The translations under genes and the position numbers were made by a program. Of a stretch of 64,000 nucleotides of DNA, positions 1 through 64,000 are shown in pieces. Below the pieces are notes generated by a model. The model did no database searches. It was not told where the DNA came from and saw nothing but the letters and a program-made list of their open reading frames with translations. This DNA is from an uncultured bacterium. GTDB taxonomy: Bacteria > Auribacterota > UBA3054 > JAPLST01. How positions within the stretch are numbered: the first letter of the stretch is position 1; every line of letters starts with the position of its first letter. Where the stretch lies: the NCBI GenBank assembly GCA_964397565.1, contig CAYNJC010000007.1:5005-69004 (forward strand). The letters run 5' to 3'.

Positions 1-1193
1 AGTATGAGCCGGTTATGGACAGTAGTGATACTGCATATCACGGTGGCGTCGCGGACGGGGTCGAGGCCGCAATACTGGGCCAAGGTTGGTGCAAGGCCGT
101 GCGCGCTGAGATACTGCTGCACCTGTGCGTCGGCGGGGAACATCTGGCCGTGGTCATCACGGGCGTCGAAGCGCAAGGCGGCGGCGATGACAGCGCAGAC
201 GGGCGCGGGATCGCCGCCAGTCTTCTGGATCAGACGCAGGGCGCCGAGGCAGCGATCATCGGGCGCAAGTTTGCGTGGCAGATCACGGCCGACGCGATAG
301 ACGGTGTCACCCAACGCGCGATTGGCAAAACGGTGCAATAAATCAGCGATGTGCTCGTCGAGGGCGGCGGGCGTGAATACGGCGGGGTAGTGTACCAATA
401 AGGCGTGGCCGGCGGCCTGCATGACCTGCGCGACGCGGGCGCGCACGGCGGCATCTGCCATGCATTCCCAAATGGCCGCATGGCCGCGGAGAAACCCAAA
501 ATAAGCAGCGGCGGCGTGACCTAAATTATGAATGAACAGTTTGCGGTCGACATATGCGGCAAAATCCGGTTTGACCACCAGCCCATCTATTAGCGGCGGC
601 GGGCCGATAAAGCCATCGGCATCCGCGATGATCTGATTGTAGGCTTCCGCCCAGACCAGCAGGGGATCACGGGCGCGCACCTCGGGCGGCATCAGCGGCA
701 CCATTTTACCGATGCTGGTTTCGATCAAGCCCAATGGCGCAGCGGATGTGCGCGTGGGCATTGGCTGCCGCTGGATAGCCGTCCGCAGGATGGTGGCGGC
801 ATGGCGCAAGTTTTCGCACAACAGAATATTGAGCGGCTGGCTGCGCGAGGCGAGGGCGCGAGCAAACAGCGGCGCTAGTTTTGGCAGAATTGTTGCTCCG
901 ACCGCGGTGGACGCCATGGTGCAGGACGCCAGCGCCGCCAGCACTGCCGGCATATTGGCTGCGTCAAGCGCGCGGACATTGGTGACCGAGATGCGGTCGG
1001 GCGTGCCGGGTGGCAGGGTGTCGCTAATCTGGACCGTGTAGCTGTGGCGCGTATTGAGCGCATCCACAATGGCGCGCACCGGGTCGACAAACACCACGGC
1101 GTAGCCGGCGCGCGTGAAAATCGGCGCAACTAGTGAGCGGCCGATGTTGCCGGCGCCGAAGTGCACCAGAGTTTTGCGAGGAGTGTCGGTCAT
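1..1193 (-). CDS. mtlD: mannitol-1-phosphate 5-dehydrogenase family protein, partial (C-terminus beyond window edge)
   Basis: Absent from the ORF track because no stop lies inside the window. Minus-strand translation from ATG (1193-1191) reads MTDTPRKTLVHFGAGNIGRSLVAPIFTRAGYAVVFVDPVRAIVDALNTRHSYTVQI...NILLCENL...VDRKLFIHNLGHAAAAYFG...YRVGRDLPRKLAPDDR and stays open to position 1. It has the HFGAGNIGR dinucleotide-binding motif and resembles E. coli MtlD collinearly (from memory). Its ATG overlaps the upstream stop (ATGA, 1190-1193). Confidence 0.85.
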   Translation of the reverse strand, partial: MTDTPRKTLVHFGAGNIGRSLVAPIFTRAGYAVVFVDPVRAIVDALNTRHSYTVQISDTLPPGTPDRISVTNVRALDAANMPAVLAALASCTMASTAVGATILPKLAPLFARALASRSQPLNILLCENLRHAATILRTAIQRQPMPTRTSAAPLGLIETSIGKMVPLMPPEVRARDPLLVWAEAYNQIIADADGFIGPPPLIDGLVVKPDFAAYVDRKLFIHNLGHAAAAYFGFLRGHAAIWECMADAAVRARVAQVMQAAGHALLVHYPAVFTPAALDEHIADLLHRFANRALGDTVYRVGRDLPRKLAPDDRCLGALRLIQKTGGDPAPVCAVIAAALRFDARDDHGQMFPADAQVQQYLSAHGLAPTLAQYCGLDPVRDATVICSITTVHNRLI

Positions 1194-3313
1194 TGTGCCT
1201 GAGGTGTCAGCGCAGTTGTTGATAGTGGGTCGCAGGGGAGCTCGAGCAATTCAATCCCGCCGCCGCGACCAAGATTGCGCGTATAGCTCTTGCTGCGGGC
1301 ATTATTCCAGTGTTCGTGCACACCCAGGCTGTGCAGGCCGGTGCCGTCGCCTTCGGGATCATAGGTCACGCCGGAGGGCGGGCGGCGGGCGAGGGCGGCT
1401 TCGTGCAGATAGTTGTCGGCGTTGACCGGGACGGCGAATTCAGTGCCCAGAAAATCAAAGGCGACCGAGTCAATCGCGAGCGGATCCTGTGAGAGCAGGA
1501 GACTGGCAGGCCAATGATCCAGAAACGGCGGCATGCGCCACGGCTGCATCCAGCCCTCCCAGCCCTCGCCGCCATACAGGCCATCGAGGAGGTAGAGCAT
1601 GGTTTTGCCGCCCAGATCTTTGTGACCAATCAATTCGACCAGCGGATTGGCCACGCCGCGCGGCTGGACGAAGGCGTTAATGAACGGATGCAAAAACGCG
1701 GGCACTTCACAAAACGAGCCGAAGTGGTTCTTCGCGCAAGCAGTGAAACCGGCAGTTTCGTGCGTTTTCAGGACTGCCAGATTGATGAGATAGTCCGCCT
1801 CGGCGACACAGCGCGGCAGGTAGACCGGGTGGCCAGGCGCGCAGGTGAAGCGCACCACTGCGTTACTGGTGGGCACGGCCTTTTCGCGGCCGAACTGCCC
1901 GGCAACATCCGCGAAATGCACTTGGGGAAATGCGCCGGTGCAGCAGCCGAAGACATGATCGTCAATCAGGGCCAGCGAATCAAACAAGGTGATGTCAGTC
2001 TGCGCGACACCCGCCGTGTAGACCAGTTGCTGCAACAGTGCGCGCACCAATTGGGGTGCGCTGCTGAGATAGCCATCCGGGGTGGCATACGCTTTGAGCG
2101 ACTGGACGCAATTGAGTTTGATGGCGACTTTCTCACCAGATTCGTAGCCGCGGCGTGGCTGGCCCTGCGCAGACTTGCAGTACGCGAAGAGCGTCTGCCA
2201 GGCCTTGGCATCGCTGGCCTGGCCGGTCAGGGCGCGCAGGCCGGCGGAGAGCATGGCGGCGACGCGGTGCGGGTCGGTGCGGTCGTCGCGCCACCACATG
2301 TTTGTGTCGCCGCACTGCCAGGCGGTGGCACGTGGATCATGCGCCCAAACGACGCGGCCGGGCATAATGCCGCGGCCAATGCCAATGGGCTTGTTCGGCG
2401 GTTCAAAGGATTTGAATTGTGAGATGCGCTCGCGCTGCTCCTGCACCGTGGCACGTCGCGCGGCATAGAGCGAATGGCCGGCGGTGATGAAGAGTGTGTG
2501 GTTGTCGCGACTGAAGCCGAGATTGGTCGGTTTCTCGGGCATGCCCAGACGATCAATCTGACGACCGCGGGCGTCGTACACGGTTACATACGAGGAAAAA
2601 TCACGCGTGCCGCCGGTCAAATACACATTGCCCGCATCGTCAATGTCAAGACCGTCGCTGCGCTGCGCGGCGAACATGCGCTGGTTGGCAAGCACGCCGG
2701 GCGCGACAATATCGTACACGTAGGTGGTTTGCGCGCCCCAATCGGCGACGTACAGTCGCGTGCCGTCGCGCGTGCCGACCACACCGTTGGGCATGACCAT
2801 GTTGGTGATGATGCAGACCGGCTCGCGCGAGCCGGGCGCGAGGTAGTATACATAATAGCCCAGATACACATCGCCAACGGCACCGTAGCGCGGATCGGTG
2901 AAGTAGATACCATTGGTCTGGTCGAGCCACAGATCATTGGGGCTGTTGAGTTGCCGGCCGCGATAGGTGGCCGCGAGCACCGTGCGCGTGCCGTCCGGCG
3001 CGATGCGTGCCAGCGCGCGACCATCACCTTCGCAGACAATCAAGTTGCCATAGGTGTCAAAGGCCAGGCCGTTGGCGCCGCGACTGTTCTCCACCACAGT
3101 TTCGAGACCGGCACGCGGCGACCAGCGATGAATGCGCTGATTGGGAATGTCGCTGAAATAGACATAGCCACGCCGATCGACGGCCGGGCCTTCGGTGAAG
3201 GCGAAGCAGTCAGTGACCAGCACGGGCCGCTGGCCGACATGAAATTCACGCCCGTGTGCATGCAGTGCGCACAGGCAAAGCCATAAAACAAAACTGTTCA
3301 GCAAGGCCTTCAT
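1190..3313 (-). CDS. secreted fusion protein: SMP-30/gluconolactonase/LRE-like (SGL) beta-propeller + DUF362 domain
   Basis: Track ORF 1190..3361 begins at a TTG. The preferred ATG at 3313 gives the signal peptide MKALLNSFVLWLCLCALHAHG. N-terminal half: FTEGPAVDRRGYVYFSDIPNQRIHRW, NGLAFD, LNSPNDLWLD, GIYFTDP (SGL family). C-terminal half: GEKVAIKLN ... YLINLAVLKTHETAGFTACAKNHFG (DUF362-type signature). Confidence 0.8.
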   Translation of the reverse strand: MKALLNSFVLWLCLCALHAHGREFHVGQRPVLVTDCFAFTEGPAVDRRGYVYFSDIPNQRIHRWSPRAGLETVVENSRGANGLAFDTYGNLIVCEGDGRALARIAPDGTRTVLAATYRGRQLNSPNDLWLDQTNGIYFTDPRYGAVGDVYLGYYVYYLAPGSREPVCIITNMVMPNGVVGTRDGTRLYVADWGAQTTYVYDIVAPGVLANQRMFAAQRSDGLDIDDAGNVYLTGGTRDFSSYVTVYDARGRQIDRLGMPEKPTNLGFSRDNHTLFITAGHSLYAARRATVQEQRERISQFKSFEPPNKPIGIGRGIMPGRVVWAHDPRATAWQCGDTNMWWRDDRTDPHRVAAMLSAGLRALTGQASDAKAWQTLFAYCKSAQGQPRRGYESGEKVAIKLNCVQSLKAYATPDGYLSSAPQLVRALLQQLVYTAGVAQTDITLFDSLALIDDHVFGCCTGAFPQVHFADVAGQFGREKAVPTSNAVVRFTCAPGHPVYLPRCVAEADYLINLAVLKTHETAGFTACAKNHFGSFCEVPAFLHPFINAFVQPRGVANPLVELIGHKDLGGKTMLYLLDGLYGGEGWEGWMQPWRMPPFLDHWPASLLLSQDPLAIDSVAFDFLGTEFAVPVNADNYLHEAALARRPPSGVTYDPEGDGTGLHSLGVHEHWNNARSKSYTRNLGRGGGIELLELPCDPLSTTALTPQAQ

Positions 3314-3332
3314 AGCACGAGTATAGTACCAT

Positions 3333-4118
3333 TTAGGCCGGCAAACGACAAACCAATGCAAGTTGCTCTTTTAGCCAACCGGCACGATTTGATGTGAGAG
3401 AATCGACGCCTAACTGCAAAAAACGTTTCGCCGTGGTCACCGCGTCCACAGTCCATATGTGAACCTCCTTGTGAGCCGCGCGGAGAGCCTGCATGAACTG
3501 CTGATCTACGATTGTGTGCGCATTGCAGTCCACTCCGTCTGCGCCGATCTGTTCCAGCATTGCCAGAATCTCTTTTGTGGATGGGCGCACTGCGCCAGTG
3601 TGCTCGTCTGTTTTGAAGTCTATCAACAAAAGTGCCTTTAGTTGAGGAGCCTGCCGCTTCGTTTCGGCAACAACCTTGGTGTCAAACGAAATAATGACTG
3701 TTTGTCCGGGCTGCAACGTGGACTTGGCCAGCGCCTGCTTCAGGACGGGAACTATTTCCGGGCCACATTTTATCTCGATGAATACTTTTTTTCCTTCCGG
3801 AACTGTGGCAAGCACCTCGGCCATGGTAGGGATTCTGGCGCCGTCCCATGAAGCTCCTTTCCAGGATCCCACATCAAGTTGGCGAAGTTCCGCGAGGGTC
3901 GCTTCTGCAACCCGCATGGCCTGTCCGGCCGTCCGTGTGGTGGTGGCGTCATGAATACAGACGATTTCCATGTCCTTGGTCAGATGGAAATCCCCCTCGA
4001 CGCCATCGGCGCCCTGTTGCCAAGCCAGCTTGAATGCGGCGATGGTGTTCTCGGGCGCATCCTGTGCGGCGCCACGGTGGGCGATAACCGCCACGCACGC
4101 CATCGTCTGTTGGTTCAT
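3333..4118 (-). CDS. glycerophosphodiester phosphodiesterase (GDPD family)
   Basis: The sequence MNQQTMACVAVIAHRGAAQDAPENTIAAFKLAWQQGADGVEGDFHLTKD carries the classic HRG...ENT...E.D GDPD catalytic motifs. The start is set at ATG 4118; ATG 4103 is also possible. The track ORF extends to TTG 4247 (see the remnant feature). Confidence 0.85.
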   Translation of the reverse strand: MNQQTMACVAVIAHRGAAQDAPENTIAAFKLAWQQGADGVEGDFHLTKDMEIVCIHDATTTRTAGQAMRVAEATLAELRQLDVGSWKGASWDGARIPTMAEVLATVPEGKKVFIEIKCGPEIVPVLKQALAKSTLQPGQTVIISFDTKVVAETKRQAPQLKALLLIDFKTDEHTGAVRPSTKEILAMLEQIGADGVDCNAHTIVDQQFMQALRAAHKEVHIWTVDAVTTAKRFLQLGVDSLTSNRAGWLKEQLALVCRLPA

Positions 4119-4247
4119 TTCGTCTGTTCCCCTGCGTAATAAGGGCTTGCCACCCAGCGTGAGTTCTTTGGTTGACGACCAGTCCGACGCAAATCCGGCA
4201 GCAAGGTAAAAACTGATTGCGCGTGCGTCCTTGGCCAAGACCCACAA
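4119..4247 (-). pseudogene. possible relic of a GNAT acetyltransferase C-terminus, in frame upstream of the GDPD gene
   Basis: The 43 codons upstream of the GDPD ATG read (M)WVLAKDARAISFYLAAGFASDWSSTKELTLGGKPLLRRGTDE. The A..FY...GF pattern is typical of the last strand/helix of GNAT folds. Only this fragment is present, and it starts right after the stop of the upstream gene (4249). Confidence 0.25.
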
Positions 4248-4248
4248 G

Positions 4249-4773
4249 CTAGTGTCGCTCAGACATGCGCTTTCTCAGTCGGCTGATGCAACCGACAATG
4301 GTCAGCACGCCGAGCGCGGCAATGACGATGCTTGGCACAGCCGACATGCCTCCGTCCTGTCGACCCGCACCCTTCAGGACCATCGCGAGTATTGTTAGAT
4401 ACAACAGGCCGACAACGATGCCCAGTAGCAACACCCAGCGCGGGGATCCTGGCCCCCAAATACCCATCGACCAGCCAATCAGATACGGCAGAATCAGCAC
4501 GCCCCACCACATTGAACGTCCAGCATTGCCGCCAACGCCTCCGATCATGCTCAGCCCCCACAACGCTCCCACCCCAATCGCGATCAGAATGAAAACCCAC
4601 ACCCGGTAGGCGATCAACCGGCGTTCACTTTGGCCGAGGTAGGTGCCGAGCGCGACCAGCCCGCTGCCGGGGAAGATGAGAAGCGATCCCTCCATCGGGT
4701 CAATGGCACCGACCAGCATGGCGATGAAACCAGCAATGACCAGAATACGCGACCAGAGCAAACGTGCTTTCAT
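4249..4773 (-). CDS. hypothetical integral membrane protein (4-5 TM)
   Basis: 174-aa ORF made of hydrophobic segments (ILVIAGFIAMLVGAI, VWVFILIAIGVGALWGL, WWGVLILPYLIGW, VLLLGIVVGLLYLTILAMV, IVIAALGVLTIVG). A GAGGAG Shine-Dalgarno lies 7 nt before the ATG. No family recognised. Confidence 0.7.
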   Translation of the reverse strand: MKARLLWSRILVIAGFIAMLVGAIDPMEGSLLIFPGSGLVALGTYLGQSERRLIAYRVWVFILIAIGVGALWGLSMIGGVGGNAGRSMWWGVLILPYLIGWSMGIWGPGSPRWVLLLGIVVGLLYLTILAMVLKGAGRQDGGMSAVPSIVIAALGVLTIVGCISRLRKRMSERH

Positions 4774-4835
4774 GGAATCTCCTCATCTTTCTGTGAACGG
4801 TCGAATTCATTAACGCCGCGCGGCGTGTCGGTGAA

Positions 4836-4844
4836 ATTATAGCA
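4836..4844 (-). promoter_or_regulatory. putative extended -10 promoter element (TGCTATAAT on minus strand)
   Basis: The plus strand reads ATTATAGCA, which is TGCTATAAT on the minus strand, about 60 nt upstream of ATG 4773. The same 9-mer recurs upstream of two other minus-strand genes (11266-11274, 21314-21322). Confidence 0.45.
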
Positions 4845-4854
4845 TAATCTGGAG

Positions 4855-5340
4855 TCAATGCACGCCCCCGCTCGGAGCCTTTTTGCGTTCCAATGCCACA
4901 CGCACCACCCAGCTGTCCGAGAGCGCGCACGACGTCTGTAACGGCAGCACGCCGTCCCGCAGCGGCGTGACGGTCGTGTGCCCTGACGATGTGTTGATAG
5001 TAATGCTGAAATCCGGACGCCCGCCGGCCGAACAGGCAATGTCCTCGGAAATCACCAGGGGGAGATTGGTCAGCGGTCTCCAGTTCACTTGGACAAATCC
5101 TTTGCTGGCCTGGCCGAGCAAGGCCGGAAAGACAGGCTGATGAATAACGGCCCGATACGCGCCATGTTCGATAGTGGACCAGACCGGTCCGCCGGTATAC
5201 TTGTCGTTGATCTTCGTGAACGGTAGGGCTGCAAATGCCTTTTCCCATTGAGCGAAGCCGAAAAACAGCATGAGTAACATGATAAAACAGGCGCAGGCCC
5301 AGAGCATGCCGGCCCCTGTGGTCAGGCGTGTTGTTTTCAC
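4855..5340 (-). CDS. hypothetical membrane-anchored protein (N-terminal TM, ~125-aa extracytoplasmic domain)
   Basis: 161-aa ORF with an N-terminal anchor MLWACACFIMLLMLFFGF. It lies 19 nt downstream of the polyferredoxin gene. Its size and position resemble FixH after FixG, but no motif supports that. Confidence 0.65.
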   Translation of the reverse strand: MKTTRLTTGAGMLWACACFIMLLMLFFGFAQWEKAFAALPFTKINDKYTGGPVWSTIEHGAYRAVIHQPVFPALLGQASKGFVQVNWRPLTNLPLVISEDIACSAGGRPDFSITINTSSGHTTVTPLRDGVLPLQTSCALSDSWVVRVALERKKAPSGGVH

Positions 5341-5359
5341 GGTCAGGCTCCTTGTATGT

Positions 5360-6517
5360 TCAGTAAAGATGCCCGGTCAGGATAAGGTTCATCAGGCGCC
5401 GAATAGCCTCCATGAAAGTTCCCCCGGCAAAAACGGTCAGAAACAGAGACGAACTATAAAGGAAGAGCACGCGGGTCATGACGCTTTTCCATGCCGGCGG
5501 TGTCCCCTTGATATGAAAATGAAGGGCTTCCTTCGGGCAGGCATCGATGCACTTGCCGCATTTTACGCAGGTCATGCTTGTCCCGCCGGCGGCCAGGCTT
5601 TGGTTCGTTATCGAGAAAACAGGGCACACCCGCGCGCACTGTCCGCATTGCACGCAGCGATCCGGATCGACGCGCACATTGAAGACATTGATGTAATTGG
5701 CAAAGGATGTCAGCGCACCCATCGGGCAGAAGAGCCCGCACTGCGTGCGGCGCTTCGTCAGGAACGGCAGGATGATGACCAGACCCAAAAACAACGAAAC
5801 AAAGATGATTGTCTTCAGCAAGATCGTCGCGGACGTCACCGCGTCAAATTCGGTAACGGTCTTGAACGGGCACATCCATGAACAGTACGTCGGCTCAAGC
5901 AGCGCAGCCGAGCTGATTACCACTAGCAACAAGACTGCAAACGGGAGCAACTTCCAAAAGGCCGGAACGGTGCGGATCCGCGCCGTGCGCGCCAGTCGTG
6001 AAATGCCATCGTCCCAGCCCCCGAAAAAACAAACCCAACTGCAGAAGCCGCGCCCCAACACCAGACAGGCGCCGATCCACAGGACAAACATCGCCGCAAT
6101 CGATGCGTAACCACCTGCCACCTGCCCCGGAAAGATGATCGAACGGGTCAGTGCCATCGGAATCACAGTCATGGGAATGACAATATGACAAAACGGCACT
6201 TCGCATTCGATGAGTTTCGCCGCGGAAAGCGACATTGCGCCGCGCGCCTCAAACATATGGACAATGAACGTGAACGACAGCAGCACGGCATAGAGGATAA
6301 AAGCGGTAGCGCGCCAACGGTCGGTTTTCCCGCTGCTGAGCATCTTATAAAACAGCACAGTAAAGAAAAGGAGCGTGACGCCGATGGCGATCATGTCCTG
6401 CGCATTCCGGACGGGTTTTCCGCCGCTCAGCAGCAGACCTGAAAGCAGTAGCATCGGCAGACAGAGCCATAGTGCCGTGCCGCGTGGCAACGCCAATAGA
6501 GAAAGCTTCGATTTCAT
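5360..6517 (-). CDS. membrane-bound polyferredoxin, NapH/NosR/CcoG(FixG)-like 4Fe-4S protein
   Basis: CX3CP-type motifs CSWVCFFG, CSWMCPFK and CGLFCPMG, plus two ferredoxin motifs CVQCGQCARVCP and CVKCGKCIDACP, with multiple TM segments. The preferred start is ATG 6517 (MKSKLSLLALP), preceded by GAGGAG; the track start at 6595 would overlap the upstream gene. Confidence 0.8.
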   Translation of the reverse strand: MKSKLSLLALPRGTALWLCLPMLLLSGLLLSGGKPVRNAQDMIAIGVTLLFFTVLFYKMLSSGKTDRWRATAFILYAVLLSFTFIVHMFEARGAMSLSAAKLIECEVPFCHIVIPMTVIPMALTRSIIFPGQVAGGYASIAAMFVLWIGACLVLGRGFCSWVCFFGGWDDGISRLARTARIRTVPAFWKLLPFAVLLLVVISSAALLEPTYCSWMCPFKTVTEFDAVTSATILLKTIIFVSLFLGLVIILPFLTKRRTQCGLFCPMGALTSFANYINVFNVRVDPDRCVQCGQCARVCPVFSITNQSLAAGGTSMTCVKCGKCIDACPKEALHFHIKGTPPAWKSVMTRVLFLYSSSLFLTVFAGGTFMEAIRRLMNLILTGHLY

Positions 6518-6524
6518 TTGCTCC

Positions 6525-7175
6525 TCATTTCGGCGCGCCGGTGGCAACGCCCTGAACGATGATGACAATGCCGTAATATAGATAGTAACACCCAACCAGT
6601 CCCGCCGATAAGCGACCGATTGTCTGGAGTGCCTGATAGCGCCGCAGCAGGCCCAGCAACGGCAACGGCAGGATGAAAATGGAGGTCCCCAAATAGAACA
6701 TCAGGAAAAACCAGACACTGGCGAACAAGGTTGACAGGGCCGCAGCCGCAGCGAACGCCAGCATAAAGGGATAGCAGATATTCAGTCCCGTTAGCAGGCC
6801 GCCCACGAACGGCATCAGGAAGCGATGCCGCAGCCACTGCTGCCCATGCCATGCGGCACGCGTGGCGCCCGGCTCACAGGTCGCCCGACCGGAGCGGAGC
6901 GCATAAACCACCAGCATTGCGGACAAAACAATGTAGGCGCACCCGAACACATACAGGTACCAGGTCGGCAACGCGGTCTGGAACATCCAGCCCACCAGCC
7001 ATGCCAGGATACCATACACCAGGTATCCCACCAGCCGCCCTCCAAGAAACAGCAGGACAGCTACAACATTCCGCCCCGGCCCCTGCGCTTCCGCCAGCAG
7101 CCACGGCGCCAACAACGGCCCACAGGATGCAAAACAATAAGCCCCCGTGCTCAACCCCAACAGTAATCCGTTCAT
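6525..7175 (-). CDS. DsbD_2 / TauE-SafE-like membrane protein with N-terminal CxxxCGP motif
   Basis: MNGLLLGLSTGAYCFASCGPLL resembles the HCxxMCGP start of PF13386-type (often annotated sulfite exporter TauE/SafE) proteins, and the protein has about 6 TM segments. The ATG at 7175 is preferred over the TTG at 7184. Confidence 0.65.
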   Translation of the reverse strand: MNGLLLGLSTGAYCFASCGPLLAPWLLAEAQGPGRNVVAVLLFLGGRLVGYLVYGILAWLVGWMFQTALPTWYLYVFGCAYIVLSAMLVVYALRSGRATCEPGATRAAWHGQQWLRHRFLMPFVGGLLTGLNICYPFMLAFAAAAALSTLFASVWFFLMFYLGTSIFILPLPLLGLLRRYQALQTIGRLSAGLVGCYYLYYGIVIIVQGVATGAPK

Positions 7176-7201
7176 GTCAGCCAACGCAATGTAGGCGCAC
7201 G

Positions 7202-7672
7202 TTAGACACCCCTCGCGGCGTCAGTTGAATGGGCACGCAGTAAGGCATCAATCATTAGACCAACAATCAGCATGTTTGCCACCAGTGCAGCGAGTGGCAG
7301 AAACGTGATGCGTTGCGACAACGCGTACATCTCAAATGGGATATAGATGCCACCGCTGACTGCAGCGAACCATTCGGCCCAACGCCTTGCGCGCCACAAA
7401 CCGTAGGCCTCGACAAAGCGTATCAATGCATACACGGCCGCGAGGGTGGTCAGCAGCCACAGACGTGAATCGGTGAAGTGGGCTGCGGTGTCCAGAAAAA
7501 CGTGAGGATAGTGTTTTGCAGGATTGAGGTGCAGATGGCCGACCAGGCGTTCGGCGCCCCTCTGGACATCGTGATGGATGAGAGATAATGCACCAAAACC
7601 CGCCAACAGAACCACGGCACCTTTGGCTGCCTCACACACCGCAACCGCACGAATTGTATTAGCTAGTCGCAT
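7202..7672 (-). CDS. DUF2127 family membrane protein
   Basis: The sequence AVCEAAKGAVVLLAGFGALSL...FVEAYGLWRARRWAEWFAAVSGGIYIPFEMYAL matches my memory of the conserved DUF2127 core (EAYGLW..RRWAE...IYIPFE.Y). Confidence 0.7.
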   Translation of the reverse strand: MRLANTIRAVAVCEAAKGAVVLLAGFGALSLIHHDVQRGAERLVGHLHLNPAKHYPHVFLDTAAHFTDSRLWLLTTLAAVYALIRFVEAYGLWRARRWAEWFAAVSGGIYIPFEMYALSQRITFLPLAALVANMLIVGLMIDALLRAHSTDAARGV

Positions 7673-8046
7673 CGCAACAGTTGTGTTTCACCATCCAAGT
7701 CAGCCACACCGTGTGCGCGGGCGGCGTGCATTATTCTCTCGGCATTGTTTGTCTTGCGGGTCCTTCGGCATATACTGATCAACATATGTTTCATAGTGAG
7801 GATAGAAGCCGCGTAGCGCTCCTCATATTCCTGCCGGTTAACGAAATAGTCCTCTGGATAATCATTGAACTGTTGGAGTTGTTCATCCGCGATCGGTTCG
7901 TAGGTCTTCCAATACAAATCCAGGCGGTCACGCAGCAACTGGGCGCGCAGGAGTCGGTTTTGGAGCCGTGTTTGGACTGCCATGAACAATACCGACATAG
8001 TCATGGTCGTAAGGATCAACAATTGAATCATATCCGAGAGGTGCAT
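7663..8046 (-). CDS. hypothetical protein with N-terminal TM helix
   Basis: 127-aa ORF in a locally lower-GC stretch (7.68-8.16 kb), with the TM segment MIQLLILTTMTMSVLFMAV. It overlaps the DUF2127 gene by 10 nt. No family recognised. Confidence 0.55.
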   Translation of the reverse strand: MHLSDMIQLLILTTMTMSVLFMAVQTRLQNRLLRAQLLRDRLDLYWKTYEPIADEQLQQFNDYPEDYFVNRQEYEERYAASILTMKHMLISICRRTRKTNNAERIMHAARAHGVADLDGETQLLRCD

Positions 8047-8162
8047 AATTCAGTTTTCTCCGTTGCCGTTAGTGCTCATGTTGGGATTATCCCGCTGGAG
8101 AGGGGTTTCGGGTTCGCTGCTGCCAATCCAAGTAATCTCCCCCACGGAAATCCATGAAGAAC

Positions 8163-11100
8163 CTAGAAAGAAAGAACAGCCATGGGGGCGCCGTCGCGCG
8201 GGATTTGCCGGCCTTCCGCGTGCTTCCACGACATGGCGGTGCTGAAAACATTCGACTGCGCCAACGAGGCCTTGACCTGGCCGTCGCGCAGCGTGACCAA
8301 TAATTGACCCAGGCGGACTTTGTAAGAATCGCCGGTGTTGTCAACCAGCGTCAGCATATTGTCAGCGCCCAATTTCGCCAAACTTTCCTTGGGCAGCGGC
8401 ACGCGCAGGGCTGCCCAGGCGGCCAGCGGCGGCGGATTGGATGGCAACTGGCCGATGAAGACGCCGTTGAGAAACAGCTGTTTGTTGGCATAGTCGCCGC
8501 CATTGACATCAAAGCAGTCGAGCAGCAGAACGGCCGCACGCGCGCCGGCCAGCTCGCGTTGCACCCGCGCGATGCGGGCGTGATCGACCAGTGCGTCGGC
8601 GTGCGCCAGAAGATTGACGGGGGCCAGCACCTCGTGGGAACTGCGGGCAACATCCTGCAGCAGCGGCAGGGGCCGTGCGCGCGTGGCAGATGTAGCTACG
8701 GCGCTGTGCGTGACCGTCAAGGTTGCATCCTGGTTGCGCTGCTGTGTGGTGAGAAACACCTGCGCGGTTGCGTTCGACGGCACGGCGTCTTTCTGAAATT
8801 GCACGCGGACATCATTGGCGCCGGGCTGCAGACGCAGGGTCAGGAGTTGCCAACCAGTACCGGCATGCCATGCGCCGACAGTGGGCACGTTGTTGATCGT
8901 GAGTTTGGGTGCGAGTGCCTGCGACGACCACAGCACGCATTTCAGCCAGGCCTGTTCCTGCGGGGGCACGAGAATGTCGGCGGTGAACGCCGGCCCGGGC
9001 GCCATGGTTGCGCCACGCACGCAGGTCGTCTCACGGGCCGTGAGGTCCCCGACGCGCACGCGCCATATGCCATCCTCGCCATGCAGGACGGTGGTGCCGG
9101 TTGCATTGACGGCAGTGATGCGCTGCCCCGGCGCGGCGGCGAGGGTGACTTCGCGCGGCGCGCCGTCAACCGCGATGGCAAACTCGGTGGTGGTCGCGTT
9201 GGCTGTCGTAACCCGTGCGCGAGTGCCCAGCACCAGTGGCGCAGTAATCGCGCTGCGGGGATATGACTCAATCTGCACGACGGCCTCGGGTGGAATGTCA
9301 AACGACAAATCCGGGCAGTTGCGCAGCGCGAGGTGCCATGGGTAGACGATGTCGCAGATCTCGTTGGTCAAGCCGAGTTGATCGGCGCGGACAACGAGCG
9401 TACGCAAGCTCGGATTGCGAATGCTGGCATAGGCGCGGCGGCCATCGTTGCCGGTGTAGGCAAACACTGCGCCGGTGCGCGGGTCGCCCAGCGTGAAGGC
9501 CGACTGGGCCATGCACGCATTGAGCGTGGTGGCCCAGCGCAGGCCATGGCCGAGAATGTCCCAGCGCAGCGGGCTGAGTTTGTCCGGCGTGATGTACAAT
9601 TCGCGCATCAGTGTGCCGCGCCCGAGATAGTTCATCAGATAATTGGCCCAGCCCTCATCGTCTTCGGCCGCGACATCATAGACGGTGTGGCGCGCATCCA
9701 CGATGCCGTGTGTCATCAGGGCTGAGAGCGGGAAGGTGTTGCTGTCCGCCACCAGCAGTTGGTACAAGGCGCCATCGCGGTAATTCATCTCGAAGGCGCT
9801 GCCGCGCGAGGCCGGCAGGCGCTTGTCGAAATCATGATCTTTGCCGCCCATCCAAATCGTGTCGCAGTACGGCAGCCACCATGGGCTGGGCCACAGACCG
9901 CTGGTCACGGCCAGGTACAGGTCGGGGCGCAGGCGTCGTTCCATCCGCAACAGATCGAGCAAGGCATTGACGTTTGCTTCACTGCTCTGCAATTCGCCGG
10001 GGAAATGGCCGTGTTCACTGCGACCACAGACGAAATAGTTGAAATCATGTTTGAACAACGCCAAATCCATGTCGTTGACCAATTCGCAAATGCGGTCGCG
10101 GAGAACGCCGTTATAGTTGGTGCCGCTCATGCAATAGTAGGTCTGGCAGGCGACTTCATAGCCGCGCGCGCCACCCCACTCGACATTGAGCATTGTGCCG
10201 CTGAGCGGCAGCCACAGACCGGTGCGAAATCCGAGCTGCGTCAGCGCCGCACCCAGCGGTGCGAGGCCACCCGGGAAACGGTCGACGCGCGGGAACCAAA
10301 TTGAATTCTTGTCTTCCCAGCCATCGTCGAGCACAATCACCTCGAGCGGCAGGTTGTAGCGGGTGCAAGCCGTGCGCAGAGCCGCGACTTGATTGGTGAC
10401 GGCGGCAAAGGTAAGTTGCGTGTCGCGCAAATCGCACCAAGTGTTATAGATCGTCACTGCGCGCGGCGGCCGGCGCAGGGCGGCCATGTACTGGCTGAAT
10501 GCCAGATGGGCTTGCCCGGGCGCGGCCGCGCCCACGACCATGGTTTGCAGTGCCAGCGGCTCTACGCCGAAGCTGGCGCCAGGATACTGGCGCAGCACAA
10601 CCAGACCATTGCTCACGAAGTTGTCATTGAAGGGATGTTCAAGGCCGCAAAAGAAGGTGTTAGCCAGCCAGAGCGGCTGGCCGCGCCCGCCGCCGGACAC
10701 TGTCACCGGCACCTGCCAGCGCGTCTGGTCGGCAAAGTCAATCGCATAGCGTTGCGCATCCGTGGCGCGCAGCGTGATGGTGCGGCGCAGCCAGCCGCCG
10801 GCGCGGTCGGGCTCGAAGCGCAGGGCGATCTGGAAATTCCCGCGCTGCGGCTGCAGCACAAAGGTGGTGCTGCGCAGGCCGCGGATAACCCAGCGTGCCA
10901 CGCACGCGCGCGGCGTAAGCAGCACGCCGTCGCGCACGCAAAATTCAGAACGCGTAACCGCGCCCGGGCCGGCCAGGGCGCGCCAGCCGATTGAGCGCGC
11001 CGTGCCGACCCGCAGCAGGAAGTCGTCACCCTCAATTGGCAGGCGTGTGCGCGAAGGCAGATGTTCGAGCAGAATTGTCTGCACCACACCGTTGCTGATG

Positions 11101-11231
11101 GCGATAGTCCACGCACAAGCGCGACTCTTGATCACATAGACGCCATCGCGGGCGGGCGCATAGCGCCACCAGACAAACGCCAGCGCGGCGATAGTTATCA
11201 CCAGCCCAATTCGTAACTGTAGCCGTGTCAT
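8163..11231 (-). CDS. membrane-anchored glycoside hydrolase, alpha-galactosidase (GH36/GH27 clan)-like
   Basis: 1022 aa from ATG 11231 (MTRLQLRIGLVITIAALAFVWW anchor). Central TIM-barrel motifs: YNTWCDL, LEVIVLDDGWED, FPGGLAPL..LG.RTGLW and FKHDFNYF (the DDGW and K.D motifs of melibiase-type enzymes). A long C-terminal beta-rich region follows. Confidence 0.7.
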   Translation of the reverse strand: MTRLQLRIGLVITIAALAFVWWRYAPARDGVYVIKSRACAWTIAISNGVVQTILLEHLPSRTRLPIEGDDFLLRVGTARSIGWRALAGPGAVTRSEFCVRDGVLLTPRACVARWVIRGLRSTTFVLQPQRGNFQIALRFEPDRAGGWLRRTITLRATDAQRYAIDFADQTRWQVPVTVSGGGRGQPLWLANTFFCGLEHPFNDNFVSNGLVVLRQYPGASFGVEPLALQTMVVGAAAPGQAHLAFSQYMAALRRPPRAVTIYNTWCDLRDTQLTFAAVTNQVAALRTACTRYNLPLEVIVLDDGWEDKNSIWFPRVDRFPGGLAPLGAALTQLGFRTGLWLPLSGTMLNVEWGGARGYEVACQTYYCMSGTNYNGVLRDRICELVNDMDLALFKHDFNYFVCGRSEHGHFPGELQSSEANVNALLDLLRMERRLRPDLYLAVTSGLWPSPWWLPYCDTIWMGGKDHDFDKRLPASRGSAFEMNYRDGALYQLLVADSNTFPLSALMTHGIVDARHTVYDVAAEDDEGWANYLMNYLGRGTLMRELYITPDKLSPLRWDILGHGLRWATTLNACMAQSAFTLGDPRTGAVFAYTGNDGRRAYASIRNPSLRTLVVRADQLGLTNEICDIVYPWHLALRNCPDLSFDIPPEAVVQIESYPRSAITAPLVLGTRARVTTANATTTEFAIAVDGAPREVTLAAAPGQRITAVNATGTTVLHGEDGIWRVRVGDLTARETTCVRGATMAPGPAFTADILVPPQEQAWLKCVLWSSQALAPKLTINNVPTVGAWHAGTGWQLLTLRLQPGANDVRVQFQKDAVPSNATAQVFLTTQQRNQDATLTVTHSAVATSATRARPLPLLQDVARSSHEVLAPVNLLAHADALVDHARIARVQRELAGARAAVLLLDCFDVNGGDYANKQLFLNGVFIGQLPSNPPPLAAWAALRVPLPKESLAKLGADNMLTLVDNTGDSYKVRLGQLLVTLRDGQVKASLAQSNVFSTAMSWKHAEGRQIPRDGAPMAVLSF

Positions 11232-11265
11232 GTAAAGTCCGTTAAGATAACTTACTAAGCGCTCA

Positions 11266-11274
11266 TTATAGCAG
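11266..11274 (-). promoter_or_regulatory. putative extended -10 (TGCTATAAT, minus strand) for the glycosidase gene
   Basis: ATTATAGCA on the plus strand, about 35 nt upstream of ATG 11231. Confidence 0.45.
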
Positions 11275-11325
11275 AACCGCAATAATCCGAGCAACCCGTA
11301 TCATAAGTGCCGCTAACGCAGAAGA

Positions 11326-11382
11326 AAAATGGATGTGCGGCACATCCATTTTGTACAAAACGGTTTGCCACAAACCGTTTTT
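11326..11382. other. two adjacent A-tract/stem/T-tract palindromes
   Basis: The two palindromes are AAAATGGATGTG-CGG-CACATCCATTTT (11326-11352) and AAAACGGTTTG-CCA-CAAACCGTTTTT (11357-11382). They lie between divergently transcribed genes, just upstream of the trpB2 promoter. Confidence 0.6.
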
Positions 11383-11394
11383 CTCAAAAACCGG

Positions 11395-11424
11395 TTGACA
11401 AGCGAGCGCCAGAATGTCTACAAT
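11395..11424 (+). promoter_or_regulatory. sigma70-like promoter for the TrpB2 gene
   Basis: TTGACA (11395-11400), an 18-nt spacer, then TACAAT (11419-11424); the ATG follows 79 nt downstream. Confidence 0.55.
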
Positions 11425-11502
11425 TCTAGTTTGAACAAATTTGGGCGACGCCGCAGCTTTTGCGATTGTCCGGCGTGGCCTGTAGCTAGCACCCGAACCG
11501 AC

Positions 11503-12867
11503 ATGAACGATTACAAGATTCTGCTCCCGGAACGCGAGCTGCCAAAACAATGGTACAATGTCATTGCTGATCTGCCGGCGCCCTTGCCGCCGCCGCTGCA
11601 TCCCGGCACCGGCCAAGTGACCAAGCCGGAGGATCTGCAGGCGATTTTTCCGATGGCACTGATCGAGCAGGAAGTCAGCACCCGGCGCTGGATTGACATT
11701 CCGGAGGAGATTCTCGACATTCTGCGCTTGTGGCGCCCCTCGCCGCTTTTTCGCGCGCACCGCCTCGAAGTTGCGCTCGGCACACCGGCCAAAATATTTT
11801 ACAAGTATGAAGGGGTTTCGCCGGCCGGCAGTCACAAACCCAATACCGCCATCGCCCAGGCCTATTACAACAAAAAGGCCGGCATCAAACGCCTGGCGAC
11901 AGAAACCGGCGCGGGCCAATGGGGCAGTGCCTTGGCCCTCGCCTGCAACTTTTTTGATATCGAGTGCTTGGTCTACATGGTCAAGTGCAGCTATTATCAA
12001 AAACCGTATCGGCGCACCATGATGCATTGCTGGGGCGCGCACTGCATTCCGTCGCCGAGTGACCGCACCCAATCGGGCCGCGCCGTTCTGGCCGAAGACC
12101 CGGACTGCCCGGGCAGTCTCGGGATCGCGATCAGTGAGGCAGTCGAAGATGCGCTCGCGCGCACCGATACGAATTATGCGCTGGGCAGCGTCTTGAATCA
12201 CGTCATGCTCCATCAAACCGTCATCGGCCTTGAGACCATCAAGCAGTTGCGCACGGCGGGCGCGACGCCGGATGTGCTGATCGGCTGTTGCGGCGGCGGC
12301 AGCAATTTTGCCGGGATGGTCTTTCCGTTTGTGCCGGAAAAAGCGGCCGGAAAAAACATCCGCTTGGTGGCCGTCGAGCCGTCTGCCTGCCCGACCATGA
12401 CCAAGGGACAGTATGCCTATGACTTTGGCGACAAGAGCGGCATGACTCCGTTGTTGAAAATGGACACACTCGGTCACGACTTCATTCCGCCGGGGATTCA
12501 TGCCGGCGGGTTGCGCTATCACGGCATGTCGCCGCTGGTCAGCCTGCTGCATCGCTGCGGCGTGATCGAGGCGACCAACTACAACCAACTAAAGTGCTTT
12601 GAGTCGGCCATCCTGTTCGCGCGCGCCGAAGGCATCATTGTCGCGCCGGAAACGTCGCACGCCGTGGCGTGCGCGGTGGACGAAGCGCTGAAGGCAAAGG
12701 AAGAAGGCGTGCCGCGCACGATTGTCTTTTGCCTTAGCGGCCACGGCCATCTGGACCTGGCTTCGTATGAGAAATATTTTGCCGGCGAACTGACCGACTT
12801 CGAGTATCCCGTCGAAAAAATCAAGGAATCACTGGCCCATTTGCCGAAGGTCAACGCGCCGGTCTGA
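11503..12867 (+). CDS. trpB: TrpB-like pyridoxal-phosphate enzyme (TrpB2-type tryptophan synthase beta chain)
   Basis: From ATG 11503 the protein reads [25 protein letters not shown]...[24 protein letters not shown]...[12 protein letters not shown]...[12 protein letters not shown]. The long N-terminal extension and GSHK PLP-lysine motif are typical of TrpB2. No other trp genes are adjacent. The track start at 11329 is an upstream extension through the promoter. Confidence 0.88.
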
Positions 12868-12911
12868 TCGCCATCCGCCACTCACCAACTGCGAATGGGT
12901 GTGCAGAGACC

Positions 12912-13003
12912 CCCACGGCCTTGCGCCGTGGGTGAATGAGATTGATGGAGCCCGCCGCCGCCGTTCTTGCCAATCTCTTCTTCCACCGGCACAAGGCCGG
13001 TGG
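12912..13003. repeat. pair of similar GC-rich hairpins in intergenic spacer
   Basis: The hairpins are CCCACGGC-CTTGC-GCCGTGGG (12912-12932) and CCACCGGC-ACAAG-GCCGGTGG (12983-13003). Both are 8-bp stems with 5-nt loops, and neither is followed by a T-run. Confidence 0.5.
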
Positions 13004-13039
13004 GGAGGTTTGGGGACTAACAAACTGTAGGAGCCCACC

Positions 13040-13606
13040 ATGAAAGTAGTCAGCATTATTGGCAGTCCGCGCAAGAATTCATGCAGCGCGGCGCTGGCCG
13101 CAGCGGTATGCGACGGCGCGCGCGAGCGCGGCGCGAGCATTGAAACGGTGCGCCTGGCGGCGTTGACCTATCATGGCTGCATCGCCTGCATGGCCTGCAA
13201 GCGGACCCATGAGGAATGCGTGGTGCAGGATGGCTTGACGGATGTGCTCGCGGCGGTGCGCGCGTGCGACGTGCTGGTGCTCTCGACGCCGGTCTATTTT
13301 GGCGAGGTGACGGCCCAGATGAAAGGATTCATTGACCGGACGTTTTCCTTTCTGGTCCCAGACTTTCATGAGAATCCTGGCAAAAGCCGCCTGGCTGCCG
13401 GCAAGAAACTGGTCTTTGTGCAAACGCAAGGGCATCCGGATCAGAGCACCTTCGCGGATATTTTCCCGCGCTATGAATTTTTTCTGAAGTGGCTGGGCTT
13501 TGATCCGATCACGTTATTGCGTGTCTGTGGCCCGGAAGATGCCGGCGAAGTGGTGCAGCGCGCCGAAGTGCGGCAGCGCATCGCCGAGATTGTCGCCGTA
13601 CTATAG
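13040..13606 (+). CDS. NAD(P)H-dependent FMN reductase / iron-sulfur flavoprotein-like oxidoreductase
   Basis: MKVVSIIGSPRKNSCSAALA...LSTPVYFGEVTAQMKGFIDR matches the flavodoxin-like fold NADPH-dependent FMN reductase pattern. A Cys cluster CIACMACK is present. AGGAG precedes the ATG. Confidence 0.8.
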   Translation: MKVVSIIGSPRKNSCSAALAAAVCDGARERGASIETVRLAALTYHGCIACMACKRTHEECVVQDGLTDVLAAVRACDVLVLSTPVYFGEVTAQMKGFIDRTFSFLVPDFHENPGKSRLAAGKKLVFVQTQGHPDQSTFADIFPRYEFFLKWLGFDPITLLRVCGPEDAGEVVQRAEVRQRIAEIVAVL

Positions 13607-13654
13607 ACGGTTGTTTTCAATCGACATTTTTTGTTGTTTGTGACGCCGGGCGGT

Positions 13655-15542
13655 CTAGTGTCGCCGCCCGGCGGCGCGGCACCATAGCAGCAGCGCGGCG
13701 CAGGCGGTCAGCAGCGCCGGCTCGGGAATCACCGCGGTGGTTATGGCCCATTGCTTGGGCGGCACGGCCAGGGCCGCGGGCAGCAGCGGCGTCGTCTCGC
13801 TGGCTAGTGAGTAGAAATTCACATAATTCGTCTTGCTGGCCGGATTCCAGGCAACCAGCGTCGCATGGATGCCCTTGACAAACGCGGCGTTGAAGACATA
13901 GTCGTGATTGGCATCACTTGGCGCAACGGCGTGGCCGATGATCGTCCAGTCGGGCGGCCCGTGCTGTTCGATGGCGTCGAGAAAACTGGCGACGTAACTA
14001 ATGGTCAGCTCGGCCGGGTTGAGCGCGAAGTTGCCGGGATTGCTACCCAAGGTCGGATTGCTGAATCTTTGGTCGCCCGACATGAGCATGATCCACGGCG
14101 CTTGATAGGAGAAATTGGTGCCGATGGTCTGGGTGGTACAATTGGCAATCGCCATGTTGAGATAGAACTGCAGCGGCGTAACACCGGCGACGAACAAATT
14201 GCTCGAACCGACGTAGGGCACGGTCGCGTCCGGGTAATTGCCCAAGGCCTTCCGTGTACTGCCGCGCATTGGCCAGATGGTAGGCCTGAATGAATGCGGC
14301 CGCATTGGTGCGGTTCGCCGGGTAGTTGCGCTGGGTCGGCACGCTGGCGATGACCAGCCAGGTCTTGGCGGTGGGCGCCAGCGTCAAAAAATGATTCTGA
14401 AAGCCGCTATAGTTGTCGAGTGTAACATTCACCGCGGCGTTGCTGCGATAGTACACGGCCCACGTCGTCCAGTTGTCCTGAAAGCCGTTGGGATTGGCCT
14501 GCTTGTTTGATGGACTACTGTCGGGGAACGGGCAGTTTTGGTTGGCGTAGATCAGGAAGTACATGACGTCGCTGACGCCGGGGACAGGTTGCGGTGCCGT
14601 GCTGCCGAGCGTGCTCGTGCCTGATACGGTGCCGTGCCCGACGGCATCCGCGCTGGCATTGCGCAAGATCAGGTAGGGGATGCCGCGTGCTTCAATCCAA
14701 GTGAATGGCGCGCCTTGACAGACGCACATCTTGAGATACGTGCCTTGGCCTGGCTGGCCAAAGGCGGTCGTGACATAGGGATCGGCAGGATTCTGATAGA
14801 TGATGTCGGCATCAAAATCACCCATGCGGTCGACCAAGGTGCCCTCGGGACTCCAGGCGGGCAGGACGTCGAGCGGGCCGCCCGGCGGGGTGTTAGTCAT
14901 CGGTACCAAGCGCAAATCAGGCAGCAGGGGATTGGCAATAAAACCAAGCGGACTGCATTGCTTCCAGTAGGTTGCATTGGCCGGTGTCATCAGGCTCAGC
15001 ACATTGGTGGGCCATTGCGCGGCATTTGCGAGATACGGATACACACCACACAAACTAATGCCGCGGTCAAGAATGGCCTGGGCTTCGTTCTGGGCGGAGT
15101 GGGGTGGCGAGCTGTACGACAAGGAAAACGTCTGCAGGAAGACCGGGTGCTGCACGAAGTTGCCGGGAAACCACCCGCCGCCGATCGGATTGACGCAGGC
15201 GGCGTTGGTCCAGAAGCCGGCGGCGGACTCGGGCCCCGTCGAGGTCCAGAGATCCGGTTCGGCCTTGCCGGTGCCCCACAGCGCCCCACCCAGCCATGAA
15301 TGCGTGCGGTACGGCTGCGCCAGATTCGGCGTGGCGGCAACTGTGGCTGGTGCGGCCAGGCGCGGATAGATCACCGGATTGGGCGTGGTGGTCTGGAAGA
15401 ACGTCGCGCCTTGCTGAATGCGCGTGCCCCATGGATCATCGGGCGGCCACGCCGCGCGGCACACCAACTCCGGCATCACGACTAAGACAAGCATTGTGCA
15501 TAGTAACACGTACTGCATTGCAGCTGCTCGGCCGGATGTCAT
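13655..15542 (-). pseudogene. PEP-CTERM-anchored secreted protein interrupted by a single-nucleotide frameshift (or sequencing error)
   Basis: Track ORFs 14043..15542 and 13655..14305 overlap in different frames. Plausible sequence switches frame at ...ANARQYTEGLG | NYPDATVPYVGSSN, around the CCC run at 14241-14243. The combined span is 1888 nt (3n+1). The N-terminus is a signal peptide (MQYVLLCTMLVLVVMPELVCRAA). The C-terminus is IPEPALLTACAALLLWCRAAGRRH (PEP motif, TM, basic tail). AGGAGA precedes ATG 15542. Confidence 0.7.
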
Positions 15543-15595
15543 GACACGTTCTCCTGCTAGTGGTGAACTGTTATGCTATGGCACAATCCAGAAGC

Positions 15596-16303
15596 CTATT
15601 TCACCATGCCGACAAAGCCCATGAAGGCAATCGCCATCAAGCCGGCGATGACAAAGGCCAGCGGCATGCCGCGCAACGGCTTGGGCACGTCGCACAAGGC
15701 TAGGCGCTCGCGAATGCCGGACATCAGCAACAATGCGACCGTAAAGCCGATGCCACCGCCAAAACCATTGATAATCGCGAACAGGAAACTGTCCGGTTGC
15801 CCATAGCCAAGCTGTTTGCCGCCGATGGTCATGCCCTGAATATTCAGAATGGCGACGGCCAGCACGGCGCAATTGGTCGTGATCAGCGGCAGGTAAATGC
15901 CGAGTGCCGTGTACAGCGCCGGGCTGACTTTGCGAATGACCATCTCGACAAATTGCACCAGCACGGCAATGACGAGAATGAACGAGAGCGTGTCAAGAAA
16001 GCGCAAGTCGAAGTTTTTGAGCAGGTAGGCCTGCAACGCGGCGGCACCGCCGGTGGCGGGCGCATGGCCGAAGAGTTGGTACAGGACATTGGCCGTGCTG
16101 GGATACAGAAAAAAGTGATAGACAACCCAGGAGGCGGCGCTGGCCATGGTCATCACAAAAATAATGGCGAGCCCCATGCCGGTCGCCGACTTGCTGTCGT
16201 TCGAGACGCCCACGTACGGGCAATTGCCCAGAAACTTCGCGAAGACAAAGTTGTTGACGAAGATGGTCGAGAGCAGGACGAGGAGAATGGTGGCGATGGT
16301 CAT
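15596..16303 (-). CDS. rnfA: Rnf electron transport complex subunit A
   Basis: The sequence FVNNFVFAKFLGNCPYVGVS...GMGLAIIFVMT...ALYTALGIYLPLITTNCAVLAV...IRERL matches the RnfA/NqrE family. At 235 aa it is about 40 aa longer than typical RnfA because of internal insertions. Confidence 0.85.
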   Translation of the reverse strand: MTIATILLVLLSTIFVNNFVFAKFLGNCPYVGVSNDSKSATGMGLAIIFVMTMASAASWVVYHFFLYPSTANVLYQLFGHAPATGGAAALQAYLLKNFDLRFLDTLSFILVIAVLVQFVEMVIRKVSPALYTALGIYLPLITTNCAVLAVAILNIQGMTIGGKQLGYGQPDSFLFAIINGFGGGIGFTVALLLMSGIRERLALCDVPKPLRGMPLAFVIAGLMAIAFMGFVGMVK

Positions 16304-16305
16304 GG

Positions 16306-16372
16306 TGTGGTCGGTGCGTCGGTTGTCAGTGCGTCGGTGCGTCGGTTATCGGTGCGTCAGTGCGTCGGTGGG
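16306..16372. repeat. V-type stutter array (GGTGCGTC[A/G]GT words), left boundary of four-helix-bundle cassette
   Basis: The array reads GTGTGGTCGGTGCGTCGGTTGTCAGTGCGTCGGTGCGTCGGTTATCGGTGCGTCAGTGCGTCGGTGGGG. It starts 3 nt after the rnfA ATG region, and its complement encodes the tail (HRRTDAPITDAPTH*) of the cassette ORF. Confidence 0.8.
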
Positions 16373-16796
16373 GCGAGTGATGGCAGAAACTGTCAGCCTG
16401 AGCCATCATAGCATGCAGCATTTTTCCAATACTTTGGCATGTTGACAGTAGTTTATCTCGCGTGGCCATATCAATATAACCGCACCTCCACGCGATAAGG
16501 ATCCAATGTTGCGTTTCCAACTGTTCGGCGTCCGCATCAGTGAGTTTCGAGATGAAGTGTGCGATGTAGTTGCGCTTGCCCCATGCTTCCGCGATTGCAG
16601 CGCCAATGGCGCGCGATGAGCGCCTCGTTTGATCGGTAAGTGAATAGACTTCCTCACGGGGAAACTCTCGTGACAGAGTAAACATATCCATGGCGAACTC
16701 TTGGCTCACTTTGTAGACGTTAAGTTCGCTAAAAGATTGTGCAAGGCGCGTGTGCATTGCCTCCGCATCTTGAATTGTATCTAACAACGGGTTCAT
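16326..16796 (-). CDS. four-helix-bundle protein (23S rRNA intervening-sequence protein family, TIGR02436-like)
   Basis: From ATG 16796: ...VYKVSQEFAMDMFTLSREFPREEVYSLTDQTRRSSRAIGAAIAEAWGKRNYIAHFISKLTDADAEQLETQHWILIAWRCGYI. The FP+EE.Y.L..Q.RR...SI..NIAEG-like core is present. Local GC is lower. The track start at 16937 would overlap rnfE and is rejected. Confidence 0.8.
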   Translation of the reverse strand: MNPLLDTIQDAEAMHTRLAQSFSELNVYKVSQEFAMDMFTLSREFPREEVYSLTDQTRRSSRAIGAAIAEAWGKRNYIAHFISKLTDADAEQLETQHWILIAWRCGYIDMATRDKLLSTCQSIGKMLHAMMAQADSFCHHSPHRRTDAPITDAPTH

Positions 16797-16814
16797 CAAA
16801 GAAGCACCTGCTTG

Positions 16815-16855
16815 CTGATGCACTGACGTACCGATGCACTGATCACCGACGCACC
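16815..16855. repeat. V-type array in inverted orientation, right boundary of four-helix-bundle cassette
   Basis: The sequence CTGATGCACTGACGTACCGATGCACTGATCACCGACGCACC is, in reverse complement, about 80% identical over about 35 nt to 16311-16350. It abuts the rnfE stop (16855-16857). Confidence 0.75.
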
Positions 16856-17436
16856 TATGCCCGCTTGCCCATGTTCTTCCACGCCAGCACGAGGCCGAGC
16901 GTGAGAAATGCGCCGGGCGCCAGCACCATGACGCCAATCGGGCGCCAGCCGGGAAAGACGGTGAAGCCGAAGAATTTATTGGCGCCGAGCACTTCGCGAA
17001 TGCCGGCGATGATCACCAGTGCGATCAAGAAACCAATGCCCATGCCCAGGCCGTCCAGCAACGAACGCAGGGGCGTGACTTTTGCAGCAAAGGCTTCGGC
17101 GCGGCCGAGAATGATGCAGTTGACGACGATCAGTTTGATGAACAGGCCGATGGCTTTGCTGATATCAGGAAAATAGGCCGCCAAAACCAGATCCACGACC
17201 GTGACCAGGAATGCAATGATAATGATGTAGCACGGAATGCGGATCTCGGCGGGAATGACCTTGCGCACCAACGAGATTAGCACATTCGAGAGGGTCAAGA
17301 CGAAGATCGTCGAGACCCCCATGCCGATGGCGTTTTGCACGCTATTCGTGACAGCCAGGGCCGGGCATAAGCCGAGCGCCAGCACAAAGACCGGGTTCTT
17401 CTCCCAAAAGCCCTTGGTCAATTCATTGAGCAGCAT
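16855..17436 (-). CDS. rnfE: Rnf electron transport complex subunit E
   Basis: The sequence NPVFVLALGLCPALAVTNSVQNAIGMGVSTIFVL...LIVVNCIILGRAEAFA...GMGIGFLIALVIIAGIRE matches the RnfE/NqrD family. Confidence 0.88.
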   Translation of the reverse strand: MLLNELTKGFWEKNPVFVLALGLCPALAVTNSVQNAIGMGVSTIFVLTLSNVLISLVRKVIPAEIRIPCYIIIIAFLVTVVDLVLAAYFPDISKAIGLFIKLIVVNCIILGRAEAFAAKVTPLRSLLDGLGMGIGFLIALVIIAGIREVLGANKFFGFTVFPGWRPIGVMVLAPGAFLTLGLVLAWKNMGKRA

Positions 17437-17485
17437 GATGGTACCTTGGTAGAGTAGTCATAGGACCAGTAGCATTGATCGGTGG

Positions 17486-18139
17486 TCACTTGGCAGTGGC
17501 AGCGTGCGAGGCATGCCAGGCGAGAAAGGCAGCCACTGGTTCGCGCACGGCCTTGGTCACGGCTGCGCTGGTAATCGTTGCGCCGGAAATGGCCTCGATA
17601 CCAGTTGGCGCTTTTGTCTTTGTGACGACCAGGTCGGTGACGATCTTATTGGCGAATTGCGTTTGGAACGGCGGCAACTGCACGTGTGCGGCTGCCGGCG
17701 CAGCCGGGCGGAACAGGCCGGCAATGGCTTGCCACAGCGACTTCGTGGACGGCACGGCCTCGACTTCGGCGCCAAGGCCCGGCGTTTCGGCCTGGCTGAG
17801 CACTTTAATGCCGCGCAGCATGCCGTTGGTGCCGATCGCGCTGAGCACCCGCACTTGCGACTGATAGCCCTGCACGGCGTAATCCACTTCATAGCCAATG
17901 ATCGTGCCGGCCGCGTCAATGGCCTCGTAGTAAACCACCGCCTTGCCATTGAGTGGGAATGTCATTTCCGCGCTGAAGCGGGCGGCATCGGGCATCAGCA
18001 GTTGTTGCCCTTCGGTCAGTGACTTGCGCTGGGCCGCGGCGATTTTATCGCGGGTCAATTCATTGACGACATATAAGCCGACCCCAGCCACGCTGGAAAT
18101 GACGAGCAGAACCACGGCATAGTGCAGCATTTTCTTCAT
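17486..18139 (-). CDS. rnfG: Rnf electron transport complex subunit G (FMN-binding)
   Basis: An N-terminal TM is followed by an FMN_bind domain with the motif GIEAISGATITSAAV (the covalent FMN threonine motif SGAT). 217 aa. It overlaps rnfD by 4 nt. Confidence 0.85.
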   Translation of the reverse strand: MKKMLHYAVVLLVISSVAGVGLYVVNELTRDKIAAAQRKSLTEGQQLLMPDAARFSAEMTFPLNGKAVVYYEAIDAAGTIIGYEVDYAVQGYQSQVRVLSAIGTNGMLRGIKVLSQAETPGLGAEVEAVPSTKSLWQAIAGLFRPAAPAAAHVQLPPFQTQFANKIVTDLVVTKTKAPTGIEAISGATITSAAVTKAVREPVAAFLAWHASHAATAK

Positions 18140-19110
18140 GGGCGACTCTTGGAAAGATGGGTACCAAAGACACGGCGCGGGAAGGCCCGGTCAAGCCACG
18201 GCACGGTCGTGTTCATAATGAGAATGGCGTACGAAACGCCTTCGGGATAGCCGCCGAATTTGCGGATCAGGAAGGTCAGCAGGCCGCAGCCGACACCAAA
18301 GACCAGTTGGCCACGCGGCGTGAACGGGCTGGTGACCATGTCGGTGGCCATGAACCATGCCCCGAGCATGACGCCGCCGGCGAGGATGGCGACCAGCGGA
18401 TCACCGCCGCCGATGATGCTCGCCAGCGCCAGCGTCGCCAGGTACGTTACGGGAATATACCAGGAAATGATGCCGCGCACGAGCATGAAGATGCCGCCGG
18501 CCAGCAGGAGCGCCGCGGACGTTTCGCCGATACAGCCGCCGATATTGCCGATGAACAGGTCTTTGTAGAGCATGGCTTTGTCGCCGAAGTGCTGCACGAG
18601 GTAGTCCAGGCCGTGTTCTTTGAACATCATCAGCGGGGTGGCCGTAGTCGTGGCGTCAATCTGTGCGGCGGCACCGACAATCTTCCACGTGGTCATATCC
18701 TTTGGGTAGGCTGCCAGCAGAAAGGCGCGGCCGACCAGGGCCGGGTTGAATATGTTGCAGCCCAAGCCGCCGAAGCAGTGCTTGCCGATGGCCATGCCGG
18801 CGATCGTGCCGATGATCGGAATCCACCACGCGATGACCGGCGGAATGTTGCAGGCGACCAGCATGCCCATCACGACCGCGCTGCCGTCACCCAGCGTGAT
18901 GCGCTGACGCCGCACGGCTTGGCAGGCGGCCTCGGTGAGGGCGGCGGTGGCGACGCAGATGCCGATCAGGGCTGCGGAATACCAGCCGTAAATGTAGACG
19001 CTATACGCGCAGGCCGGCACGAGCGCGGCCACGACTGACCACATGATGCGCGGCACGGAATCGTTGGCGCGCAGGTGCGGCGAGGATGACGTGGAAAGGA
19101 GACCAGCCAT
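18136..19110 (-). CDS. rnfD: Rnf electron transport complex subunit D
   Basis: 324-aa polytopic protein: SSSPHLRANDSVPRIMW..., FNPALVGRAFLLAAYP, IDATTTATPL, GETSALLLAGG. The size fits RnfD (about 320-350 aa) rather than NqrB (about 410 aa). Confidence 0.85.
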   Translation of the reverse strand: MAGLLSTSSSPHLRANDSVPRIMWSVVAALVPACAYSVYIYGWYSAALIGICVATAALTEAACQAVRRQRITLGDGSAVVMGMLVACNIPPVIAWWIPIIGTIAGMAIGKHCFGGLGCNIFNPALVGRAFLLAAYPKDMTTWKIVGAAAQIDATTTATPLMMFKEHGLDYLVQHFGDKAMLYKDLFIGNIGGCIGETSAALLLAGGIFMLVRGIISWYIPVTYLATLALASIIGGGDPLVAILAGGVMLGAWFMATDMVTSPFTPRGQLVFGVGCGLLTFLIRKFGGYPEGVSYAILIMNTTVPWLDRAFPRRVFGTHLSKSRP

Positions 19111-19113
19111 AAC

Positions 19114-19641
19114 TTAGTGCGGGTATGTGGGATTGAGCATGCATGACGGTGCCACCAGGCGCACCATTTCGCGCGATGCGGCAATACACGTGTCGTAGAG
19201 TTGCACAATGGTTTGATGCAGGCGTGGATGGACAAAGCGTGGCGCAAGTTGGCGCAAGGGCGCCAATACGAAGAGACGTTCGTGCAGGCGCGGATGCGGC
19301 AAGGTCAGCGCCGGCGCATCGGCAATCAGCTCGCCAAAAAAAAGCAGATCAAGGTCGAGGGTGCGTGGCGCATTGCGCTGGGTGCGCGTGCGGCCGGCCT
19401 GTTGCTCGATCTGCAGGAGCGTGTCCAACAGCGCCGCCGGCTGCAAATCTGTTTGGCATTCCAGCACGGCATTGTAAAACGCAGATGCGCCGGGCGGGCA
19501 GTCAACCGGCGTCGTTTCAAACACACCGGAGATGGCGGAGGCAGGCGCGCCGGCCTCGTGTAGCGCCGTGACTGCCTGGCGCAAATGCGCGAGCCGATCA
19601 CCCACATTGCTGCCAAGGGCGATGTAGCAGGTCGTGCTCAT
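19114..19641 (-). CDS. folK: 2-amino-4-hydroxy-6-hydroxymethyldihydropteridine diphosphokinase (HPPK)
   Basis: [20 protein letters not shown]......[10 protein letters not shown]...[17 protein letters not shown]...GR.R...[11 protein letters not shown].....I......LPHPR...R.FVL.PL matches the canonical HPPK pattern. Confidence 0.9.
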
Positions 19642-20078
19642 TGCGGGCGTTTTTTCCGCGGTGAGCGTGTGGCACGATACGCAACGCGTCCCTCCGCGGC
19701 GTGAAAGCCGATGGCCTTACGCGGCTTGACGGGCGGCAACATCAAGGCGCGCATGATGGCGATATTCACTTGGACGGCGCGTTCAGAGCGCAGCACGCTG
19801 GAGAGCATGGCGACGCCCTGCTCGGTGAAGCAAAACGGTAAGTACTTGCGGTTCAATACAGTAAAGGTCACAGTTTGTGACCTTTGAATTTGAGATTCAG
19901 TTGCAGTCAGTTGGAAAACGAAATCGTCAGGAAACCTCTGTGAATTACGTTTCACCGCCTGAAGCAGAGCTTTTGTCGGCACGCCATACAGTGCGGCGAG
20001 GTCGGCATCCAGCAGCACCTTTCGCCCACGGATTAGCAGGATGCGTTGCTCGAGCGCGTCTAACGAAGGGTTGTACAT
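19638..20078 (-). CDS. ORF6N (KilA-N-like) DNA-binding domain protein
   Basis: From ATG 20078: [45 protein letters not shown]...RSQ...[36 protein letters not shown], which matches the ORF6N domain consensus. A lower-GC patch spans 19.84-19.96 kb. It has an ATGA overlap with folK. The track start at 20393 is an antisense-type extension over the aminotransferase gene. Confidence 0.75.
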
Positions 20079-20089
20079 CGGGCCGCGAC

Positions 20090-21262
20090 TCAACCGTAGA
20101 GTTTGAGTTTCTGAATGCGCGCGACGGCCTCGCGCAGGCGCTCTTTCGGCGCGGTCAAGGTCATGCGCACAAAACCTTCGCCACTGGGACCCAAGCCGTT
20201 GCCGGGGGTGGTGACAATCGCAGCTTGTTCGAGCAGCGTCATGGTGGTCTGGGCGGAGGTCATGCCCTGGGGCACTGGCGCCCAGACATAAAACGCGCCC
20301 TGCGGCGGCTCGACCGCGCAGCCACACGCGCGCAGGCCTTGGATCAACACATCGCGGCGTTCCTGGTACATCGCCAGCAGCGTGGCATGGCACTCCTGCG
20401 GACCAGTCAGCGCGGCGATGGCGGCATCCTGCACCGCGCCGAAAATGCCCGAATCCAAATTCGATTTGACTTTGGCGAGGCCGGCCAGCAGGTCGCGATT
20501 GCCGGCCGCGAAGGCGACGCGCCAGCCGGTCATGCTATAGGTTTTGGATAACGAATAATACTCGAGGCCGACGTCCTTCGCGCCCGGCACTTCGAGAAAT
20601 GACGGCGGTTTGACGCCGTCGTAATACACATCACAATAGGCGGCGTCGTGGCAGACCAGAATGTCGTGCTGGTGGGCGAAGGCGACCACCTCTGCGAAGA
20701 ACGAGCGTGGCGCGATCGTCGCGGTCGGATTGTTCGGATAGCACAAGAACATCAGGCGCGCGCGGCGGGCGACGTCGGCGGGGATGGCGCTCAGGTCGGG
20801 CAGATAGTTGCGGGCACGGGTGAGCGGCATCCAATGCGTGACGCCGCCGGCGAAGAGCGTGCCGGAATGGTACACCGGATAGCCGGGTTCGGGCACGAGC
20901 ACGACATCGCCCGGATTGACGAACGCAAGATGAATGTGGCCGATGCCTTCTTTCGAGCCGAGCAGCGGCAGGATTTCGGTGTCCGGATCAAGCGTGACGC
21001 CGAAGCGGCGCTGATAATGCGCGGCGCAGGCCTGGCGCAAGGCGGGCTTGCCCTGGTCGAGCGCGTATTGATGATTGCCCGGTTCGAGCGCGGCGCGCTG
21101 CAGGGCGGCGACAATGTGCGCCGGCGTGGGCGTGTCGGGATCGCCGACGCCGAGATTGATGACGTCTTTGCCTTGCGCGATGAGCGCGCGTTTGACTTTG
21201 TCGATTTCGGCAAAGAGGTAGGGCGGCAGGTGCTGCAGGCGTTGCGCAAACGAGGTCGTCAC
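20090..21262 (-). CDS. dapL: class I/II aminotransferase, LL-diaminopimelate aminotransferase-like
   Basis: [36 protein letters not shown]...GSKEG...YPNNPT...[16 protein letters not shown] contains the PLP lysine SKT. This pattern is what I recall for proteins annotated LL-DAP aminotransferase (PRK09276-like). Substrate specificity is not provable from sequence alone. Confidence 0.7.
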
Positions 21263-21313
21263 GGGCAGTGCATCTCCAAGCGTTAAACGTAGGCAATCCC
21301 AATTAACTGGCAG

Positions 21314-21322
21314 ATTATAGCA
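21314..21322 (-). promoter_or_regulatory. putative extended -10 (TGCTATAAT, minus strand) for the aminotransferase-ORF6N-folK-rnf transcription unit
   Basis: ATTATAGCA on the plus strand, about 52 nt upstream of ATG 21262. Confidence 0.45.
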
Positions 21323-21351
21323 CAGCCGGCGTGAAAAATCAAAGCGGAATT

Positions 21352-21360
21352 TGGTATAAT
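21352..21360 (+). promoter_or_regulatory. putative extended -10 (TGGTATAAT) for bioA
   Basis: TGGTATAAT at 21352-21360, 32 nt upstream of the TTG start at 21392. Confidence 0.45.
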
Positions 21361-21391
21361 TCCTTTTGTTATGCTAACCGAAGGAATGTGA

Positions 21392-22744
21392 TTGACCGGT
21401 GTTGATGACATACTGCAGTTGGATCGCGCGTATGTGTGGCACCCCTGCACACAGATGAAAGATCATGAGCAGCAGCCACCGCTCGAAATTGTGCGCGGCT
21501 GTGGCGCACTGCTCTTTGACGCCGCGGGCCGGCGCTATATTGACGGCATTTCCTCATGGTGGGTGAATTTGCTGGGGCATGCGCATCCGCGCTTGACGCG
21601 CGTGCTGCAGGAACAGGCGGCCACGCTCGAACAGGTTATTTTTGCGGGCTTCACGCATGCGCCGGGCGCGCGGCTGGCGGCGCGGCTGTGCGCGGCGGCG
21701 CCCGGCGGCTATGCCAAGGTCTTTTATGCCGATTGCGGTTCGGCTGCGGTGGAAGTCGCGTTGAAAATGTCGTTTCAATTTTGGCAGCAGACCGGGCAGC
21801 CGCGCAAGCGCCGGTTTGTCTCCGTGCGCGGCGCCTATCACGGCGAGACGCTCGGCGCGCTGTCACTCGGCGGCCTGGCGTTGTACCGCGAGAAATTCGC
21901 GCCGCTGCTGCTCGACACGCTGATGGTGCCGGGTCCGGATTGCTTTCGCTGCCCGTTCCAAAAAGCGCGCGCCACCTGCGCGGCCGAGTGCTTTGCACCC
22001 ATGCAGGCGGCGCTCGACGCGCACGCCGCCGACGTGGCCGGTGTGTTCATCGAGCCGCTGGTGCAATGCGCGAACGGGATGAACATGTACAGCCCGGTGT
22101 ATTTGCAGAAGCTGGCGGCGGCGTGTGCGGCAGCCGGCGTGCATCTGATTGCCGACGAGATCGCCGTGGGCTTTGGCCGGACGGGCACGCTGTTCGCCAG
22201 TGAGCAGGCGGGGATCGCGCCCGATTTACTGTGCTTGTCGAAAGGACTGACGGGTGGGTACATGCCGTTTGCGGCCGTGCTGGTGCGGGATGCGCAGATG
22301 TTCGACGCATTTTACGGCGAGTATTCAGAAATGAAGGCATTTTACCACAGTCATTCCTACACGGGCAATCCGATGGCGTGCCGGCTCGCGCTGGAAACGA
22401 TGGACATACTCACAGCAGAGGCACTGCCGGCGTTGCCGGTGCGGATCGCGGCCCTGCAACGAGTGCTGGCGTCGCTGGCGGGGCTGGCGCACGTGGGCGA
22501 GACGCGCCAATGCGGATTTATCGGCGCCATCGAGCTGGTAGCTGCGCGGGCGGGCAAGCGCGCGTATCCGCCTGAACAGCGGATTGGTTGGCAGGTATAT
22601 CGCGCGGCGCTGCGACGCGGTGCAATTTTGCGGCCGCTCGGCGATGTGCTGTATTTTTTGACGCCCTTGACGATCCCGCTGGAGCTTCTTGAAGAACTGG
22701 GCGCCATTGCGCGCGACAGTATCCGCGAGGTGACGGAGCGATGA
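21392..22744 (+). CDS. bioA: adenosylmethionine-8-amino-7-oxononanoate aminotransferase
   Basis: LDRAYVWHPCTQMKDHE..PPLEIVRG.G..L.D..GRRYIDGISSWWVNLLGHAHP...AYHGETLGALS...ADEIAVGFGRTGTLFA...CLSKGLTGGYMP is the canonical BioA pattern. The start is a TTG (the track shows M). No other bio genes are adjacent. Confidence 0.88.
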   Translation: MTGVDDILQLDRAYVWHPCTQMKDHEQQPPLEIVRGCGALLFDAAGRRYIDGISSWWVNLLGHAHPRLTRVLQEQAATLEQVIFAGFTHAPGARLAARLCAAAPGGYAKVFYADCGSAAVEVALKMSFQFWQQTGQPRKRRFVSVRGAYHGETLGALSLGGLALYREKFAPLLLDTLMVPGPDCFRCPFQKARATCAAECFAPMQAALDAHAADVAGVFIEPLVQCANGMNMYSPVYLQKLAAACAAAGVHLIADEIAVGFGRTGTLFASEQAGIAPDLLCLSKGLTGGYMPFAAVLVRDAQMFDAFYGEYSEMKAFYHSHSYTGNPMACRLALETMDILTAEALPALPVRIAALQRVLASLAGLAHVGETRQCGFIGAIELVAARAGKRAYPPEQRIGWQVYRAALRRGAILRPLGDVLYFLTPLTIPLELLEELGAIARDSIREVTER

Positions 22745-24402
22745 GCACGACTGACGCGGTGTCATGGAGTGGCCGGACGATGGGCGCCTATAGCGTGCTG
22801 CTCGAGATTGGGCGCGGGCGCAGCGGCGTCGTGTATCTTGCGGAAGAGACGACCACGCAGCAAAAGGTGGCGCTGAAAATATACGCCGCCGGGCCCTGTG
22901 GCGAGTCGGCGCTGCTGGCGGCGCAGGCGCTGCAAACCGCGCACCACGACGGGGTGGCCCGTGTGCATGCCTGCGGTCGTGAGGACGAGCGGGTGTGGGT
23001 GGTGACTGAGTATGTGCTGTTCGAGCCGTTGCGTGCGGATGCGCGCGTCGGCCAGATTGCGTTTGCCAAGAATCTCTCCGAGTATATGAGCGAGCACGCC
23101 GGCCTGCTGGACGAGTGCACGGTGGCGGCGCTGCTGCTCAACCTGTGTGATGCGCTCCTGCACGTCCATGCGCAGGCGCTGCCAGGCTATGGTGGGATTC
23201 ATCCGCATAATATATTACTGCAGCGGGATGAGCAGGGCGCGTTGCGGGCATTGTTGACGGACATTGGCATGAGTGGGGGGCGGCTGCGCCGCTCGGCGGC
23301 GGATGCCTACTTGAGTCCGGAGGAATTGCAGGGGCAGCCCGCGACGGCGCAGAGTGATATATATGGCCTGGGTGCGCTGGCCTACTTTCTGTTGACCAGT
23401 GTTGCGCCGCCCTCGCCGCTGGTCGAGCCGACGCGCATCCGCCAAACTTGCGATCCGGGTTGGGATGCACTGGTGCGGCGCGCATTGAAGTATGAACCCG
23501 AGCGGCGGTACCGCTCCTATCAGGATTTTCGTGCCGAGGTCGCCGAGATTGTGGCACGGATCAAGAAACCCTTCTGGAGAAAATGTATGCGGGTGGTGTA
23601 TTTCACGAACATGTTTATTGGGTTGGTGATTCTGGCGGGTGCGCTGACCGGCATCATTTATTATTTGCGCAGCGAACGGCTGGCGTCGAATGCCGCGCCG
23701 CCGGATATGATTGAGGAGTTGACGCCGGCGCCAGTGCTGACCGAACCACCCGCGCTGCCACAGAGCAGCATGCTGACGGTGGGCGCCGACGACAGCAACG
23801 TGCCGCCGGTGCTGCCGGAAGCGTCGTCGAACAACCTGCTGGACACCACCAGTGCGGTTGCGATCGGCAGCCCGACTAGTCCGACCGGTTCGACAAATCA
23901 GACGAGTCCGACACCTGCAGCCGTGCCGGTGGCTGTTGTAGAACCCGCGGTGCCGGCGGCTGCCGTGCCGGAACCTACACCGGCGGCAGCCGTGCCCGAA
24001 CCCGCGCCGGCAGAAATCGCGCAGGTGTATGTCGTCAAGCCGCATGACACGCTCTGGCGGATTGCGAAGCAGCACGGCATGACCGTGGCGGAATTGTTGG
24101 CACTGAACGGACTGGCGGACAATGTCGTGATTCGGGCAGGGCAGCACTTGCAGGTGCGCGGTAGTGCCAGTACCAGCGTGCCAGACCAGCCCGCGCCTGC
24201 CGCAACGCCGACTGCACCCGTGCCAGCAGCCACGCCGACCACGCCGGTGTACACGCAGTACACGGTGCAGCCAGGCGACACCTATTACAGCATTGCGCGC
24301 AAATTCGGGTGTGCGGTTCAGGAGCTGCAGCGCGTCAACACGAATCAAGCGTTGCGCTTTGACCAGATCATTCAGGTGCCCGGAGTGCAGCGGCATGACT
24401 AG
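22741..24402 (+). CDS. Ser/Thr-kinase-like (predicted pseudokinase) - TM - Pro/Ala linker - 2x LysM protein
   Basis: The Gly loop IGRGRSGVVY, VALKIY, DIG (for DFG) and SPEEL (for APE) are present. The catalytic loop reads GGIHPHNILL instead of HRDxKxxN, so there is no catalytic Asp and the loop is 4 residues shorter. The TM is VVYFTNMFIGLVILAGALTGIIYYL. The two LysM domains are YVVKPHDTLWRIAKQHGMTVAELLALNGL and YTVQPGDTYYSIARKFGCAVQELQRVN. ATGA overlap with the bioA stop. Confidence 0.8.
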   Translation: MSTTDAVSWSGRTMGAYSVLLEIGRGRSGVVYLAEETTTQQKVALKIYAAGPCGESALLAAQALQTAHHDGVARVHACGREDERVWVVTEYVLFEPLRADARVGQIAFAKNLSEYMSEHAGLLDECTVAALLLNLCDALLHVHAQALPGYGGIHPHNILLQRDEQGALRALLTDIGMSGGRLRRSAADAYLSPEELQGQPATAQSDIYGLGALAYFLLTSVAPPSPLVEPTRIRQTCDPGWDALVRRALKYEPERRYRSYQDFRAEVAEIVARIKKPFWRKCMRVVYFTNMFIGLVILAGALTGIIYYLRSERLASNAAPPDMIEELTPAPVLTEPPALPQSSMLTVGADDSNVPPVLPEASSNNLLDTTSAVAIGSPTSPTGSTNQTSPTPAAVPVAVVEPAVPAAAVPEPTPAAAVPEPAPAEIAQVYVVKPHDTLWRIAKQHGMTVAELLALNGLADNVVIRAGQHLQVRGSASTSVPDQPAPAATPTAPVPAATPTTPVYTQYTVQPGDTYYSIARKFGCAVQELQRVNTNQALRFDQIIQVPGVQRHD

Positions 24403-25270
24403 TCACCGGCGCACAAAACGCGCCACCTTGGTGGCGATTGACTTGGACGGCACGCTGTTGCGCGACGACAAGGTCATTTCCGAGTTCAGCCTGGTGACGT
24501 TGCGTTTGCTAAGCCAGGCGGGCATCCACATTGCCTTTGTCACCGGGCGGCGCGCGCGGATCGCCGCGCCGGTCTTGGCGCCGGTTACGTTTCCCGCGTG
24601 GGCGGTGCTGAACAACGGGCCGGTGGGCATCGCGCTGCCGGGCCACACGCGCTGCTTTACGCGCTATATCAGTCCGGTGGTGGTGCAGGAAGTCATTGCC
24701 TGTCTGCATACCGTGGGCCGGCCGCCGGTGATTGTGGTCGACCCGGCCGGCACGCCGGTCGATTTGATCATGGATCGCGCGTTGCTGCAGATCCCCTTGT
24801 ATCAAGAGTATGCGGCCCGACATGAGGGCTATCTCACGATCACCGACGATCTTGCGGGCAGTGCCTTGCTCGCGCGTGCGGTCGCCATGTTCTTGTGCGA
24901 GCCCGAGAGCGCTGTGCCCGCGTTGCGCGCGCATTTGACGACCGCGCTGGGCGATTGCATCGAGCACCGCGCGCTCGACAATCTGGAATATATTCACGAC
25001 CATCGCATTGTCGAAATGGTCGAGCCGGGGCTGACCAAATGGAACGGCATTGAGATGCTGATGGAAGCCCTGGCGCTCGAGGATGCGCGCGTGATCGCGT
25101 TCGGCGACGACCACAATGATCTGGACATGCTGACCGCCGCGGCCATGAGTTTTGCGCCGCGCAATGCGATTCAAGCCGCGAAGCAAGCCGCAGATGACAT
25201 TATTCCGAGCAACAACGACGACGGCGTTGCCGTCACGTTGCGCAAGCTCTTTCCGGATGTCTTTGACTAA
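24395..25270 (+). CDS. Cof-type HAD-IIB family hydrolase (sugar phosphatase-like)
   Basis: From ATG 24395: LVAIDLDGTLL (motif I), FVTGR (motif II), FGDDHNDLDML (motif IV). It overlaps the kinase-like gene by 8 nt. Confidence 0.85.
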   Translation: MTSHRRTKRATLVAIDLDGTLLRDDKVISEFSLVTLRLLSQAGIHIAFVTGRRARIAAPVLAPVTFPAWAVLNNGPVGIALPGHTRCFTRYISPVVVQEVIACLHTVGRPPVIVVDPAGTPVDLIMDRALLQIPLYQEYAARHEGYLTITDDLAGSALLARAVAMFLCEPESAVPALRAHLTTALGDCIEHRALDNLEYIHDHRIVEMVEPGLTKWNGIEMLMEALALEDARVIAFGDDHNDLDMLTAAAMSFAPRNAIQAAKQAADDIIPSNNDDGVAVTLRKLFPDVFD

Positions 25271-27289
<2,019 letters not shown>

Positions 27290-27346
27290 ATGAGCAACGA
27301 TTAGAGATTTGAAATTTGAGATGGAATGGCCTACAATAGGAATAAT

Positions 27347-27427
27347 GCGAGAGTGGCGGAATTGGCAGACGCGCCAGATTTAGGTTCTGGTGTCAATGAC
27401 GTGTGGGTTCAAGTCCCTCCTCTCGCA
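27347..27427 (+). tRNA. tRNA-Leu, anticodon UAG (class II, long variable arm; no encoded CCA)
   Basis: GCGAGAG-TG-GCGGAATTGGCAGACGC-G-CCAGA-TTTAGGT-TCTGG-TGTCAATGACGTG-TGGGTTCAAGTCCCT-C-CTCTCGC-A. The acceptor stem is a perfect 7 bp and the anticodon stem a perfect 5 bp, with loop TT-TAG-GT. The 5' half nearly matches E. coli tRNA-Leu (GTGGCGGAATTGGTAGACGCGC). There is one U-U mismatch in the T stem. It is overlapped by the spurious N-terminus of track ORF 27326. Confidence 0.85.
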
Positions 27428-27430
27428 CTT

Positions 27431-27534
27431 CTTTCGGTTTTCAGCTGCTTGGAGTCCCGCCATCGGTGGGATTTTCGGTTTTCGGTTTTCAGTGACTGCA
27501 GCAAACGGCAAACTGAAAACGGCAAACTGAAAAC
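27431..27534. repeat. composite modular repeat downstream of tRNA-Leu (W' - 32-nt H block - W' - W array)
   Basis: Modules in order: CGGTTTTCAG (27435-27444); TCAGCTGCTTGGAGTCCCGCCATCGGTGGGAT (27441-27472, containing the hairpin TCCCGCC-ATC-GGTGGGA); TTTTCGGTTTTCGGTTTTCAG (27472-27492); then the inverted words CAAACGGCAAACTGAAAACGGCAAACTGAAAAC (27502-27534). Confidence 0.85.
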
Positions 27535-30500
27535 AGGTTGCCGCATCCTGCTGGTCGCCCTCTTCTGGGCATGCGGCAGTACATGGGCCGAGCCGTTGAT
27601 CACCGTCGAATTGGGCTCGCCGCGGCGGGAGGAGGCGCCGGGGGTGATCGAGTCGCCGTATGGCGTCGCCATTCCTGCCTCGGGTAATTCCAACAATTTT
27701 GCGCGGGTGCGCGAGGAAGCGTGCGCGCAGCACATTTATCGCCTGCAGGTGCCGGTGCGCATCACATGTCATGCGGCATCCGTGCCACGCATGGCGACGC
27801 TGTGCTACGCGTTTGCGTATGAAAGCCGGCAGGACGATTTGCGGCCATCCCTGCGCGCCTTAACCAATTTATTGGCGGCGTCCTTGCAGGTGGTGGACAT
27901 CCCCTTGCAGGCCGGGATCACGGAGTGGACTTTGACCTCGCGCTGGATGGTGGAACTGGACCCGCGTTTGTGGGGGGCATCGGATGGCTATCTTGAAGAA
28001 GCGCGCAATGGCCGGACGCGCCAGCGCAGCCGCGCGGCGAGAGGCACGGCGACCTCGCGGGCGTTAAGCAGTTTCTTCCTGCCGTATCGTCTGGCAATGT
28101 GGGTGCCGGAGCAGGGGTTGGACGGCGCGTGGCCGGAGAGCGAGTTTCCGCACTTGGTCATTCGCGAGGTGCAGGGCAATGAAGCGGTTGCCGGTCTGGC
28201 GGTCTATGTCTTCACCGGCGCCGCGCACTTGAGTGGCGGCGGCACGACCGACAATCGCGGACTGGAACAACTGGTGCAACAGTTTCTGCCGCAGGCGGTA
28301 AATCCGCATCGGCAGGCGCCGATTTTCACGAACACCTGGGAAGCGCGCGGCTGGGCCGGCGCGATCGCCCATGCCACCGATCCGAGTTTGCGCGCAGCGC
28401 TGCTGGCGCGCGTCACGCGCGAGCAGCCGGACGACCGGGATGCCGCCGATTTGCTGCTGCGGACGTTGGCGCAGCAAGATGATGCCTCCCGTGCGTATCG
28501 CGTGTATCAGCAATACGCGCAGCGATTTGGCGACCTGAGTGAGCATTGGTTCCAACAGTATTATCAAGCGGTGGGGGAGGCGATGGCGCGGCGTGCGGCA
28601 CTAGTCGCGTTTCGGCGCGCACATCCCGAAAGCGCATGGGCCTTGGAGCAATTGACCGAGGAGATGATCGCCGACGAACAGTGGGGGCTGGCGCGCCGTC
28701 TGGTGACAGAGTGGCTGGCGCGCGAGCCCAGCAACGCCACCGTATATGTGCGGGCCGCGCACATTGCGGAGGCCCAGCACCGCGAGGATGATGCGCGCCG
28801 CTACCTCACGACCGCCCTGGCAATAGTATTGCCGCTGGACACCGTCGTGACGGGCATGTATCATCGCGGCAGCGCGGCGTATCGCGAGTATTTGCTCGGC
28901 ATGGATGCGCTGCGCGACAACGAGTACGAGCGGGCGCGGGCGTACTTGCGCCAAGCGGTTGCGCATGACCCGACCTTCTATCCGGCGATGCTGGCACAAG
29001 CCCAGTTTTTTCTGACGAACGCCATTGCCAGCGCAGCCCGGCGCGAACTGAATCTGGCGTTGCGCGTCGCGCCGGATCATCCCGCGGCGCTGAGCATGCT
29101 GGCGCGCCAGCAGACCCGGCGCCGGGCATCCAGCGCGTCCGTGGTCGAACGCCTGCGGGCTGTGCTGCAGCCGCGCATTGACGCAGCCATGCTGCGACAG
29201 GATTGGACCAATGTGGCGACCATGACGCGCGTGCTGCTGGAGGCTGCGCCGGAGCACACGCCCACCCGGGTTGCCTACGCGCTGGCCTTGCTGCGCGTGC
29301 AGCAATATGATGATGCCAGTGCGGCGTTGCGCGCCGTTGCGCAGCGCGAACAGGGCAGTGCGCCGGTGCGCGCGGCGTGGGCGGAATTGTGCCGGGCGAT
29401 GGATGAGGATCAAAGCGTCGTGGTGGTGTCCGAGCGTCCGCTGGATTGGCACCAGCGCCAGATTGAATTGTGGCAGAGTGTGCAAGCGGCCGCCCCGCGG
29501 GATGTGCGCGCGCTGTTGGAACTGGCGCTGCTCTATCGGCAGCATGACCGATGGGATGATTTTTTTGCCGCCTTGGGTGCGCTGTACAAATGTGCGCCTT
29601 GGCCCTCGGTGGCGTTGTGGCTGGGCGACACGTGTCTTCAGAAGGCAGATGGCCAGCCCAACGCAACCATACCGCGGCAGCCCGGCCGCACGTATCTGCA
29701 GGAGGCGCGCGAATGCTATCAGAAAACGGGTGTCACCCGCAACGAGGGACCGCGCAGCCGCATTGATTTTGGCATGCCGTCGGCCTATGTCGGCTATGCC
29801 CGCTGTGCCGAGCTCAATGCCGGCGCACAGGATGATCCGCTGGCATTTATTCGCGCCGGCACGCGCCGTTTCCCCGCCGCACCGGAACCGCGCGCGGCCC
29901 TGATTGCCAGTGCGGCCCGCCATCAGTTGCTCGCGCCGCTGCTGTGGCAACCGTATACCAATCAACTCATGACGCTGTTTGGTATGCGCGCCGATGTGTT
30001 GACCGCAGTAGCCGTGCTGCACAAAGAGCTTGGTCAGATGCCGGCGTATGCGACAAACTGTGCGCAGCAGGCGGCACTGCTGGTACGGTGCTACGCTGCT
30101 TTGTTTCCGCAAAGCATGGCGCGCCAGGAATATCGCCGGCCGGCACAAGTGTATGTCTTGGATCACGATGCGCGCACCACGTTTGCGGCCCGGCGCCTGG
30201 CGTTCTTGACGCCGGCGGAAGCCTACGATTGGTATGCCATCCGTTCGCGCTATACCGCGGCTGATCTGCTGAACGGCGCGACGCGCTGGTGGCAACGCCG
30301 GGCCATGCTCGAGCGCGGCTTGGATGCGCTGGCAGAAGCGGAACGCAGCCTCGGCTATTCAACCAATGCGACCTATGCGCGCGCGGTGTATGAAGCGCTC
30401 TATCAACCCCAGATGTCGGCGTTGCAGTTGGACGTCAAGATGAACGTGGTGGCAGCCTATGTCACCGAATTGTACAAATGTTTTGGCCGCAGTCGCACAA

Positions 30501-31393
30501 CGTCGGCGCGCACGCCGCGTCGTCTTTTTGAGCACAGGATCGAAGATCAGCAACATGAGGTCGACACGCTGCCGGCCATGATTACGTGCGAACAGGCCTT
30601 GCCGGAGGAGGTTCGCGCGTATTTTGTGCCGCCCGACCTGTTGTTTGCCACGCTGTGGCGCAGTGATGCGGTGCGTGCAACGCCGTGGTGGAATGGCGCG
30701 GCCTGGCGACTCGTGCCGCAGCGGGTTGTGCAGGCGCCCAGTGCCGATTGGAATTTCTCGGCCGCCAGCGGGCGCATCCGCACGCCCGGCCTGGTCACCG
30801 GCGTGGTTGCCCAAGGCATGTTGTCGTTTGCGCAACAAGCCGCCGCCTCACCAGCCGAGACGAATCGCGCCGCCGTTACGCTCCTGCAAGGAACCGACGC
30901 GCGCGTGCCGATGCTGCCCTGCATGTTTGCCGGCGCCGTGACCGGCGCCATTTGGCAACTCGATCTGCGCGCCCAGCAGTTCCACACGGAACAACCGCCG
31001 CGGCTGCTGCTGGCGCTCACGCCCGCGCCGCTGGCGGATGATGTGCGCGATTCGGGCGACGAGGCCTTGGTGCTGGCCTGGCAATGGAGCTCACTGACGA
31101 GCGTGACACTGCGCGTGTATGCCCGCGCCGCCGCGTTGGAGCAGGGCATGCAGCCAGGCCAGATCGGCGTGCCGCTGGGCGAGCTGCAGGCGCCCGATGC
31201 TAGTGACTTTTTCTGGCGGGTCGACGGCAACAACATCAGTGTCTGGTGCACCAACACCCCGCAACAGATCAGCGCCGCGCATGGCTTGTCGGCCTATGCC
31301 TGGCCGCGCGGAATGTATCTGACGGCCCAGTTGATCATCAGCCCGACGGCCTACAGCGTGCAGGCACGCGGCGTGGTCTGCGGTAGTGAATGA
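27449..31393 (+). CDS. large hypothetical secreted TPR-repeat protein (start codon uncertain)
   Basis: The open frame 27326..31393 begins across the tRNA, so its N-terminus is not real. The first post-tRNA start candidate is TTG 27449, inside the repeat. The signal-like segment CRILLVALFWACGSTWA-EP lies at about 27540-27590, with no ATG or GTG before it. TPR-like helices include YERARAYLRQAVAHDPTFYPAMLAQAQFF and RRELNLALRVAPDHPAALSMLA. No enzymatic motif recognised. Confidence 0.6.
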   Translation: MESRHRWDFRFSVFSDCSKRQTENGKLKTGCRILLVALFWACGSTWAEPLITVELGSPRREEAPGVIESPYGVAIPASGNSNNFARVREEACAQHIYRLQVPVRITCHAASVPRMATLCYAFAYESRQDDLRPSLRALTNLLAASLQVVDIPLQAGITEWTLTSRWMVELDPRLWGASDGYLEEARNGRTRQRSRAARGTATSRALSSFFLPYRLAMWVPEQGLDGAWPESEFPHLVIREVQGNEAVAGLAVYVFTGAAHLSGGGTTDNRGLEQLVQQFLPQAVNPHRQAPIFTNTWEARGWAGAIAHATDPSLRAALLARVTREQPDDRDAADLLLRTLAQQDDASRAYRVYQQYAQRFGDLSEHWFQQYYQAVGEAMARRAALVAFRRAHPESAWALEQLTEEMIADEQWGLARRLVTEWLAREPSNATVYVRAAHIAEAQHREDDARRYLTTALAIVLPLDTVVTGMYHRGSAAYREYLLGMDALRDNEYERARAYLRQAVAHDPTFYPAMLAQAQFFLTNAIASAARRELNLALRVAPDHPAALSMLARQQTRRRASSASVVERLRAVLQPRIDAAMLRQDWTNVATMTRVLLEAAPEHTPTRVAYALALLRVQQYDDASAALRAVAQREQGSAPVRAAWAELCRAMDEDQSVVVVSERPLDWHQRQIELWQSVQAAAPRDVRALLELALLYRQHDRWDDFFAALGALYKCAPWPSVALWLGDTCLQKADGQPNATIPRQPGRTYLQEARECYQKTGVTRNEGPRSRIDFGMPSAYVGYARCAELNAGAQDDPLAFIRAGTRRFPAAPEPRAALIASAARHQLLAPLLWQPYTNQLMTLFGMRADVLTAVAVLHKELGQMPAYATNCAQQAALLVRCYAALFPQSMARQEYRRPAQVYVLDHDARTTFAARRLAFLTPAEAYDWYAIRSRYTAADLLNGATRWWQRRAMLERGLDALAEAERSLGYSTNATYARAVYEALYQPQMSALQLDVKMNVVAAYVTELYKCFGRSRTTSARTPRRLFEHRIEDQQHEVDTLPAMITCEQALPEEVRAYFVPPDLLFATLWRSDAVRATPWWNGAAWRLVPQRVVQAPSADWNFSAASGRIRTPGLVTGVVAQGMLSFAQQAAASPAETNRAAVTLLQGTDARVPMLPCMFAGAVTGAIWQLDLRAQQFHTEQPPRLLLALTPAPLADDVRDSGDEALVLAWQWSSLTSVTLRVYARAAALEQGMQPGQIGVPLGELQAPDASDFFWRVDGNNISVWCTNTPQQISAAHGLSAYAWPRGMYLTAQLIISPTAYSVQARGVVCGSE

Positions 31394-31431
31394 GCGCAGC
31401 ATGGTTTCCGATGTTAGTCTGCAACCGAACA

Positions 31432-31455
31432 CTGCAAACGGCAAACTGAAAACGG
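31432..31455. repeat. W module copy (CTGCAAACGGCAAACTGAAAACGG) directly after the TPR gene
   Basis: Near-identical to 27497-27523 (CTGCAGCAAACGGCAAACTGAAAACGG), so the TPR gene is bracketed by direct repeats. Confidence 0.8.
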
Positions 31456-31473
31456 CTGCGCCGCCGCGTGCCA

Positions 31474-31502
31474 TTGACACGGCGCGGCATAAAGAATATA
31501 AT
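31474..31502 (+). promoter_or_regulatory. consensus sigma70-type promoter for nifU-nifS
   Basis: TTGACA (31474-31479), a 17-nt spacer, then TATAAT (31497-31502); the ATG follows 47 nt downstream. Confidence 0.6.
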
Positions 31503-31548
31503 GGTACTGTAATAAACATACACCTAACCGCAACCCGTACACGAGCGC

Positions 31549-32229
31549 ATGTGGGAGTATAATCAGAAAGTCCTTGAGCATTTTCGCAACCCGCACAACA
31601 TGGGCGAGATCGAACATCCCGACGGCGTTGGCGAAGTCGGCAGCATGGCCTGCGGCGATGCGATGCTCCTGACCTTGCGGATTGACCGCGCGGCCGACCG
31701 GATCACGGATGCCAAGTTCAAGACCTTTGGTTGCGCCAGCGCGATCGCCTCCGCCAGTGTCCTGACGGAATTGATCATCGGCAAGACGGTGGATGAAGCC
31801 ATGCAGGTGACCAATGACGACATTGTCCAGGCCTTGGGCGGGCTGCCGACGGCCAAGATGCACTGCTCGGTGCTGGGCCACGACGCGGTCCTGGCAGCCA
31901 TCAACAATTATCGCGGCGTGCACTCGACCCACCAGACCGATGACGAGGGTAAGATCGTCTGCCGCTGTTTTGCCGTAACCGATACGCACATTGAACGGGT
32001 GGCGCGCGAGAACAAACTGCGGACGGTGGATGAAATTACAGATTTCACCAAAGCCGGCGGTGCTTGCAAATCATGTCATGTTGCCATTCAAGACATTTTG
32101 GATCGGCTGTGGGGCACGGCGGCGGAGGCCGACGCGCCCACTGATTGCCAGAAACAACGCGCGACGCGCTGCTGCCAAAAGGCGAAGCGCAGTGCCTGCG
32201 GTTGCGCGGCGTCGCGCGCAAAATCCTGA
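31549..32229 (+). CDS. nifU: NifU-like Fe-S scaffold: IscU-type N-domain + BFD-like [2Fe-2S] domain, lacking the C-terminal Nfu domain
   Basis: The IscU cysteines lie in GSMACGDAM, FKTFGCASAIAS and KMHCSVLG. The BFD-like motif is CRCFAVTD...AGGACKSCH. The protein ends in a basic Cys-rich tail CQKQRATRCCQKAKRSACGCAASRAKS. Confidence 0.85.
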   Translation: MWEYNQKVLEHFRNPHNMGEIEHPDGVGEVGSMACGDAMLLTLRIDRAADRITDAKFKTFGCASAIASASVLTELIIGKTVDEAMQVTNDDIVQALGGLPTAKMHCSVLGHDAVLAAINNYRGVHSTHQTDDEGKIVCRCFAVTDTHIERVARENKLRTVDEITDFTKAGGACKSCHVAIQDILDRLWGTAAEADAPTDCQKQRATRCCQKAKRSACGCAASRAKS

Positions 32230-32237
32230 GGCACCCC

Positions 32238-33404
32238 ATGATCTATGTCGACAATAATGCCACCACCTGTGTCGCCGACGATGTGGTCGAGGCGATGCTG
32301 CCGTTTTTCACGCGCCACTTTGGCAATCCCTCGAGCATGTATGCCTTTGCCGTTGAGGCCGCGCGGCCGATGGCGCGCGCCCGCGAGCAAGTGGCGCACT
32401 TGCTGAATGCCGCGCACGCCGACGAGGTGATTTTCACCAGTTGCGGCACGGAGAGCGATAACGCCGCGGTGTTGGGTGTGCTGGCCGCGCTGCCGCGCAA
32501 GAATCATGTGATCACCACGGCGGTCGAGCATCCGGCGGTGTATAATCTGGGCGAGGAACTGCAGCGCCGCGGCGTGCACGTCACCTATCTGCCGGTTGAT
32601 CGTGATGGCTTGATCAATCTGGATGCCCTGCGCGCGGCGATCACCGACAAGACCGCGCTGGTGAGCTGCATGTGGGCCAACAACGAGACCGGCGTGCTGC
32701 TGCCGATCCAAGAAGCCTGCACGATTGCGCATGAGCACGGCGTGCTGTTTCACACCGACGCAGTGCAGGCAGTCGGCAAGATTCCCGTGGATGTGCAGGC
32801 GGTCGGCGTGGATTTGCTGTCGTTGTCGGGCCACAAATTTCACGCGCCCAAAGGCATCGGCGCACTGTATATCAAGCGCGGAACCCGCGTGCGCTCGCTG
32901 TTTGTTGGCGGGCATCAGGAACATGGCCGGCGCGCCGGCACGGAAAATGTGCCGTACATTGTCGGGCTGGGCGCGGCGGCCGCACTGGCAGCCGGATTTC
33001 TGGACGACGAGGCGATGCGTGTCAAGGCCTTGCGCGACACGCTCGAAATCGAGCTGCTGGCGCGCATCCCCGTCGCGCAGGTCAACGGCCATCGCACGCT
33101 GCGCACACCCAACACGACCAACATCACGTTTGCCTATGTCGAGGGTGAAGCCATGCTGCTGTCCATGAGCGACCTGGGCATCTGCGCCTCGTCCGGCTCG
33201 GCTTGCACCAGCGGCTCGCTCGAACCGTCGCACGTCTTGCGCGCAATGGGGTTGTCCCACGAGGAAGCCCACGGCGCGGTGCGCTTCAGCTTGAGCCGCT
33301 ACACCAGCGCGGCCGATATTGCCGCGATATGTGAGGGATTGCCGCCGATTGTGGCGCGCCTGCGCGCCATGTCGCCGTTTACGCCACCCGCGTTGCGCAC
33401 ATGA
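32238..33404 (+). CDS. nifS: cysteine desulfurase, NifS type
   Basis: From ATG 32238: MIYVDNNATT..., FGNPSS.Y, PLP site SLSGHKFHAPKGIG, active-site loop SSGSACTSG. The track start at 32145 overlaps the nifU tail. Confidence 0.92.
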   Translation: MIYVDNNATTCVADDVVEAMLPFFTRHFGNPSSMYAFAVEAARPMARAREQVAHLLNAAHADEVIFTSCGTESDNAAVLGVLAALPRKNHVITTAVEHPAVYNLGEELQRRGVHVTYLPVDRDGLINLDALRAAITDKTALVSCMWANNETGVLLPIQEACTIAHEHGVLFHTDAVQAVGKIPVDVQAVGVDLLSLSGHKFHAPKGIGALYIKRGTRVRSLFVGGHQEHGRRAGTENVPYIVGLGAAAALAAGFLDDEAMRVKALRDTLEIELLARIPVAQVNGHRTLRTPNTTNITFAYVEGEAMLLSMSDLGICASSGSACTSGSLEPSHVLRAMGLSHEEAHGAVRFSLSRYTSAADIAAICEGLPPIVARLRAMSPFTPPALRT

Positions 33405-34771
33405 ACAACGTGCCGCGCGTGACGCTCAAGCCGGGCAAGGCCAAACCATTTTGGTGCGGCCACCCGTTGGTCTTCTCCGGCGCGGTGCAGTCGGTTGACG
33501 CCGGCATTGAGACCGGCACGATCGTGGCCGTGCGGGATGCGCACGGGACCCAGATCGGGTTGGGGGTTTTCAATACCCATTCGCAATATCGGGTGCGCAT
33601 TCTCAGCCGCGCGGCGGCGGGGGAGTGCGATGCGACGATCGAGAGTTTTGTCGCCCGCCATCTGCGTGACGCCCGTGCCCTGCGCCAATTGCTGCAACTG
33701 CCGTCCGCAGCCACCAACGCATACCGCGTGTTGAACAGCGAGGGCGATGGCTGCTCCGGCCTGACGATTGACCTGTATGGCGACACCGCGGTCGTGGCGT
33801 CGAGCGCCTATTGGACTGAACAGAACCGGGCGGTGATCACGCGCGTGATCCAGGCGGAGCTGCAACCGGCCCAGGTGCTCTGGCGCCCGGTGCATCGCCC
33901 GCTCGAACAGGACGGTTGGAGCACCGAGTCCGCTGGCCTTGCCAGTCCCGCCATCGGCGGGATGGGAGCGGCCTCCGCGCCGCGATCTGCCACTGCATCA
34001 CCGGATGCCGCCGACGCCCACATTGCAGAGGCAGGGTGCGTCAGCTGCTTGGAGTCCCGCCAACGGCGGGATGATCAGTGCATCGGTGCGTCAGTATCTG
34101 CAACTGAAAACCAAAAAACGAAAACTGAAAACTTCGCCGCAGAAGCGCCAGTGCTGGTGCGCGAAAACGGATTACAGTTCACCGTTGATCTGCACGGTCA
34201 GAAAACAGGATTCTACTGTGATCAGCGCGACAATCGCGCCTGGCTTGAAACCCTGGCGCGCGGGCGCACAGTACTGGATGCATTTTGCTTCACGGGCGGT
34301 TTTGGACTGTATGCCGCGCGGGGTGGCGCGACGCGCGTGGTGGGCGTGGATTCGTCCGCACCGGCCATTGCGTTGGCGCGCAAAAATGCGGCGGCCAATC
34401 AGGTCGGCATCGAGCTGTACTGCGCCGACGTGCTCGAATATCTGGGCACGGCACGCGATTTTGACACGATCATTCTTGATCCGCCGAAACTGGCGGGCAC
34501 GGCCGAGCATGTCACCCGCGCGCTGCGTTATTATCGCCATTTGTGCGGGCTGGCGTTGCGGGCGTTGCGGCCACCGGGCATGCTGGTGGTCTGCTCCTGC
34601 TCCGCGGCACTGGGCTTTGAGGCCTTGCAGCACGTCATTCGCGAAACGGCGGTCGAAGAGCAGCGCACGGCGCAGATTGTGCGCGTCAGTGGCGCGGCGC
34701 CGGATCATCCGGTCTTGCCGGCCTTTCCGGAAGGCCAGTATCTGACCTGTGTCTGGGTCGCGGTCAGCTAG
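33401..34771 (+). CDS. rlmI: class I SAM-dependent rRNA (cytosine-C5) methyltransferase, RlmI-like, with ~60-70 aa internal insertion
   Basis: The N-terminus reads VTLKPGKAKPFWCGHPLVFSGAV (PUA-like). The MTase core reads GQKTGFYCDQRDNR...LDAFCFTGGFGLYAARGGA..VVGVDSS...DTIILDPP...HPV..AFPEGQYLT. The protein is 456 aa against about 396 aa for E. coli RlmI (from memory). ATGA overlap with nifS. Confidence 0.85.
   Translation: MNNVPRVTLKPGKAKPFWCGHPLVFSGAVQSVDAGIETGTIVAVRDAHGTQIGLGVFNTHSQYRVRILSRAAAGECDATIESFVARHLRDARALRQLLQLPSAATNAYRVLNSEGDGCSGLTIDLYGDTAVVASSAYWTEQNRAVITRVIQAELQPAQVLWRPVHRPLEQDGWSTESAGLASPAIGGMGAASAPRSATASPDAADAHIAEAGCVSCLESRQRRDDQCIGASVSATENQKTKTENFAAEAPVLVRENGLQFTVDLHGQKTGFYCDQRDNRAWLETLARGRTVLDAFCFTGGFGLYAARGGATRVVGVDSSAPAIALARKNAAANQVGIELYCADVLEYLGTARDFDTIILDPPKLAGTAEHVTRALRYYRHLCGLALRALRPPGMLVVCSCSAALGFEALQHVIRETAVEEQRTAQIVRVSGAAPDHPVLPAFPEGQYLTCVWVAVS
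33945..34132. repeat. repeat-module composite embedded in-frame in the rlmI-like CDS
   Basis: Modules: H palindrome GTCCCGCCATCGGCGGGAT (33945-33963); 32-nt block TCAGCTGCTTGGAGTCCCGCCAACGGCGGGAT (34041-34072; 30/32 identical to 27441-27472); V word TCAGTGCATCGGTGCGTCAGT (34075-34095); W array CTGCAACTGAAAACCAAAAAACGAAAACTGAAAAC (34098-34132). Confidence 0.85.
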
Positions 34772-34774
34772 TCA

Positions 34775-34803
34775 GGAAGAATGGAAGGCTGGAAGGTTGG
34801 AAG
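34775..34803. repeat. 4 x octamer stutter GGAAGNNN
   Basis: GGAAGAAT GGAAGGCT GGAAGGTT GGAAG, immediately after the rlmI-like stop (34769-34771). Confidence 0.8.
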
Positions 34804-34829
34804 AGAATCTGCAGCGCCTCGACACCAAT

Positions 34830-34850
34830 CACTGATCACTGATCACTGAT
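34830..34850. repeat. 3 x perfect heptamer CACTGAT (TGATCA cores) spanning the stop of the protease gene
   Basis: CACTGATCACTGATCACTGAT. TGA occurs at 34833, 34840 and 34847 (+ strand, three frames). TCA occurs at 34829, 34836 and 34843, giving TGA in three frames on the - strand. The - strand TGA at 34845-34843 is the actual stop of the protease gene. Confidence 0.9.
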
Positions 34851-35313
34851 TACCGATCACCTGCTGCAGCAGCGCGCAAGCCAGCGCGAAGGCCTGGTCA
34901 ATGGCCGCCAGCGTGGCCGGGCTCACATCGTCGCGCATGTCAAACGAAAATCCCGGGACAGAAATAATGCGGGCGTCCGGCTGGGCATCATACAACTTGC
35001 ATGCCAGGCCGAGCAATGAGCCGGGTGTAAAGGCGTGGGTGGTGAAGCCCTGCGGTTCCTCGGCGGCCACGGCGGTGACTTCAACGGCGGCGCTGAATTC
35101 GTGCGTATGTGCATCGAAAAAGAAGACGTGCGTGGCGTGGGCGATGTCCTCGACCATGTCAAGATCGAGCTGGTAGTCAGTGCGGACGGTTAATGGTATG
35201 CCCTGTGCGGCAGCCCAGACCTGGACCCGTTCGGCCAGAAGATGGCCGGCGCGGTCGTCCTGGCGGTGCGGGTTGCCGTAGCCGATGATCAAGATGGAAG
35301 CAGATAGTGTCAT
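34843..35313 (-). CDS. hydrogenase maturation endopeptidase (HyaD/HybD/HoxW family)
   Basis: ILIIGYGNPHRQDDRAGHLLAERV matches the GxGNxxxxDDxxG motif, and a conserved His context THAFTPGSLLGL lies downstream. ATG 35313 is preferred; GTG 35331 is possible. No hydrogenase structural genes are in the window. Confidence 0.7.
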   Translation of the reverse strand: MTLSASILIIGYGNPHRQDDRAGHLLAERVQVWAAAQGIPLTVRTDYQLDLDMVEDIAHATHVFFFDAHTHEFSAAVEVTAVAAEEPQGFTTHAFTPGSLLGLACKLYDAQPDARIISVPGFSFDMRDDVSPATLAAIDQAFALACALLQQVIGNQ

Positions 35314-35459
35314 ACCATGAATAGTAGCCACTCAGTGAGAAAAATGCAATCAATCCTTGATACCCCACGTGCAACCGCACATGACAAATCGCTTCAGTTA
35401 TGGTATATTAACACAACTCTTGCAGTGCGATGGTTTGTCTTATTACCATGGGGACAAGC

Positions 35460-36122
35460 ATGAAAAACATGTGGAAACGCGCGGAGTGCATTCTTGAACA
35501 ATGTGGCTGCCTGCTGCTTTTGTTTTTTGTGTGTGGCTGCTCTAAAAAGCCTGACTACAACGCTGCTCTTGTTCAGTTGGCAAGCACAGCATCGTTTCAT
35601 ACGGTCATTAAGGCGGTGAACATAAGTGCAGGCGCCGTCGCCGCGCTGCAGGTACTGCGTGAGCGCTGCCTGACACGCGAGCAATCGAACATAGTCATTT
35701 CGGCGCTTGTGCGCAGCATGGTTCGTTCGGAAATGTACGAAGCAGCACTCGCGCAACACGAAAAGATATCGACCAATTACACCTCGCGGTTAGAAGAGAA
35801 CTTTGCATTACAGGCCGACTATTCCTGCGCACGGGCGCTTTTTGAACTGAGAAGACTGGATGCAGCGATCACGCAATGCCAAGCGATTATCAATGCACCA
35901 ACGCACTATGAACAACAATGGACGTTCAAGGTGAACGCACAGCAGATAGAAGTTAAATGCAGGCTTCTCAATGAAGATTACGATGGTGCAGAGCGTATAT
36001 TGAACGAGATTGAGCAGCTTGCGGGAGAAGAATACATGCCCTTCCGCGTGTGGGCAACGGACGTGCGAGGTGACATGCAAGCGTATCGTGCAGAATTACT
36101 AAAGACCGGCAAAACATACTAA
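35460..36122 (+). CDS. hypothetical lipoprotein (helical/TPR-like), low-GC patch
   Basis: From ATG 35460: MKNMWKRAECILEQCGCLLLLFFVCGCSKKPD, a signal peptide with a possible lipobox VCGC. Region 35.34-36.13 kb is visibly AT-richer than its surroundings. No family recognised. Confidence 0.55.
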   Translation: MKNMWKRAECILEQCGCLLLLFFVCGCSKKPDYNAALVQLASTASFHTVIKAVNISAGAVAALQVLRERCLTREQSNIVISALVRSMVRSEMYEAALAQHEKISTNYTSRLEENFALQADYSCARALFELRRLDAAITQCQAIINAPTHYEQQWTFKVNAQQIEVKCRLLNEDYDGAERILNEIEQLAGEEYMPFRVWATDVRGDMQAYRAELLKTGKTY

Positions 36123-36198
36123 GGATGCGGCGGTGTGAGCGGTGCCATCACATGTCTGGTTGCGGATTTTGCTACACTATGATTATAGGAGACGTTTT

Positions 36199-36873
36199 AT
36201 GCAGAATCAAGGCAAATTGTGCTTGTTGCTGTACGGTGCCGGCGGCCACGCGGCAGTGGTCGAGTCGGCGGTCATTAAAGGCAGTGATTATTTCATTTTT
36301 GAAATTCTGGATGATGGCAAACCGCCTGGGACACGACTGGTGCACGGCAAAGTGCTGGGCGGGCGCAAATATCTTTCCGCATTTCACGCCGACGGGATTC
36401 GCTATGTGCACGTGGCGATCGGTGACAACGCGACGCGCGAACGCGTGGTCGGGGTTCTGGAGCAGACGGGGTTTGTGTACGTGACCGTGCGGCATCCGGC
36501 GGCACTGGTGGAAGAGGGCGCGCTGATTGAGAGCGGCGCGTTTCTGGCGGCGGGCTGCATTGTCGGCGCCCGGACGCACATCGGCCGCGGCTGCATCGTC
36601 AACACGGCCGCGGCGGTTGACCACGATTGCGACGTGGGCGCGTTTGCGCATGTCTGTCCGGGCGCACAACTGGCGGGCGACGTTACCATCGGCGCACGCG
36701 CGTTCATTGGCACTGGCGCGGTGATAATTCCCGGTATAACCATTGGTGACGATGCCATCATCGGTGCCGGCGCGGTGGTCATTCGGCATGTGCCGGCTGG
36801 CCGGACAGTAGTGGGCAATCCGGCGCGGGTGGTCAAACCGCGCGGCGCGCAAGCAGTGGACACGCAGACATAG
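36199..36873 (+). CDS. NeuD/PglB-type sugar O-/N-acyltransferase (left-handed beta-helix, hexapeptide repeats)
   Basis: From ATG 36199 (AGGAG at 36187-36191): the N-terminal Rossmann-like segment LLLYGAGGHAAVV is followed by hexapeptide repeats IGRGCIVNTAAAVDHDCDVGAFAHVCPGAQLAGDVTIGARAFIGTGAVIIPGITIGDDAIIGAGAVV. Confidence 0.75.
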   Translation: MQNQGKLCLLLYGAGGHAAVVESAVIKGSDYFIFEILDDGKPPGTRLVHGKVLGGRKYLSAFHADGIRYVHVAIGDNATRERVVGVLEQTGFVYVTVRHPAALVEEGALIESGAFLAAGCIVGARTHIGRGCIVNTAAAVDHDCDVGAFAHVCPGAQLAGDVTIGARAFIGTGAVIIPGITIGDDAIIGAGAVVIRHVPAGRTVVGNPARVVKPRGAQAVDTQT

Positions 36874-36969
36874 TCACGATCGCTGCAGATGCGCGACACG
36901 GAGGTCGCTCCCACGTTCAGCTGCCGTGCAGAGGCGCCGGGACCAGGAAGGAACGAGTGGCGCTTTTTA

Positions 36970-36978
36970 TGTTATACT
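36970..36978 (+). promoter_or_regulatory. putative extended -10 (TGTTATACT) only 9 nt before the M14 start codon
   Basis: TGTTATACT lies at 36970-36978 and the ATG at 36988. There is no Shine-Dalgarno in the 9-nt gap (AGTATCAAG), so this may be a leaderless or near-leaderless mRNA. Confidence 0.35.
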
Positions 36979-36987
36979 AGTATCAAG

Positions 36988-39225
36988 ATGATTACGACAA
37001 CGACAAAACGACTGGTGTTGAGCGGCTTGGTACTGGTGGTCGGGCTGTTGGCGCACCGCGCGCAGGGTGCGGAGGACAAAACTCTGGTGCGGTTGGAAGC
37101 GCCTACCCCCGCGCTGCTCGCCACGCTGCAGAAAGAGGGCCATGACATTGCTGCCTATCGGCCCGGCAAGTTTTTAGATCTGGTCGTGACCGCCAAAGAA
37201 CGTATAGCGCTGGAAGCACGCGGCCTCACGCCGATACTGCGCAGAACAACGGATGACGTGCGTCGCAATCTTGGCCTGGCGCCGCTGGCCTTGCCGGGCT
37301 ATCGCAGTTACGCGACGGTGCGCGCCGAATTAATCGCGCTGACGGCGGCATATCCGAGCATCACCGCACTGTACGACATTGGCGACAGTCGCGGCAAAGA
37401 GTATGCAACCAACGGCATGGCGGGCTACACTGCGTATCAGCATGATCTGTGGGCGCTGAAAGTGTCGGACAATCCGCAGGTTGAGGAAGACGAGCCGAGC
37501 ATATTCTACTTGGGCGCACACCACGCGCGCGAGCCGATCGGCACGGAAATCGTGATGACCTTACTCAATCTTCTCTTGACGAATTATGGGCATGCTGCGG
37601 CGTGGACGGCCGACGTGACCAACAAACAGATTTGGTTTGTACCGATCGTCAATCCGGACGGGCACAAAATCGTGTACGACGGCAGTGATGTCTGGTGGCG
37701 CAAGAACATTCGCGACAACAATAGCAGCGGCGGATGGAGCAGCGGCGACGGCGTCGATCCAAATCGCAATTACGGCTTTGGGTGGGGCGGCGCCGGCGCG
37801 TCGGCATCGCCGTTTGATGAAACCTATCGCGGGCCGTCGGCGTTTTCCGAGCCGGAGACGCGCGCCGTGAAGGCGTTGGTGGATGCGCACCCGTTTGTGG
37901 CCGGCATTACCTATCACAGTTACAGCGAATTGGTGCTGTTCCCGTATGGGTATGCCACTGGTGTAAGCGCGCCGGATGACGCGGCCTTGCGTGAGCTGGC
38001 GGTGCGCATGGCTCTATCGATTCCCGGACAAAATGGCGGCACCTATACGCCGCAAGTCTCGTGGGAATTATACGCCGCATCCGGCGTGACCGATGACTAT
38101 GCCTATGGCCAGCGTGGCGTATTCTGTTATACCATCGAGGTCGCTGCCAATGAGTTCATCCCGCCGGCGGCGCAGGTGCCGGGCATTTGCCAGAACAACA
38201 TTGCCGCGGCCGTCGCGCTGTTGCGCCGCGTGGACAGCGCGACCTTGACGGGGCGCATCCGTGACGCAGCCAACGCGGCGCCGCTGTGCGCCAGCGTGTA
38301 TGTGCACGGGGTGGACAACACCGGCGCGTATCGCACGCCCTACACGGCTGAACAAACCTTTGGGCGGTATCACCGTTTGCTGACCACGGGCGTATATGCC
38401 GTGACCTATGCCTGCTTTGGTTATCGCAGTGTGCAGACCAATGCGGTCATCCGCGCGACCGGGCAGACCGTCATTGATCTGGACCTGGCCAGCGCGCCGC
38501 GGTGGACGCTGGCAGGGGTGGTGCGCAATGCGGATACGCAGGTGCTGGTGACCAACGCACTCGTGCTGGTGACCAACGCGCCAGTGGCCGCGGTGCGGAC
38601 AGACAGTGGCGGCGCCTTTAGTATGACCAATATACCGCAAGGCCCGTACGCCTTGCGCATCAGTGCGCCGGGCTATGCCGCGATCTGTGCGCCCGTCAGC
38701 GTGGGCGACAGTGACACCAACGTACTCATCGCGCTGCACGATAACATCAATGAGTCCTTTGAGCAAGGCGGATTCAATGGCCTGTGGACCTTTGGCGGCA
38801 ACACGCCATGGACGATCACCAGCGCCCAGCATGCGGACGGCGCCTATGCTGCGCGCTCGGGCGTGATTGGTGACAATCAAAGTTCAAGCATCGCGACGAC
38901 GTTCGACGTGGTGCAACAGAGTGACGTGTCGTTCTACCTGAAAACCTCGACCGAGAGCGGCTATGACTACCTGCGCTTTCTGGTGGACGGCGTCGAGCGC
39001 GCGAAATGGGCAGGCGAGACTCCCTGGCAGCAGGTGCAATATCAGATCAGCACGGGCATGCACACCTTCACCTGGCAGTACAGCAAAGATGCTAACACGG
39101 TGAGTGGCGCGGATGCCGCCTGGCTTGATGTGATTGCATTTCCGGTGGGCGTGCCGGAGCCGTCCGGGCTACTGGCGGCCGCACTGGTGCTGTGGCTGCG
39201 CAGGTATAAATGCACGTTCCAGTAG
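36988..39225 (+). CDS. secreted M14 zinc carboxypeptidase with CarboxypepD_reg-like domains and PEP-CTERM anchor
   Basis: Signal peptide MITTTTKRLVLSGLVLVVGLLAHRAQG. M14 motifs: GAHHAREPIG (HxxE), NPDG, VDPNRNY, ITYHSYSE, YTIEVA. Two regulatory-like beta domains are present (LTGRIRDA..., LAGVVRNA...GPYALRISAPGYA). The C-terminus is GVPEPSGLLAAALVLWLRRYK. Confidence 0.85.
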   Translation: MITTTTKRLVLSGLVLVVGLLAHRAQGAEDKTLVRLEAPTPALLATLQKEGHDIAAYRPGKFLDLVVTAKERIALEARGLTPILRRTTDDVRRNLGLAPLALPGYRSYATVRAELIALTAAYPSITALYDIGDSRGKEYATNGMAGYTAYQHDLWALKVSDNPQVEEDEPSIFYLGAHHAREPIGTEIVMTLLNLLLTNYGHAAAWTADVTNKQIWFVPIVNPDGHKIVYDGSDVWWRKNIRDNNSSGGWSSGDGVDPNRNYGFGWGGAGASASPFDETYRGPSAFSEPETRAVKALVDAHPFVAGITYHSYSELVLFPYGYATGVSAPDDAALRELAVRMALSIPGQNGGTYTPQVSWELYAASGVTDDYAYGQRGVFCYTIEVAANEFIPPAAQVPGICQNNIAAAVALLRRVDSATLTGRIRDAANAAPLCASVYVHGVDNTGAYRTPYTAEQTFGRYHRLLTTGVYAVTYACFGYRSVQTNAVIRATGQTVIDLDLASAPRWTLAGVVRNADTQVLVTNALVLVTNAPVAAVRTDSGGAFSMTNIPQGPYALRISAPGYAAICAPVSVGDSDTNVLIALHDNINESFEQGGFNGLWTFGGNTPWTITSAQHADGAYAARSGVIGDNQSSSIATTFDVVQQSDVSFYLKTSTESGYDYLRFLVDGVERAKWAGETPWQQVQYQISTGMHTFTWQYSKDANTVSGADAAWLDVIAFPVGVPEPSGLLAAALVLWLRRYKCTFQ

Positions 39226-39300
39226 TGCGTCTGAGAGACCGCATTCGATCCCTGTCGGCAGCGCATCTCACGCCGCGCTGCACTATGCCATCGCGCAAAA

Positions 39301-39309
39301 TGCTATACT
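39301..39309 (+). promoter_or_regulatory. putative extended -10 (TGCTATACT) for the 39.3-47.4 kb coupled block
   Basis: TGCTATACT, 37 nt upstream of ATG 39346. Confidence 0.4.
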
Positions 39310-39345
39310 AGGCAGGCCACGTTATCATGTACCGAAGGGTGCAGT

Positions 39346-40191
39346 ATGCATGATCGAACACGCGTTGTCTGCAGTGCCGTGCTGTGGCTGGCAGCTTGTT
39401 GCAGCCACGTCTTTGCGGCCCTCGCGCCGGAGTACACCAACGCCTGCCAGTGGGCGTCAAATCCCAGCAACCTGCCGATCGCGCAGAGCTTGGCGTGGAT
39501 TTGGACCACCAATCACGAGCCAAACACAGCGCTGGTGTGGACCAACACGCGGGTGAAAGTCGTGACCTGGACGCGCTTCTCGAATTCGTTCGCGCCGTAT
39601 GCCGGCACCGGCCAGCTCGTCTCGAACTACTGGGACATGATGTGGGTGACGGTCGCGCCGGAGTTGTACGATTTCTTTGCCGACACCAACCGCTATCCCG
39701 TGCCGATTGACATTGTCGACGCCAAGCTGCGCATCGAACAGTTGTTGGGCGTCTACAATGATTCACTGAATGTGGCATTTGCGGAAGTGTGGGCGCGACC
39801 GGAAGATTTATTCCGCCCGAGTCGCGCTGCCGAAATCACCACGGCCAGCACGGGTGTTGACTGGCCCGCGCCGCTGCAGACGCCGCCGGGCTTTGCCAGC
39901 GCCGACGCGTATGTCGCCTGGTTCACCAATCGGGCCGCGACCGTCTACACCGATCCATATCCGTTCCCGTGGACGCAGTTGGGCTACACCTATGACTGGT
40001 GCCCGGCCAGCACGACCGTGATCGGTATCAGCGAATATGTGCTCAAGAAAAATGCGGAATACTATGTCGCGACGACCTGCGACACGCTCGACTATATTCC
40101 GACCAGTCCGGAGCCGGGCATGCTGGCGGGCATTGCGCTGGTGGTCTGGCGGTGCGCGCGGCGCGGCGGCGCCATGCGGGAGAACGCGTGA
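39346..40191 (+). CDS. hypothetical secreted PEP-CTERM protein
   Basis: Signal peptide MHDRTRVVCSAVLWLAACCSHVFA. The C-terminus is TSPEPGMLAGIALVVWRCARRG (PEP motif, TM, Arg). Its stop overlaps the next start (GTGA, 40188-40191). No family recognised. Confidence 0.75.
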   Translation: MHDRTRVVCSAVLWLAACCSHVFAALAPEYTNACQWASNPSNLPIAQSLAWIWTTNHEPNTALVWTNTRVKVVTWTRFSNSFAPYAGTGQLVSNYWDMMWVTVAPELYDFFADTNRYPVPIDIVDAKLRIEQLLGVYNDSLNVAFAEVWARPEDLFRPSRAAEITTASTGVDWPAPLQTPPGFASADAYVAWFTNRAATVYTDPYPFPWTQLGYTYDWCPASTTVIGISEYVLKKNAEYYVATTCDTLDYIPTSPEPGMLAGIALVVWRCARRGGAMRENA

Positions 40192-41471
40192 GCGGCGTCG
40201 AGCGCACACTCTGGCGGGTCGTGCAGCGGCTGGCGCTGGGCGTTGCGCTGATTAGTGGCTGTGCAGTGCTGTTACTGCTGTCCGACTGGCGCGGGCGCGC
40301 GGCGCGCCGCTCCGCGGTGCCGCGCGTGGCCCTATTTGTTTTTGCCAGCCGGCCGATCATGGAGGAATGCGAACGCGGGTGTCTCGAAGCGCTGGCGGCG
40401 CGTGGCTACCGCGCGGGCGAGACCATGCAGCTGCAACGCTTCAACGCCGAAAGCGATCTGCCGACCGCGAGCACGATCGCCAAGGGGATTGCGGACGCGC
40501 GGGTCACCGCCGTGATCACCTTCAGCACGCCCTGCCTGCAAGCGATGGCGGCCTGCAATCGCGACGGGCTTGTGCCCCATGTGTTCGGTGCCGTCACGGA
40601 TCCGTATGCATCGGGCGTTGGGCTTGATCGTGCGCAGCCGGCGGCCCATCCGTCCTGGCTCACCGGCGTCGGCACCTTTCAGCCGGTGCGCGAGGCGTTC
40701 CGGTTGGCGCGCCAGATGCGGCCCGCGCTACGCTGTGTCGGCGTGGTGTGGTGTACGTCCGAGACGTGCTCGGAAGCGTGTCTGCGCGTGGCGCGCGACG
40801 AATGCCGCGTGCTGGGGATCACGCTGCTGGAAGCGCCAATTACCAGCTCGATTGAAGTGCCCGACGCGGCCAAGGCACTGGTGGCGCGCGGCGCCGAGGC
40901 GCTATGGATTGGCGGTGACAACATTGTCGAGATGGCCGCGCGGGCGATGATTGAGGTTGGCCGTGTCGCCCGGATTCCTGTCTTTGCCAATGCGCCTGGA
41001 CATGCCGCAATAGGCGCGCTGTTCGGGCTCGGCGCCGATTATGTCGAGGTCGGGCGCATTACCGGCAACGTCGCGGCCGATGTGCTGGATGGCGGTGCGT
41101 TGGCGGCGATGCCGGTCCGCGAGGGTGTGCCCCAGCAATTGGCGCTGAACACCGACGTGCCGGCGCTGCTGCGTGACCTGTGGCGGATCCCGTCGAATGT
41201 GCTGGCCGCGGCCGCCATCGTGATCGGCAGCAACCAAGTGGTGCGCGGGCCGGCGCTGGTAGAACAAAAGGGCGCCGTGTCGAATGCGCAGATGCTGGTG
41301 ACGAACGTGCCAGTGGCCGCGGCGCGGATAGACACTGGCGGCGTTGCTGCCGGGCCTCATTCACTCAAGAGATATTGCACGTTGCCGGAATTGTACGGGT
41401 TCTCTGCCGACACCAAGTTTGCCAGTGCCGACGCGTTTGTCGCCTGGTTCACCAAGCGGGACAACGCATGA
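40188..41471 (+). CDS. ABC transporter substrate-binding lipoprotein (PF04392/COG2984-like), single-domain paralog with mosaic C-terminal tail
   Basis: GTG start at 40188. Lipoprotein signal RLALGVALISGC. It is about 88-90% identical at the protein level (by eye) to residues 1-365 of the next gene. The last ~60 aa (MLVTNVPVAAARIDTGG...PELYGFSADTKFASADAFVAWFTKRDNA) are copied fragments of the upstream genes. Confidence 0.8.
   Translation: MSGVERTLWRVVQRLALGVALISGCAVLLLLSDWRGRAARRSAVPRVALFVFASRPIMEECERGCLEALAARGYRAGETMQLQRFNAESDLPTASTIAKGIADARVTAVITFSTPCLQAMAACNRDGLVPHVFGAVTDPYASGVGLDRAQPAAHPSWLTGVGTFQPVREAFRLARQMRPALRCVGVVWCTSETCSEACLRVARDECRVLGITLLEAPITSSIEVPDAAKALVARGAEALWIGGDNIVEMAARAMIEVGRVARIPVFANAPGHAAIGALFGLGADYVEVGRITGNVAADVLDGGALAAMPVREGVPQQLALNTDVPALLRDLWRIPSNVLAAAAIVIGSNQVVRGPALVEQKGAVSNAQMLVTNVPVAAARIDTGGVAAGPHSLKRYCTLPELYGFSADTKFASADAFVAWFTKRDNA
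41289..41467 (+). repeat. collinear relic fragments of the M14 and PEP-CTERM genes (decayed second copy of a tandem duplication)
   Basis: 41289-41345 resembles 38560-38615 (M14 gene). 41382-41417 resembles 39655-39690, and 41415-41460 resembles 39889-39934 (both PEP-CTERM gene). 41456-41485 resembles 40176-40205 (the gene junction). The fragments keep the source order and stay in frame with the SBP ORF. Confidence 0.8.
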
Positions 41472-43498
41472 GCGCAGTCGAGCGCACCATCTGGCGGGTC
41501 GTGCAGCGGTTGGCGCTGGGCGTTGCGTTGATCAGTGGCTGTGCGACCGTGCTGCTGTTGTCCGACTGGCGCGGGCGCGCGGCCCGGCGCACGGCGGTGC
41601 CACGCGTGGCCGTATTCGCCTTTTCCAGCCGGCCAGTTATGGAGGAAAGTGTGCGTGGGTGTCTTGAAGCGCTGGCGGCGCGCGGCTACCGTGCGGGCGA
41701 GACTATGCAGTTACAGCGCTTCAACCCCGAAAGCGATCTGCCGACTGCAAACACGATCGCCAAGGGGATTGTGGACGCGCGTGTTGCCGTCGTGATCACG
41801 TTTGGCACGCCGTGTTTGCAGGTTATGGCGGCCAGTAATCGGAACGGACAAGTGCCGCATGTGTTTGGCGCGGTCACGGATCCCTACGCCGCCGGCGTCG
41901 GGCTTGATCGCGCGCCGCCGGCGGCCCACCCGCCCTGGCTCACCGGCATCGGCACCTTTGAGCCGGTGCGCGAGACGTTCCGGCTGGCGCGCCAGCTGCG
42001 GCCCGCGCTGCAGTGTGTCGGCGTGGTGTGGTGTACATCCGAGACGTGCTCGGAAGCGTGTCTGCGCGTGGCGCGCGACGAATGCCGCGTACTGGGAATC
42101 ACGTTGCTGGAAGCGCCGATTACCAGCTCGATCGAAGTGCCCGACGCGGCCAAGGCACTGGTGGCGCGTGGCGCCGAAGCATTATGGATGGGCGGCGACA
42201 ACATCGTCGAAGTGGCCGCGCCTGCGCTGATTGAGGTCGGCCGCGTCGCGCAGATTCCCGTCTTTGCCAATGTGCCCGGGCATGCCGACATTGGTGCGTT
42301 GTTCGGGCTCGGCGCCGATTTTGTCGAGGCCGGACGGATTGCCGGCAACATCGCAGCTGACGTGCTGGATGGGCGCGCGCCGGCAGATTTGCCGATCCGC
42401 GAGGGCGTGCCCCAGCAATTGGCGCTGAACACCACCGTGCCGGCGCTGCTGCGTGACCTGTGGCAAATTCCATCGAATGTGCTGGCGGCGGCCGCCATCG
42501 TGATCGGCAGCAACCAAGTGGCGCGCGCGCCGGCGTTGGTCGCGCAAGCGGCCGCCGTGACAAACGCGCCGCGCTGCTGGAACATTCATTTTCTGAACTA
42601 TGCCGAATCATCCTTGCTGGACGAGTGCCTGCAAGGATTTCAGGCCGAGCTGGCCGCGCGCGGCATCGTCACCGGCCGGCACTGCCGCATCACGCTGCGC
42701 AATGCGCAATGCCAGATGTTGAACTTGGTGACGATGGTGGATGCCGCCGTGGCGGACAACGCCGATTTGATTCTGGTAACCTCGACACCAACCTTGCAGG
42801 CAACCCTGAAAAGAGCCGGCCGGGTGCCGGTGCTGTTCACGGTGGTGGCCAATCCGTTTCTGGCGGGCGTCGGCACGGATGTGAGCAATCATCTGCCGAC
42901 GGTGACGGGTATTTCGACCATGAGCGATTTCGCCGGCATGGCGGCAGTGGTGCGCGAGTGTCTGCCGCATGCCACCCGGGTCGGCACGCTGTTTTCGAGC
43001 AACGAAGACAACTGCGTGTACAACAAGGACATGCTGGCGGCAGCGCTGCGCAACGTGGGCATCAGTCTGGATGCGGTCGCGGTGTCAACCAGCGCCGAGG
43101 TAGCGGACGCCGCCCTGGCGTTGAGCGGCCGTGGTATTGACGCGATCTGCCAGGTGGTCGGCAACATGCTGGATGCGTCGTTCGCGGGTATCACTCTTGC
43201 GGCCCGGCGCGCGCGCCTGCCGCTGTTCGCGTTTGCGACCAGTCAGGCGCGGGACGGCGGCGCGGCGGTGGCGGTCGCCCGCGATTATGCCGCAGCGGGC
43301 CGTCAACTGGCGCGGCTCACGCAGCGCGTCATGCAGGGGGAGGCGCCCGCACACATGCCGATCGAGTATGTCGCGACAACCGTGGTGAGCGTGCATCCCG
43401 ACAATGCCGCGGCCTGCGGCCTGATGTTGCCGGCGAGTTTGCGCGAGCGCGCGGACAACGTGTTCGGCGTGCCGGAGGAGACGCATGTTGCGCATTGA
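41468..43498 (+). CDS. ABC transporter substrate-binding lipoprotein with two tandem PF04392-like domains
   Basis: ATG 41468 (ATGA overlap). The same lipobox ALISGC is present. Domain 1 (about 1-365) is the paralog of the upstream gene. Domain 2 (WNIHFLNYAESSLLDECLQGF...DLILVTSTPTLQA...VPVLFTVVANPFLAGV...TGIST...LPLFAF...) is a divergent second copy of the fold. 676 aa. Confidence 0.8.
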   Translation: MSAVERTIWRVVQRLALGVALISGCATVLLLSDWRGRAARRTAVPRVAVFAFSSRPVMEESVRGCLEALAARGYRAGETMQLQRFNPESDLPTANTIAKGIVDARVAVVITFGTPCLQVMAASNRNGQVPHVFGAVTDPYAAGVGLDRAPPAAHPPWLTGIGTFEPVRETFRLARQLRPALQCVGVVWCTSETCSEACLRVARDECRVLGITLLEAPITSSIEVPDAAKALVARGAEALWMGGDNIVEVAAPALIEVGRVAQIPVFANVPGHADIGALFGLGADFVEAGRIAGNIAADVLDGRAPADLPIREGVPQQLALNTTVPALLRDLWQIPSNVLAAAAIVIGSNQVARAPALVAQAAAVTNAPRCWNIHFLNYAESSLLDECLQGFQAELAARGIVTGRHCRITLRNAQCQMLNLVTMVDAAVADNADLILVTSTPTLQATLKRAGRVPVLFTVVANPFLAGVGTDVSNHLPTVTGISTMSDFAGMAAVVRECLPHATRVGTLFSSNEDNCVYNKDMLAAALRNVGISLDAVAVSTSAEVADAALALSGRGIDAICQVVGNMLDASFAGITLAARRARLPLFAFATSQARDGGAAVAVARDYAAAGRQLARLTQRVMQGEAPAHMPIEYVATTVVSVHPDNAAACGLMLPASLRERADNVFGVPEETHVAH

Positions 43499-44318
43499 TC
43501 ACATGACTGCGGCCGACGTCGCCTTGGCGCTGGACTGGGCGGCGCGCGAAGGCTGGAATCCAGGATTGCAGGACGCCGTCTGCTTTCACGCGGCGGATCC
43601 GCAGGGCTTTTTCGTAGCGCGCGAGGCGGGACGGGTCGTGGGCTTTATCTCCGCCGTTGCCTACGATGCCGCCTTTGGCTTCATCGGCTTGTATATTGTG
43701 GCGCCGGATTGCCGCGGCAGGCTGGTCGGCATTCGCTTGGCCCAGCGGGCATTGGCGTATTTGGGGCAACGCATCATTGGTGTCGACGGCGTCTTGCAGA
43801 AAACGAAGAATTATGTGGCGCACGGCTTCTGTCTGCAGTGCAAAAACATTCGTCACGCCGGCGTGTTGCCGCACGCGGCCGGCAGCGCGAATGTTGTGGC
43901 GGTGCGAGAGGTGGCGTGGGACGCACTGCTGGCGTATGACCGCCGGCATTTCCCCGCGCCGCGCGCACAGTTTTTGCAGCACTGGCTGGACGCGCCAGGG
44001 CATCATGGCTACGCCTACCTACAGGCGGATGTGGTGCGCGGCTATGGGGTGGTCCGCCCGTGCCGGACGGGCTACAAACTCGGACCACTGTTTGCCGACA
44101 GCATGGCGGTTGCCGATGCGCTGGCAGGCGTGCTGGGTGTGCACACGCAGGGCGCGATGGTGTACTTCGACACACCGGACACGAATCCCGCCGCGGTTGC
44201 GCTGGCGCGCCAGTACGGCATGCAGGAAGTGTTTGCCACGGCGCGCATGTACCGTGGTGGCCTGCCGGATCTGCCAGACAACGAGATCTTTGGCATCACC
44301 AGTTTCGAGTTGGGATGA
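43485..44318 (+). CDS. GNAT family N-acetyltransferase (two-lobed, YitH-like C-terminal extension)
   Basis: GGAGGAG SD, then MLRIDHMTAADVALALDWAAREGWNPG...VGFISAV......IGLYIVAPDCRGRLVGIRL. A second acetyltransferase-like lobe follows (YKLGPLFADS...). It overlaps the SBP gene by 14 nt. Confidence 0.7.
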   Translation: MLRIDHMTAADVALALDWAAREGWNPGLQDAVCFHAADPQGFFVAREAGRVVGFISAVAYDAAFGFIGLYIVAPDCRGRLVGIRLAQRALAYLGQRIIGVDGVLQKTKNYVAHGFCLQCKNIRHAGVLPHAAGSANVVAVREVAWDALLAYDRRHFPAPRAQFLQHWLDAPGHHGYAYLQADVVRGYGVVRPCRTGYKLGPLFADSMAVADALAGVLGVHTQGAMVYFDTPDTNPAAVALARQYGMQEVFATARMYRGGLPDLPDNEIFGITSFELG

Positions 44319-44355
44319 GCATGACGCGGCGCTTTACTTTCCACGGCCAGCACGC

Positions 44356-44388
44356 TATAATGGGCGCGCCGAGTACGGCTTTTTTTTA
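44356..44388 (+). promoter_or_regulatory. possible internal promoter (-10 TATAAT) followed by short hairpin + T8 run in the only real gap of the block
   Basis: GCTATAAT (TATAAT at 44356-44361), then GCCG-AGTA-CGGC followed by TTTTTTTT (44367-44386), with the ATG at 44397. The function (promoter, attenuator or neither) is unresolved. Confidence 0.3.
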
Positions 44389-44396
44389 CAATCCTT

Positions 44397-45647
44397 ATGA
44401 TTGAGCTACAACGCACGACCGAAGAAACCTATGTGACGCTTAACGCCCGCGGGCGTCTCGATGCGGCCAGTGTCAGCACGGTCGAAGCCGAGCTCGATGA
44501 CATTGTGCGCCGCGGCCTCTATGATGTGCGGGTGGGCATGCAGGCGGTCGAGTATATCAGCTCGGCCGGCGTGCGGGTGTTGGTGAAATACTTCAAGTCG
44601 CTCAAGCAACTGGGTGGCGGCCTGCGCATCTGCGCGGCCAGCGACACGGTGTTGGCGGTGTTGCGCATGGGCGGACTGGGTGCCTTGTTCGAGCCGCCCG
44701 CGCGCCACGCGGCGCCGGCGCCGCAAGCGCCGCCCGTCACGCTCACGCGCCACACATTTGGCGACTGTAGTGTCAGCACCTATCCGCAGACGCCGGTGCA
44801 GGCAGTGGCCTGCCGTGTGATCGGGGATGCGCGCGTGCTGACCGCCGCGGCGGCGCCGGAGGTGCTGCCGCGCATTGCGATTACACGTGACCGGCTGGTG
44901 CTCGGCGTGGGCGCCTGCGGACGCGATGCCGCGGATTGCCGCCCGCGCTGCGGCGAACTGTTGGCGGTCAGCGGCGCCGTTGCATATCTGCCCACCGATG
45001 ATGACGGCACGCCCGACTACCTGCTGGCCAGCGCAACAATCCAGCCGGATGCGCATGTGTTGTACGCGCTGCAATGTGATGGCGCGCTGGGCCTGCATGC
45101 GCGCTTCGAGACGGCCGCCGGGCAACGTGGCACACCAGTCTCACAAATTGCGCAGGCGCTGCTCGATCTTTGCGCCGTCGAGCAGATCGCGTTTGTGATG
45201 ATCGCCGAATCGGCCGGCTTGATCGGCGCCGCATTGCGCCGCGCACCGACCGCGGCCGGCGGCGCGCAATTTGCGTTTCCCGATATTCGTGACTGGCTTG
45301 CGTTCACGCCGGAACATGCGCATGAGCGCGCGTTGGCCTTGGTTGTCGGCATCGTCGCGCGGGACGCGCCGGCATGCCTGCAGCCATTCCTGCGCCCGCT
45401 GGCAGCGCCGGCCGCGCTGCTGGGGCACTTGCATGCCGCCGTGTTTGATTACCGCGCCCTGCCCCAAGGTCCGCTGGCGTTGCACGCCACGGTGCATACG
45501 CTGTTCCAGGAGCAAAGCCTGCGCGGCATGCTGCATCTGCTGCATGATCCGCGGGCGATCGCCGGCGCGGGCGAGAGCATGCTGGTGCGCGGTGCGCTGT
45601 GGGCCGGTCCGCTGGGCTCGATCACCCCGGCAGAGCCCACGCGATGA
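44397..45647 (+). CDS. STAS-domain protein with ~310-aa uncharacterised C-terminal domain
   Basis: The N-terminal ~100 aa read TYVTLNARGRLDAASVSTVEAELDDIV....VRVGMQAVEYISSAGVRVLVKYFKSLKQLGGGLRICAASDTVLAVLRMGGL, the SpoIIAA/RsbV-like STAS pattern. The remainder has no motif I recognise. The stop overlaps the permease start (ATGA). Confidence 0.7.
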   Translation: MIELQRTTEETYVTLNARGRLDAASVSTVEAELDDIVRRGLYDVRVGMQAVEYISSAGVRVLVKYFKSLKQLGGGLRICAASDTVLAVLRMGGLGALFEPPARHAAPAPQAPPVTLTRHTFGDCSVSTYPQTPVQAVACRVIGDARVLTAAAAPEVLPRIAITRDRLVLGVGACGRDAADCRPRCGELLAVSGAVAYLPTDDDGTPDYLLASATIQPDAHVLYALQCDGALGLHARFETAAGQRGTPVSQIAQALLDLCAVEQIAFVMIAESAGLIGAALRRAPTAAGGAQFAFPDIRDWLAFTPEHAHERALALVVGIVARDAPACLQPFLRPLAAPAALLGHLHAAVFDYRALPQGPLALHATVHTLFQEQSLRGMLHLLHDPRAIAGAGESMLVRGALWAGPLGSITPAEPTR

Positions 45648-46588
45648 ACCTGCTAATCGGTGCCGTGACCATCGGCCTGTTGCTCTCGCTGCTGGCGCTG
45701 GGCGTCTACATCAGTTTTCGCATTTTCAATTTTGCGGACATCACCGTGGACGGCTCGATTACGCTGGGCGCGGCCGTTGCCGCGATCCTGTTGGTGCAGG
45801 GCGTGCACCCACTCTGGGCGACCTTGCTGGGCGGGCTGGCCGGCTGCCTGGCCGGCATGATCACCGGCGTCCTCCACACGGTGTTCGGCATTCACGGGCT
45901 GCTGTCGGGCATTTTGGTCATGACGGCGCTGTACTCCGTCAATTTGCACGTGATGGGCCGCAGCAATGTGCCGCTGCTGAGTGTCCGCACGATCAGCAGT
46001 GTGGTGGAGCACCAGGCGCTGCGGCTGACCGGCGGCGCGGAGGCGCTGGTGTGGCTCGGCTGGTCCGTGCCGCTGCGCGACGTTGCCATGCTGGGGGTGG
46101 CGTGCGTGGTCAGCGGCGGGGTGGCGTTGCTCCTGTACATGTTCTTGCGCACGAATCTGGGCACGACCATGCGGGCGACCGGCAGCAACGCCCAGATGAT
46201 GCGGGCCTTGGGCGTCAACACCGGCGGGATGATCGTCTTGGGACTGGCGCTGTCGAATGGCTTGGTCGCTTTGTCCGGCGCGCTGCTGGCGCAATACCAG
46301 GGCTTCGCCGATGTGCAGATGGGCATCGGCATGGTTGTCTGGGGCCTGGCTAGTGTCATCATTGGCGAGGCGATTGTGAATACACGCCAGCTTGGCATTA
46401 CCATTGTCGGCGCCGTGATGGGCTCGGTGCTGTTTCGATTGCTGGTTGCCATCGCCTTGCGTTGGGGCCTGAATCCCAACGATCTGAAGCTGATGACCGC
46501 GCTGTTTGTGCTGGGCGCGCTGGTGCTGCCGTCACTGCTGCGCAAACTCGGCGCCCTACGCCTGCGGCGCCCACGGGAGCAGACATGA
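45644..46588 (+). CDS. ABC transporter permease (COG4120-like, BPD_transp_2 type)
   Basis: From ATG 45644: MNLLIGAVTIGLLLSLLALGVYISFRIFNFADITVDGSITLGAAV..., about 9 TM. This is typical of the permease partner of PF04392 binding proteins. Confidence 0.85.
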   Translation: MNLLIGAVTIGLLLSLLALGVYISFRIFNFADITVDGSITLGAAVAAILLVQGVHPLWATLLGGLAGCLAGMITGVLHTVFGIHGLLSGILVMTALYSVNLHVMGRSNVPLLSVRTISSVVEHQALRLTGGAEALVWLGWSVPLRDVAMLGVACVVSGGVALLLYMFLRTNLGTTMRATGSNAQMMRALGVNTGGMIVLGLALSNGLVALSGALLAQYQGFADVQMGIGMVVWGLASVIIGEAIVNTRQLGITIVGAVMGSVLFRLLVAIALRWGLNPNDLKLMTALFVLGALVLPSLLRKLGALRLRRPREQT

Positions 46589-47403
46589 CCGCGCTTAGCA
46601 TGCACCAGGCGCACAAGACCTTTCATGCCGGCACGCCCGACGAGGTGCTGGCGCTGCGCGGCGTCTCGCTGGCCATCGAAGAGGGCAGCTTCGTGGTGGT
46701 GATCGGCACGAATGGCTCGGGCAAGTCCACTTTGCTGAACGCCGTGGCGGGCACGGTCATGCTGGACCGCGGGCGCATCCTGCTGGCGGGGCGCGAGGTG
46801 ACGCGCTGGCCCGAACATCGCCGCGCGCGCATCATCGGCCGGGTCTTTCAGAATCCGTTGAGCGGCACGGCGCCGGGCATGAGCATTGCCGAGAACGTGG
46901 CGCTGGCGGCCCGGCGTGGGCGGACCCACGGCCTAGGCTGGGCCTTGTCGGCGCACACGCGCGCGGAGATCGCCGCGCGCATCGGCGGCCTCGGCATGGG
47001 ACTTGAAGACCGGCTGGGCAATGACATCGCCGGCCTGTCCGGCGGACAACGCCAGGCGCTGACCCTGCTGATGGCCACGTGGGTGCGGCCGCACTTGCTC
47101 TTGCTGGATGAGCACACCGCTGCGCTCGATCCGAAGTCGGCCGCCCTGGTCGTGCGCTTGACCCACACCATTGTGGCCGCGCAACGGCTCACGACCGTGA
47201 TGGTGACCCACTCGATGCATCAGGCGGTCGAACTCGGCGATCGGCTGATCATGCTGCATCGCGGCCAGATTATTGCCGACATCTGTGGCGCGGCGAAGCG
47301 GGCCTTGCGCGCCGCGGATTTGCTCGCGCGCTTCGAGGAACTGCGCCGGATTGAACAGCTTGACTCAAGTGCGGCTGACGTGTTGCGCGCATTCTATGTA
47401 TAA
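46585..47403 (+). CDS. ABC transporter ATP-binding protein (COG1101-like)
   Basis: Walker A GTNGSGKST, signature LSGGQRQAL, Walker B LLLLDEHTAALD, H-loop MVTHS. ATGA overlap with the permease stop. Confidence 0.9.
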   Translation: MTALSMHQAHKTFHAGTPDEVLALRGVSLAIEEGSFVVVIGTNGSGKSTLLNAVAGTVMLDRGRILLAGREVTRWPEHRRARIIGRVFQNPLSGTAPGMSIAENVALAARRGRTHGLGWALSAHTRAEIAARIGGLGMGLEDRLGNDIAGLSGGQRQALTLLMATWVRPHLLLLDEHTAALDPKSAALVVRLTHTIVAAQRLTTVMVTHSMHQAVELGDRLIMLHRGQIIADICGAAKRALRAADLLARFEELRRIEQLDSSAADVLRAFYV

Positions 47404-47413
47404 TAGGGGCGCT

Positions 47414-49591
47414 ATGGACTTTTTTCGCCGCTATCGCCGGATTCTGCGCGTCACCTACGTGGTGGTCGTCCTGATTTCCCTGGCACTCTTCATCATCTAC
47501 ATCAGTGCCGAGTATCGCAGCGCGGAACGCTTGATCACCGAGCGCTTCCGGCAGACTGCCGCACAGGTCGATTATTTCCTGAAAAGCACGACCGATCATG
47601 TGAATGCCATGCGCATGTTCGCCGAACGCTATTGGGTGGAGCATCCCGATGCCACCAACCTGACCGGCTTGGCCGCCCAACTGCGTGATGCGCCGGCACG
47701 CGGCGTTTATGCTCTCGATGACGTGCGGCCGCCCTTCATGACGACCAATATCGCCAACCTGACGGGCTTGGGTTCGATCCACGGGCGCACGCCCGCCTTC
47801 TATCGCCAGATCGCGGTGGCCCTTGCGCTTAACCCGCTGTTCGACATCACCCGCGCCAACGTCCCGAATGCAGCGTGGTCGTATTTTGTCGGCACCGAAT
47901 ATTTTATCAATATCTTCCCTTGGACGCCCAGCGCCAAGTACTGCTATTCGCACACGACCTACAAACAGGAATTTCTTACGCTTGGCCTGCCCACCAACAA
48001 TCCGGGGCGCACCCGCTTCTGGACCGGCATATATGTGGACGAGTGCGGCTTGGGCTTGATGGTCACGTGTGGCGCGCCGGTGTATGAAAACAACCTCTTT
48101 ATCGGTACGGTCTGCGCCGATGCCACCCTCGACGCGCTCAACCGCATCATCAGTGATTTTCCTTTTGCGAATATTACCTTGTGCATTGTCAGTGACCGCG
48201 GCGAGGCCCTGGCGCATCCGCGCCTGATCCGCTCGACCGATACGCAGATCAAACACATCGCCGATATCCTGCCCGGCCGCATGGTGGCGCTGACCAACAC
48301 CTTGCTGCGCGCCGAAGCGGGCGTGCTGCACTATGATTACAGTGTCCTGTATGCCCGTGCCGCGCTTTCGCACGCGCCGTGGCAGTTACTCCTCTACGCC
48401 AATTCCTGGACCATTTTCTGGCCGATCTTCTTGCGGGCGCTGCTGATCTTGGGCGCGTTGCTGGGCGGCCTGACCGCCATGCTCATGATCACCAACCACC
48501 TGACGCGCCGCGAGTTCATTCGCCCGGCTGAGCTGCTGGTCGCACACATCGAGCAGGCCAGCCACGCGCCGGAAACGCCTGCGCCGGCGGTGCCGGCCGC
48601 TTGGACGCCCTGGTTTGCGACGGTCTCAAAAGTGTTCCGCGAGCACAAGCAGCTCCTGGAGGAACTGCGTGAGCACAATGAGCACTTGGACGCCTTGGTC
48701 GCGCAGCGTACGCAGGAGCTAAGCCAGCGCAATCAGGAGGTCGAGGACGCCCTCAAGAAATTGAAGGAAATGCAGCAGCAGATCGTCATGCAGGAAAAAA
48801 TGGCATCGCTGGGCGGGCTCACCGCCGGCGTCGCGCACGAGATCAAGAACCCGCTCAATTTCGTCAATAATTTCGCCGAACTGAGCACCGAGTTGTTCGG
48901 TGAGTTGCGTGAAGCGCTGGCCGCCAATGCGACCACGGGTGATGCGCCGGCGCAGGCCGACATCCGCGCACTGCTCGATGACATCGAACTGAATATTCGC
49001 AAGATCAACGAACATGGCAAACGCGCCGACAGCATTGTGCGCGGCATGCTCTTGCTCTCGCGTGGCAAGACCGGTGAGCGCATGCCGGTTGACATCAACG
49101 CCATGGTGGCCGAATATCTCAATCTGGGGTATCACGGGCTGCGCGCGTTGGATGCGACCTTCAATGTCAAACTTGAGACGGACTTCGACCCGGCCGTCGG
49201 CAGCCTGCTGGTGGTGCCGCAGGATTTGAGCCGCGCGGTGCTGAATGTGGTTAACAATGCCTGCTACGCGGCCTTCAGCGCGCGCAGCAAGCGCGGCGCG
49301 GGCTTTATGCCGACCGTGTCCGTGCGCACCCAGGCGACCGCTGCGCATATCGACATCAGTGTGCGCGACAACGGCATGGGCATCTCGGCCGCCCTGCGCG
49401 AGAAAATCTTTGCGCCGTTCTACACGACCAAGCCGGCCGGCAAAGGCACCGGCTTGGGTCTCTCCATCACCTTCGATATTGTGGTGCATGAGCATCATGG
49501 CGAAATCCTGCTCGATTCGGTCGAGGGTGAGTATGCTCAATTTACCATCCGCCTGCCACGCGCACAAACCCCACCCGGAGCACCTGCATGA
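47414..49591 (+). CDS. sensor histidine kinase with periplasmic Cache-like domain
   Basis: From ATG 47414: TM1 VTYVVVVLISLALFIIYI; a ~300-aa extracytoplasmic region with Cache-like features (WSYFVGTEYFINIFPW, WTGIYVDECGLGLMVTCGAPVY); TM2; coiled coil; HisKA H-box GVAHEIKNPLN; HATPase N/G boxes (NNACYA, DNGMGI, GKGTGLGLS). Confidence 0.85.
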   Translation: MDFFRRYRRILRVTYVVVVLISLALFIIYISAEYRSAERLITERFRQTAAQVDYFLKSTTDHVNAMRMFAERYWVEHPDATNLTGLAAQLRDAPARGVYALDDVRPPFMTTNIANLTGLGSIHGRTPAFYRQIAVALALNPLFDITRANVPNAAWSYFVGTEYFINIFPWTPSAKYCYSHTTYKQEFLTLGLPTNNPGRTRFWTGIYVDECGLGLMVTCGAPVYENNLFIGTVCADATLDALNRIISDFPFANITLCIVSDRGEALAHPRLIRSTDTQIKHIADILPGRMVALTNTLLRAEAGVLHYDYSVLYARAALSHAPWQLLLYANSWTIFWPIFLRALLILGALLGGLTAMLMITNHLTRREFIRPAELLVAHIEQASHAPETPAPAVPAAWTPWFATVSKVFREHKQLLEELREHNEHLDALVAQRTQELSQRNQEVEDALKKLKEMQQQIVMQEKMASLGGLTAGVAHEIKNPLNFVNNFAELSTELFGELREALAANATTGDAPAQADIRALLDDIELNIRKINEHGKRADSIVRGMLLLSRGKTGERMPVDINAMVAEYLNLGYHGLRALDATFNVKLETDFDPAVGSLLVVPQDLSRAVLNVVNNACYAAFSARSKRGAGFMPTVSVRTQATAAHIDISVRDNGMGISAALREKIFAPFYTTKPAGKGTGLGLSITFDIVVHEHHGEILLDSVEGEYAQFTIRLPRAQTPPGAPA

Positions 49592-50757
49592 AGATTCTTG
49601 TGGTTGACGACGAAGCCGATCTTGAACTGCTGATCCGCCAGAAATTCCGCAAACAGATTCAGAGCGGCGCCTATTCCTTCCTCTTTGCCCGCAATGGCGT
49701 CGAGGCCCTCGAACGTCTCAAACACGAACACGACATCGAGGTCGTCCTGACCGATATCAACATGCCGGAAATGGATGGCTTGACCTTGCTGGTAAAAATA
49801 GGCGAGTTGGATCGCGTGCTGCGCGCCGTCGTCGTCTCCGCCTATGGCGACCTGGACAATATCCGCACGGCCATGAACCGCGGCGCCTTTGATTTTCTCA
49901 CCAAACCGATTGACTTCTCCGATCTCGAGATCACCGTCGAAAAAACCATCAAACAAGTCGTCCAGTTGCGCCTGGCCGTGCATGAGCACAGCCGCCTTGA
50001 ATCCATCCAGCACGAGCTCGAACTGGCCCGCACGATGCAGCAGTCGATCCTGCCGCAGACTTTCCCGGCTTTTCCCGACCGCCACGAATTCGACCTCTTT
50101 GCCACGATGATCCCGGCCCGTATGATCGGCGGTGATTTTTATGACTATTTCCTGGTGGATAATGAACATCTCGGCTTGGTCATCGCCGATGTCGCCGACA
50201 AAGGCATCCCCGCCGCCCTGTTTATGATGATGAGCCGCACGTTGCTGCGCGCGCGGGCCTTGAACAATCTGCCGCCGGGGCAGTGCCTGCAGGAAGTCAA
50301 CATGATGCTGTGTGACAATAATGACTCGGCCATGTTTGTCACCCTGTTTTATGGTGTGCTGGATATTGCCAGCGGTACGTTTCGCTATGCCAATGGCGGA
50401 CACAATCCGCCCTGCCTGGTGCGCGCCGCCGGCGACATTGCGCCGCTGCAGACCCAAGCCGGGCCGGTCCTGGGCGTGATTGAGGATGCCACCTATACCG
50501 AGCAAACCGTCACGCTGCAGCCGCACGATGCGATCTTCTTCTACACCGACGGCGTGACGGAAGCGGAAAGCGATGGCCAGGGCTTTTATGGCGAGGCACG
50601 CCTGCATGACGTGCTGCGTCAGTGCCACACGGCTGCGGCCCAGGCGATGGTGTCGGCCGTGGTCAAAGCCGTCCAGCAGTTTGCCGGAGCCGCGGCACAG
50701 TCCGATGACATCACCGCGCTGGCCATGCGCTACAAGCCGGAGGCCGGCGCGGCGTGA
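49588..50757 (+). CDS. response regulator receiver fused to PP2C/SpoIIE-type Ser phosphatase
   Basis: REC: MKILVVDDE...LTDINMPEMDG...KP. PP2C: ARTMQQSILPQ, GGDFYDYF, GLVIADVADKGIPAALFM, FVTLFYGVLD, ANGGHNPP, FFYTDGVTEA, DDITALAM. ATGA overlap with the kinase stop. Confidence 0.88.
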   Translation: MKILVVDDEADLELLIRQKFRKQIQSGAYSFLFARNGVEALERLKHEHDIEVVLTDINMPEMDGLTLLVKIGELDRVLRAVVVSAYGDLDNIRTAMNRGAFDFLTKPIDFSDLEITVEKTIKQVVQLRLAVHEHSRLESIQHELELARTMQQSILPQTFPAFPDRHEFDLFATMIPARMIGGDFYDYFLVDNEHLGLVIADVADKGIPAALFMMMSRTLLRARALNNLPPGQCLQEVNMMLCDNNDSAMFVTLFYGVLDIASGTFRYANGGHNPPCLVRAAGDIAPLQTQAGPVLGVIEDATYTEQTVTLQPHDAIFFYTDGVTEAESDGQGFYGEARLHDVLRQCHTAAAQAMVSAVVKAVQQFAGAAAQSDDITALAMRYKPEAGAA

Positions 50758-50881
50758 AGATGTGGGAGCCACGACCAACGTGGAGAAGGTTTCAGTGACA
50801 AAGACCGACGCACCATGCCGCTGGCCAGCGGTGCGCAAAGTTAGTATCATATAGCAAGTACATTAACCGCAGCACAGGAGC

Positions 50882-51292
50882 ATGACTATGGCACTCAGTG
50901 TGGATATCAAGATACGGCCGGAGGGCGGGCACATTGTCGCGCCAAAAGGCCGGTTGGACACCGTCACGCATGAAGAATTCGAGCAGAAGATCACGCCGTT
51001 GCTCAATGGCGGCACGACCATGGTGGTGCTGGACATGGCCGGGGTTGAGTACATCAGCAGCGCCGGGCTGCGCGTCGTGTTCAAGTTGTGGAAGAACATC
51101 GCGGGCAACAAGGGCGTGTTCACCATGACCAATCTGCAGCCGCAGATCCAGGCCGTGTTTGACATCGTCAAGGCGCTGCCGAAGGAATCCGTCTTCGCCA
51201 GTATGGACGAGGCCGATCGCTACCTGACGGTCATGCAGCAGAAGGCGCTCGAGAAACTGCGCGGCACGGCCAGCGGCGCCACCACGGCCTGA
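50882..51292 (+). CDS. STAS-domain anti-sigma-factor antagonist (RsbV/SpoIIAA-like)
   Basis: The sequence HIVAPKGRLDTVTHEEFEQKI..L...TTMVVLDMAGVEYISSAGLRVVFKLWK...G.FTMTNLQPQIQAVFDIV has a conserved phosphorylatable Ser context ISSAGL. Confidence 0.85.
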   Translation: MTMALSVDIKIRPEGGHIVAPKGRLDTVTHEEFEQKITPLLNGGTTMVVLDMAGVEYISSAGLRVVFKLWKNIAGNKGVFTMTNLQPQIQAVFDIVKALPKESVFASMDEADRYLTVMQQKALEKLRGTASGATTA

Positions 51293-51343
51293 CGCCACCT
51301 GCGGCGCGCGCAACGTGCCGCACTCACCTTGCGGAGTACGAAG

Positions 51344-51775
51344 ATGCCAGCCACGGATCGTGTGCGCGACGTGACGCTGCCCAACGACACGGCGGCCTTG
51401 CCGCGTCTGACGGACGCGGTCACGGAATTCTGTGCGGCACACAACCTGAATGCGCGCTGTTGTCATGATCTGAATCTGGCGCTCGAAGAGGCCGTCAGCA
51501 ATATTATGTTGTATGCGTATGATGACGACGCGCCGCATACGATCCTGGTGCGCCTGACCGTGGACGGCACGGCGGTGCGCGCCACGATCGAGGACGACGG
51601 TGTGGCGTTCAACCCGCTCAACGCGCCGACGCCCGACCTTGACGCGCCGATCGAGCAGCGTCAGATCGGCGGCTTGGGTATCTTCTTCGTGCAGGAACTG
51701 ATGGATGAAGTGACCTACGCGCGGCGCGACGGCAAGAATGTGCTGCAGTTGCTGAAAAAGACGCAGGTGGCATGA
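51344..51775 (+). CDS. anti-sigma regulatory factor-type Ser/Thr kinase (RsbW/SpoIIAB-like HATPase)
   Basis: ATG 51344 (GGAG 8 nt upstream; the track TTG 51329 is also possible). N-box LEEAVSNIMLYAY, G1 IEDDGVAFNP, G2 GGLGIFFVQELMDEV. Confidence 0.85.
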   Translation: MPATDRVRDVTLPNDTAALPRLTDAVTEFCAAHNLNARCCHDLNLALEEAVSNIMLYAYDDDAPHTILVRLTVDGTAVRATIEDDGVAFNPLNAPTPDLDAPIEQRQIGGLGIFFVQELMDEVTYARRDGKNVLQLLKKTQVA

Positions 51776-51986
51776 GGAAATTCTCGCGCAGCGCGATAAT
51801 GTATAAAGGGGCCACCGTTCGGGGTGAATGACGCATGGCGAACGAGGAAGAAAGAAGTTGCAGCGGCAGCATGCACGCCGGGCGGCGTGGCCACAGCAGG
51901 CACTGCAAACGACATAAAATGTCGATTGGAAACGGCGATTGTGTTTGTTGCTTCTTCGTGTCTTGGTGTCTTCGTGGCAAAGTTTG

Positions 51987-53069
51987 CTATTCTTGGTCAC
52001 GCCCGTAATGCAGCGTGAACATGTCGAAGTACTGGTCGGAATAGCACGTGGCATCGTTCCAGCAGGTGAACTCAGGATTGAGCACGTCGCGGAACAAGGC
52101 ATGCCACTGTTGCCGCAACATGTGATAATCGCTGCGCACGCCGCGCGGCTGCGTCAGGAATGAGACTGCTTCGCCCATCAGGAAACTGTCCACGCTGGCC
52201 AGCGCGACGTCCACCGGTGCATCGTGTGAAAACACAAAATCCATGGCGCGCCCGTACGATTGATAGAGCGAGATCGCCAGTTCTGGCGAATGCAGTTCGG
52301 GTGTGTCGTGATTGGCGTCGAATTCCATGATGATGAAATGATCAATCCAGGGCTTCAACTCGCGCAGATGGCGCTCTTTCTTTTCATACGGCATGTGGTG
52401 ATAGGCGAGTGAGCTGAGCGCCACGTCGTAATGGGCATCGAGCTGCGCCGCGACCTGTTCGAAGCGCGCGGTGATGGTGCGGATGGGCGTGGTGGGAAAT
52501 GCGCCGGACAGGGTCTTGGTCGCGTGGGCTATCATGGCGGGGGACGCATCAATCAATAAGATTTCGCCAATGTCGAGCTGCGTGCCTCTCGCCTGTGCGG
52601 CCGTCAACAATTCGACCAGCAACGAACCGTCACCCGTACCGATGTCCATGATCCGCAGCGGATGGTCCAAGGCCGGCAGACTAGTCACGGCCGATGCAAT
52701 AAAGTTTGCGCGCGTTGCTTTGATGGCCGGCGTGCTGATGAAATGCAGATACGGCTGCGGATCCGCGAAGACGACGGCCGGCATGACCAGGCGGCGATGG
52801 CGTTCGAGGAACGAGGCCAGGAAGCCGCTTGAAAACAGCAGGTCATCTTCCAGGAGTGCGCCGGCGCGCAGCCAGGTGAGCGCAGCGTCCGTTTGCGCAT
52901 GCGCCGCGCACAAGGTCCCGACATAAAAGTGAAACGCGGCGCGCAAGGCTGGCCGCACCGCGGCAACATGCGCGGGCGGCGCGAGCGTGTGCGCCAGAAC
53001 ATCGCGGGCGTTGGCGCTCCATTGCTGGGCTTCGCGTGGTGCGAGAAAGTACATATGCATTCCATGCAA
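51987..53069 (-). CDS. class I SAM-dependent methyltransferase with long N-terminal helical domain
   Basis: Motif I is LRIMDIGTGDGSLLVELL, followed by IDASPAM and ALSSLAYHHM. The substrate is unknown. Confidence 0.65.
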   Translation of the reverse strand: MHGMHMYFLAPREAQQWSANARDVLAHTLAPPAHVAAVRPALRAAFHFYVGTLCAAHAQTDAALTWLRAGALLEDDLLFSSGFLASFLERHRRLVMPAVVFADPQPYLHFISTPAIKATRANFIASAVTSLPALDHPLRIMDIGTGDGSLLVELLTAAQARGTQLDIGEILLIDASPAMIAHATKTLSGAFPTTPIRTITARFEQVAAQLDAHYDVALSSLAYHHMPYEKKERHLRELKPWIDHFIIMEFDANHDTPELHSPELAISLYQSYGRAMDFVFSHDAPVDVALASVDSFLMGEAVSFLTQPRGVRSDYHMLRQQWHALFRDVLNPEFTCWNDATCYSDQYFDMFTLHYGRDQE

Positions 53070-53222
53070 TGCCGACTAAGGCGGTTATCAAGGCGATTAG
53101 TCTAACAGAATCGGCAGGCAAACGCAAGAAACAAAACGCGTCGCCTGCGCTTGCATACTGCTCATCATTGTGCTACCATGGTTAATCTGCGTTGAGAAGT
53201 AACTGCTTTTGGGAGAAGAGTG

Positions 53223-53396
53223 ATGCGAACGAAAGTGATCTTATTGCTGGCAATGCTGGCGCTGTGCGCCGTGCCATGTCTGGCCGACTGGGGCCAAGCA
53301 GAATCGCAGGACTTTGCGCTGGACACAACTATTCCAGAACCGGCGCTGATTCTGGCCGCCGCACTGCCGCTCTGGCTGTTGCTGCAGCGGCTCTGA
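53223..53396 (+). CDS. 57-aa mini PEP-CTERM protein (signal peptide + ~18-aa core + PEP-CTERM sorting signal)
   Basis: Not in the ORF track (<60 aa). GGAGAAG SD, then ATG 53223: MRTKVILLLAMLALCAVPCLA-DWGQAESQDFALDTTI-PEP-ALILAAALPLWLLL-QRL*, with the stop at 53394-53396. Confidence 0.6.
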   Translation: MRTKVILLLAMLALCAVPCLADWGQAESQDFALDTTIPEPALILAAALPLWLLLQRL

Positions 53397-53410
53397 TCCG
53401 GCGTCCCGCC

Positions 53411-53430
53411 GTCCCGCCACCGGCGTGGAT
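53411..53430. repeat. degenerate H palindrome copy
   Basis: GTCCCGCCACCGGCGTGGATGGGAGCG compares with GTCCCGCCATCGGCGGGATGGGAGCG at 33945. It is preceded by a partial duplicate GTCCCGCC (53403-53410). Confidence 0.7.
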
Positions 53431-53557
53431 GGGAGCGATCTCTGTGTCGCGATGGTTAGTTCTGCTTGTGCACCGAATACCGAGCCAGGGAGCGGCCCCC
53501 GCGCCGCAAATGCTGCGTGGTGGCACGAATGTTCATAACAATCTGTAACCACTTGCC

Positions 53558-54769
53558 ATGAGACCAACCATGAAAACAACAACACCCATCACTGCCATCG
53601 CTCTGTCCCTCGCGCTGAGCGCATTCACTGCCGTGGCCGCCGTCACGGTCACCATTCCCAGCCAACCCGTCGTGTCGCCCGAGAAAATCGTGACGATCGG
53701 TTATGATTTGGCAAGTGCCAGTGCGCTGAGCAATGTTGTGGCGGTTAGCATCTCCACCAATGCCGGCGCGTCGTTTTTCAGCACCTGCACGAACTTCATC
53801 GGGGATGTGGGCAACAATGTGGCGACGGGCACGGCCAAGCAGATTCTCTGGTATGCCATGAGAGACACGTTGCCGACCAACAATTATCCCTACACGAGAG
53901 TGCGGGTGTGGGCGTCGGACAGCATGGCGCTGATCCCGGCCGGCCCGTTTCAGATGGGCACGAACAACCTGGCCTATGAATCTCAAATGACGGATGCCGG
54001 GCCGAATCACACGGTGACCCTCGGCGCGTTTTACATGGACAACTATTTGGTGACGTCGCAGCAGTGGCATGAAGTGCGCACCTGGGCGCTTGCGAATGGC
54101 TACACGTTTGGCGCTGGTTCCGGCAAAGCGGCGACGCATCCGGTGCAGACCGTCAGCTGGTATGATTGCGTCAAATGGTGCAATGCGCGCAGCCAGAAAG
54201 AAGACCTGACGCCGTGCTATTATCTGGATGCCGCTCAAACAGTCATATATAAGGCTGGTAACAGTAATGCATGGAACGATGCGGTGAAATGGACTGCGAA
54301 TGGCTATCGCTTGCCGACCGAGGCCGAATGGGAGAAAGCGGCGCGCGGCGGCGCGGTTGGCATGCGCTTCCCGTGGAGCGATGTGCAGACAATCTCGCGT
54401 GCGCAGGCGAATTATTATGGTAATACAACTTATCCATATGACTTAGGCCCGGACGGCTCCAATCCGTTGTTCACGCCGGGCGGCTCTCCCTACACCAGCC
54501 CGGCTGGGTATTTCGCGCCGAATGGCTATGGTTTGTATGACATGGCGGGGAATGTGTTTGAATGGTGCTGGGACTGGTATGGCGGCATCTACTACGCGAG
54601 TTCGCCGGCGAGTGATCCGCGCGGGCCTGCTTCTGGCACCTCTCGCGTGCTGCGCGGCGGCAGTTGGCTCAGCGGCTTCGCCTTCGACTGTCGCGTCGCG
54701 TATCGCTACGGCAACACTCCGGACGAGACGAACTACTACTTTGGCTTGCGGTGTGTGCGGGGGCTTTAG
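53558..54769 (+). CDS. secreted formylglycine-generating-enzyme (FGE-sulfatase/C-type-lectin fold) domain protein
   Basis: Signal peptide MKTTTPITAIALSLALSAFTAVAA, then a ~100-aa beta-rich N-domain, then the PF03781-type pattern MALIPAGPFQMG...GPNHTVTLGAFYMDNYLVTSQQW...THPVQTVSWYDCVKWCNA...YRLPTEAEWEKAARGG...YDMAGNVFEWCWDWY...RVLRGGSW...GLRCV. Confidence 0.85.
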   Translation: MRPTMKTTTPITAIALSLALSAFTAVAAVTVTIPSQPVVSPEKIVTIGYDLASASALSNVVAVSISTNAGASFFSTCTNFIGDVGNNVATGTAKQILWYAMRDTLPTNNYPYTRVRVWASDSMALIPAGPFQMGTNNLAYESQMTDAGPNHTVTLGAFYMDNYLVTSQQWHEVRTWALANGYTFGAGSGKAATHPVQTVSWYDCVKWCNARSQKEDLTPCYYLDAAQTVIYKAGNSNAWNDAVKWTANGYRLPTEAEWEKAARGGAVGMRFPWSDVQTISRAQANYYGNTTYPYDLGPDGSNPLFTPGGSPYTSPAGYFAPNGYGLYDMAGNVFEWCWDWYGGIYYASSPASDPRGPASGTSRVLRGGSWLSGFAFDCRVAYRYGNTPDETNYYFGLRCVRGL

Positions 54770-54797
54770 TGCAGGCTTTTGACGTCTAATGTGTAGA

Positions 54798-54822
54798 AAC
54801 TCCGTTCGCGGCGAACGGAGTT
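54798..54822. other. perfect GC-rich hairpin 29 nt downstream of the FGE-domain gene
   Basis: AACTCCGTTCG-CGG-CGAACGGAGTT: an 11-bp stem with no T-run after it. Confidence 0.7.
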
Positions 54823-54826
54823 AAGG

Positions 54827-54916
54827 TTGGGTAAACTGCCGCGCGACCAGAAGTTTCTGTTGGCTGACCGGATCGAAGTGCAGCGCAAATACAGAGACTA
54901 TATCCGACAGAAGTAA
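54827..54916 (+). pseudogene. 29-codon fragment resembling the helix-2 region of DGR accessory protein Avd (four-helix-bundle superfamily)
   Basis: (TTG)GKLPRDQKFLLADRIEVQRKYRDYIRQK*. LPRDQKFLLADRI resembles the LPRDHKF.LGDRI segment I recall from cyanobacterial Avd proteins and the FPK.E.Y.L motif of IVS proteins. An in-frame TAG lies 33 nt upstream, so only a fragment exists. Confidence 0.3.
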
Positions 54917-54947
54917 CAATACATTCTCGCGCGGCACGATACGTTAT

Positions 54948-54980
54948 AAATTCGTTCGTGCACGAACGAATTTCCTTTTT
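54948..54980 (+). terminator. intrinsic terminator-like palindrome
   Basis: AAATTCGTTCG-TGCA-CGAACGAATTT followed by CCTTTTT. It shares the CGTTCG...CGAACG core with the hairpin at 54798. Confidence 0.55.
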
Positions 54981-54988
54981 GGTATACT
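54980..54988 (+). promoter_or_regulatory. putative extended -10 (TGGTATACT) for purL
   Basis: TGGTATACT, 49 nt upstream of ATG 55037. Confidence 0.4.
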
Positions 54989-55036
54989 TATGCGCGGCGT
55001 TGCCGCCTCGTTTTTAATGACTACCCGAAGTGCTGC

Positions 55037-57325
55037 ATGGTAACACGACTGCCTCAGGACCCGGCCATCACGCCGGCGGTCATCGCCGACCATGGCATGA
55101 CCGCCGAAGAATATCAGCGTGCCTGCGCCATCCTCGGCCGCGAACCAAGCTACACCGAGCTCGGCATTTTCTCGGTGATGTGGTCGGAGCACTGCTCGTA
55201 CAAGAATTCGCGGCGCTTGCTGCGCTCGTTTCCGACAAGCGGCCCGCGCGTGTTGATCAAGGCCGGCGAGGAGAACGCCGGTGTGCTCGATATCGGCGAC
55301 GGTTGGGCGGTCGCGTTCAAGGTCGAATCGCACAATCATCCGTCGGCGGTCGAGCCGTTTCAAGGCGCGGCCACCGGTGTGGGCGGCATTCTGCGTGACA
55401 TTTTCACGATGGGCGCGCGGCCGGTGATCAACATGAATTCGCTGCGCTTTGGCCGGCCGGATACGGCGGCCGTGCGCCATTTGATTGACGGTGTGGTCGG
55501 CGGCATTGCCCATTACGGCAATTGCATGGGCATTCCCACCATCGGCGGCGATGTCTATTTTGACGAGACCTACGAAACAAACTGCCTGGTGAATGCCTTC
55601 AGCTTGGGCGTCATGCGCCATGAAGAATTGCAGCGCGGCTGCGCGACGGGCGTGGGTAATCCGGTGTTTTACGTCGGCGCGGCAACGGGGCGTGACGGCA
55701 TTCACGGCGCAACCTTCGCCTCGACCGAATTGACCGAGGAGTCGGAAGCCAAGCGCAGCTCGGTGCAGGTCGCCGATCCGTTCATGGAGAAACTGTTGCT
55801 CGAAGCGTGCCTTGAATTGTACAAGACCGACTTTGTGGTCGGCATTCAAGACATGGGCGCGGCCGGCTTGACCTGCAGCACCTGCGAAACGGCCTGCCGT
55901 GGCGGGAGCGGGATCGAGATTGATGTCGCCAAAGTGCCGCAACGCGAGCGCGGCATGGTGCCCTACGAAATTCTTTTGTCGGAGAGCCAGGAGCGCATGC
56001 TGGTGATTGTGCGCAAGGGCTGCGAGGCCGACGTGCAGCGCATTTTTGAGAAATGGGATTTGCACGCCGAACAGATTGGTCAGGTCACGGATGACGGCGT
56101 GATGCGCGTGAAATGGAACGGCGTGACGGTTGCGGAAATTCCGGCGCGCGACATTGCCGAGGATGCGCCACTGTACAGCCCGCCGGCGGAACGGCCTGCG
56201 TATCTGAAGACCGTGCATGCCTGGCGGCTCGACGCCGTGCCACAGCCGCGCGACCTGACGGCGGTCCTGACCACGCTGCTGGCCGAGCCGACGATTGGCA
56301 GCAAAAAGATGGTTTATCGGCGCTATGACCATATGGTGCGCACCGGCACGGTGGTGCTGCCCGGCAGTGACGCCGCGGTGTTTTGGTTGAAAGATGCCGA
56401 CAAATATCTGGCATTGTCGGCCGACTGCAACGGGCGCTACTGTTATCTGGAGCCGCGCGTGGGCGCGCGGATCGCGGTCGCGGAGAGTGCGCGCAATGTT
56501 GTCTGTTCCGGCGGCGTGCCGCTGGGTTTGACCGATTGCCTCAATTTCGGCAATCCGCTCAAGCCGGAGATTTACTGGCAACTGACCGAATGCATCGCCG
56601 GCTTGGTCGAAGCCTGCAAAATCTTTGCCACGCCAGTCACCGGTGGCAATGTGAGCTTGTACAATGAAAGCCCCGATGGCGCGATTGATCCGACGCCGCT
56701 GGTCGTGATGGTCGGGCAAATTGCCTGCGCCGAGCACATCACCACGCAGTGGTTCAAGCAGGCCGGCGACATGATTGTGGTGCTGGACGGGCGGCAGGAT
56801 GATCCGTTGCACGGTGTGGGCGGCAGCGAGTATTTGCGGCGCACGCACCAACTGAAGACCGGCACGGCGCCGGTGATGGACCTGGCCAAAGAAAAAGCGC
56901 TGCAGGACTGCTGCCTGGCGGCGATTCGCCAAGGACTGCTTGCGTCGGCCCACGACTGCGCGGAAGGCGGGCTGGCCGTCGCACTGGCTGAATGTTGCTT
57001 TACAATGCCGGCCGACCATGTGCGCGCCATGCCGGCGCCACTGGGCGCGCGGATTGATGTGGCCGAACTACGCGCCACCTGTCCGCGTCTGGACGCCTTG
57101 TTGTTTGGCGAGCAGCAGTCGCGCATCGTGGTGAGCGCTGCGCCGGCGCAGGTCGAAACGCTGCGCGCACTGGCGGCCCAACATGGCGTGGCAGCAGTGA
57201 CGCTCGGCATCGTCGGCGGCGACACACTGCAGGTTAACGATGGCAAGAAGGTGCTGATCACTGCGCCGGTCACGCAGCTTAAGCATGTGTGGGATACCGC
57301 GCTTGATAGATTCTTTGCGCACTAA
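55037..57325 (+). CDS. purL: phosphoribosylformylglycinamidine synthase subunit PurL (FGAM synthase II)
   Basis: [55 protein letters not shown] and GNP...[12 protein letters not shown] are present, at 762 aa. This is the canonical small-type PurL. Confidence 0.95.
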
Positions 57326-57418
57326 GTGCCGAATGTTGAATAGTGAATTTCAAATAGTGAATGCCACAGCGAGCTTCACGCCGCACCCTAGATTCTTTCG
57401 CCACGAAAGAATTCCCTC

Positions 57419-59017
57419 ATGAAACAGATCCTATCAGCGGAAGAAATCAGCGCGGAGCACCCCGACTATCTGCGCGATGAATCGCGCGTGACGGCGGCGC
57501 GTGCCGATGCGCTGGTGTGGCCGGAAACCGAAGCGGACGTGCTGACCGCGCTGGCCTTGGCGCGCGCGCACGGCTGGCCGGTGACTGTCTCGGCGGCGCG
57601 CACAGGCATTGTCGCCGCCGCGGTGCCGCTCAGCGGCGGCATGGTGCTGTCGCTCGAACAAATGTCCATGCAGAAAGAATTGGTGCATCATCCCGACACG
57701 GACACCTGGAGTCTGATTGTCGAGCCGGGTGCCTTGTTATGCGGCATTCAAGAGAGCCTGGACAATAATTTCTATTTCTACACCAGCCGCTGGCCGGAAC
57801 GCGCGCAAGCCGCCGTGGCGCTGCTGAAAGAACGCACGCTTCGTCTGTTCTATCCACCCGACCCGACCGAGATGTCCGCGACCATTGGTGGCACGGTCGC
57901 GACGAATGCATCCGGCGCGCGCACGTTCAAGTATGGCGCGACCCGCCCGTTTGTGCGCCGGCTGCGCGTGGCGCTGGCGGACGGCACAGTGCTCGATATT
58001 CCGCGCGGCAACGTGTTTGCGCGCGACGGCGTGCTGACCATTCCGCCAGAACTTGTGGTAGTAGGGGAGCCGCGCAATTACTGTATTCCGCTTCCTTCCT
58101 ACAGCATGCCGGCGACCAAGCATTGCGCCGGCTATTATGCCGCGCCGGCGATGGACCTGATTGACCTGTTCATCGGCAGTGAAGGCACACTGGGCGTCAT
58201 TGCCGAGATTGAAATAGATGTGGTAGTGCGCGTCAAGGCGCGGCTGAGCATCATGGCGTTCTTCGCCAGCGAACCACAGGCGCTTGATTTTGTCGTGGCC
58301 TTGCGCGCTGCGATCCGGCAAGGCATCTTCGACGTCGAGGCGCTCGAGTATTTCGGCGCCAGTGCGCTGCAAGTATTGCGCGACCGGCGCACACCGTCGG
58401 ACAAGACCATTCCGGACATCCCGCCGGCGGATGCGGCTGTGTTTGCGGAGTTTGCCATTAGTGCGGATGCGATGGAAGCCGCGATGGAGCTGCTTGAACA
58501 ATATCTCATTTGCCATGGCTCGTCCACCGAAACGGCGTGGGCCGGCATGGATGACGCCGAGATACAAAAGATGAAACTGGTGCGGCACGCCGTGCCGGAA
58601 ACGATCAACCAGATGATTGGCGAGCGCAAGCGCACACTGCCGGCGCTGCACAAGATCGCGACCGATCTGGCCGTGCCGGATGAGCAGTTGCACGCGATCA
58701 TGCAGTATTACCACGAACAGTTGGACAACACCGGCCTGCAATATGTTATGTTTGGGCACATCGGCAACAATCATCTGCACGTCAACATCCTGCCGCGCGA
58801 CGAGGCCGAGCTGGCGCGTGCAAAGCAGTTGTACCGCGCGTTCGCGGAGAAGGCGATAGCGCTGAACGGCACGGTCGCGGCAGAACACGGCATTGGCAAG
58901 TTGAAGCGCGAATGTTTGCGCAGCATGTTTGGTGACGAGGGCATTGCGCAGATGCGCGCGGTGAAGCACGCGCTCGACCCAAGCGGCATGCTGAATCCTG
59001 GGGCGCTGTTTGCGTGA
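57419..59017 (+). CDS. FAD-linked oxidase (GlcD/D-lactate dehydrogenase-like FAD_binding_4 family)
   Basis: The N-terminal FAD-binding region reads VWPETEADVLTALALARAHGWPVTVSAARTGIVAAAVP. GGTVATNASGAR and the C-terminal motif FGHIGNNHLHVNILP...EHGIGKLK are also present. Confidence 0.75.
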   Translation: MKQILSAEEISAEHPDYLRDESRVTAARADALVWPETEADVLTALALARAHGWPVTVSAARTGIVAAAVPLSGGMVLSLEQMSMQKELVHHPDTDTWSLIVEPGALLCGIQESLDNNFYFYTSRWPERAQAAVALLKERTLRLFYPPDPTEMSATIGGTVATNASGARTFKYGATRPFVRRLRVALADGTVLDIPRGNVFARDGVLTIPPELVVVGEPRNYCIPLPSYSMPATKHCAGYYAAPAMDLIDLFIGSEGTLGVIAEIEIDVVVRVKARLSIMAFFASEPQALDFVVALRAAIRQGIFDVEALEYFGASALQVLRDRRTPSDKTIPDIPPADAAVFAEFAISADAMEAAMELLEQYLICHGSSTETAWAGMDDAEIQKMKLVRHAVPETINQMIGERKRTLPALHKIATDLAVPDEQLHAIMQYYHEQLDNTGLQYVMFGHIGNNHLHVNILPRDEAELARAKQLYRAFAEKAIALNGTVAAEHGIGKLKRECLRSMFGDEGIAQMRAVKHALDPSGMLNPGALFA

Positions 59018-59042
59018 AGCGTTCACGGTTCATCGTTCATAG

Positions 59043-59171
59043 TTACTAATGAATGCGCTAACTAGGTGTCATGCCAATTGTGGCCGCGGGCGCTGACCGT
59101 GGCTGCAGAAGCCGCCCTCGCCGCGGGCGGCTACAAGGACGCTGCAAAGTAGAAAGCGCATTCATTAGTAA
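59043..59171. repeat. MITE-like / structured element with 17-bp perfect terminal inverted repeats
   Basis: TTACTAATGAATGCGCT (59043-59059) pairs with AGCGCATTCATTAGTAA (59155-59171), 95 nt apart. The flanks extend the pairing imperfectly (CGTTCA / TGAACG). An inner hairpin is GCCGCCC-TCGCCGC-GGGCGGC (59111-59131). Confidence 0.55.
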
Positions 59172-59204
59172 GCGTTGAACGTTGACAAATGAGAAGTGAC
59201 CGAT

Positions 59205-59245
59205 GATCCCGCCAGTGGCGGATCCACGCCGGTGGCGGGATCGCC
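59205..59245. repeat. two H-family palindrome variants
   Basis: GATCCCGCCAGTGGCGGATC (59205-59224) and CCACGCCGGTGGCGGGATCGCC (59224-59245). Confidence 0.6.
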
Positions 59246-59301
59246 GCCTTTGACGGGACTAGGCTGGTGCCTTAGCTAGCCGAGCCAGTTCCAAGCAGCC
59301 A

Positions 59302-59961
59302 ATGACCACTGACCATTCGAAAGAAGGCAAGCAAACCACGCCGCCGCCGTGGTTGACCTGGGCGCGGGCGTTGCAGGCGCTCAGCCAGACCGGCTTGCAT
59401 TTCACCGACAATCCGTATGAGCGCGACCGCTACGAGCAGATCGGCGTCATCGCCGCCGAAATGTTGGCGCAGCATACCACCATGCCCGTGCACGACGTGC
59501 TGGCGATGCATGCTAAGGAACACGGTTATGCGACGCCGAAAGTTGATGTGCGCGGCGCAGTCTTTCGCGACGACAAAATCCTGCTGGTGCGCGAAACGCT
59601 GGACAATGGGCGCTGGACACTGCCAGGTGGTTGGGCGGATGTGAACGAAACGCCGGCGCAGGCCGTGGTGCGCGAGATTCGCGAAGAGGCCGGCTTTGAC
59701 GCGACGGTCACGAAAGTCATTGCCGTGTATGATCGCGATGCGCAGGGCCACACGCCGCTGATGCCATATCATGTTTATAAATTGTTTTTCCTATGCGCGC
59801 TGACCGGCGGCGCGCCGTGCGACTCGCACGAGACCAGTGGCGCGGCGTTCTTCGCCGAAGATGCGCTGCCGGAGTTGTCGCACTCGCGGGTGACCCCGCA
59901 GGAACTGCGACGATGCTTTGCACACTCCCGCCAACCATCCTTGGCGACGGACTGTGATTAA
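59302..59961 (+). CDS. NUDIX hydrolase with N-terminal Nudix_N_2-type helical domain
   Basis: The N-terminus reads [28 protein letters not shown]. The Nudix box is [24 protein letters not shown]. Confidence 0.85.
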
Positions 59962-59982
59962 CAGGTAACGAAGGAGCAAGCT

Positions 59983-60393
59983 ATGTGGCGGTGTCTCGAA
60001 TGTAGTTCCATTTGTGATACGCATGCGGCGTTGTGCGACAAATGTGGCGCGGAACACGGAACGGGAGTAGATCTGACGCCCACCGAAAAACAGGTGCTGC
60101 AGGATTTCCTTGCGCAGCAGCGCGGCACAGGACCGGCGACGGTAAAGGCTTCGCGCATTGTGCGCATGGGTGTCTGGACGTGCGGTGGTGCGGTGGTGGT
60201 GTGGCTGTTGGCGTGCTTTCTGGCGCAGCCACCGATGGCGGACGAAACGCCACTGCTGATCCGCATGGCGTTATACAACGCGCTATCCACATTGTCGTTT
60301 ACCGCGTTTGTGGTTGGTGGTTGTGGCATCCTATTGTCCTTGGGCATCTCGTTGTGGCATGAAAAGGCGGGCGAACGAAAAGATGCGTGGTGA
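59983..60393 (+). CDS. hypothetical zinc-ribbon membrane protein
   Basis: AGGAG SD. The N-terminus is MWRCLECSSICDTHAALCDKCG (CxxC...CxxC), followed by two TM segments (VWTCGGAVVVWLLACFLA, FTAFVVGGCGILLSLGISLW). Confidence 0.6.
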   Translation: MWRCLECSSICDTHAALCDKCGAEHGTGVDLTPTEKQVLQDFLAQQRGTGPATVKASRIVRMGVWTCGGAVVVWLLACFLAQPPMADETPLLIRMALYNALSTLSFTAFVVGGCGILLSLGISLWHEKAGERKDAW

Positions 60394-60521
60394 GTAATCC
60401 GCGTGCAGCCACAACAGCGCCTGCACTAGTAGCCGCCGTGTCGGGGTAACATTCGTCGCACGGAGGCGGCTCCCACATTACTCTGCGGCAGCTAGTGTCG
60501 CAGTCAGCGCCTGGTGCTTCA

Positions 60522-60553
60522 ACCGCAAACTGAAAACCGCAAACTGAAAACGG
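60522..60553. repeat. W module array (2 x CCGCAAACTGAAAA)
   Basis: ACCGCAAACTGAAAACCGCAAACTGAAAACGG lies in the convergent spacer, 4 nt from the stop of the flavoprotein gene (60558). Confidence 0.85.
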
Positions 60554-60557
60554 ATCT

Positions 60558-61736
60558 TCACACATTCTGCCCGGCGACAAAGCCGGACGACCACGCCCAC
60601 TGTAGATTGTAGCCGCCAAGCTGGCCGGCGACATCCAGCACTTCACCGACGAAAAACAAGCCGGGCACCGCGCGCGCTTCCATAGTCTTGGATGACACCG
60701 CCGCCGTGTCCACGCCGCCCACCGTCACTTCCGCAAGGTCATAGCCAAGTGTGGCCTCGGGCGTGATCTGCCAGTGTTGCAGGGCGGCGACGCTGCGCGT
60801 CATCTCTGCGCGACTGAACTGGGCCAGCGGTTTGGTGGGCAGGCCATGCAGGTCGCAAACGGTGTGCGCCACGCGGCGGGGCAAAAAGCGCGCCAGCCAT
60901 TGCGCCAGCGGCATATAGGCATCGCGACGCAGCGCCAACTCGTGTGCCACATCAAGGTCGGGCAGGAGATTCACCATGAGCGCCTGGCCGGGTTGCCAGT
61001 AGGAGGAAATTTGCAGCGCAGCCGGCCCGCTCAAACCGTGGTGCGTGAAAAGCAGATCATCGCAGAATACGTGCTGCGCGCAGCCGAGCTTGGCGCGGAC
61101 GGCAATGCCGCTCAATGCGGCCAGGTGCGTGCGTTCCGGCTGGCGCACACGCAGAGGCACCAGGCCGGGATGCGTGGCGATGAGCGGCACCCCGAATTGC
61201 ACTGCGAGGGTATAGCCAAACGACGTTGCGCCGCACTGCGGATACGCCAGCCCGCCGGTGGCGACAACCACCCGGGTCGCGTGGATGACACCCTGCGACG
61301 TGTGCGCGACAAAGTCTGCCTGCTTCTCGAGGCGCTCGAGCTTTATGCCAAGCATGCAGCGCACGCCGGCCTGCTCGCAGTCATGCCACAATGCCTGCAC
61401 AATCTGCGCGGCGCCATGGCAGGTGAACAACTGGCCGGCCGTGCGCTCTTCACAGGCAATCTGGTGGGCTTCGATCCAGGCCACGAAATCCGCTGCGGAA
61501 TATTGCGCCAGGGCCGACACGCAGAACCGTGGATTGGCGGACAGATAGTGTTCGCGGCGCACGGCCCGATTGGTGAAATTGCATTTGCCGCCGCCGGAGA
61601 GCAAAATCTTTCGGCCGGGCTCGGGCGCGTGATCGAGCATCAGCACGCGCCGGCCGCGCGCGCCGGCGGTCTTGGCGCAGAACAGGCCAGCCGCGCCCGC
61701 GCCGAGGATCAGCACGTCAACCGTGATGGGGAACAT
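60558..61736 (-). CDS. HI0933/BaiN-like NAD(P)/FAD-dependent oxidoreductase
   Basis: VLILGAGAAGLFCA..AG.RGRRVLMLDHA...GRKILLSGGGKCNFTN and the C-terminal GEVLDVAGQLGGYNLQWAWSSG are hallmarks of the HI0933-like family. Confidence 0.85.
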   Translation of the reverse strand: MFPITVDVLILGAGAAGLFCAKTAGARGRRVLMLDHAPEPGRKILLSGGGKCNFTNRAVRREHYLSANPRFCVSALAQYSAADFVAWIEAHQIACEERTAGQLFTCHGAAQIVQALWHDCEQAGVRCMLGIKLERLEKQADFVAHTSQGVIHATRVVVATGGLAYPQCGATSFGYTLAVQFGVPLIATHPGLVPLRVRQPERTHLAALSGIAVRAKLGCAQHVFCDDLLFTHHGLSGPAALQISSYWQPGQALMVNLLPDLDVAHELALRRDAYMPLAQWLARFLPRRVAHTVCDLHGLPTKPLAQFSRAEMTRSVAALQHWQITPEATLGYDLAEVTVGGVDTAAVSSKTMEARAVPGLFFVGEVLDVAGQLGGYNLQWAWSSGFVAGQNV

Positions 61737-61779
61737 GGTGGGTGATGTGAGATGTGAGATCTAAACTGTGAGAGTGAAA

Positions 61780-63213
61780 CTATGCCGCGGTCGCACGCTG
61801 ACGCGCAACACTGCGGGCACGCAGGATGCCCAGCCAGCCCGCCACGATGAAGCCGACAAACACTGCCGCCGCAACGATGCCGAAGGAAACATGAAAACCG
61901 CGCAGCGACGGATCGGACGTTGCATCTAAAATAAAGGTTCCGGCGGCGGTGGGACATAGGTGTGAGAAGAGTGTTTCAATGACCAATACGCCGAGTAATT
62001 GCGCGGTGCCGCTCACGGTGGACATGGTGGCGGCGCCAGTGCCGGTGCTGTCGCGCGGCACCGCGCACATGATCATTTCAAGGCAGGGCGCATAAAAGAG
62101 CGCGGTGCCAATGCCGACCAACGCGTAAAACAGACAAATAATCCAGGGGGCCACTGGGCCCGGCACCATGACAAAGCAAGCAATACCGCCTGCTTCCAGC
62201 ATCATACCGGATGCGATGAATACCATGGGGCGCGTGCGCACCAGCAAGGAATTTGCCGTGCTGGTCAACAGCATGGCGATCGGCTCAAACATTTGCACGA
62301 AGCCGACCAGCATCAAGGAAAAGCCCACGCATCTGGTGAGGAACAACGGATACAGAAAATCCGCGCCGGCCAGGCACAAGGTATAGACAAACATGCAGAT
62401 GTTACCAAACAGAAAGGCCGGATGCTTGAACAAACTAAAGTCAAGAATCTTATGTCGTGTAGTGAAGCGCCGCTGCACGATGAACAACCAGCAGGCCAGT
62501 GCGGCACCCGCGGCGCTAGCGAGGATGGGGCCTGAGGTCCAGCCCCATTCATCGCCTTGGTTCAAGGTTAGAATCACGCCGCCAATGCACAGGGCAAGCA
62601 GCGTGATCCCCGGCCAGTTGAGCCGCTGCGTCTGCCGCGCCGCATCCCGCGACATACCGATGGATGCGATCCATCCCAGTACACAGACTGGCAGGCCGGC
62701 CAGGAAGATCCAACGCCAGCCGAAAAAGTGGCAGGTCAAGCCGCCCAGCGGCGGCGCAATACAATACGCCAGCATCGGCGCCATGGCGACGATCATATAA
62801 TTGCGCGTGGATTGGTCATCACTGACCCGCGCACTAGCCGGGGCACACACGCACAGCATGGCAGAGCCAATACCTTGCACACATCGCCCCAGCAGCAGCA
62901 CGCTCATGGTTGTGGAACAGGCGCAGACCAGCGCGCCGGCGGCAAAGGCGGCCAGGCCGCAGCGCATGGTCGTGCGGCAGCCCCACCACTCAACGAGCTG
63001 GCCGGCCAAGGGCACCAGTGCGGAGCAGACAAAGAGATACAGGATAATAACCAGCGAGCTGATGGAAAGCGTGGTCTGGAAATCACGCAGCAACACGGGG
63101 ATAAGCAAGACCATTACCGCTTCATCAAACGCAATCAAAAAGGGACCCAGCGCCAATGCTGTATCGAGCAGAATGACGCGCGACACGTTAGGTGAAGTAG
63201 TTCCGTTTTTCAT
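61780..63213 (-). CDS. MFS transporter, 14-TM DHA2 (EmrB/QacA)-like
   Basis: 477 aa with about 14 hydrophobic segments. An MFS motif-A-like segment PLAGQLVEWWGCRTTMRCG lies after TM2. Confidence 0.75.
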   Translation of the reverse strand: MKNGTTSPNVSRVILLDTALALGPFLIAFDEAVMVLLIPVLLRDFQTTLSISSLVIILYLFVCSALVPLAGQLVEWWGCRTTMRCGLAAFAAGALVCACSTTMSVLLLGRCVQGIGSAMLCVCAPASARVSDDQSTRNYMIVAMAPMLAYCIAPPLGGLTCHFFGWRWIFLAGLPVCVLGWIASIGMSRDAARQTQRLNWPGITLLALCIGGVILTLNQGDEWGWTSGPILASAAGAALACWLFIVQRRFTTRHKILDFSLFKHPAFLFGNICMFVYTLCLAGADFLYPLFLTRCVGFSLMLVGFVQMFEPIAMLLTSTANSLLVRTRPMVFIASGMMLEAGGIACFVMVPGPVAPWIICLFYALVGIGTALFYAPCLEMIMCAVPRDSTGTGAATMSTVSGTAQLLGVLVIETLFSHLCPTAAGTFILDATSDPSLRGFHVSFGIVAAAVFVGFIVAGWLGILRARSVARQRATAA

Positions 63214-63389
63214 TTTATAATACTACCATTTCTGCGTCGCTACAACAACTATAATCTGCCGATGCACGGTAGTTCGCTATAGCGGGATGGCACAGTTATC
63301 TACCGGCACTGCTGCGCCTGCCTGTGGTCGCGGCGCTCTGAACCGCGTCTGCGCTGCCGCAGTCGTAGAAGCGGCTTCTTACCACTTTT

Positions 63390-63398
63390 TGCTATACT
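63390..63398 (+). promoter_or_regulatory. putative extended -10 (TGCTATACT)
   Basis: TGCTATACT, 56 nt upstream of ATG 63454. Confidence 0.35.
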
Positions 63399-63453
63399 AA
63401 TCAGTTATGATTGATACGAATGCACTACCTAACATACCCGCTGCGATCTGCGT

Positions 63454-64000
63454 ATGTTTGTGATTCAAGCCCAGTGGGAGCCGGCCACGCGCACGCTCGA
63501 GTTGTGGGCCGAGTCATCGGATTTGCTGTCGGCCATTGAACGGGGCGGGCGGATGTCACCGGGCACATCGCGCGCGGCGCGCGGCACGTTGCCACATCCG
63601 TTTGCCGCGCCAGCTGCAGTGCTTGAAACCGTGTTGTGGAATGTCCTGCCGCACCTGCCAAGGCAACGCGGGCTGCTGCGCCTGCGCGAAATCTGGCTGC
63701 CCACGGACGGTGCGGCGATTATGCCGTCGGCGGATTTGCGTGCAGTACCGGACGCAACGACCGGCGCGGCTCACACGCTCAGCTTGCGCCGCGTGACCGT
63801 GCCGGCGTATCGCGTGCGCATGGAGCATCTGACGCTGCTTGAACAGTTGCTCGAGCCGGCGCCGGAGGAATGTGTGTATGGCACAACGCTGCAAGGCTGG
63901 CGCTCAGGCGTGCAATTGGCGCGGGCCATGGTGGCACGCGGGCGGCTGATCCCGGCCCTGTCGCAGGAAACGAACGGTGACGGGACGGCAGCGGCGTGTG
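63454..64000 (+). CDS. hypothetical protein, N-terminal part only (runs off window); possibly the N-terminal accessory region of an SNF2-family helicase
   Basis: Not in the ORF track (no stop in window). ATG 63454: MFVIQAQWEPATRTLELWAESSDLLSAIERGG...LRLREIWLPTDGAAIMPSADL...LSLRRVTVPAYRVRMEHLTLLEQL, open to position 64000. The pattern (W....L.LWAE; later L.LP......P.PS) recalls bacterial SNF2 helicase N-termini. The function call is weak. Confidence 0.45.
   Translation, partial: MFVIQAQWEPATRTLELWAESSDLLSAIERGGRMSPGTSRAARGTLPHPFAAPAAVLETVLWNVLPHLPRQRGLLRLREIWLPTDGAAIMPSADLRAVPDATTGAAHTLSLRRVTVPAYRVRMEHLTLLEQLLEPAPEECVYGTTLQGWRSGVQLARAMVARGRLIPALSQETNGDGTAAAC

Follow-up and report, generated by a model that had tools for sequence, protein, structure and literature searches.

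The locus that begins at position 53558 of the window, the whole 64,000-nt stretch of DNA analysed here, is best explained as the wreck of an Avd-type diversity-generating retroelement (DGR), in which the target gene is intact and carries a mutational scar, the local cassette has been lost, and the variable region (VR) is most likely frozen; we place the probability of this reading at roughly 0.8. The element would have been chromosomal and would have belonged to a lake Verrucomicrobiota bacterium. The initial annotation had proposed a former local DGR from which avd, the template repeat (TR) and the reverse transcriptase (RT) were deleted, a proposal now supported by the footprint in the VR, a relic of avd and the absence of RT and TR from the assembly.

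The target gene (53558-54769, + strand) is an intact open reading frame of 403 aa that ends, as first annotated, in ...RVLRGGSWLSGFAFDCRVAYRYGNTPDETNYYFGLRCVRGL. Its product is a predicted secreted protein in which a signal peptide is followed by an N-terminal domain of ~110 aa and then by the FGE-sulfatase (C-type-lectin-like) domain, a match to Pfam PF03781 over residues 121-401 (E=3.4e-52). No equivalog-level match to a catalytic FGE/SUMF1 was obtained, GldK, PvdO, EgtB and other NCBIfam models remaining far under their cut-offs, and what the target has in common with the catalytic enzymes is the fold only. As a historical DGR target protein, it combines a C-terminal C-type-lectin/FGE-sulfatase fold with a VR in the last ~40 residues and a footprint of adenine mutagenesis. 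It is one of eight paralogs in the genome (57-73% amino acid identity), and homologous targets were found in the intact DGRs L034, L043, L148 and L151. At consensus level the identical protein is encoded on seven contigs; the one other contig compared is 100% identical across 7.2 kb, so protein identity between assemblies says little about rates. The exact 403-aa form is absent from the protein collection because the gene is called there from Met5. Upstream of the target, a 58-aa ORF (53220-53396, +) encodes a short core between a signal peptide and a PEP-CTERM-like tail. Homologous small ORFs lie 5′ of C25, one of the paralogs, of a divergent FGE homologue carried by contig C5, and of relatives in L113, L128 and L133-L136. 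The ORF is a conserved upstream partner of the target-gene family and belongs to the context of the locus, outside the DGR.

The last ~130 nt of the target gene can be assigned, by comparison of sequences, to a genuine DGR VR (54637-54766, +; aligned with the TR at L146:1518-1644), apparently frozen. The seven consecutive NNC codons reported earlier (54668-54688, +) are present and include a one-codon insertion, a TTC at 54677-54679 or 54683-54685 that neither the TR nor any other VR contains. Third-position C occurs in 145/404 codons of the gene, and its share is higher over the last 40 codons (57.5%) than over the whole (36%). On the C3 counts about 0.2 NNC runs of seven codons are expected per gene (hand arithmetic), and the run by itself is not significant; the VR signal is decisive only because it was compared with eight paralogs and an external TR. 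At the 15 VR columns that are hypervariable among the eight paralogs, 90/120 codons end in C, the figure for hypervariable columns outside the VR being 242/632 (Fisher p=1e-13), and K, E, Q, M or W is encoded by 2/120 against 83/632. Codons of the four-fold degenerate class carry C in 33/45 cases in the VR columns (73%), against a background of 38%. The NNC columns of the window VR recur in the seven other paralogs.

A TR pattern predicted from the eight paralogs led to the retrieval of L146/L147 from lake metagenomes. L146 contains an Avd, an RT with IGNLTSQ...YVDD and a TR, and the intact cassette that it represents (L146/L148; JGI Ga0247841_10067637, ENA ERZ27250635 k141_478855) belongs to a sister species. 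Compared with this TR, the window VR is changed at 20/36 adenines but at only 5/91 other bases, and carries a 3-nt insertion (p=1.8e-9); the remaining 86/91 non-adenine positions match. The VRs of the sister species differ from their TR at 1-2/91 non-adenine positions, that of its remote target P0003 at 1/91, and at least this one remote target is evidently served by the sister cassette. Among the eight paralogous VRs of the window's genome non-adenine mismatches range from 2 to 27, and two of these VRs, C15a and C1b, are as clean as those of the sister species (2-3/91), which implies that diversification in this lineage either ended not long ago or is still driven by a copy that has escaped detection. 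Three of the five non-adenine mismatches of the window VR fall in the 3′ end, where differences between VR and TR are the rule, so the argument that this VR has decayed depends chiefly on the insertion and one or two substitutions. The VR 3′ end, CGGTGTGTGCGGGGGCTT, is conserved. Compared for signs of homogenisation among the paralog VRs, scaffold synonymous sites are 0.70 identical, against 0.67 upstream, an overall difference that is small, and identity is raised (0.81-0.94) only in the subgroup C7/C1a/C1b/C1c/C15a. In the congener the best matches are 75-79% identical, too low for a comparison of the window VR between syntenic orthologs.

The sister cassette shares with the window the DNA of the avd relic (87.5% identity), the 86/91 non-adenine TR positions and the first ~14 nt of the spacer; it differs in that the 7-bp GC hairpin is retained, along with a complete avd and both RT and TR. 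The target next to it is a CARDB+FGE protein of 1489 aa, and the region shows synteny with contig C15 of the window's genome rather than with the purL locus. At the syntenic site C15 is contiguous and holds no DGR parts.

The 29-codon ORF downstream of the target (54827-54916, +; open frame, TTG start) had been taken for an Avd fragment, and the comparisons show a real Avd relic within it (54826-54881, +). This stretch is the counterpart of codons ~22-40 in the Avd that the intact sister cassette encodes, a protein of 111 aa, both gene ends being gone. Its DNA is 87.5% identical to L146:174-229 across 56 nt, and KLPRDQKFLLADRIEV is the same in the relic and in the L146 Avd, with 16 identical residues. 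When the six-frame translation of the genome was searched with a custom Avd HMM, the relic was the top match (24 bits, E=1.3e-4, profile positions 27-46; runner-up 0.065). In scans of the Pfam and NCBIfam libraries the 29-30-aa fragment was placed in no family. The L146 Avd scores 110 bits on NF033474. What remains in the window is a relic and not a full-length Avd gene (NF033474 / PF22296). The genome lacks an intact accessory gene of Avd or HRDC type, and the six-frame search revealed no Avd besides the relic. The relic has the position and strand of avd in the intact cassettes L043, L146 and L151. It was found only in this strain's own contigs, and its sole tblastn match among the fetched loci is a full-length Avd. 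Homology to avd ends after GAAGTGC, and the rest of the ORF (54882-54916, +) is a non-Avd tail. There EVQRKYRDYI is similar to EIKRKYRDYL, the C-terminal residues encoded by the gene C2:33555-33800 (tblastn E=0.019), with a 22/29-nt local alignment above all 2000 shuffles; on this weak evidence the tail may be what is left of a mini-cassette of the GxxExxY type at its 3′ end. The open frame and TTG start might be thought to indicate a functional small gene, such as one for a truncated Avd-derived peptide, rather than debris. Such a product would, however, contain just 19-20 Avd-like residues, which cover a portion of a single helix in the four-helix bundle, followed by a tail with no relation to Avd, and the restriction of the fragment to the strain's own contigs also speaks against it; we regard a functional gene as very improbable.

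With both the VR and the relic in hand, the possibility that the locus was never a DGR can be judged. The VR pattern would then be due to codon bias and ordinary diversifying selection in a GC-rich genome, where a seven-codon run has an expectation of ~0.2 per gene, and the fragment would either match Avd by chance or stem from one of 18 PF05635 genes in the genome, as its lack of a family in the library scans might allow. This is countered by the excess of C at the four-fold sites of the VR columns, by the concentration on adenines of the changes relative to an independently found TR, and by the agreement of the fragment with the avd of an intact cassette in identity, place and strand. Derivation from the PF05635 (23S-IVS four-helix-bundle) genes was ruled out, as the fragment has no similarity to any of the 18. 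For practical purposes, the idea that no DGR ever existed here is already refuted.

Between the target and the relic lies a remnant of the ancestral target-avd spacer (54770-54783, +), in which TGCAGGCTTTTGAC aligns with TGTCTGCTTTTGGC of L146; the same spacer is found 3′ of the remote target of the sister species in L133. It is followed by a perfect 11-bp palindrome at 54798-54822 (stems 54798-54808 and 54812-54822, loop CGG; DNA fold z = -4.4), 28 nt past the stop codon. The palindrome had been recognised before and is real, but its interpretation as a DGR hairpin has to be abandoned: its core, GTTCGCSGCGAAC, has 24 copies in the genome with the consensus AAATTCGTTCGCSGCGAACGAATTT, and it sits in a segment without homology to intact cassettes, at the place of the first ~25 codons of avd. 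It is better classed as a member of a genome-wide REP-like family. Beyond the 29-codon ORF there is a degenerate copy of a second palindrome family (AAATTCTCGCGCGGCGCGAGAATTT; 54923-54941), with 27 core copies genome-wide, and then the palindrome AAATTCGTTCG-TGCA-CGAACGAATTT (54948-54973), of the same family as 54798-54822 and followed by a T-run, which looks like a terminator, in agreement with the earlier description. Both members of the first family resemble REP-like extragenic palindromes in being perfect, in occurring at dozens of genome sites and in having a common consensus; the family differs from these in having its own specific sequence, AAATTCGTTCGCSGCGAACGAATTT. The gene that comes next is purL (FGAM synthase II; 55037-57325, +), an ORF with Pfam FGAR-AT_linker, AIRS and AIRS_C domains on the identical contig; it adjoins the cassette remnant and is the downstream limit of the deletion. 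The hairpin belonging to the targets of this DGR family is instead a 7-bp GC stem, present in L146, L151 and L133. In the sister species it follows the adjacent target and the cleanest remote target, and none was found after the VR in the window.

The whole-genome search for a TR and a DGR-clade RT that had been recommended earlier was carried out, and neither is present in the assembly. No RT was found in the genome with the PF00078 profile and no match with regular expressions for DGR motif 4 plus YxDD, and a protein search with DGR RTs over this genome and 40 relatives recovered none in the genus, family or order. Neither DGR RT nor TR was detected in the congener (86% complete) or in 15 order-level relatives. 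Blastn of the genome with L146 gave no match for the 3′ part of avd or for the RT. Blastn with the VR as query for a TR, regular expressions for scaffold blocks and an in-phase scan for AAC/AAT-rich windows together returned only the eight paralogs, distant FGE genes and N-rich stretches of unrelated coding sequence, with neither a ninth copy nor an AAC-rich repeat. The window VR is thus paired with a TR only across species, that of the sister. Two RT candidates were set aside. A tblastn match with a DGR RT at 7730-7846 of the window (E=0.036) is interrupted by a stop and is overlapped by a plausible antisense ORF, and an RT of the congener (L025, 567 aa) has YVDD but does not match the DGR motif expression and is an RT of another type. 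The only DGR-clade RT sequence in the genome is a 33-aa N-terminal relic on contig C25, where it forms, with a relic of an HRDC accessory gene (E=3e-11, in-frame stop), a second decayed cassette. Scanning the 10-kb flanks of 80 homologous genome loci for RT yielded one in L034 only, and cassettes without an adjacent RT are known in other Verrucomicrobia (L143-L145).

DGR loci assemble and bin poorly, and the metagenome-assembled genome is 89.7% complete. The local cassette could therefore be dead and the VR a live remote target, with an intact RT and TR acting in trans on it and on the other paralogs, either from the ~10% of the genome missing from the assembly or from a phage or plasmid left out of the bin; the initial annotation had offered a VR served by an RT elsewhere as its second option. 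The clean VRs of C15a and C1b, which resemble active ones, fit this arrangement, as does the evident service of P0003 in the sister species, and there is precedent for remote targets, with as many as seven in Treponema (PMC5758913). Against it stand the lack of RT and TR in the genome, the congener, the family and the order, two visibly wrecked cassettes, and the empty site of the sister cassette. In the window itself, the VR has three extra nucleotides and a GAG codon, both of which would be overwritten by any homing event, and lacks the 7-bp GC hairpin that accompanies the adjacent and the cleanest remote target of the sister. We consider a DGR acting in trans unlikely, and less likely than loss of the cassette with a frozen VR.

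In the preferred reading of a frozen VR, we infer the following order of events. The ancestral arrangement, intact in the sister species, would have been target, spacer with the 7-bp GC hairpin, avd, and an RT gene with the TR inside its 3′ end. In an active DGR the TR RNA is reverse-transcribed with adenine-specific errors. The cDNA would have replaced the last ~127 nt of the target, randomising ~17 codons (AAC/AAT to NNC/NNT) on the C-type-lectin-like ligand-binding face. In this lineage the cassette would then have been destroyed, leaving ~56 nt of mid-avd (54826-54881); the hairpin, the first ~25 codons and the remainder of avd, the RT and the TR would have been lost, their place being taken by a REP-like palindrome before the relic and by unrelated sequence after it, and purL is now next. 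Since its last diversification the VR would have acquired changes incompatible with homing, namely the one-codon insertion and a few non-adenine substitutions (e.g. GAC to GAG), all of which a new homing event would erase. Their persistence suggests that the target is most likely a binding protein of fixed specificity, one of eight paralogs whose VRs may have become detached from the template at separate points in time.

Chromosomal DGRs of the Avd type whose targets have the FGE-sulfatase/C-type-lectin fold have been surveyed (Wu et al. 2018, PMC5758913), and the structural paradigms of such targets are Treponema TvpA and Thermus TaqVP (PMC6328139). The window locus and its genome agree with these systems in the target fold, in a VR at the extreme C-terminus with the scaffold RGGxW..CRxAxR..P..GFRC, in an AAC-rich TR giving NNC codons, in the ancestral order target-avd-RT/TR and in several paralogous targets, some of them remote; they differ in that the window genome is without RT and TR, avd is reduced to ~20 codons, and the VR contains an indel and non-adenine changes. 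With the DGR of Bordetella phage BPP-1 (Mtd/Avd/TR/Brt), the mechanistic paradigm, the common features are adenine-specific mutagenic retrohoming into the C-terminus of a C-type-lectin fold, Avd and, in the intact relatives of the window locus, a GC-rich VR 3′ end with a nearby hairpin. Unlike BPP-1, the element is cellular rather than phage-borne and has multiple paralogous targets, and the hairpin in the window is a REP-like repeat, not a homing hairpin. No new mechanism emerges here; the locus is a thoroughly documented example of a type already known.

A broader and more tentative reading, which we hold to be possible but doubtful, is that of a staged, element-by-element DGR extinction, in which VRs leave template control at different times and become a fixed germline repertoire of binding proteins. 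Here the Avd-type and HRDC-type cassettes would both be stubs, at least the HRDC-type one cut by small selfish units flanked by inverted repeats, and one VR would have been frozen across a species split. In a sharper variant, a mobile non-chromosomal DGR would still rewrite the cleanest VRs.

DGR surveys start from the RT, so that genomes without the enzyme go unseen. Remote targets too are missed in surveys (Roux et al., PMC8144416). The window locus, its seven paralogs and the intact sister cassette together provide a dated series of the fate of VRs after loss of the mutator: targets remain intact, drift sets in at scaffold codons, insertions and deletions arise, and accessory genes are worn down to stubs. 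Such a series may be used as a natural experiment on whether binding specificities generated by a DGR become fixed, and on which flanking sequences mark a homing-competent target, the 7-bp GC hairpin being the feature that tracks the cleanest VRs of the sister species.

The target gene (53558-54769) is an uninterrupted ORF of 403 codons, residues 121-401 of which match Pfam FGE-sulfatase (E=3.4e-52). Since its scores for the NCBIfam enzyme equivalogs GldK, PvdO and EgtB are far under their cut-offs, the protein is predicted to have the FGE-sulfatase fold only and to be no recognisable enzyme. Directly upstream lies a 58-aa ORF (53220-53396) with a signal peptide and a PEP-CTERM tail. A similar ORF also precedes other FGE-family genes, namely a paralog on contig C25, a distant homologue on C5 and those of relatives L113, L128 and L133-L136, which suggests a conserved two-gene unit. 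Every feature described in the initial annotation was located in the sequence: seven consecutive NNC codons (54668-54688), a perfect 11-bp palindrome (54798-54822; DNA fold z-score -4.4), a 29-codon ORF with a TTG start (54827-54916), and a second palindrome with a T-run (54948-54973), beyond which purL begins at 55037.

The NNC codons had been taken as the mark of a diversity-generating retroelement (DGR) variable region (VR). Because C occupies the third position in 36% of the codons of the gene, about 0.2 runs of seven NNC codons are expected per gene, and the run taken alone is weak evidence. In the last 40 codons the C3 content is 57.5%. The statistical signal comes from comparison with paralogs. 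The window corresponds to C7:5005-69004 of a MAG (4.47 Mb, 106 contigs, 89.7% complete) whose nearest relatives are lake Verrucomicrobiota MAGs. This MAG contains eight close paralogs by tblastn (57-73% amino acid identity), namely the window gene (C7), four copies on C1 (C1a-d), two on C15 (C15a/b) and one on C25. Codon alignment of their C-termini revealed scaffold codons (CGC GTG CTG CGC GGC GGC .. TGG .. TGT CGC GTC GCG .. CGC .. CCG) interspersed with hypervariable columns in which bases one and two are scrambled and the third remains C. Across 15 such columns, 90/120 codons have C in third position, against 242/632 for 79 hypervariable columns in other parts of these genes (Fisher p=1e-13). 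Residues not encodable by NNC or NNT (K, E, Q, M, W) make up 2 of 120 in the VR columns and 83 of 632 elsewhere (p=5e-5), 4-fold degenerate codons in these columns end in C in 33/45 cases relative to a 38% background (p=3e-6), and the per-position entropy is reversed (1.34/1.02/0.51 versus 0.80/0.73/0.99). Adenine mutagenesis of AAC codons produces this pattern; ordinary divergence does not.

The 80 homologous loci from the genomes examined include a complete DGR, L034 of Verrucomicrobia UBA6176, with two tandem targets, an HRDC accessory gene, a reverse transcriptase (RT) and a template repeat (TR) encoding VIRGGSWNNNAINCRSANRNNNNPEDRNNNNGFRS. On a bog Verrucomicrobiales contig (L043) the order is target, Avd, TR; this Avd contains LNKVPRDQKFVLGDRIETK, scores 96.8 bits on NF033474 and also matches PF22296. 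The near-identical bog contigs L143, L144 and L145 carry target and Avd followed by a CLC channel gene, with no RT gene within several kb; either an RT acts on them from elsewhere or they are partly decayed cassettes too.

The expected TR of the eight paralogs was composed from the scaffold bases, with A at the scrambled positions, and matched two contigs (L146 and L147) of a metagenome collection. L146 (JGI Ga0247841_10067637) carries the final 33 nt of a target gene and a spacer with a 7-bp GC hairpin, followed by an avd of 111 aa (110 bits on NF033474, cut-off 80), an RT carrying IGNLTSQ...YVDD and, within the 3′ end of the RT gene, a 127-nt TR. On a 15-kb contig (L148), the same cassette adjoins a 1489-aa CARDB+FGE target. 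Since its flanks are 81-89% identical to C15 of our MAG, the cassette belongs to a related (sister) species and is not a missing part of the MAG.

Relative to the sister TR (36 adenines, 91 other bases), the window VR (54637-54766) is changed at 20/36 adenines and 5/91 other bases, plus a 3-nt insertion (p=1.8e-9), so that the NNC-codon C-terminus is a true VR, derived from a TR almost identical to that of the sister, as first proposed. The corresponding counts are 23/36 and 2/91 for the adjacent target of the sister and 22/36 and 1/91 for its remote target P0003. Among the other paralogs of the MAG they are 24/36 and 2/91 (C15a), 19/36 and 3/91 (C1b), 24/36 and 5/91 (C1a), 24/36 and 10/91 (C15b), 20/36 and 13/91 (C1c), 23/36 and 16/91 (C25), and 26/36 and 27/91 (C1d). 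Of the five non-adenine mismatches of the window VR, three are at the 3′ end, a part in which VR and TR usually differ. The window VR also has an extra TTC codon, found neither in the sister TR nor in any other VR, and GAG at a position with AAC in the template; homing cannot make these changes and would erase them. The most divergent VR, that of paralog C1d (gene at C1:109140-110333), recurs almost residue for residue in a congener gene (L031), all hypervariable residues included, with only 76% protein identity outside the VR; it looks as if it had been fixed by the time the two species diverged and was conserved from then on. The other VRs of the MAG have nothing in common with their best congener matches at hypervariable positions.

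The resemblance of the 29-codon ORF to Avd was borne out. When the full set of 127,432 stop-to-stop segments from the genome was searched with an HMM made from 120 Avd homologues, the best match was the window fragment RLGKLPRDQKFLLADRIEVQ (profile positions 27-46, 24 bits, E=1.3e-4; runner-up E=0.065). Positions 54826-54881 are 87.5% identical in DNA to L146:174-229, and KLPRDQKFLLADRIEV is identical in the L146 Avd, all of which indicates a real avd fragment. In pairwise alignment with L146, homology to the spacer of the sister covers the first ∼14 nt past the target stop; the GC hairpin and avd codons 1-25 are gone, with a segment containing the 11-bp palindrome in their place, and a 56-nt avd relic comes next, homology stopping after GAAGTGC. 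The tail of the ORF (EVQRKYRDYIRQK*, 54882-54916) is not Avd. Its sequence EVQRKYRDYI shows weak similarity to the C-terminal end of a GxxExxY-family gene at C2:33555-33800 (E=0.019), with a 22/29-nt alignment better than all 2000 shuffles, and, as a lead only, avd may have been truncated via insertion of a GxxExxY-type mini-cassette. The 3′ flank of the C2 gene bears TTGACAGG..ACATGAT units. Genes matching PF05635 (23S-rRNA-IVS four-helix bundle; 18 scattered genome matches, 15 above cut-off, one at 16413-16727 of the window) are unrelated to the Avd relic.

The 11-bp hairpin, suggested earlier to be a DGR homing element, is instead a member of a genome-wide palindrome family. Its core GTTCGCSGCGAAC occurs in 24 copies (62 with a relaxed loop) within the consensus AAATTCGTTCGCSGCGAACGAATTT, and the palindrome at 54948-54973 belongs to this family as well. 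The motif at 54923-54941 comes from a second family, AAATTCTCGCGCGGCGCGAGAATTT, with 27 copies. Both families are perfect palindromes with AAATT...AATTT ends and look like REP elements. The hairpin of the DGR family is different: ATGGGGG-CTG-CCCCCAT in L146 and after P0003 (L133), and ATGGGGC-GAA-GCCCCAT, a compensatory change, in a more distant cassette (L151), in each case about 33-36 nt past the stop. Neither the window nor the sequence following P0004, a less clean target of the sister, has this hairpin. C15a (C15:48076-49257) matches the sister TR at every non-adenine position bar the extreme 3′ end, yet is flanked by an ordinary terminator in place of the GC hairpin, and may be the product of gene conversion or of a recent homing event that did without the hairpin.

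As the initial annotation had stated for the window, the remaining DGR parts are missing. No RT was detected in the MAG by PF00078, motif search or blastn with the sister cassette, nor any DGR RT by protein search of the MAG, the congener, the family and 15 order-level genomes; the assembly contains no TR, and neither does the congener, which has at least 11 VR-like ends. In the congener, a VR-like end (L123; contig C481, near 24042) stops directly past RVLRGGYW, followed by the flank type of other paralogs, and is another broken target. The region syntenic to the sister's cassette site (C15, 44305-45550) is contiguous and contains one PEP-CTERM gene but nothing of a DGR. The exact target protein is present on seven contigs, but the single contig read shows no differences along its whole length. 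With 10% of the genome unassembled, there is room for an unseen DGR, with RT and TR outside the assembly, that still services the VR in trans, and the cleanness of the C15a and C1b VRs is in keeping with this; however, the failure of these searches and the persistence of the TTC and GAG codons make it improbable. We favor, at a probability of roughly 80%, a decayed Avd-type DGR in which the target is intact but frozen, 56 nt of avd remain as a stub, and the RT and TR have been lost. Apart from the hairpin, this is the interpretation originally offered.

Relics of a further cassette lie on C25:54178-54560 (minus strand), on the same strand as and downstream of the paralog at C25:54831-56021. 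They comprise 46 codons of an HRDC-type accessory gene with an in-frame stop (54546-54409; tblastn E=3e-11 against the L034 accessory) and 33 codons of an RT N-terminus (54288-54190; MKRIGNLMEAIADCDNIMRAFCSARLGKTGKGE, E=0.034), separated and followed by the same TTGACAGG..ACATGAT repeat units. This site is a second decayed cassette, of HRDC-accessory type; with the Avd relic in the window, two cassette types have therefore been lost. Multi-target and remote-target DGRs have precedents, with as many as seven remote and eight tandem targets (PMC5758913), and RT-anchored surveys are blind to RT-less genomes (PMC8144416). The locus is therefore a new and unusually well-resolved case of a known type.
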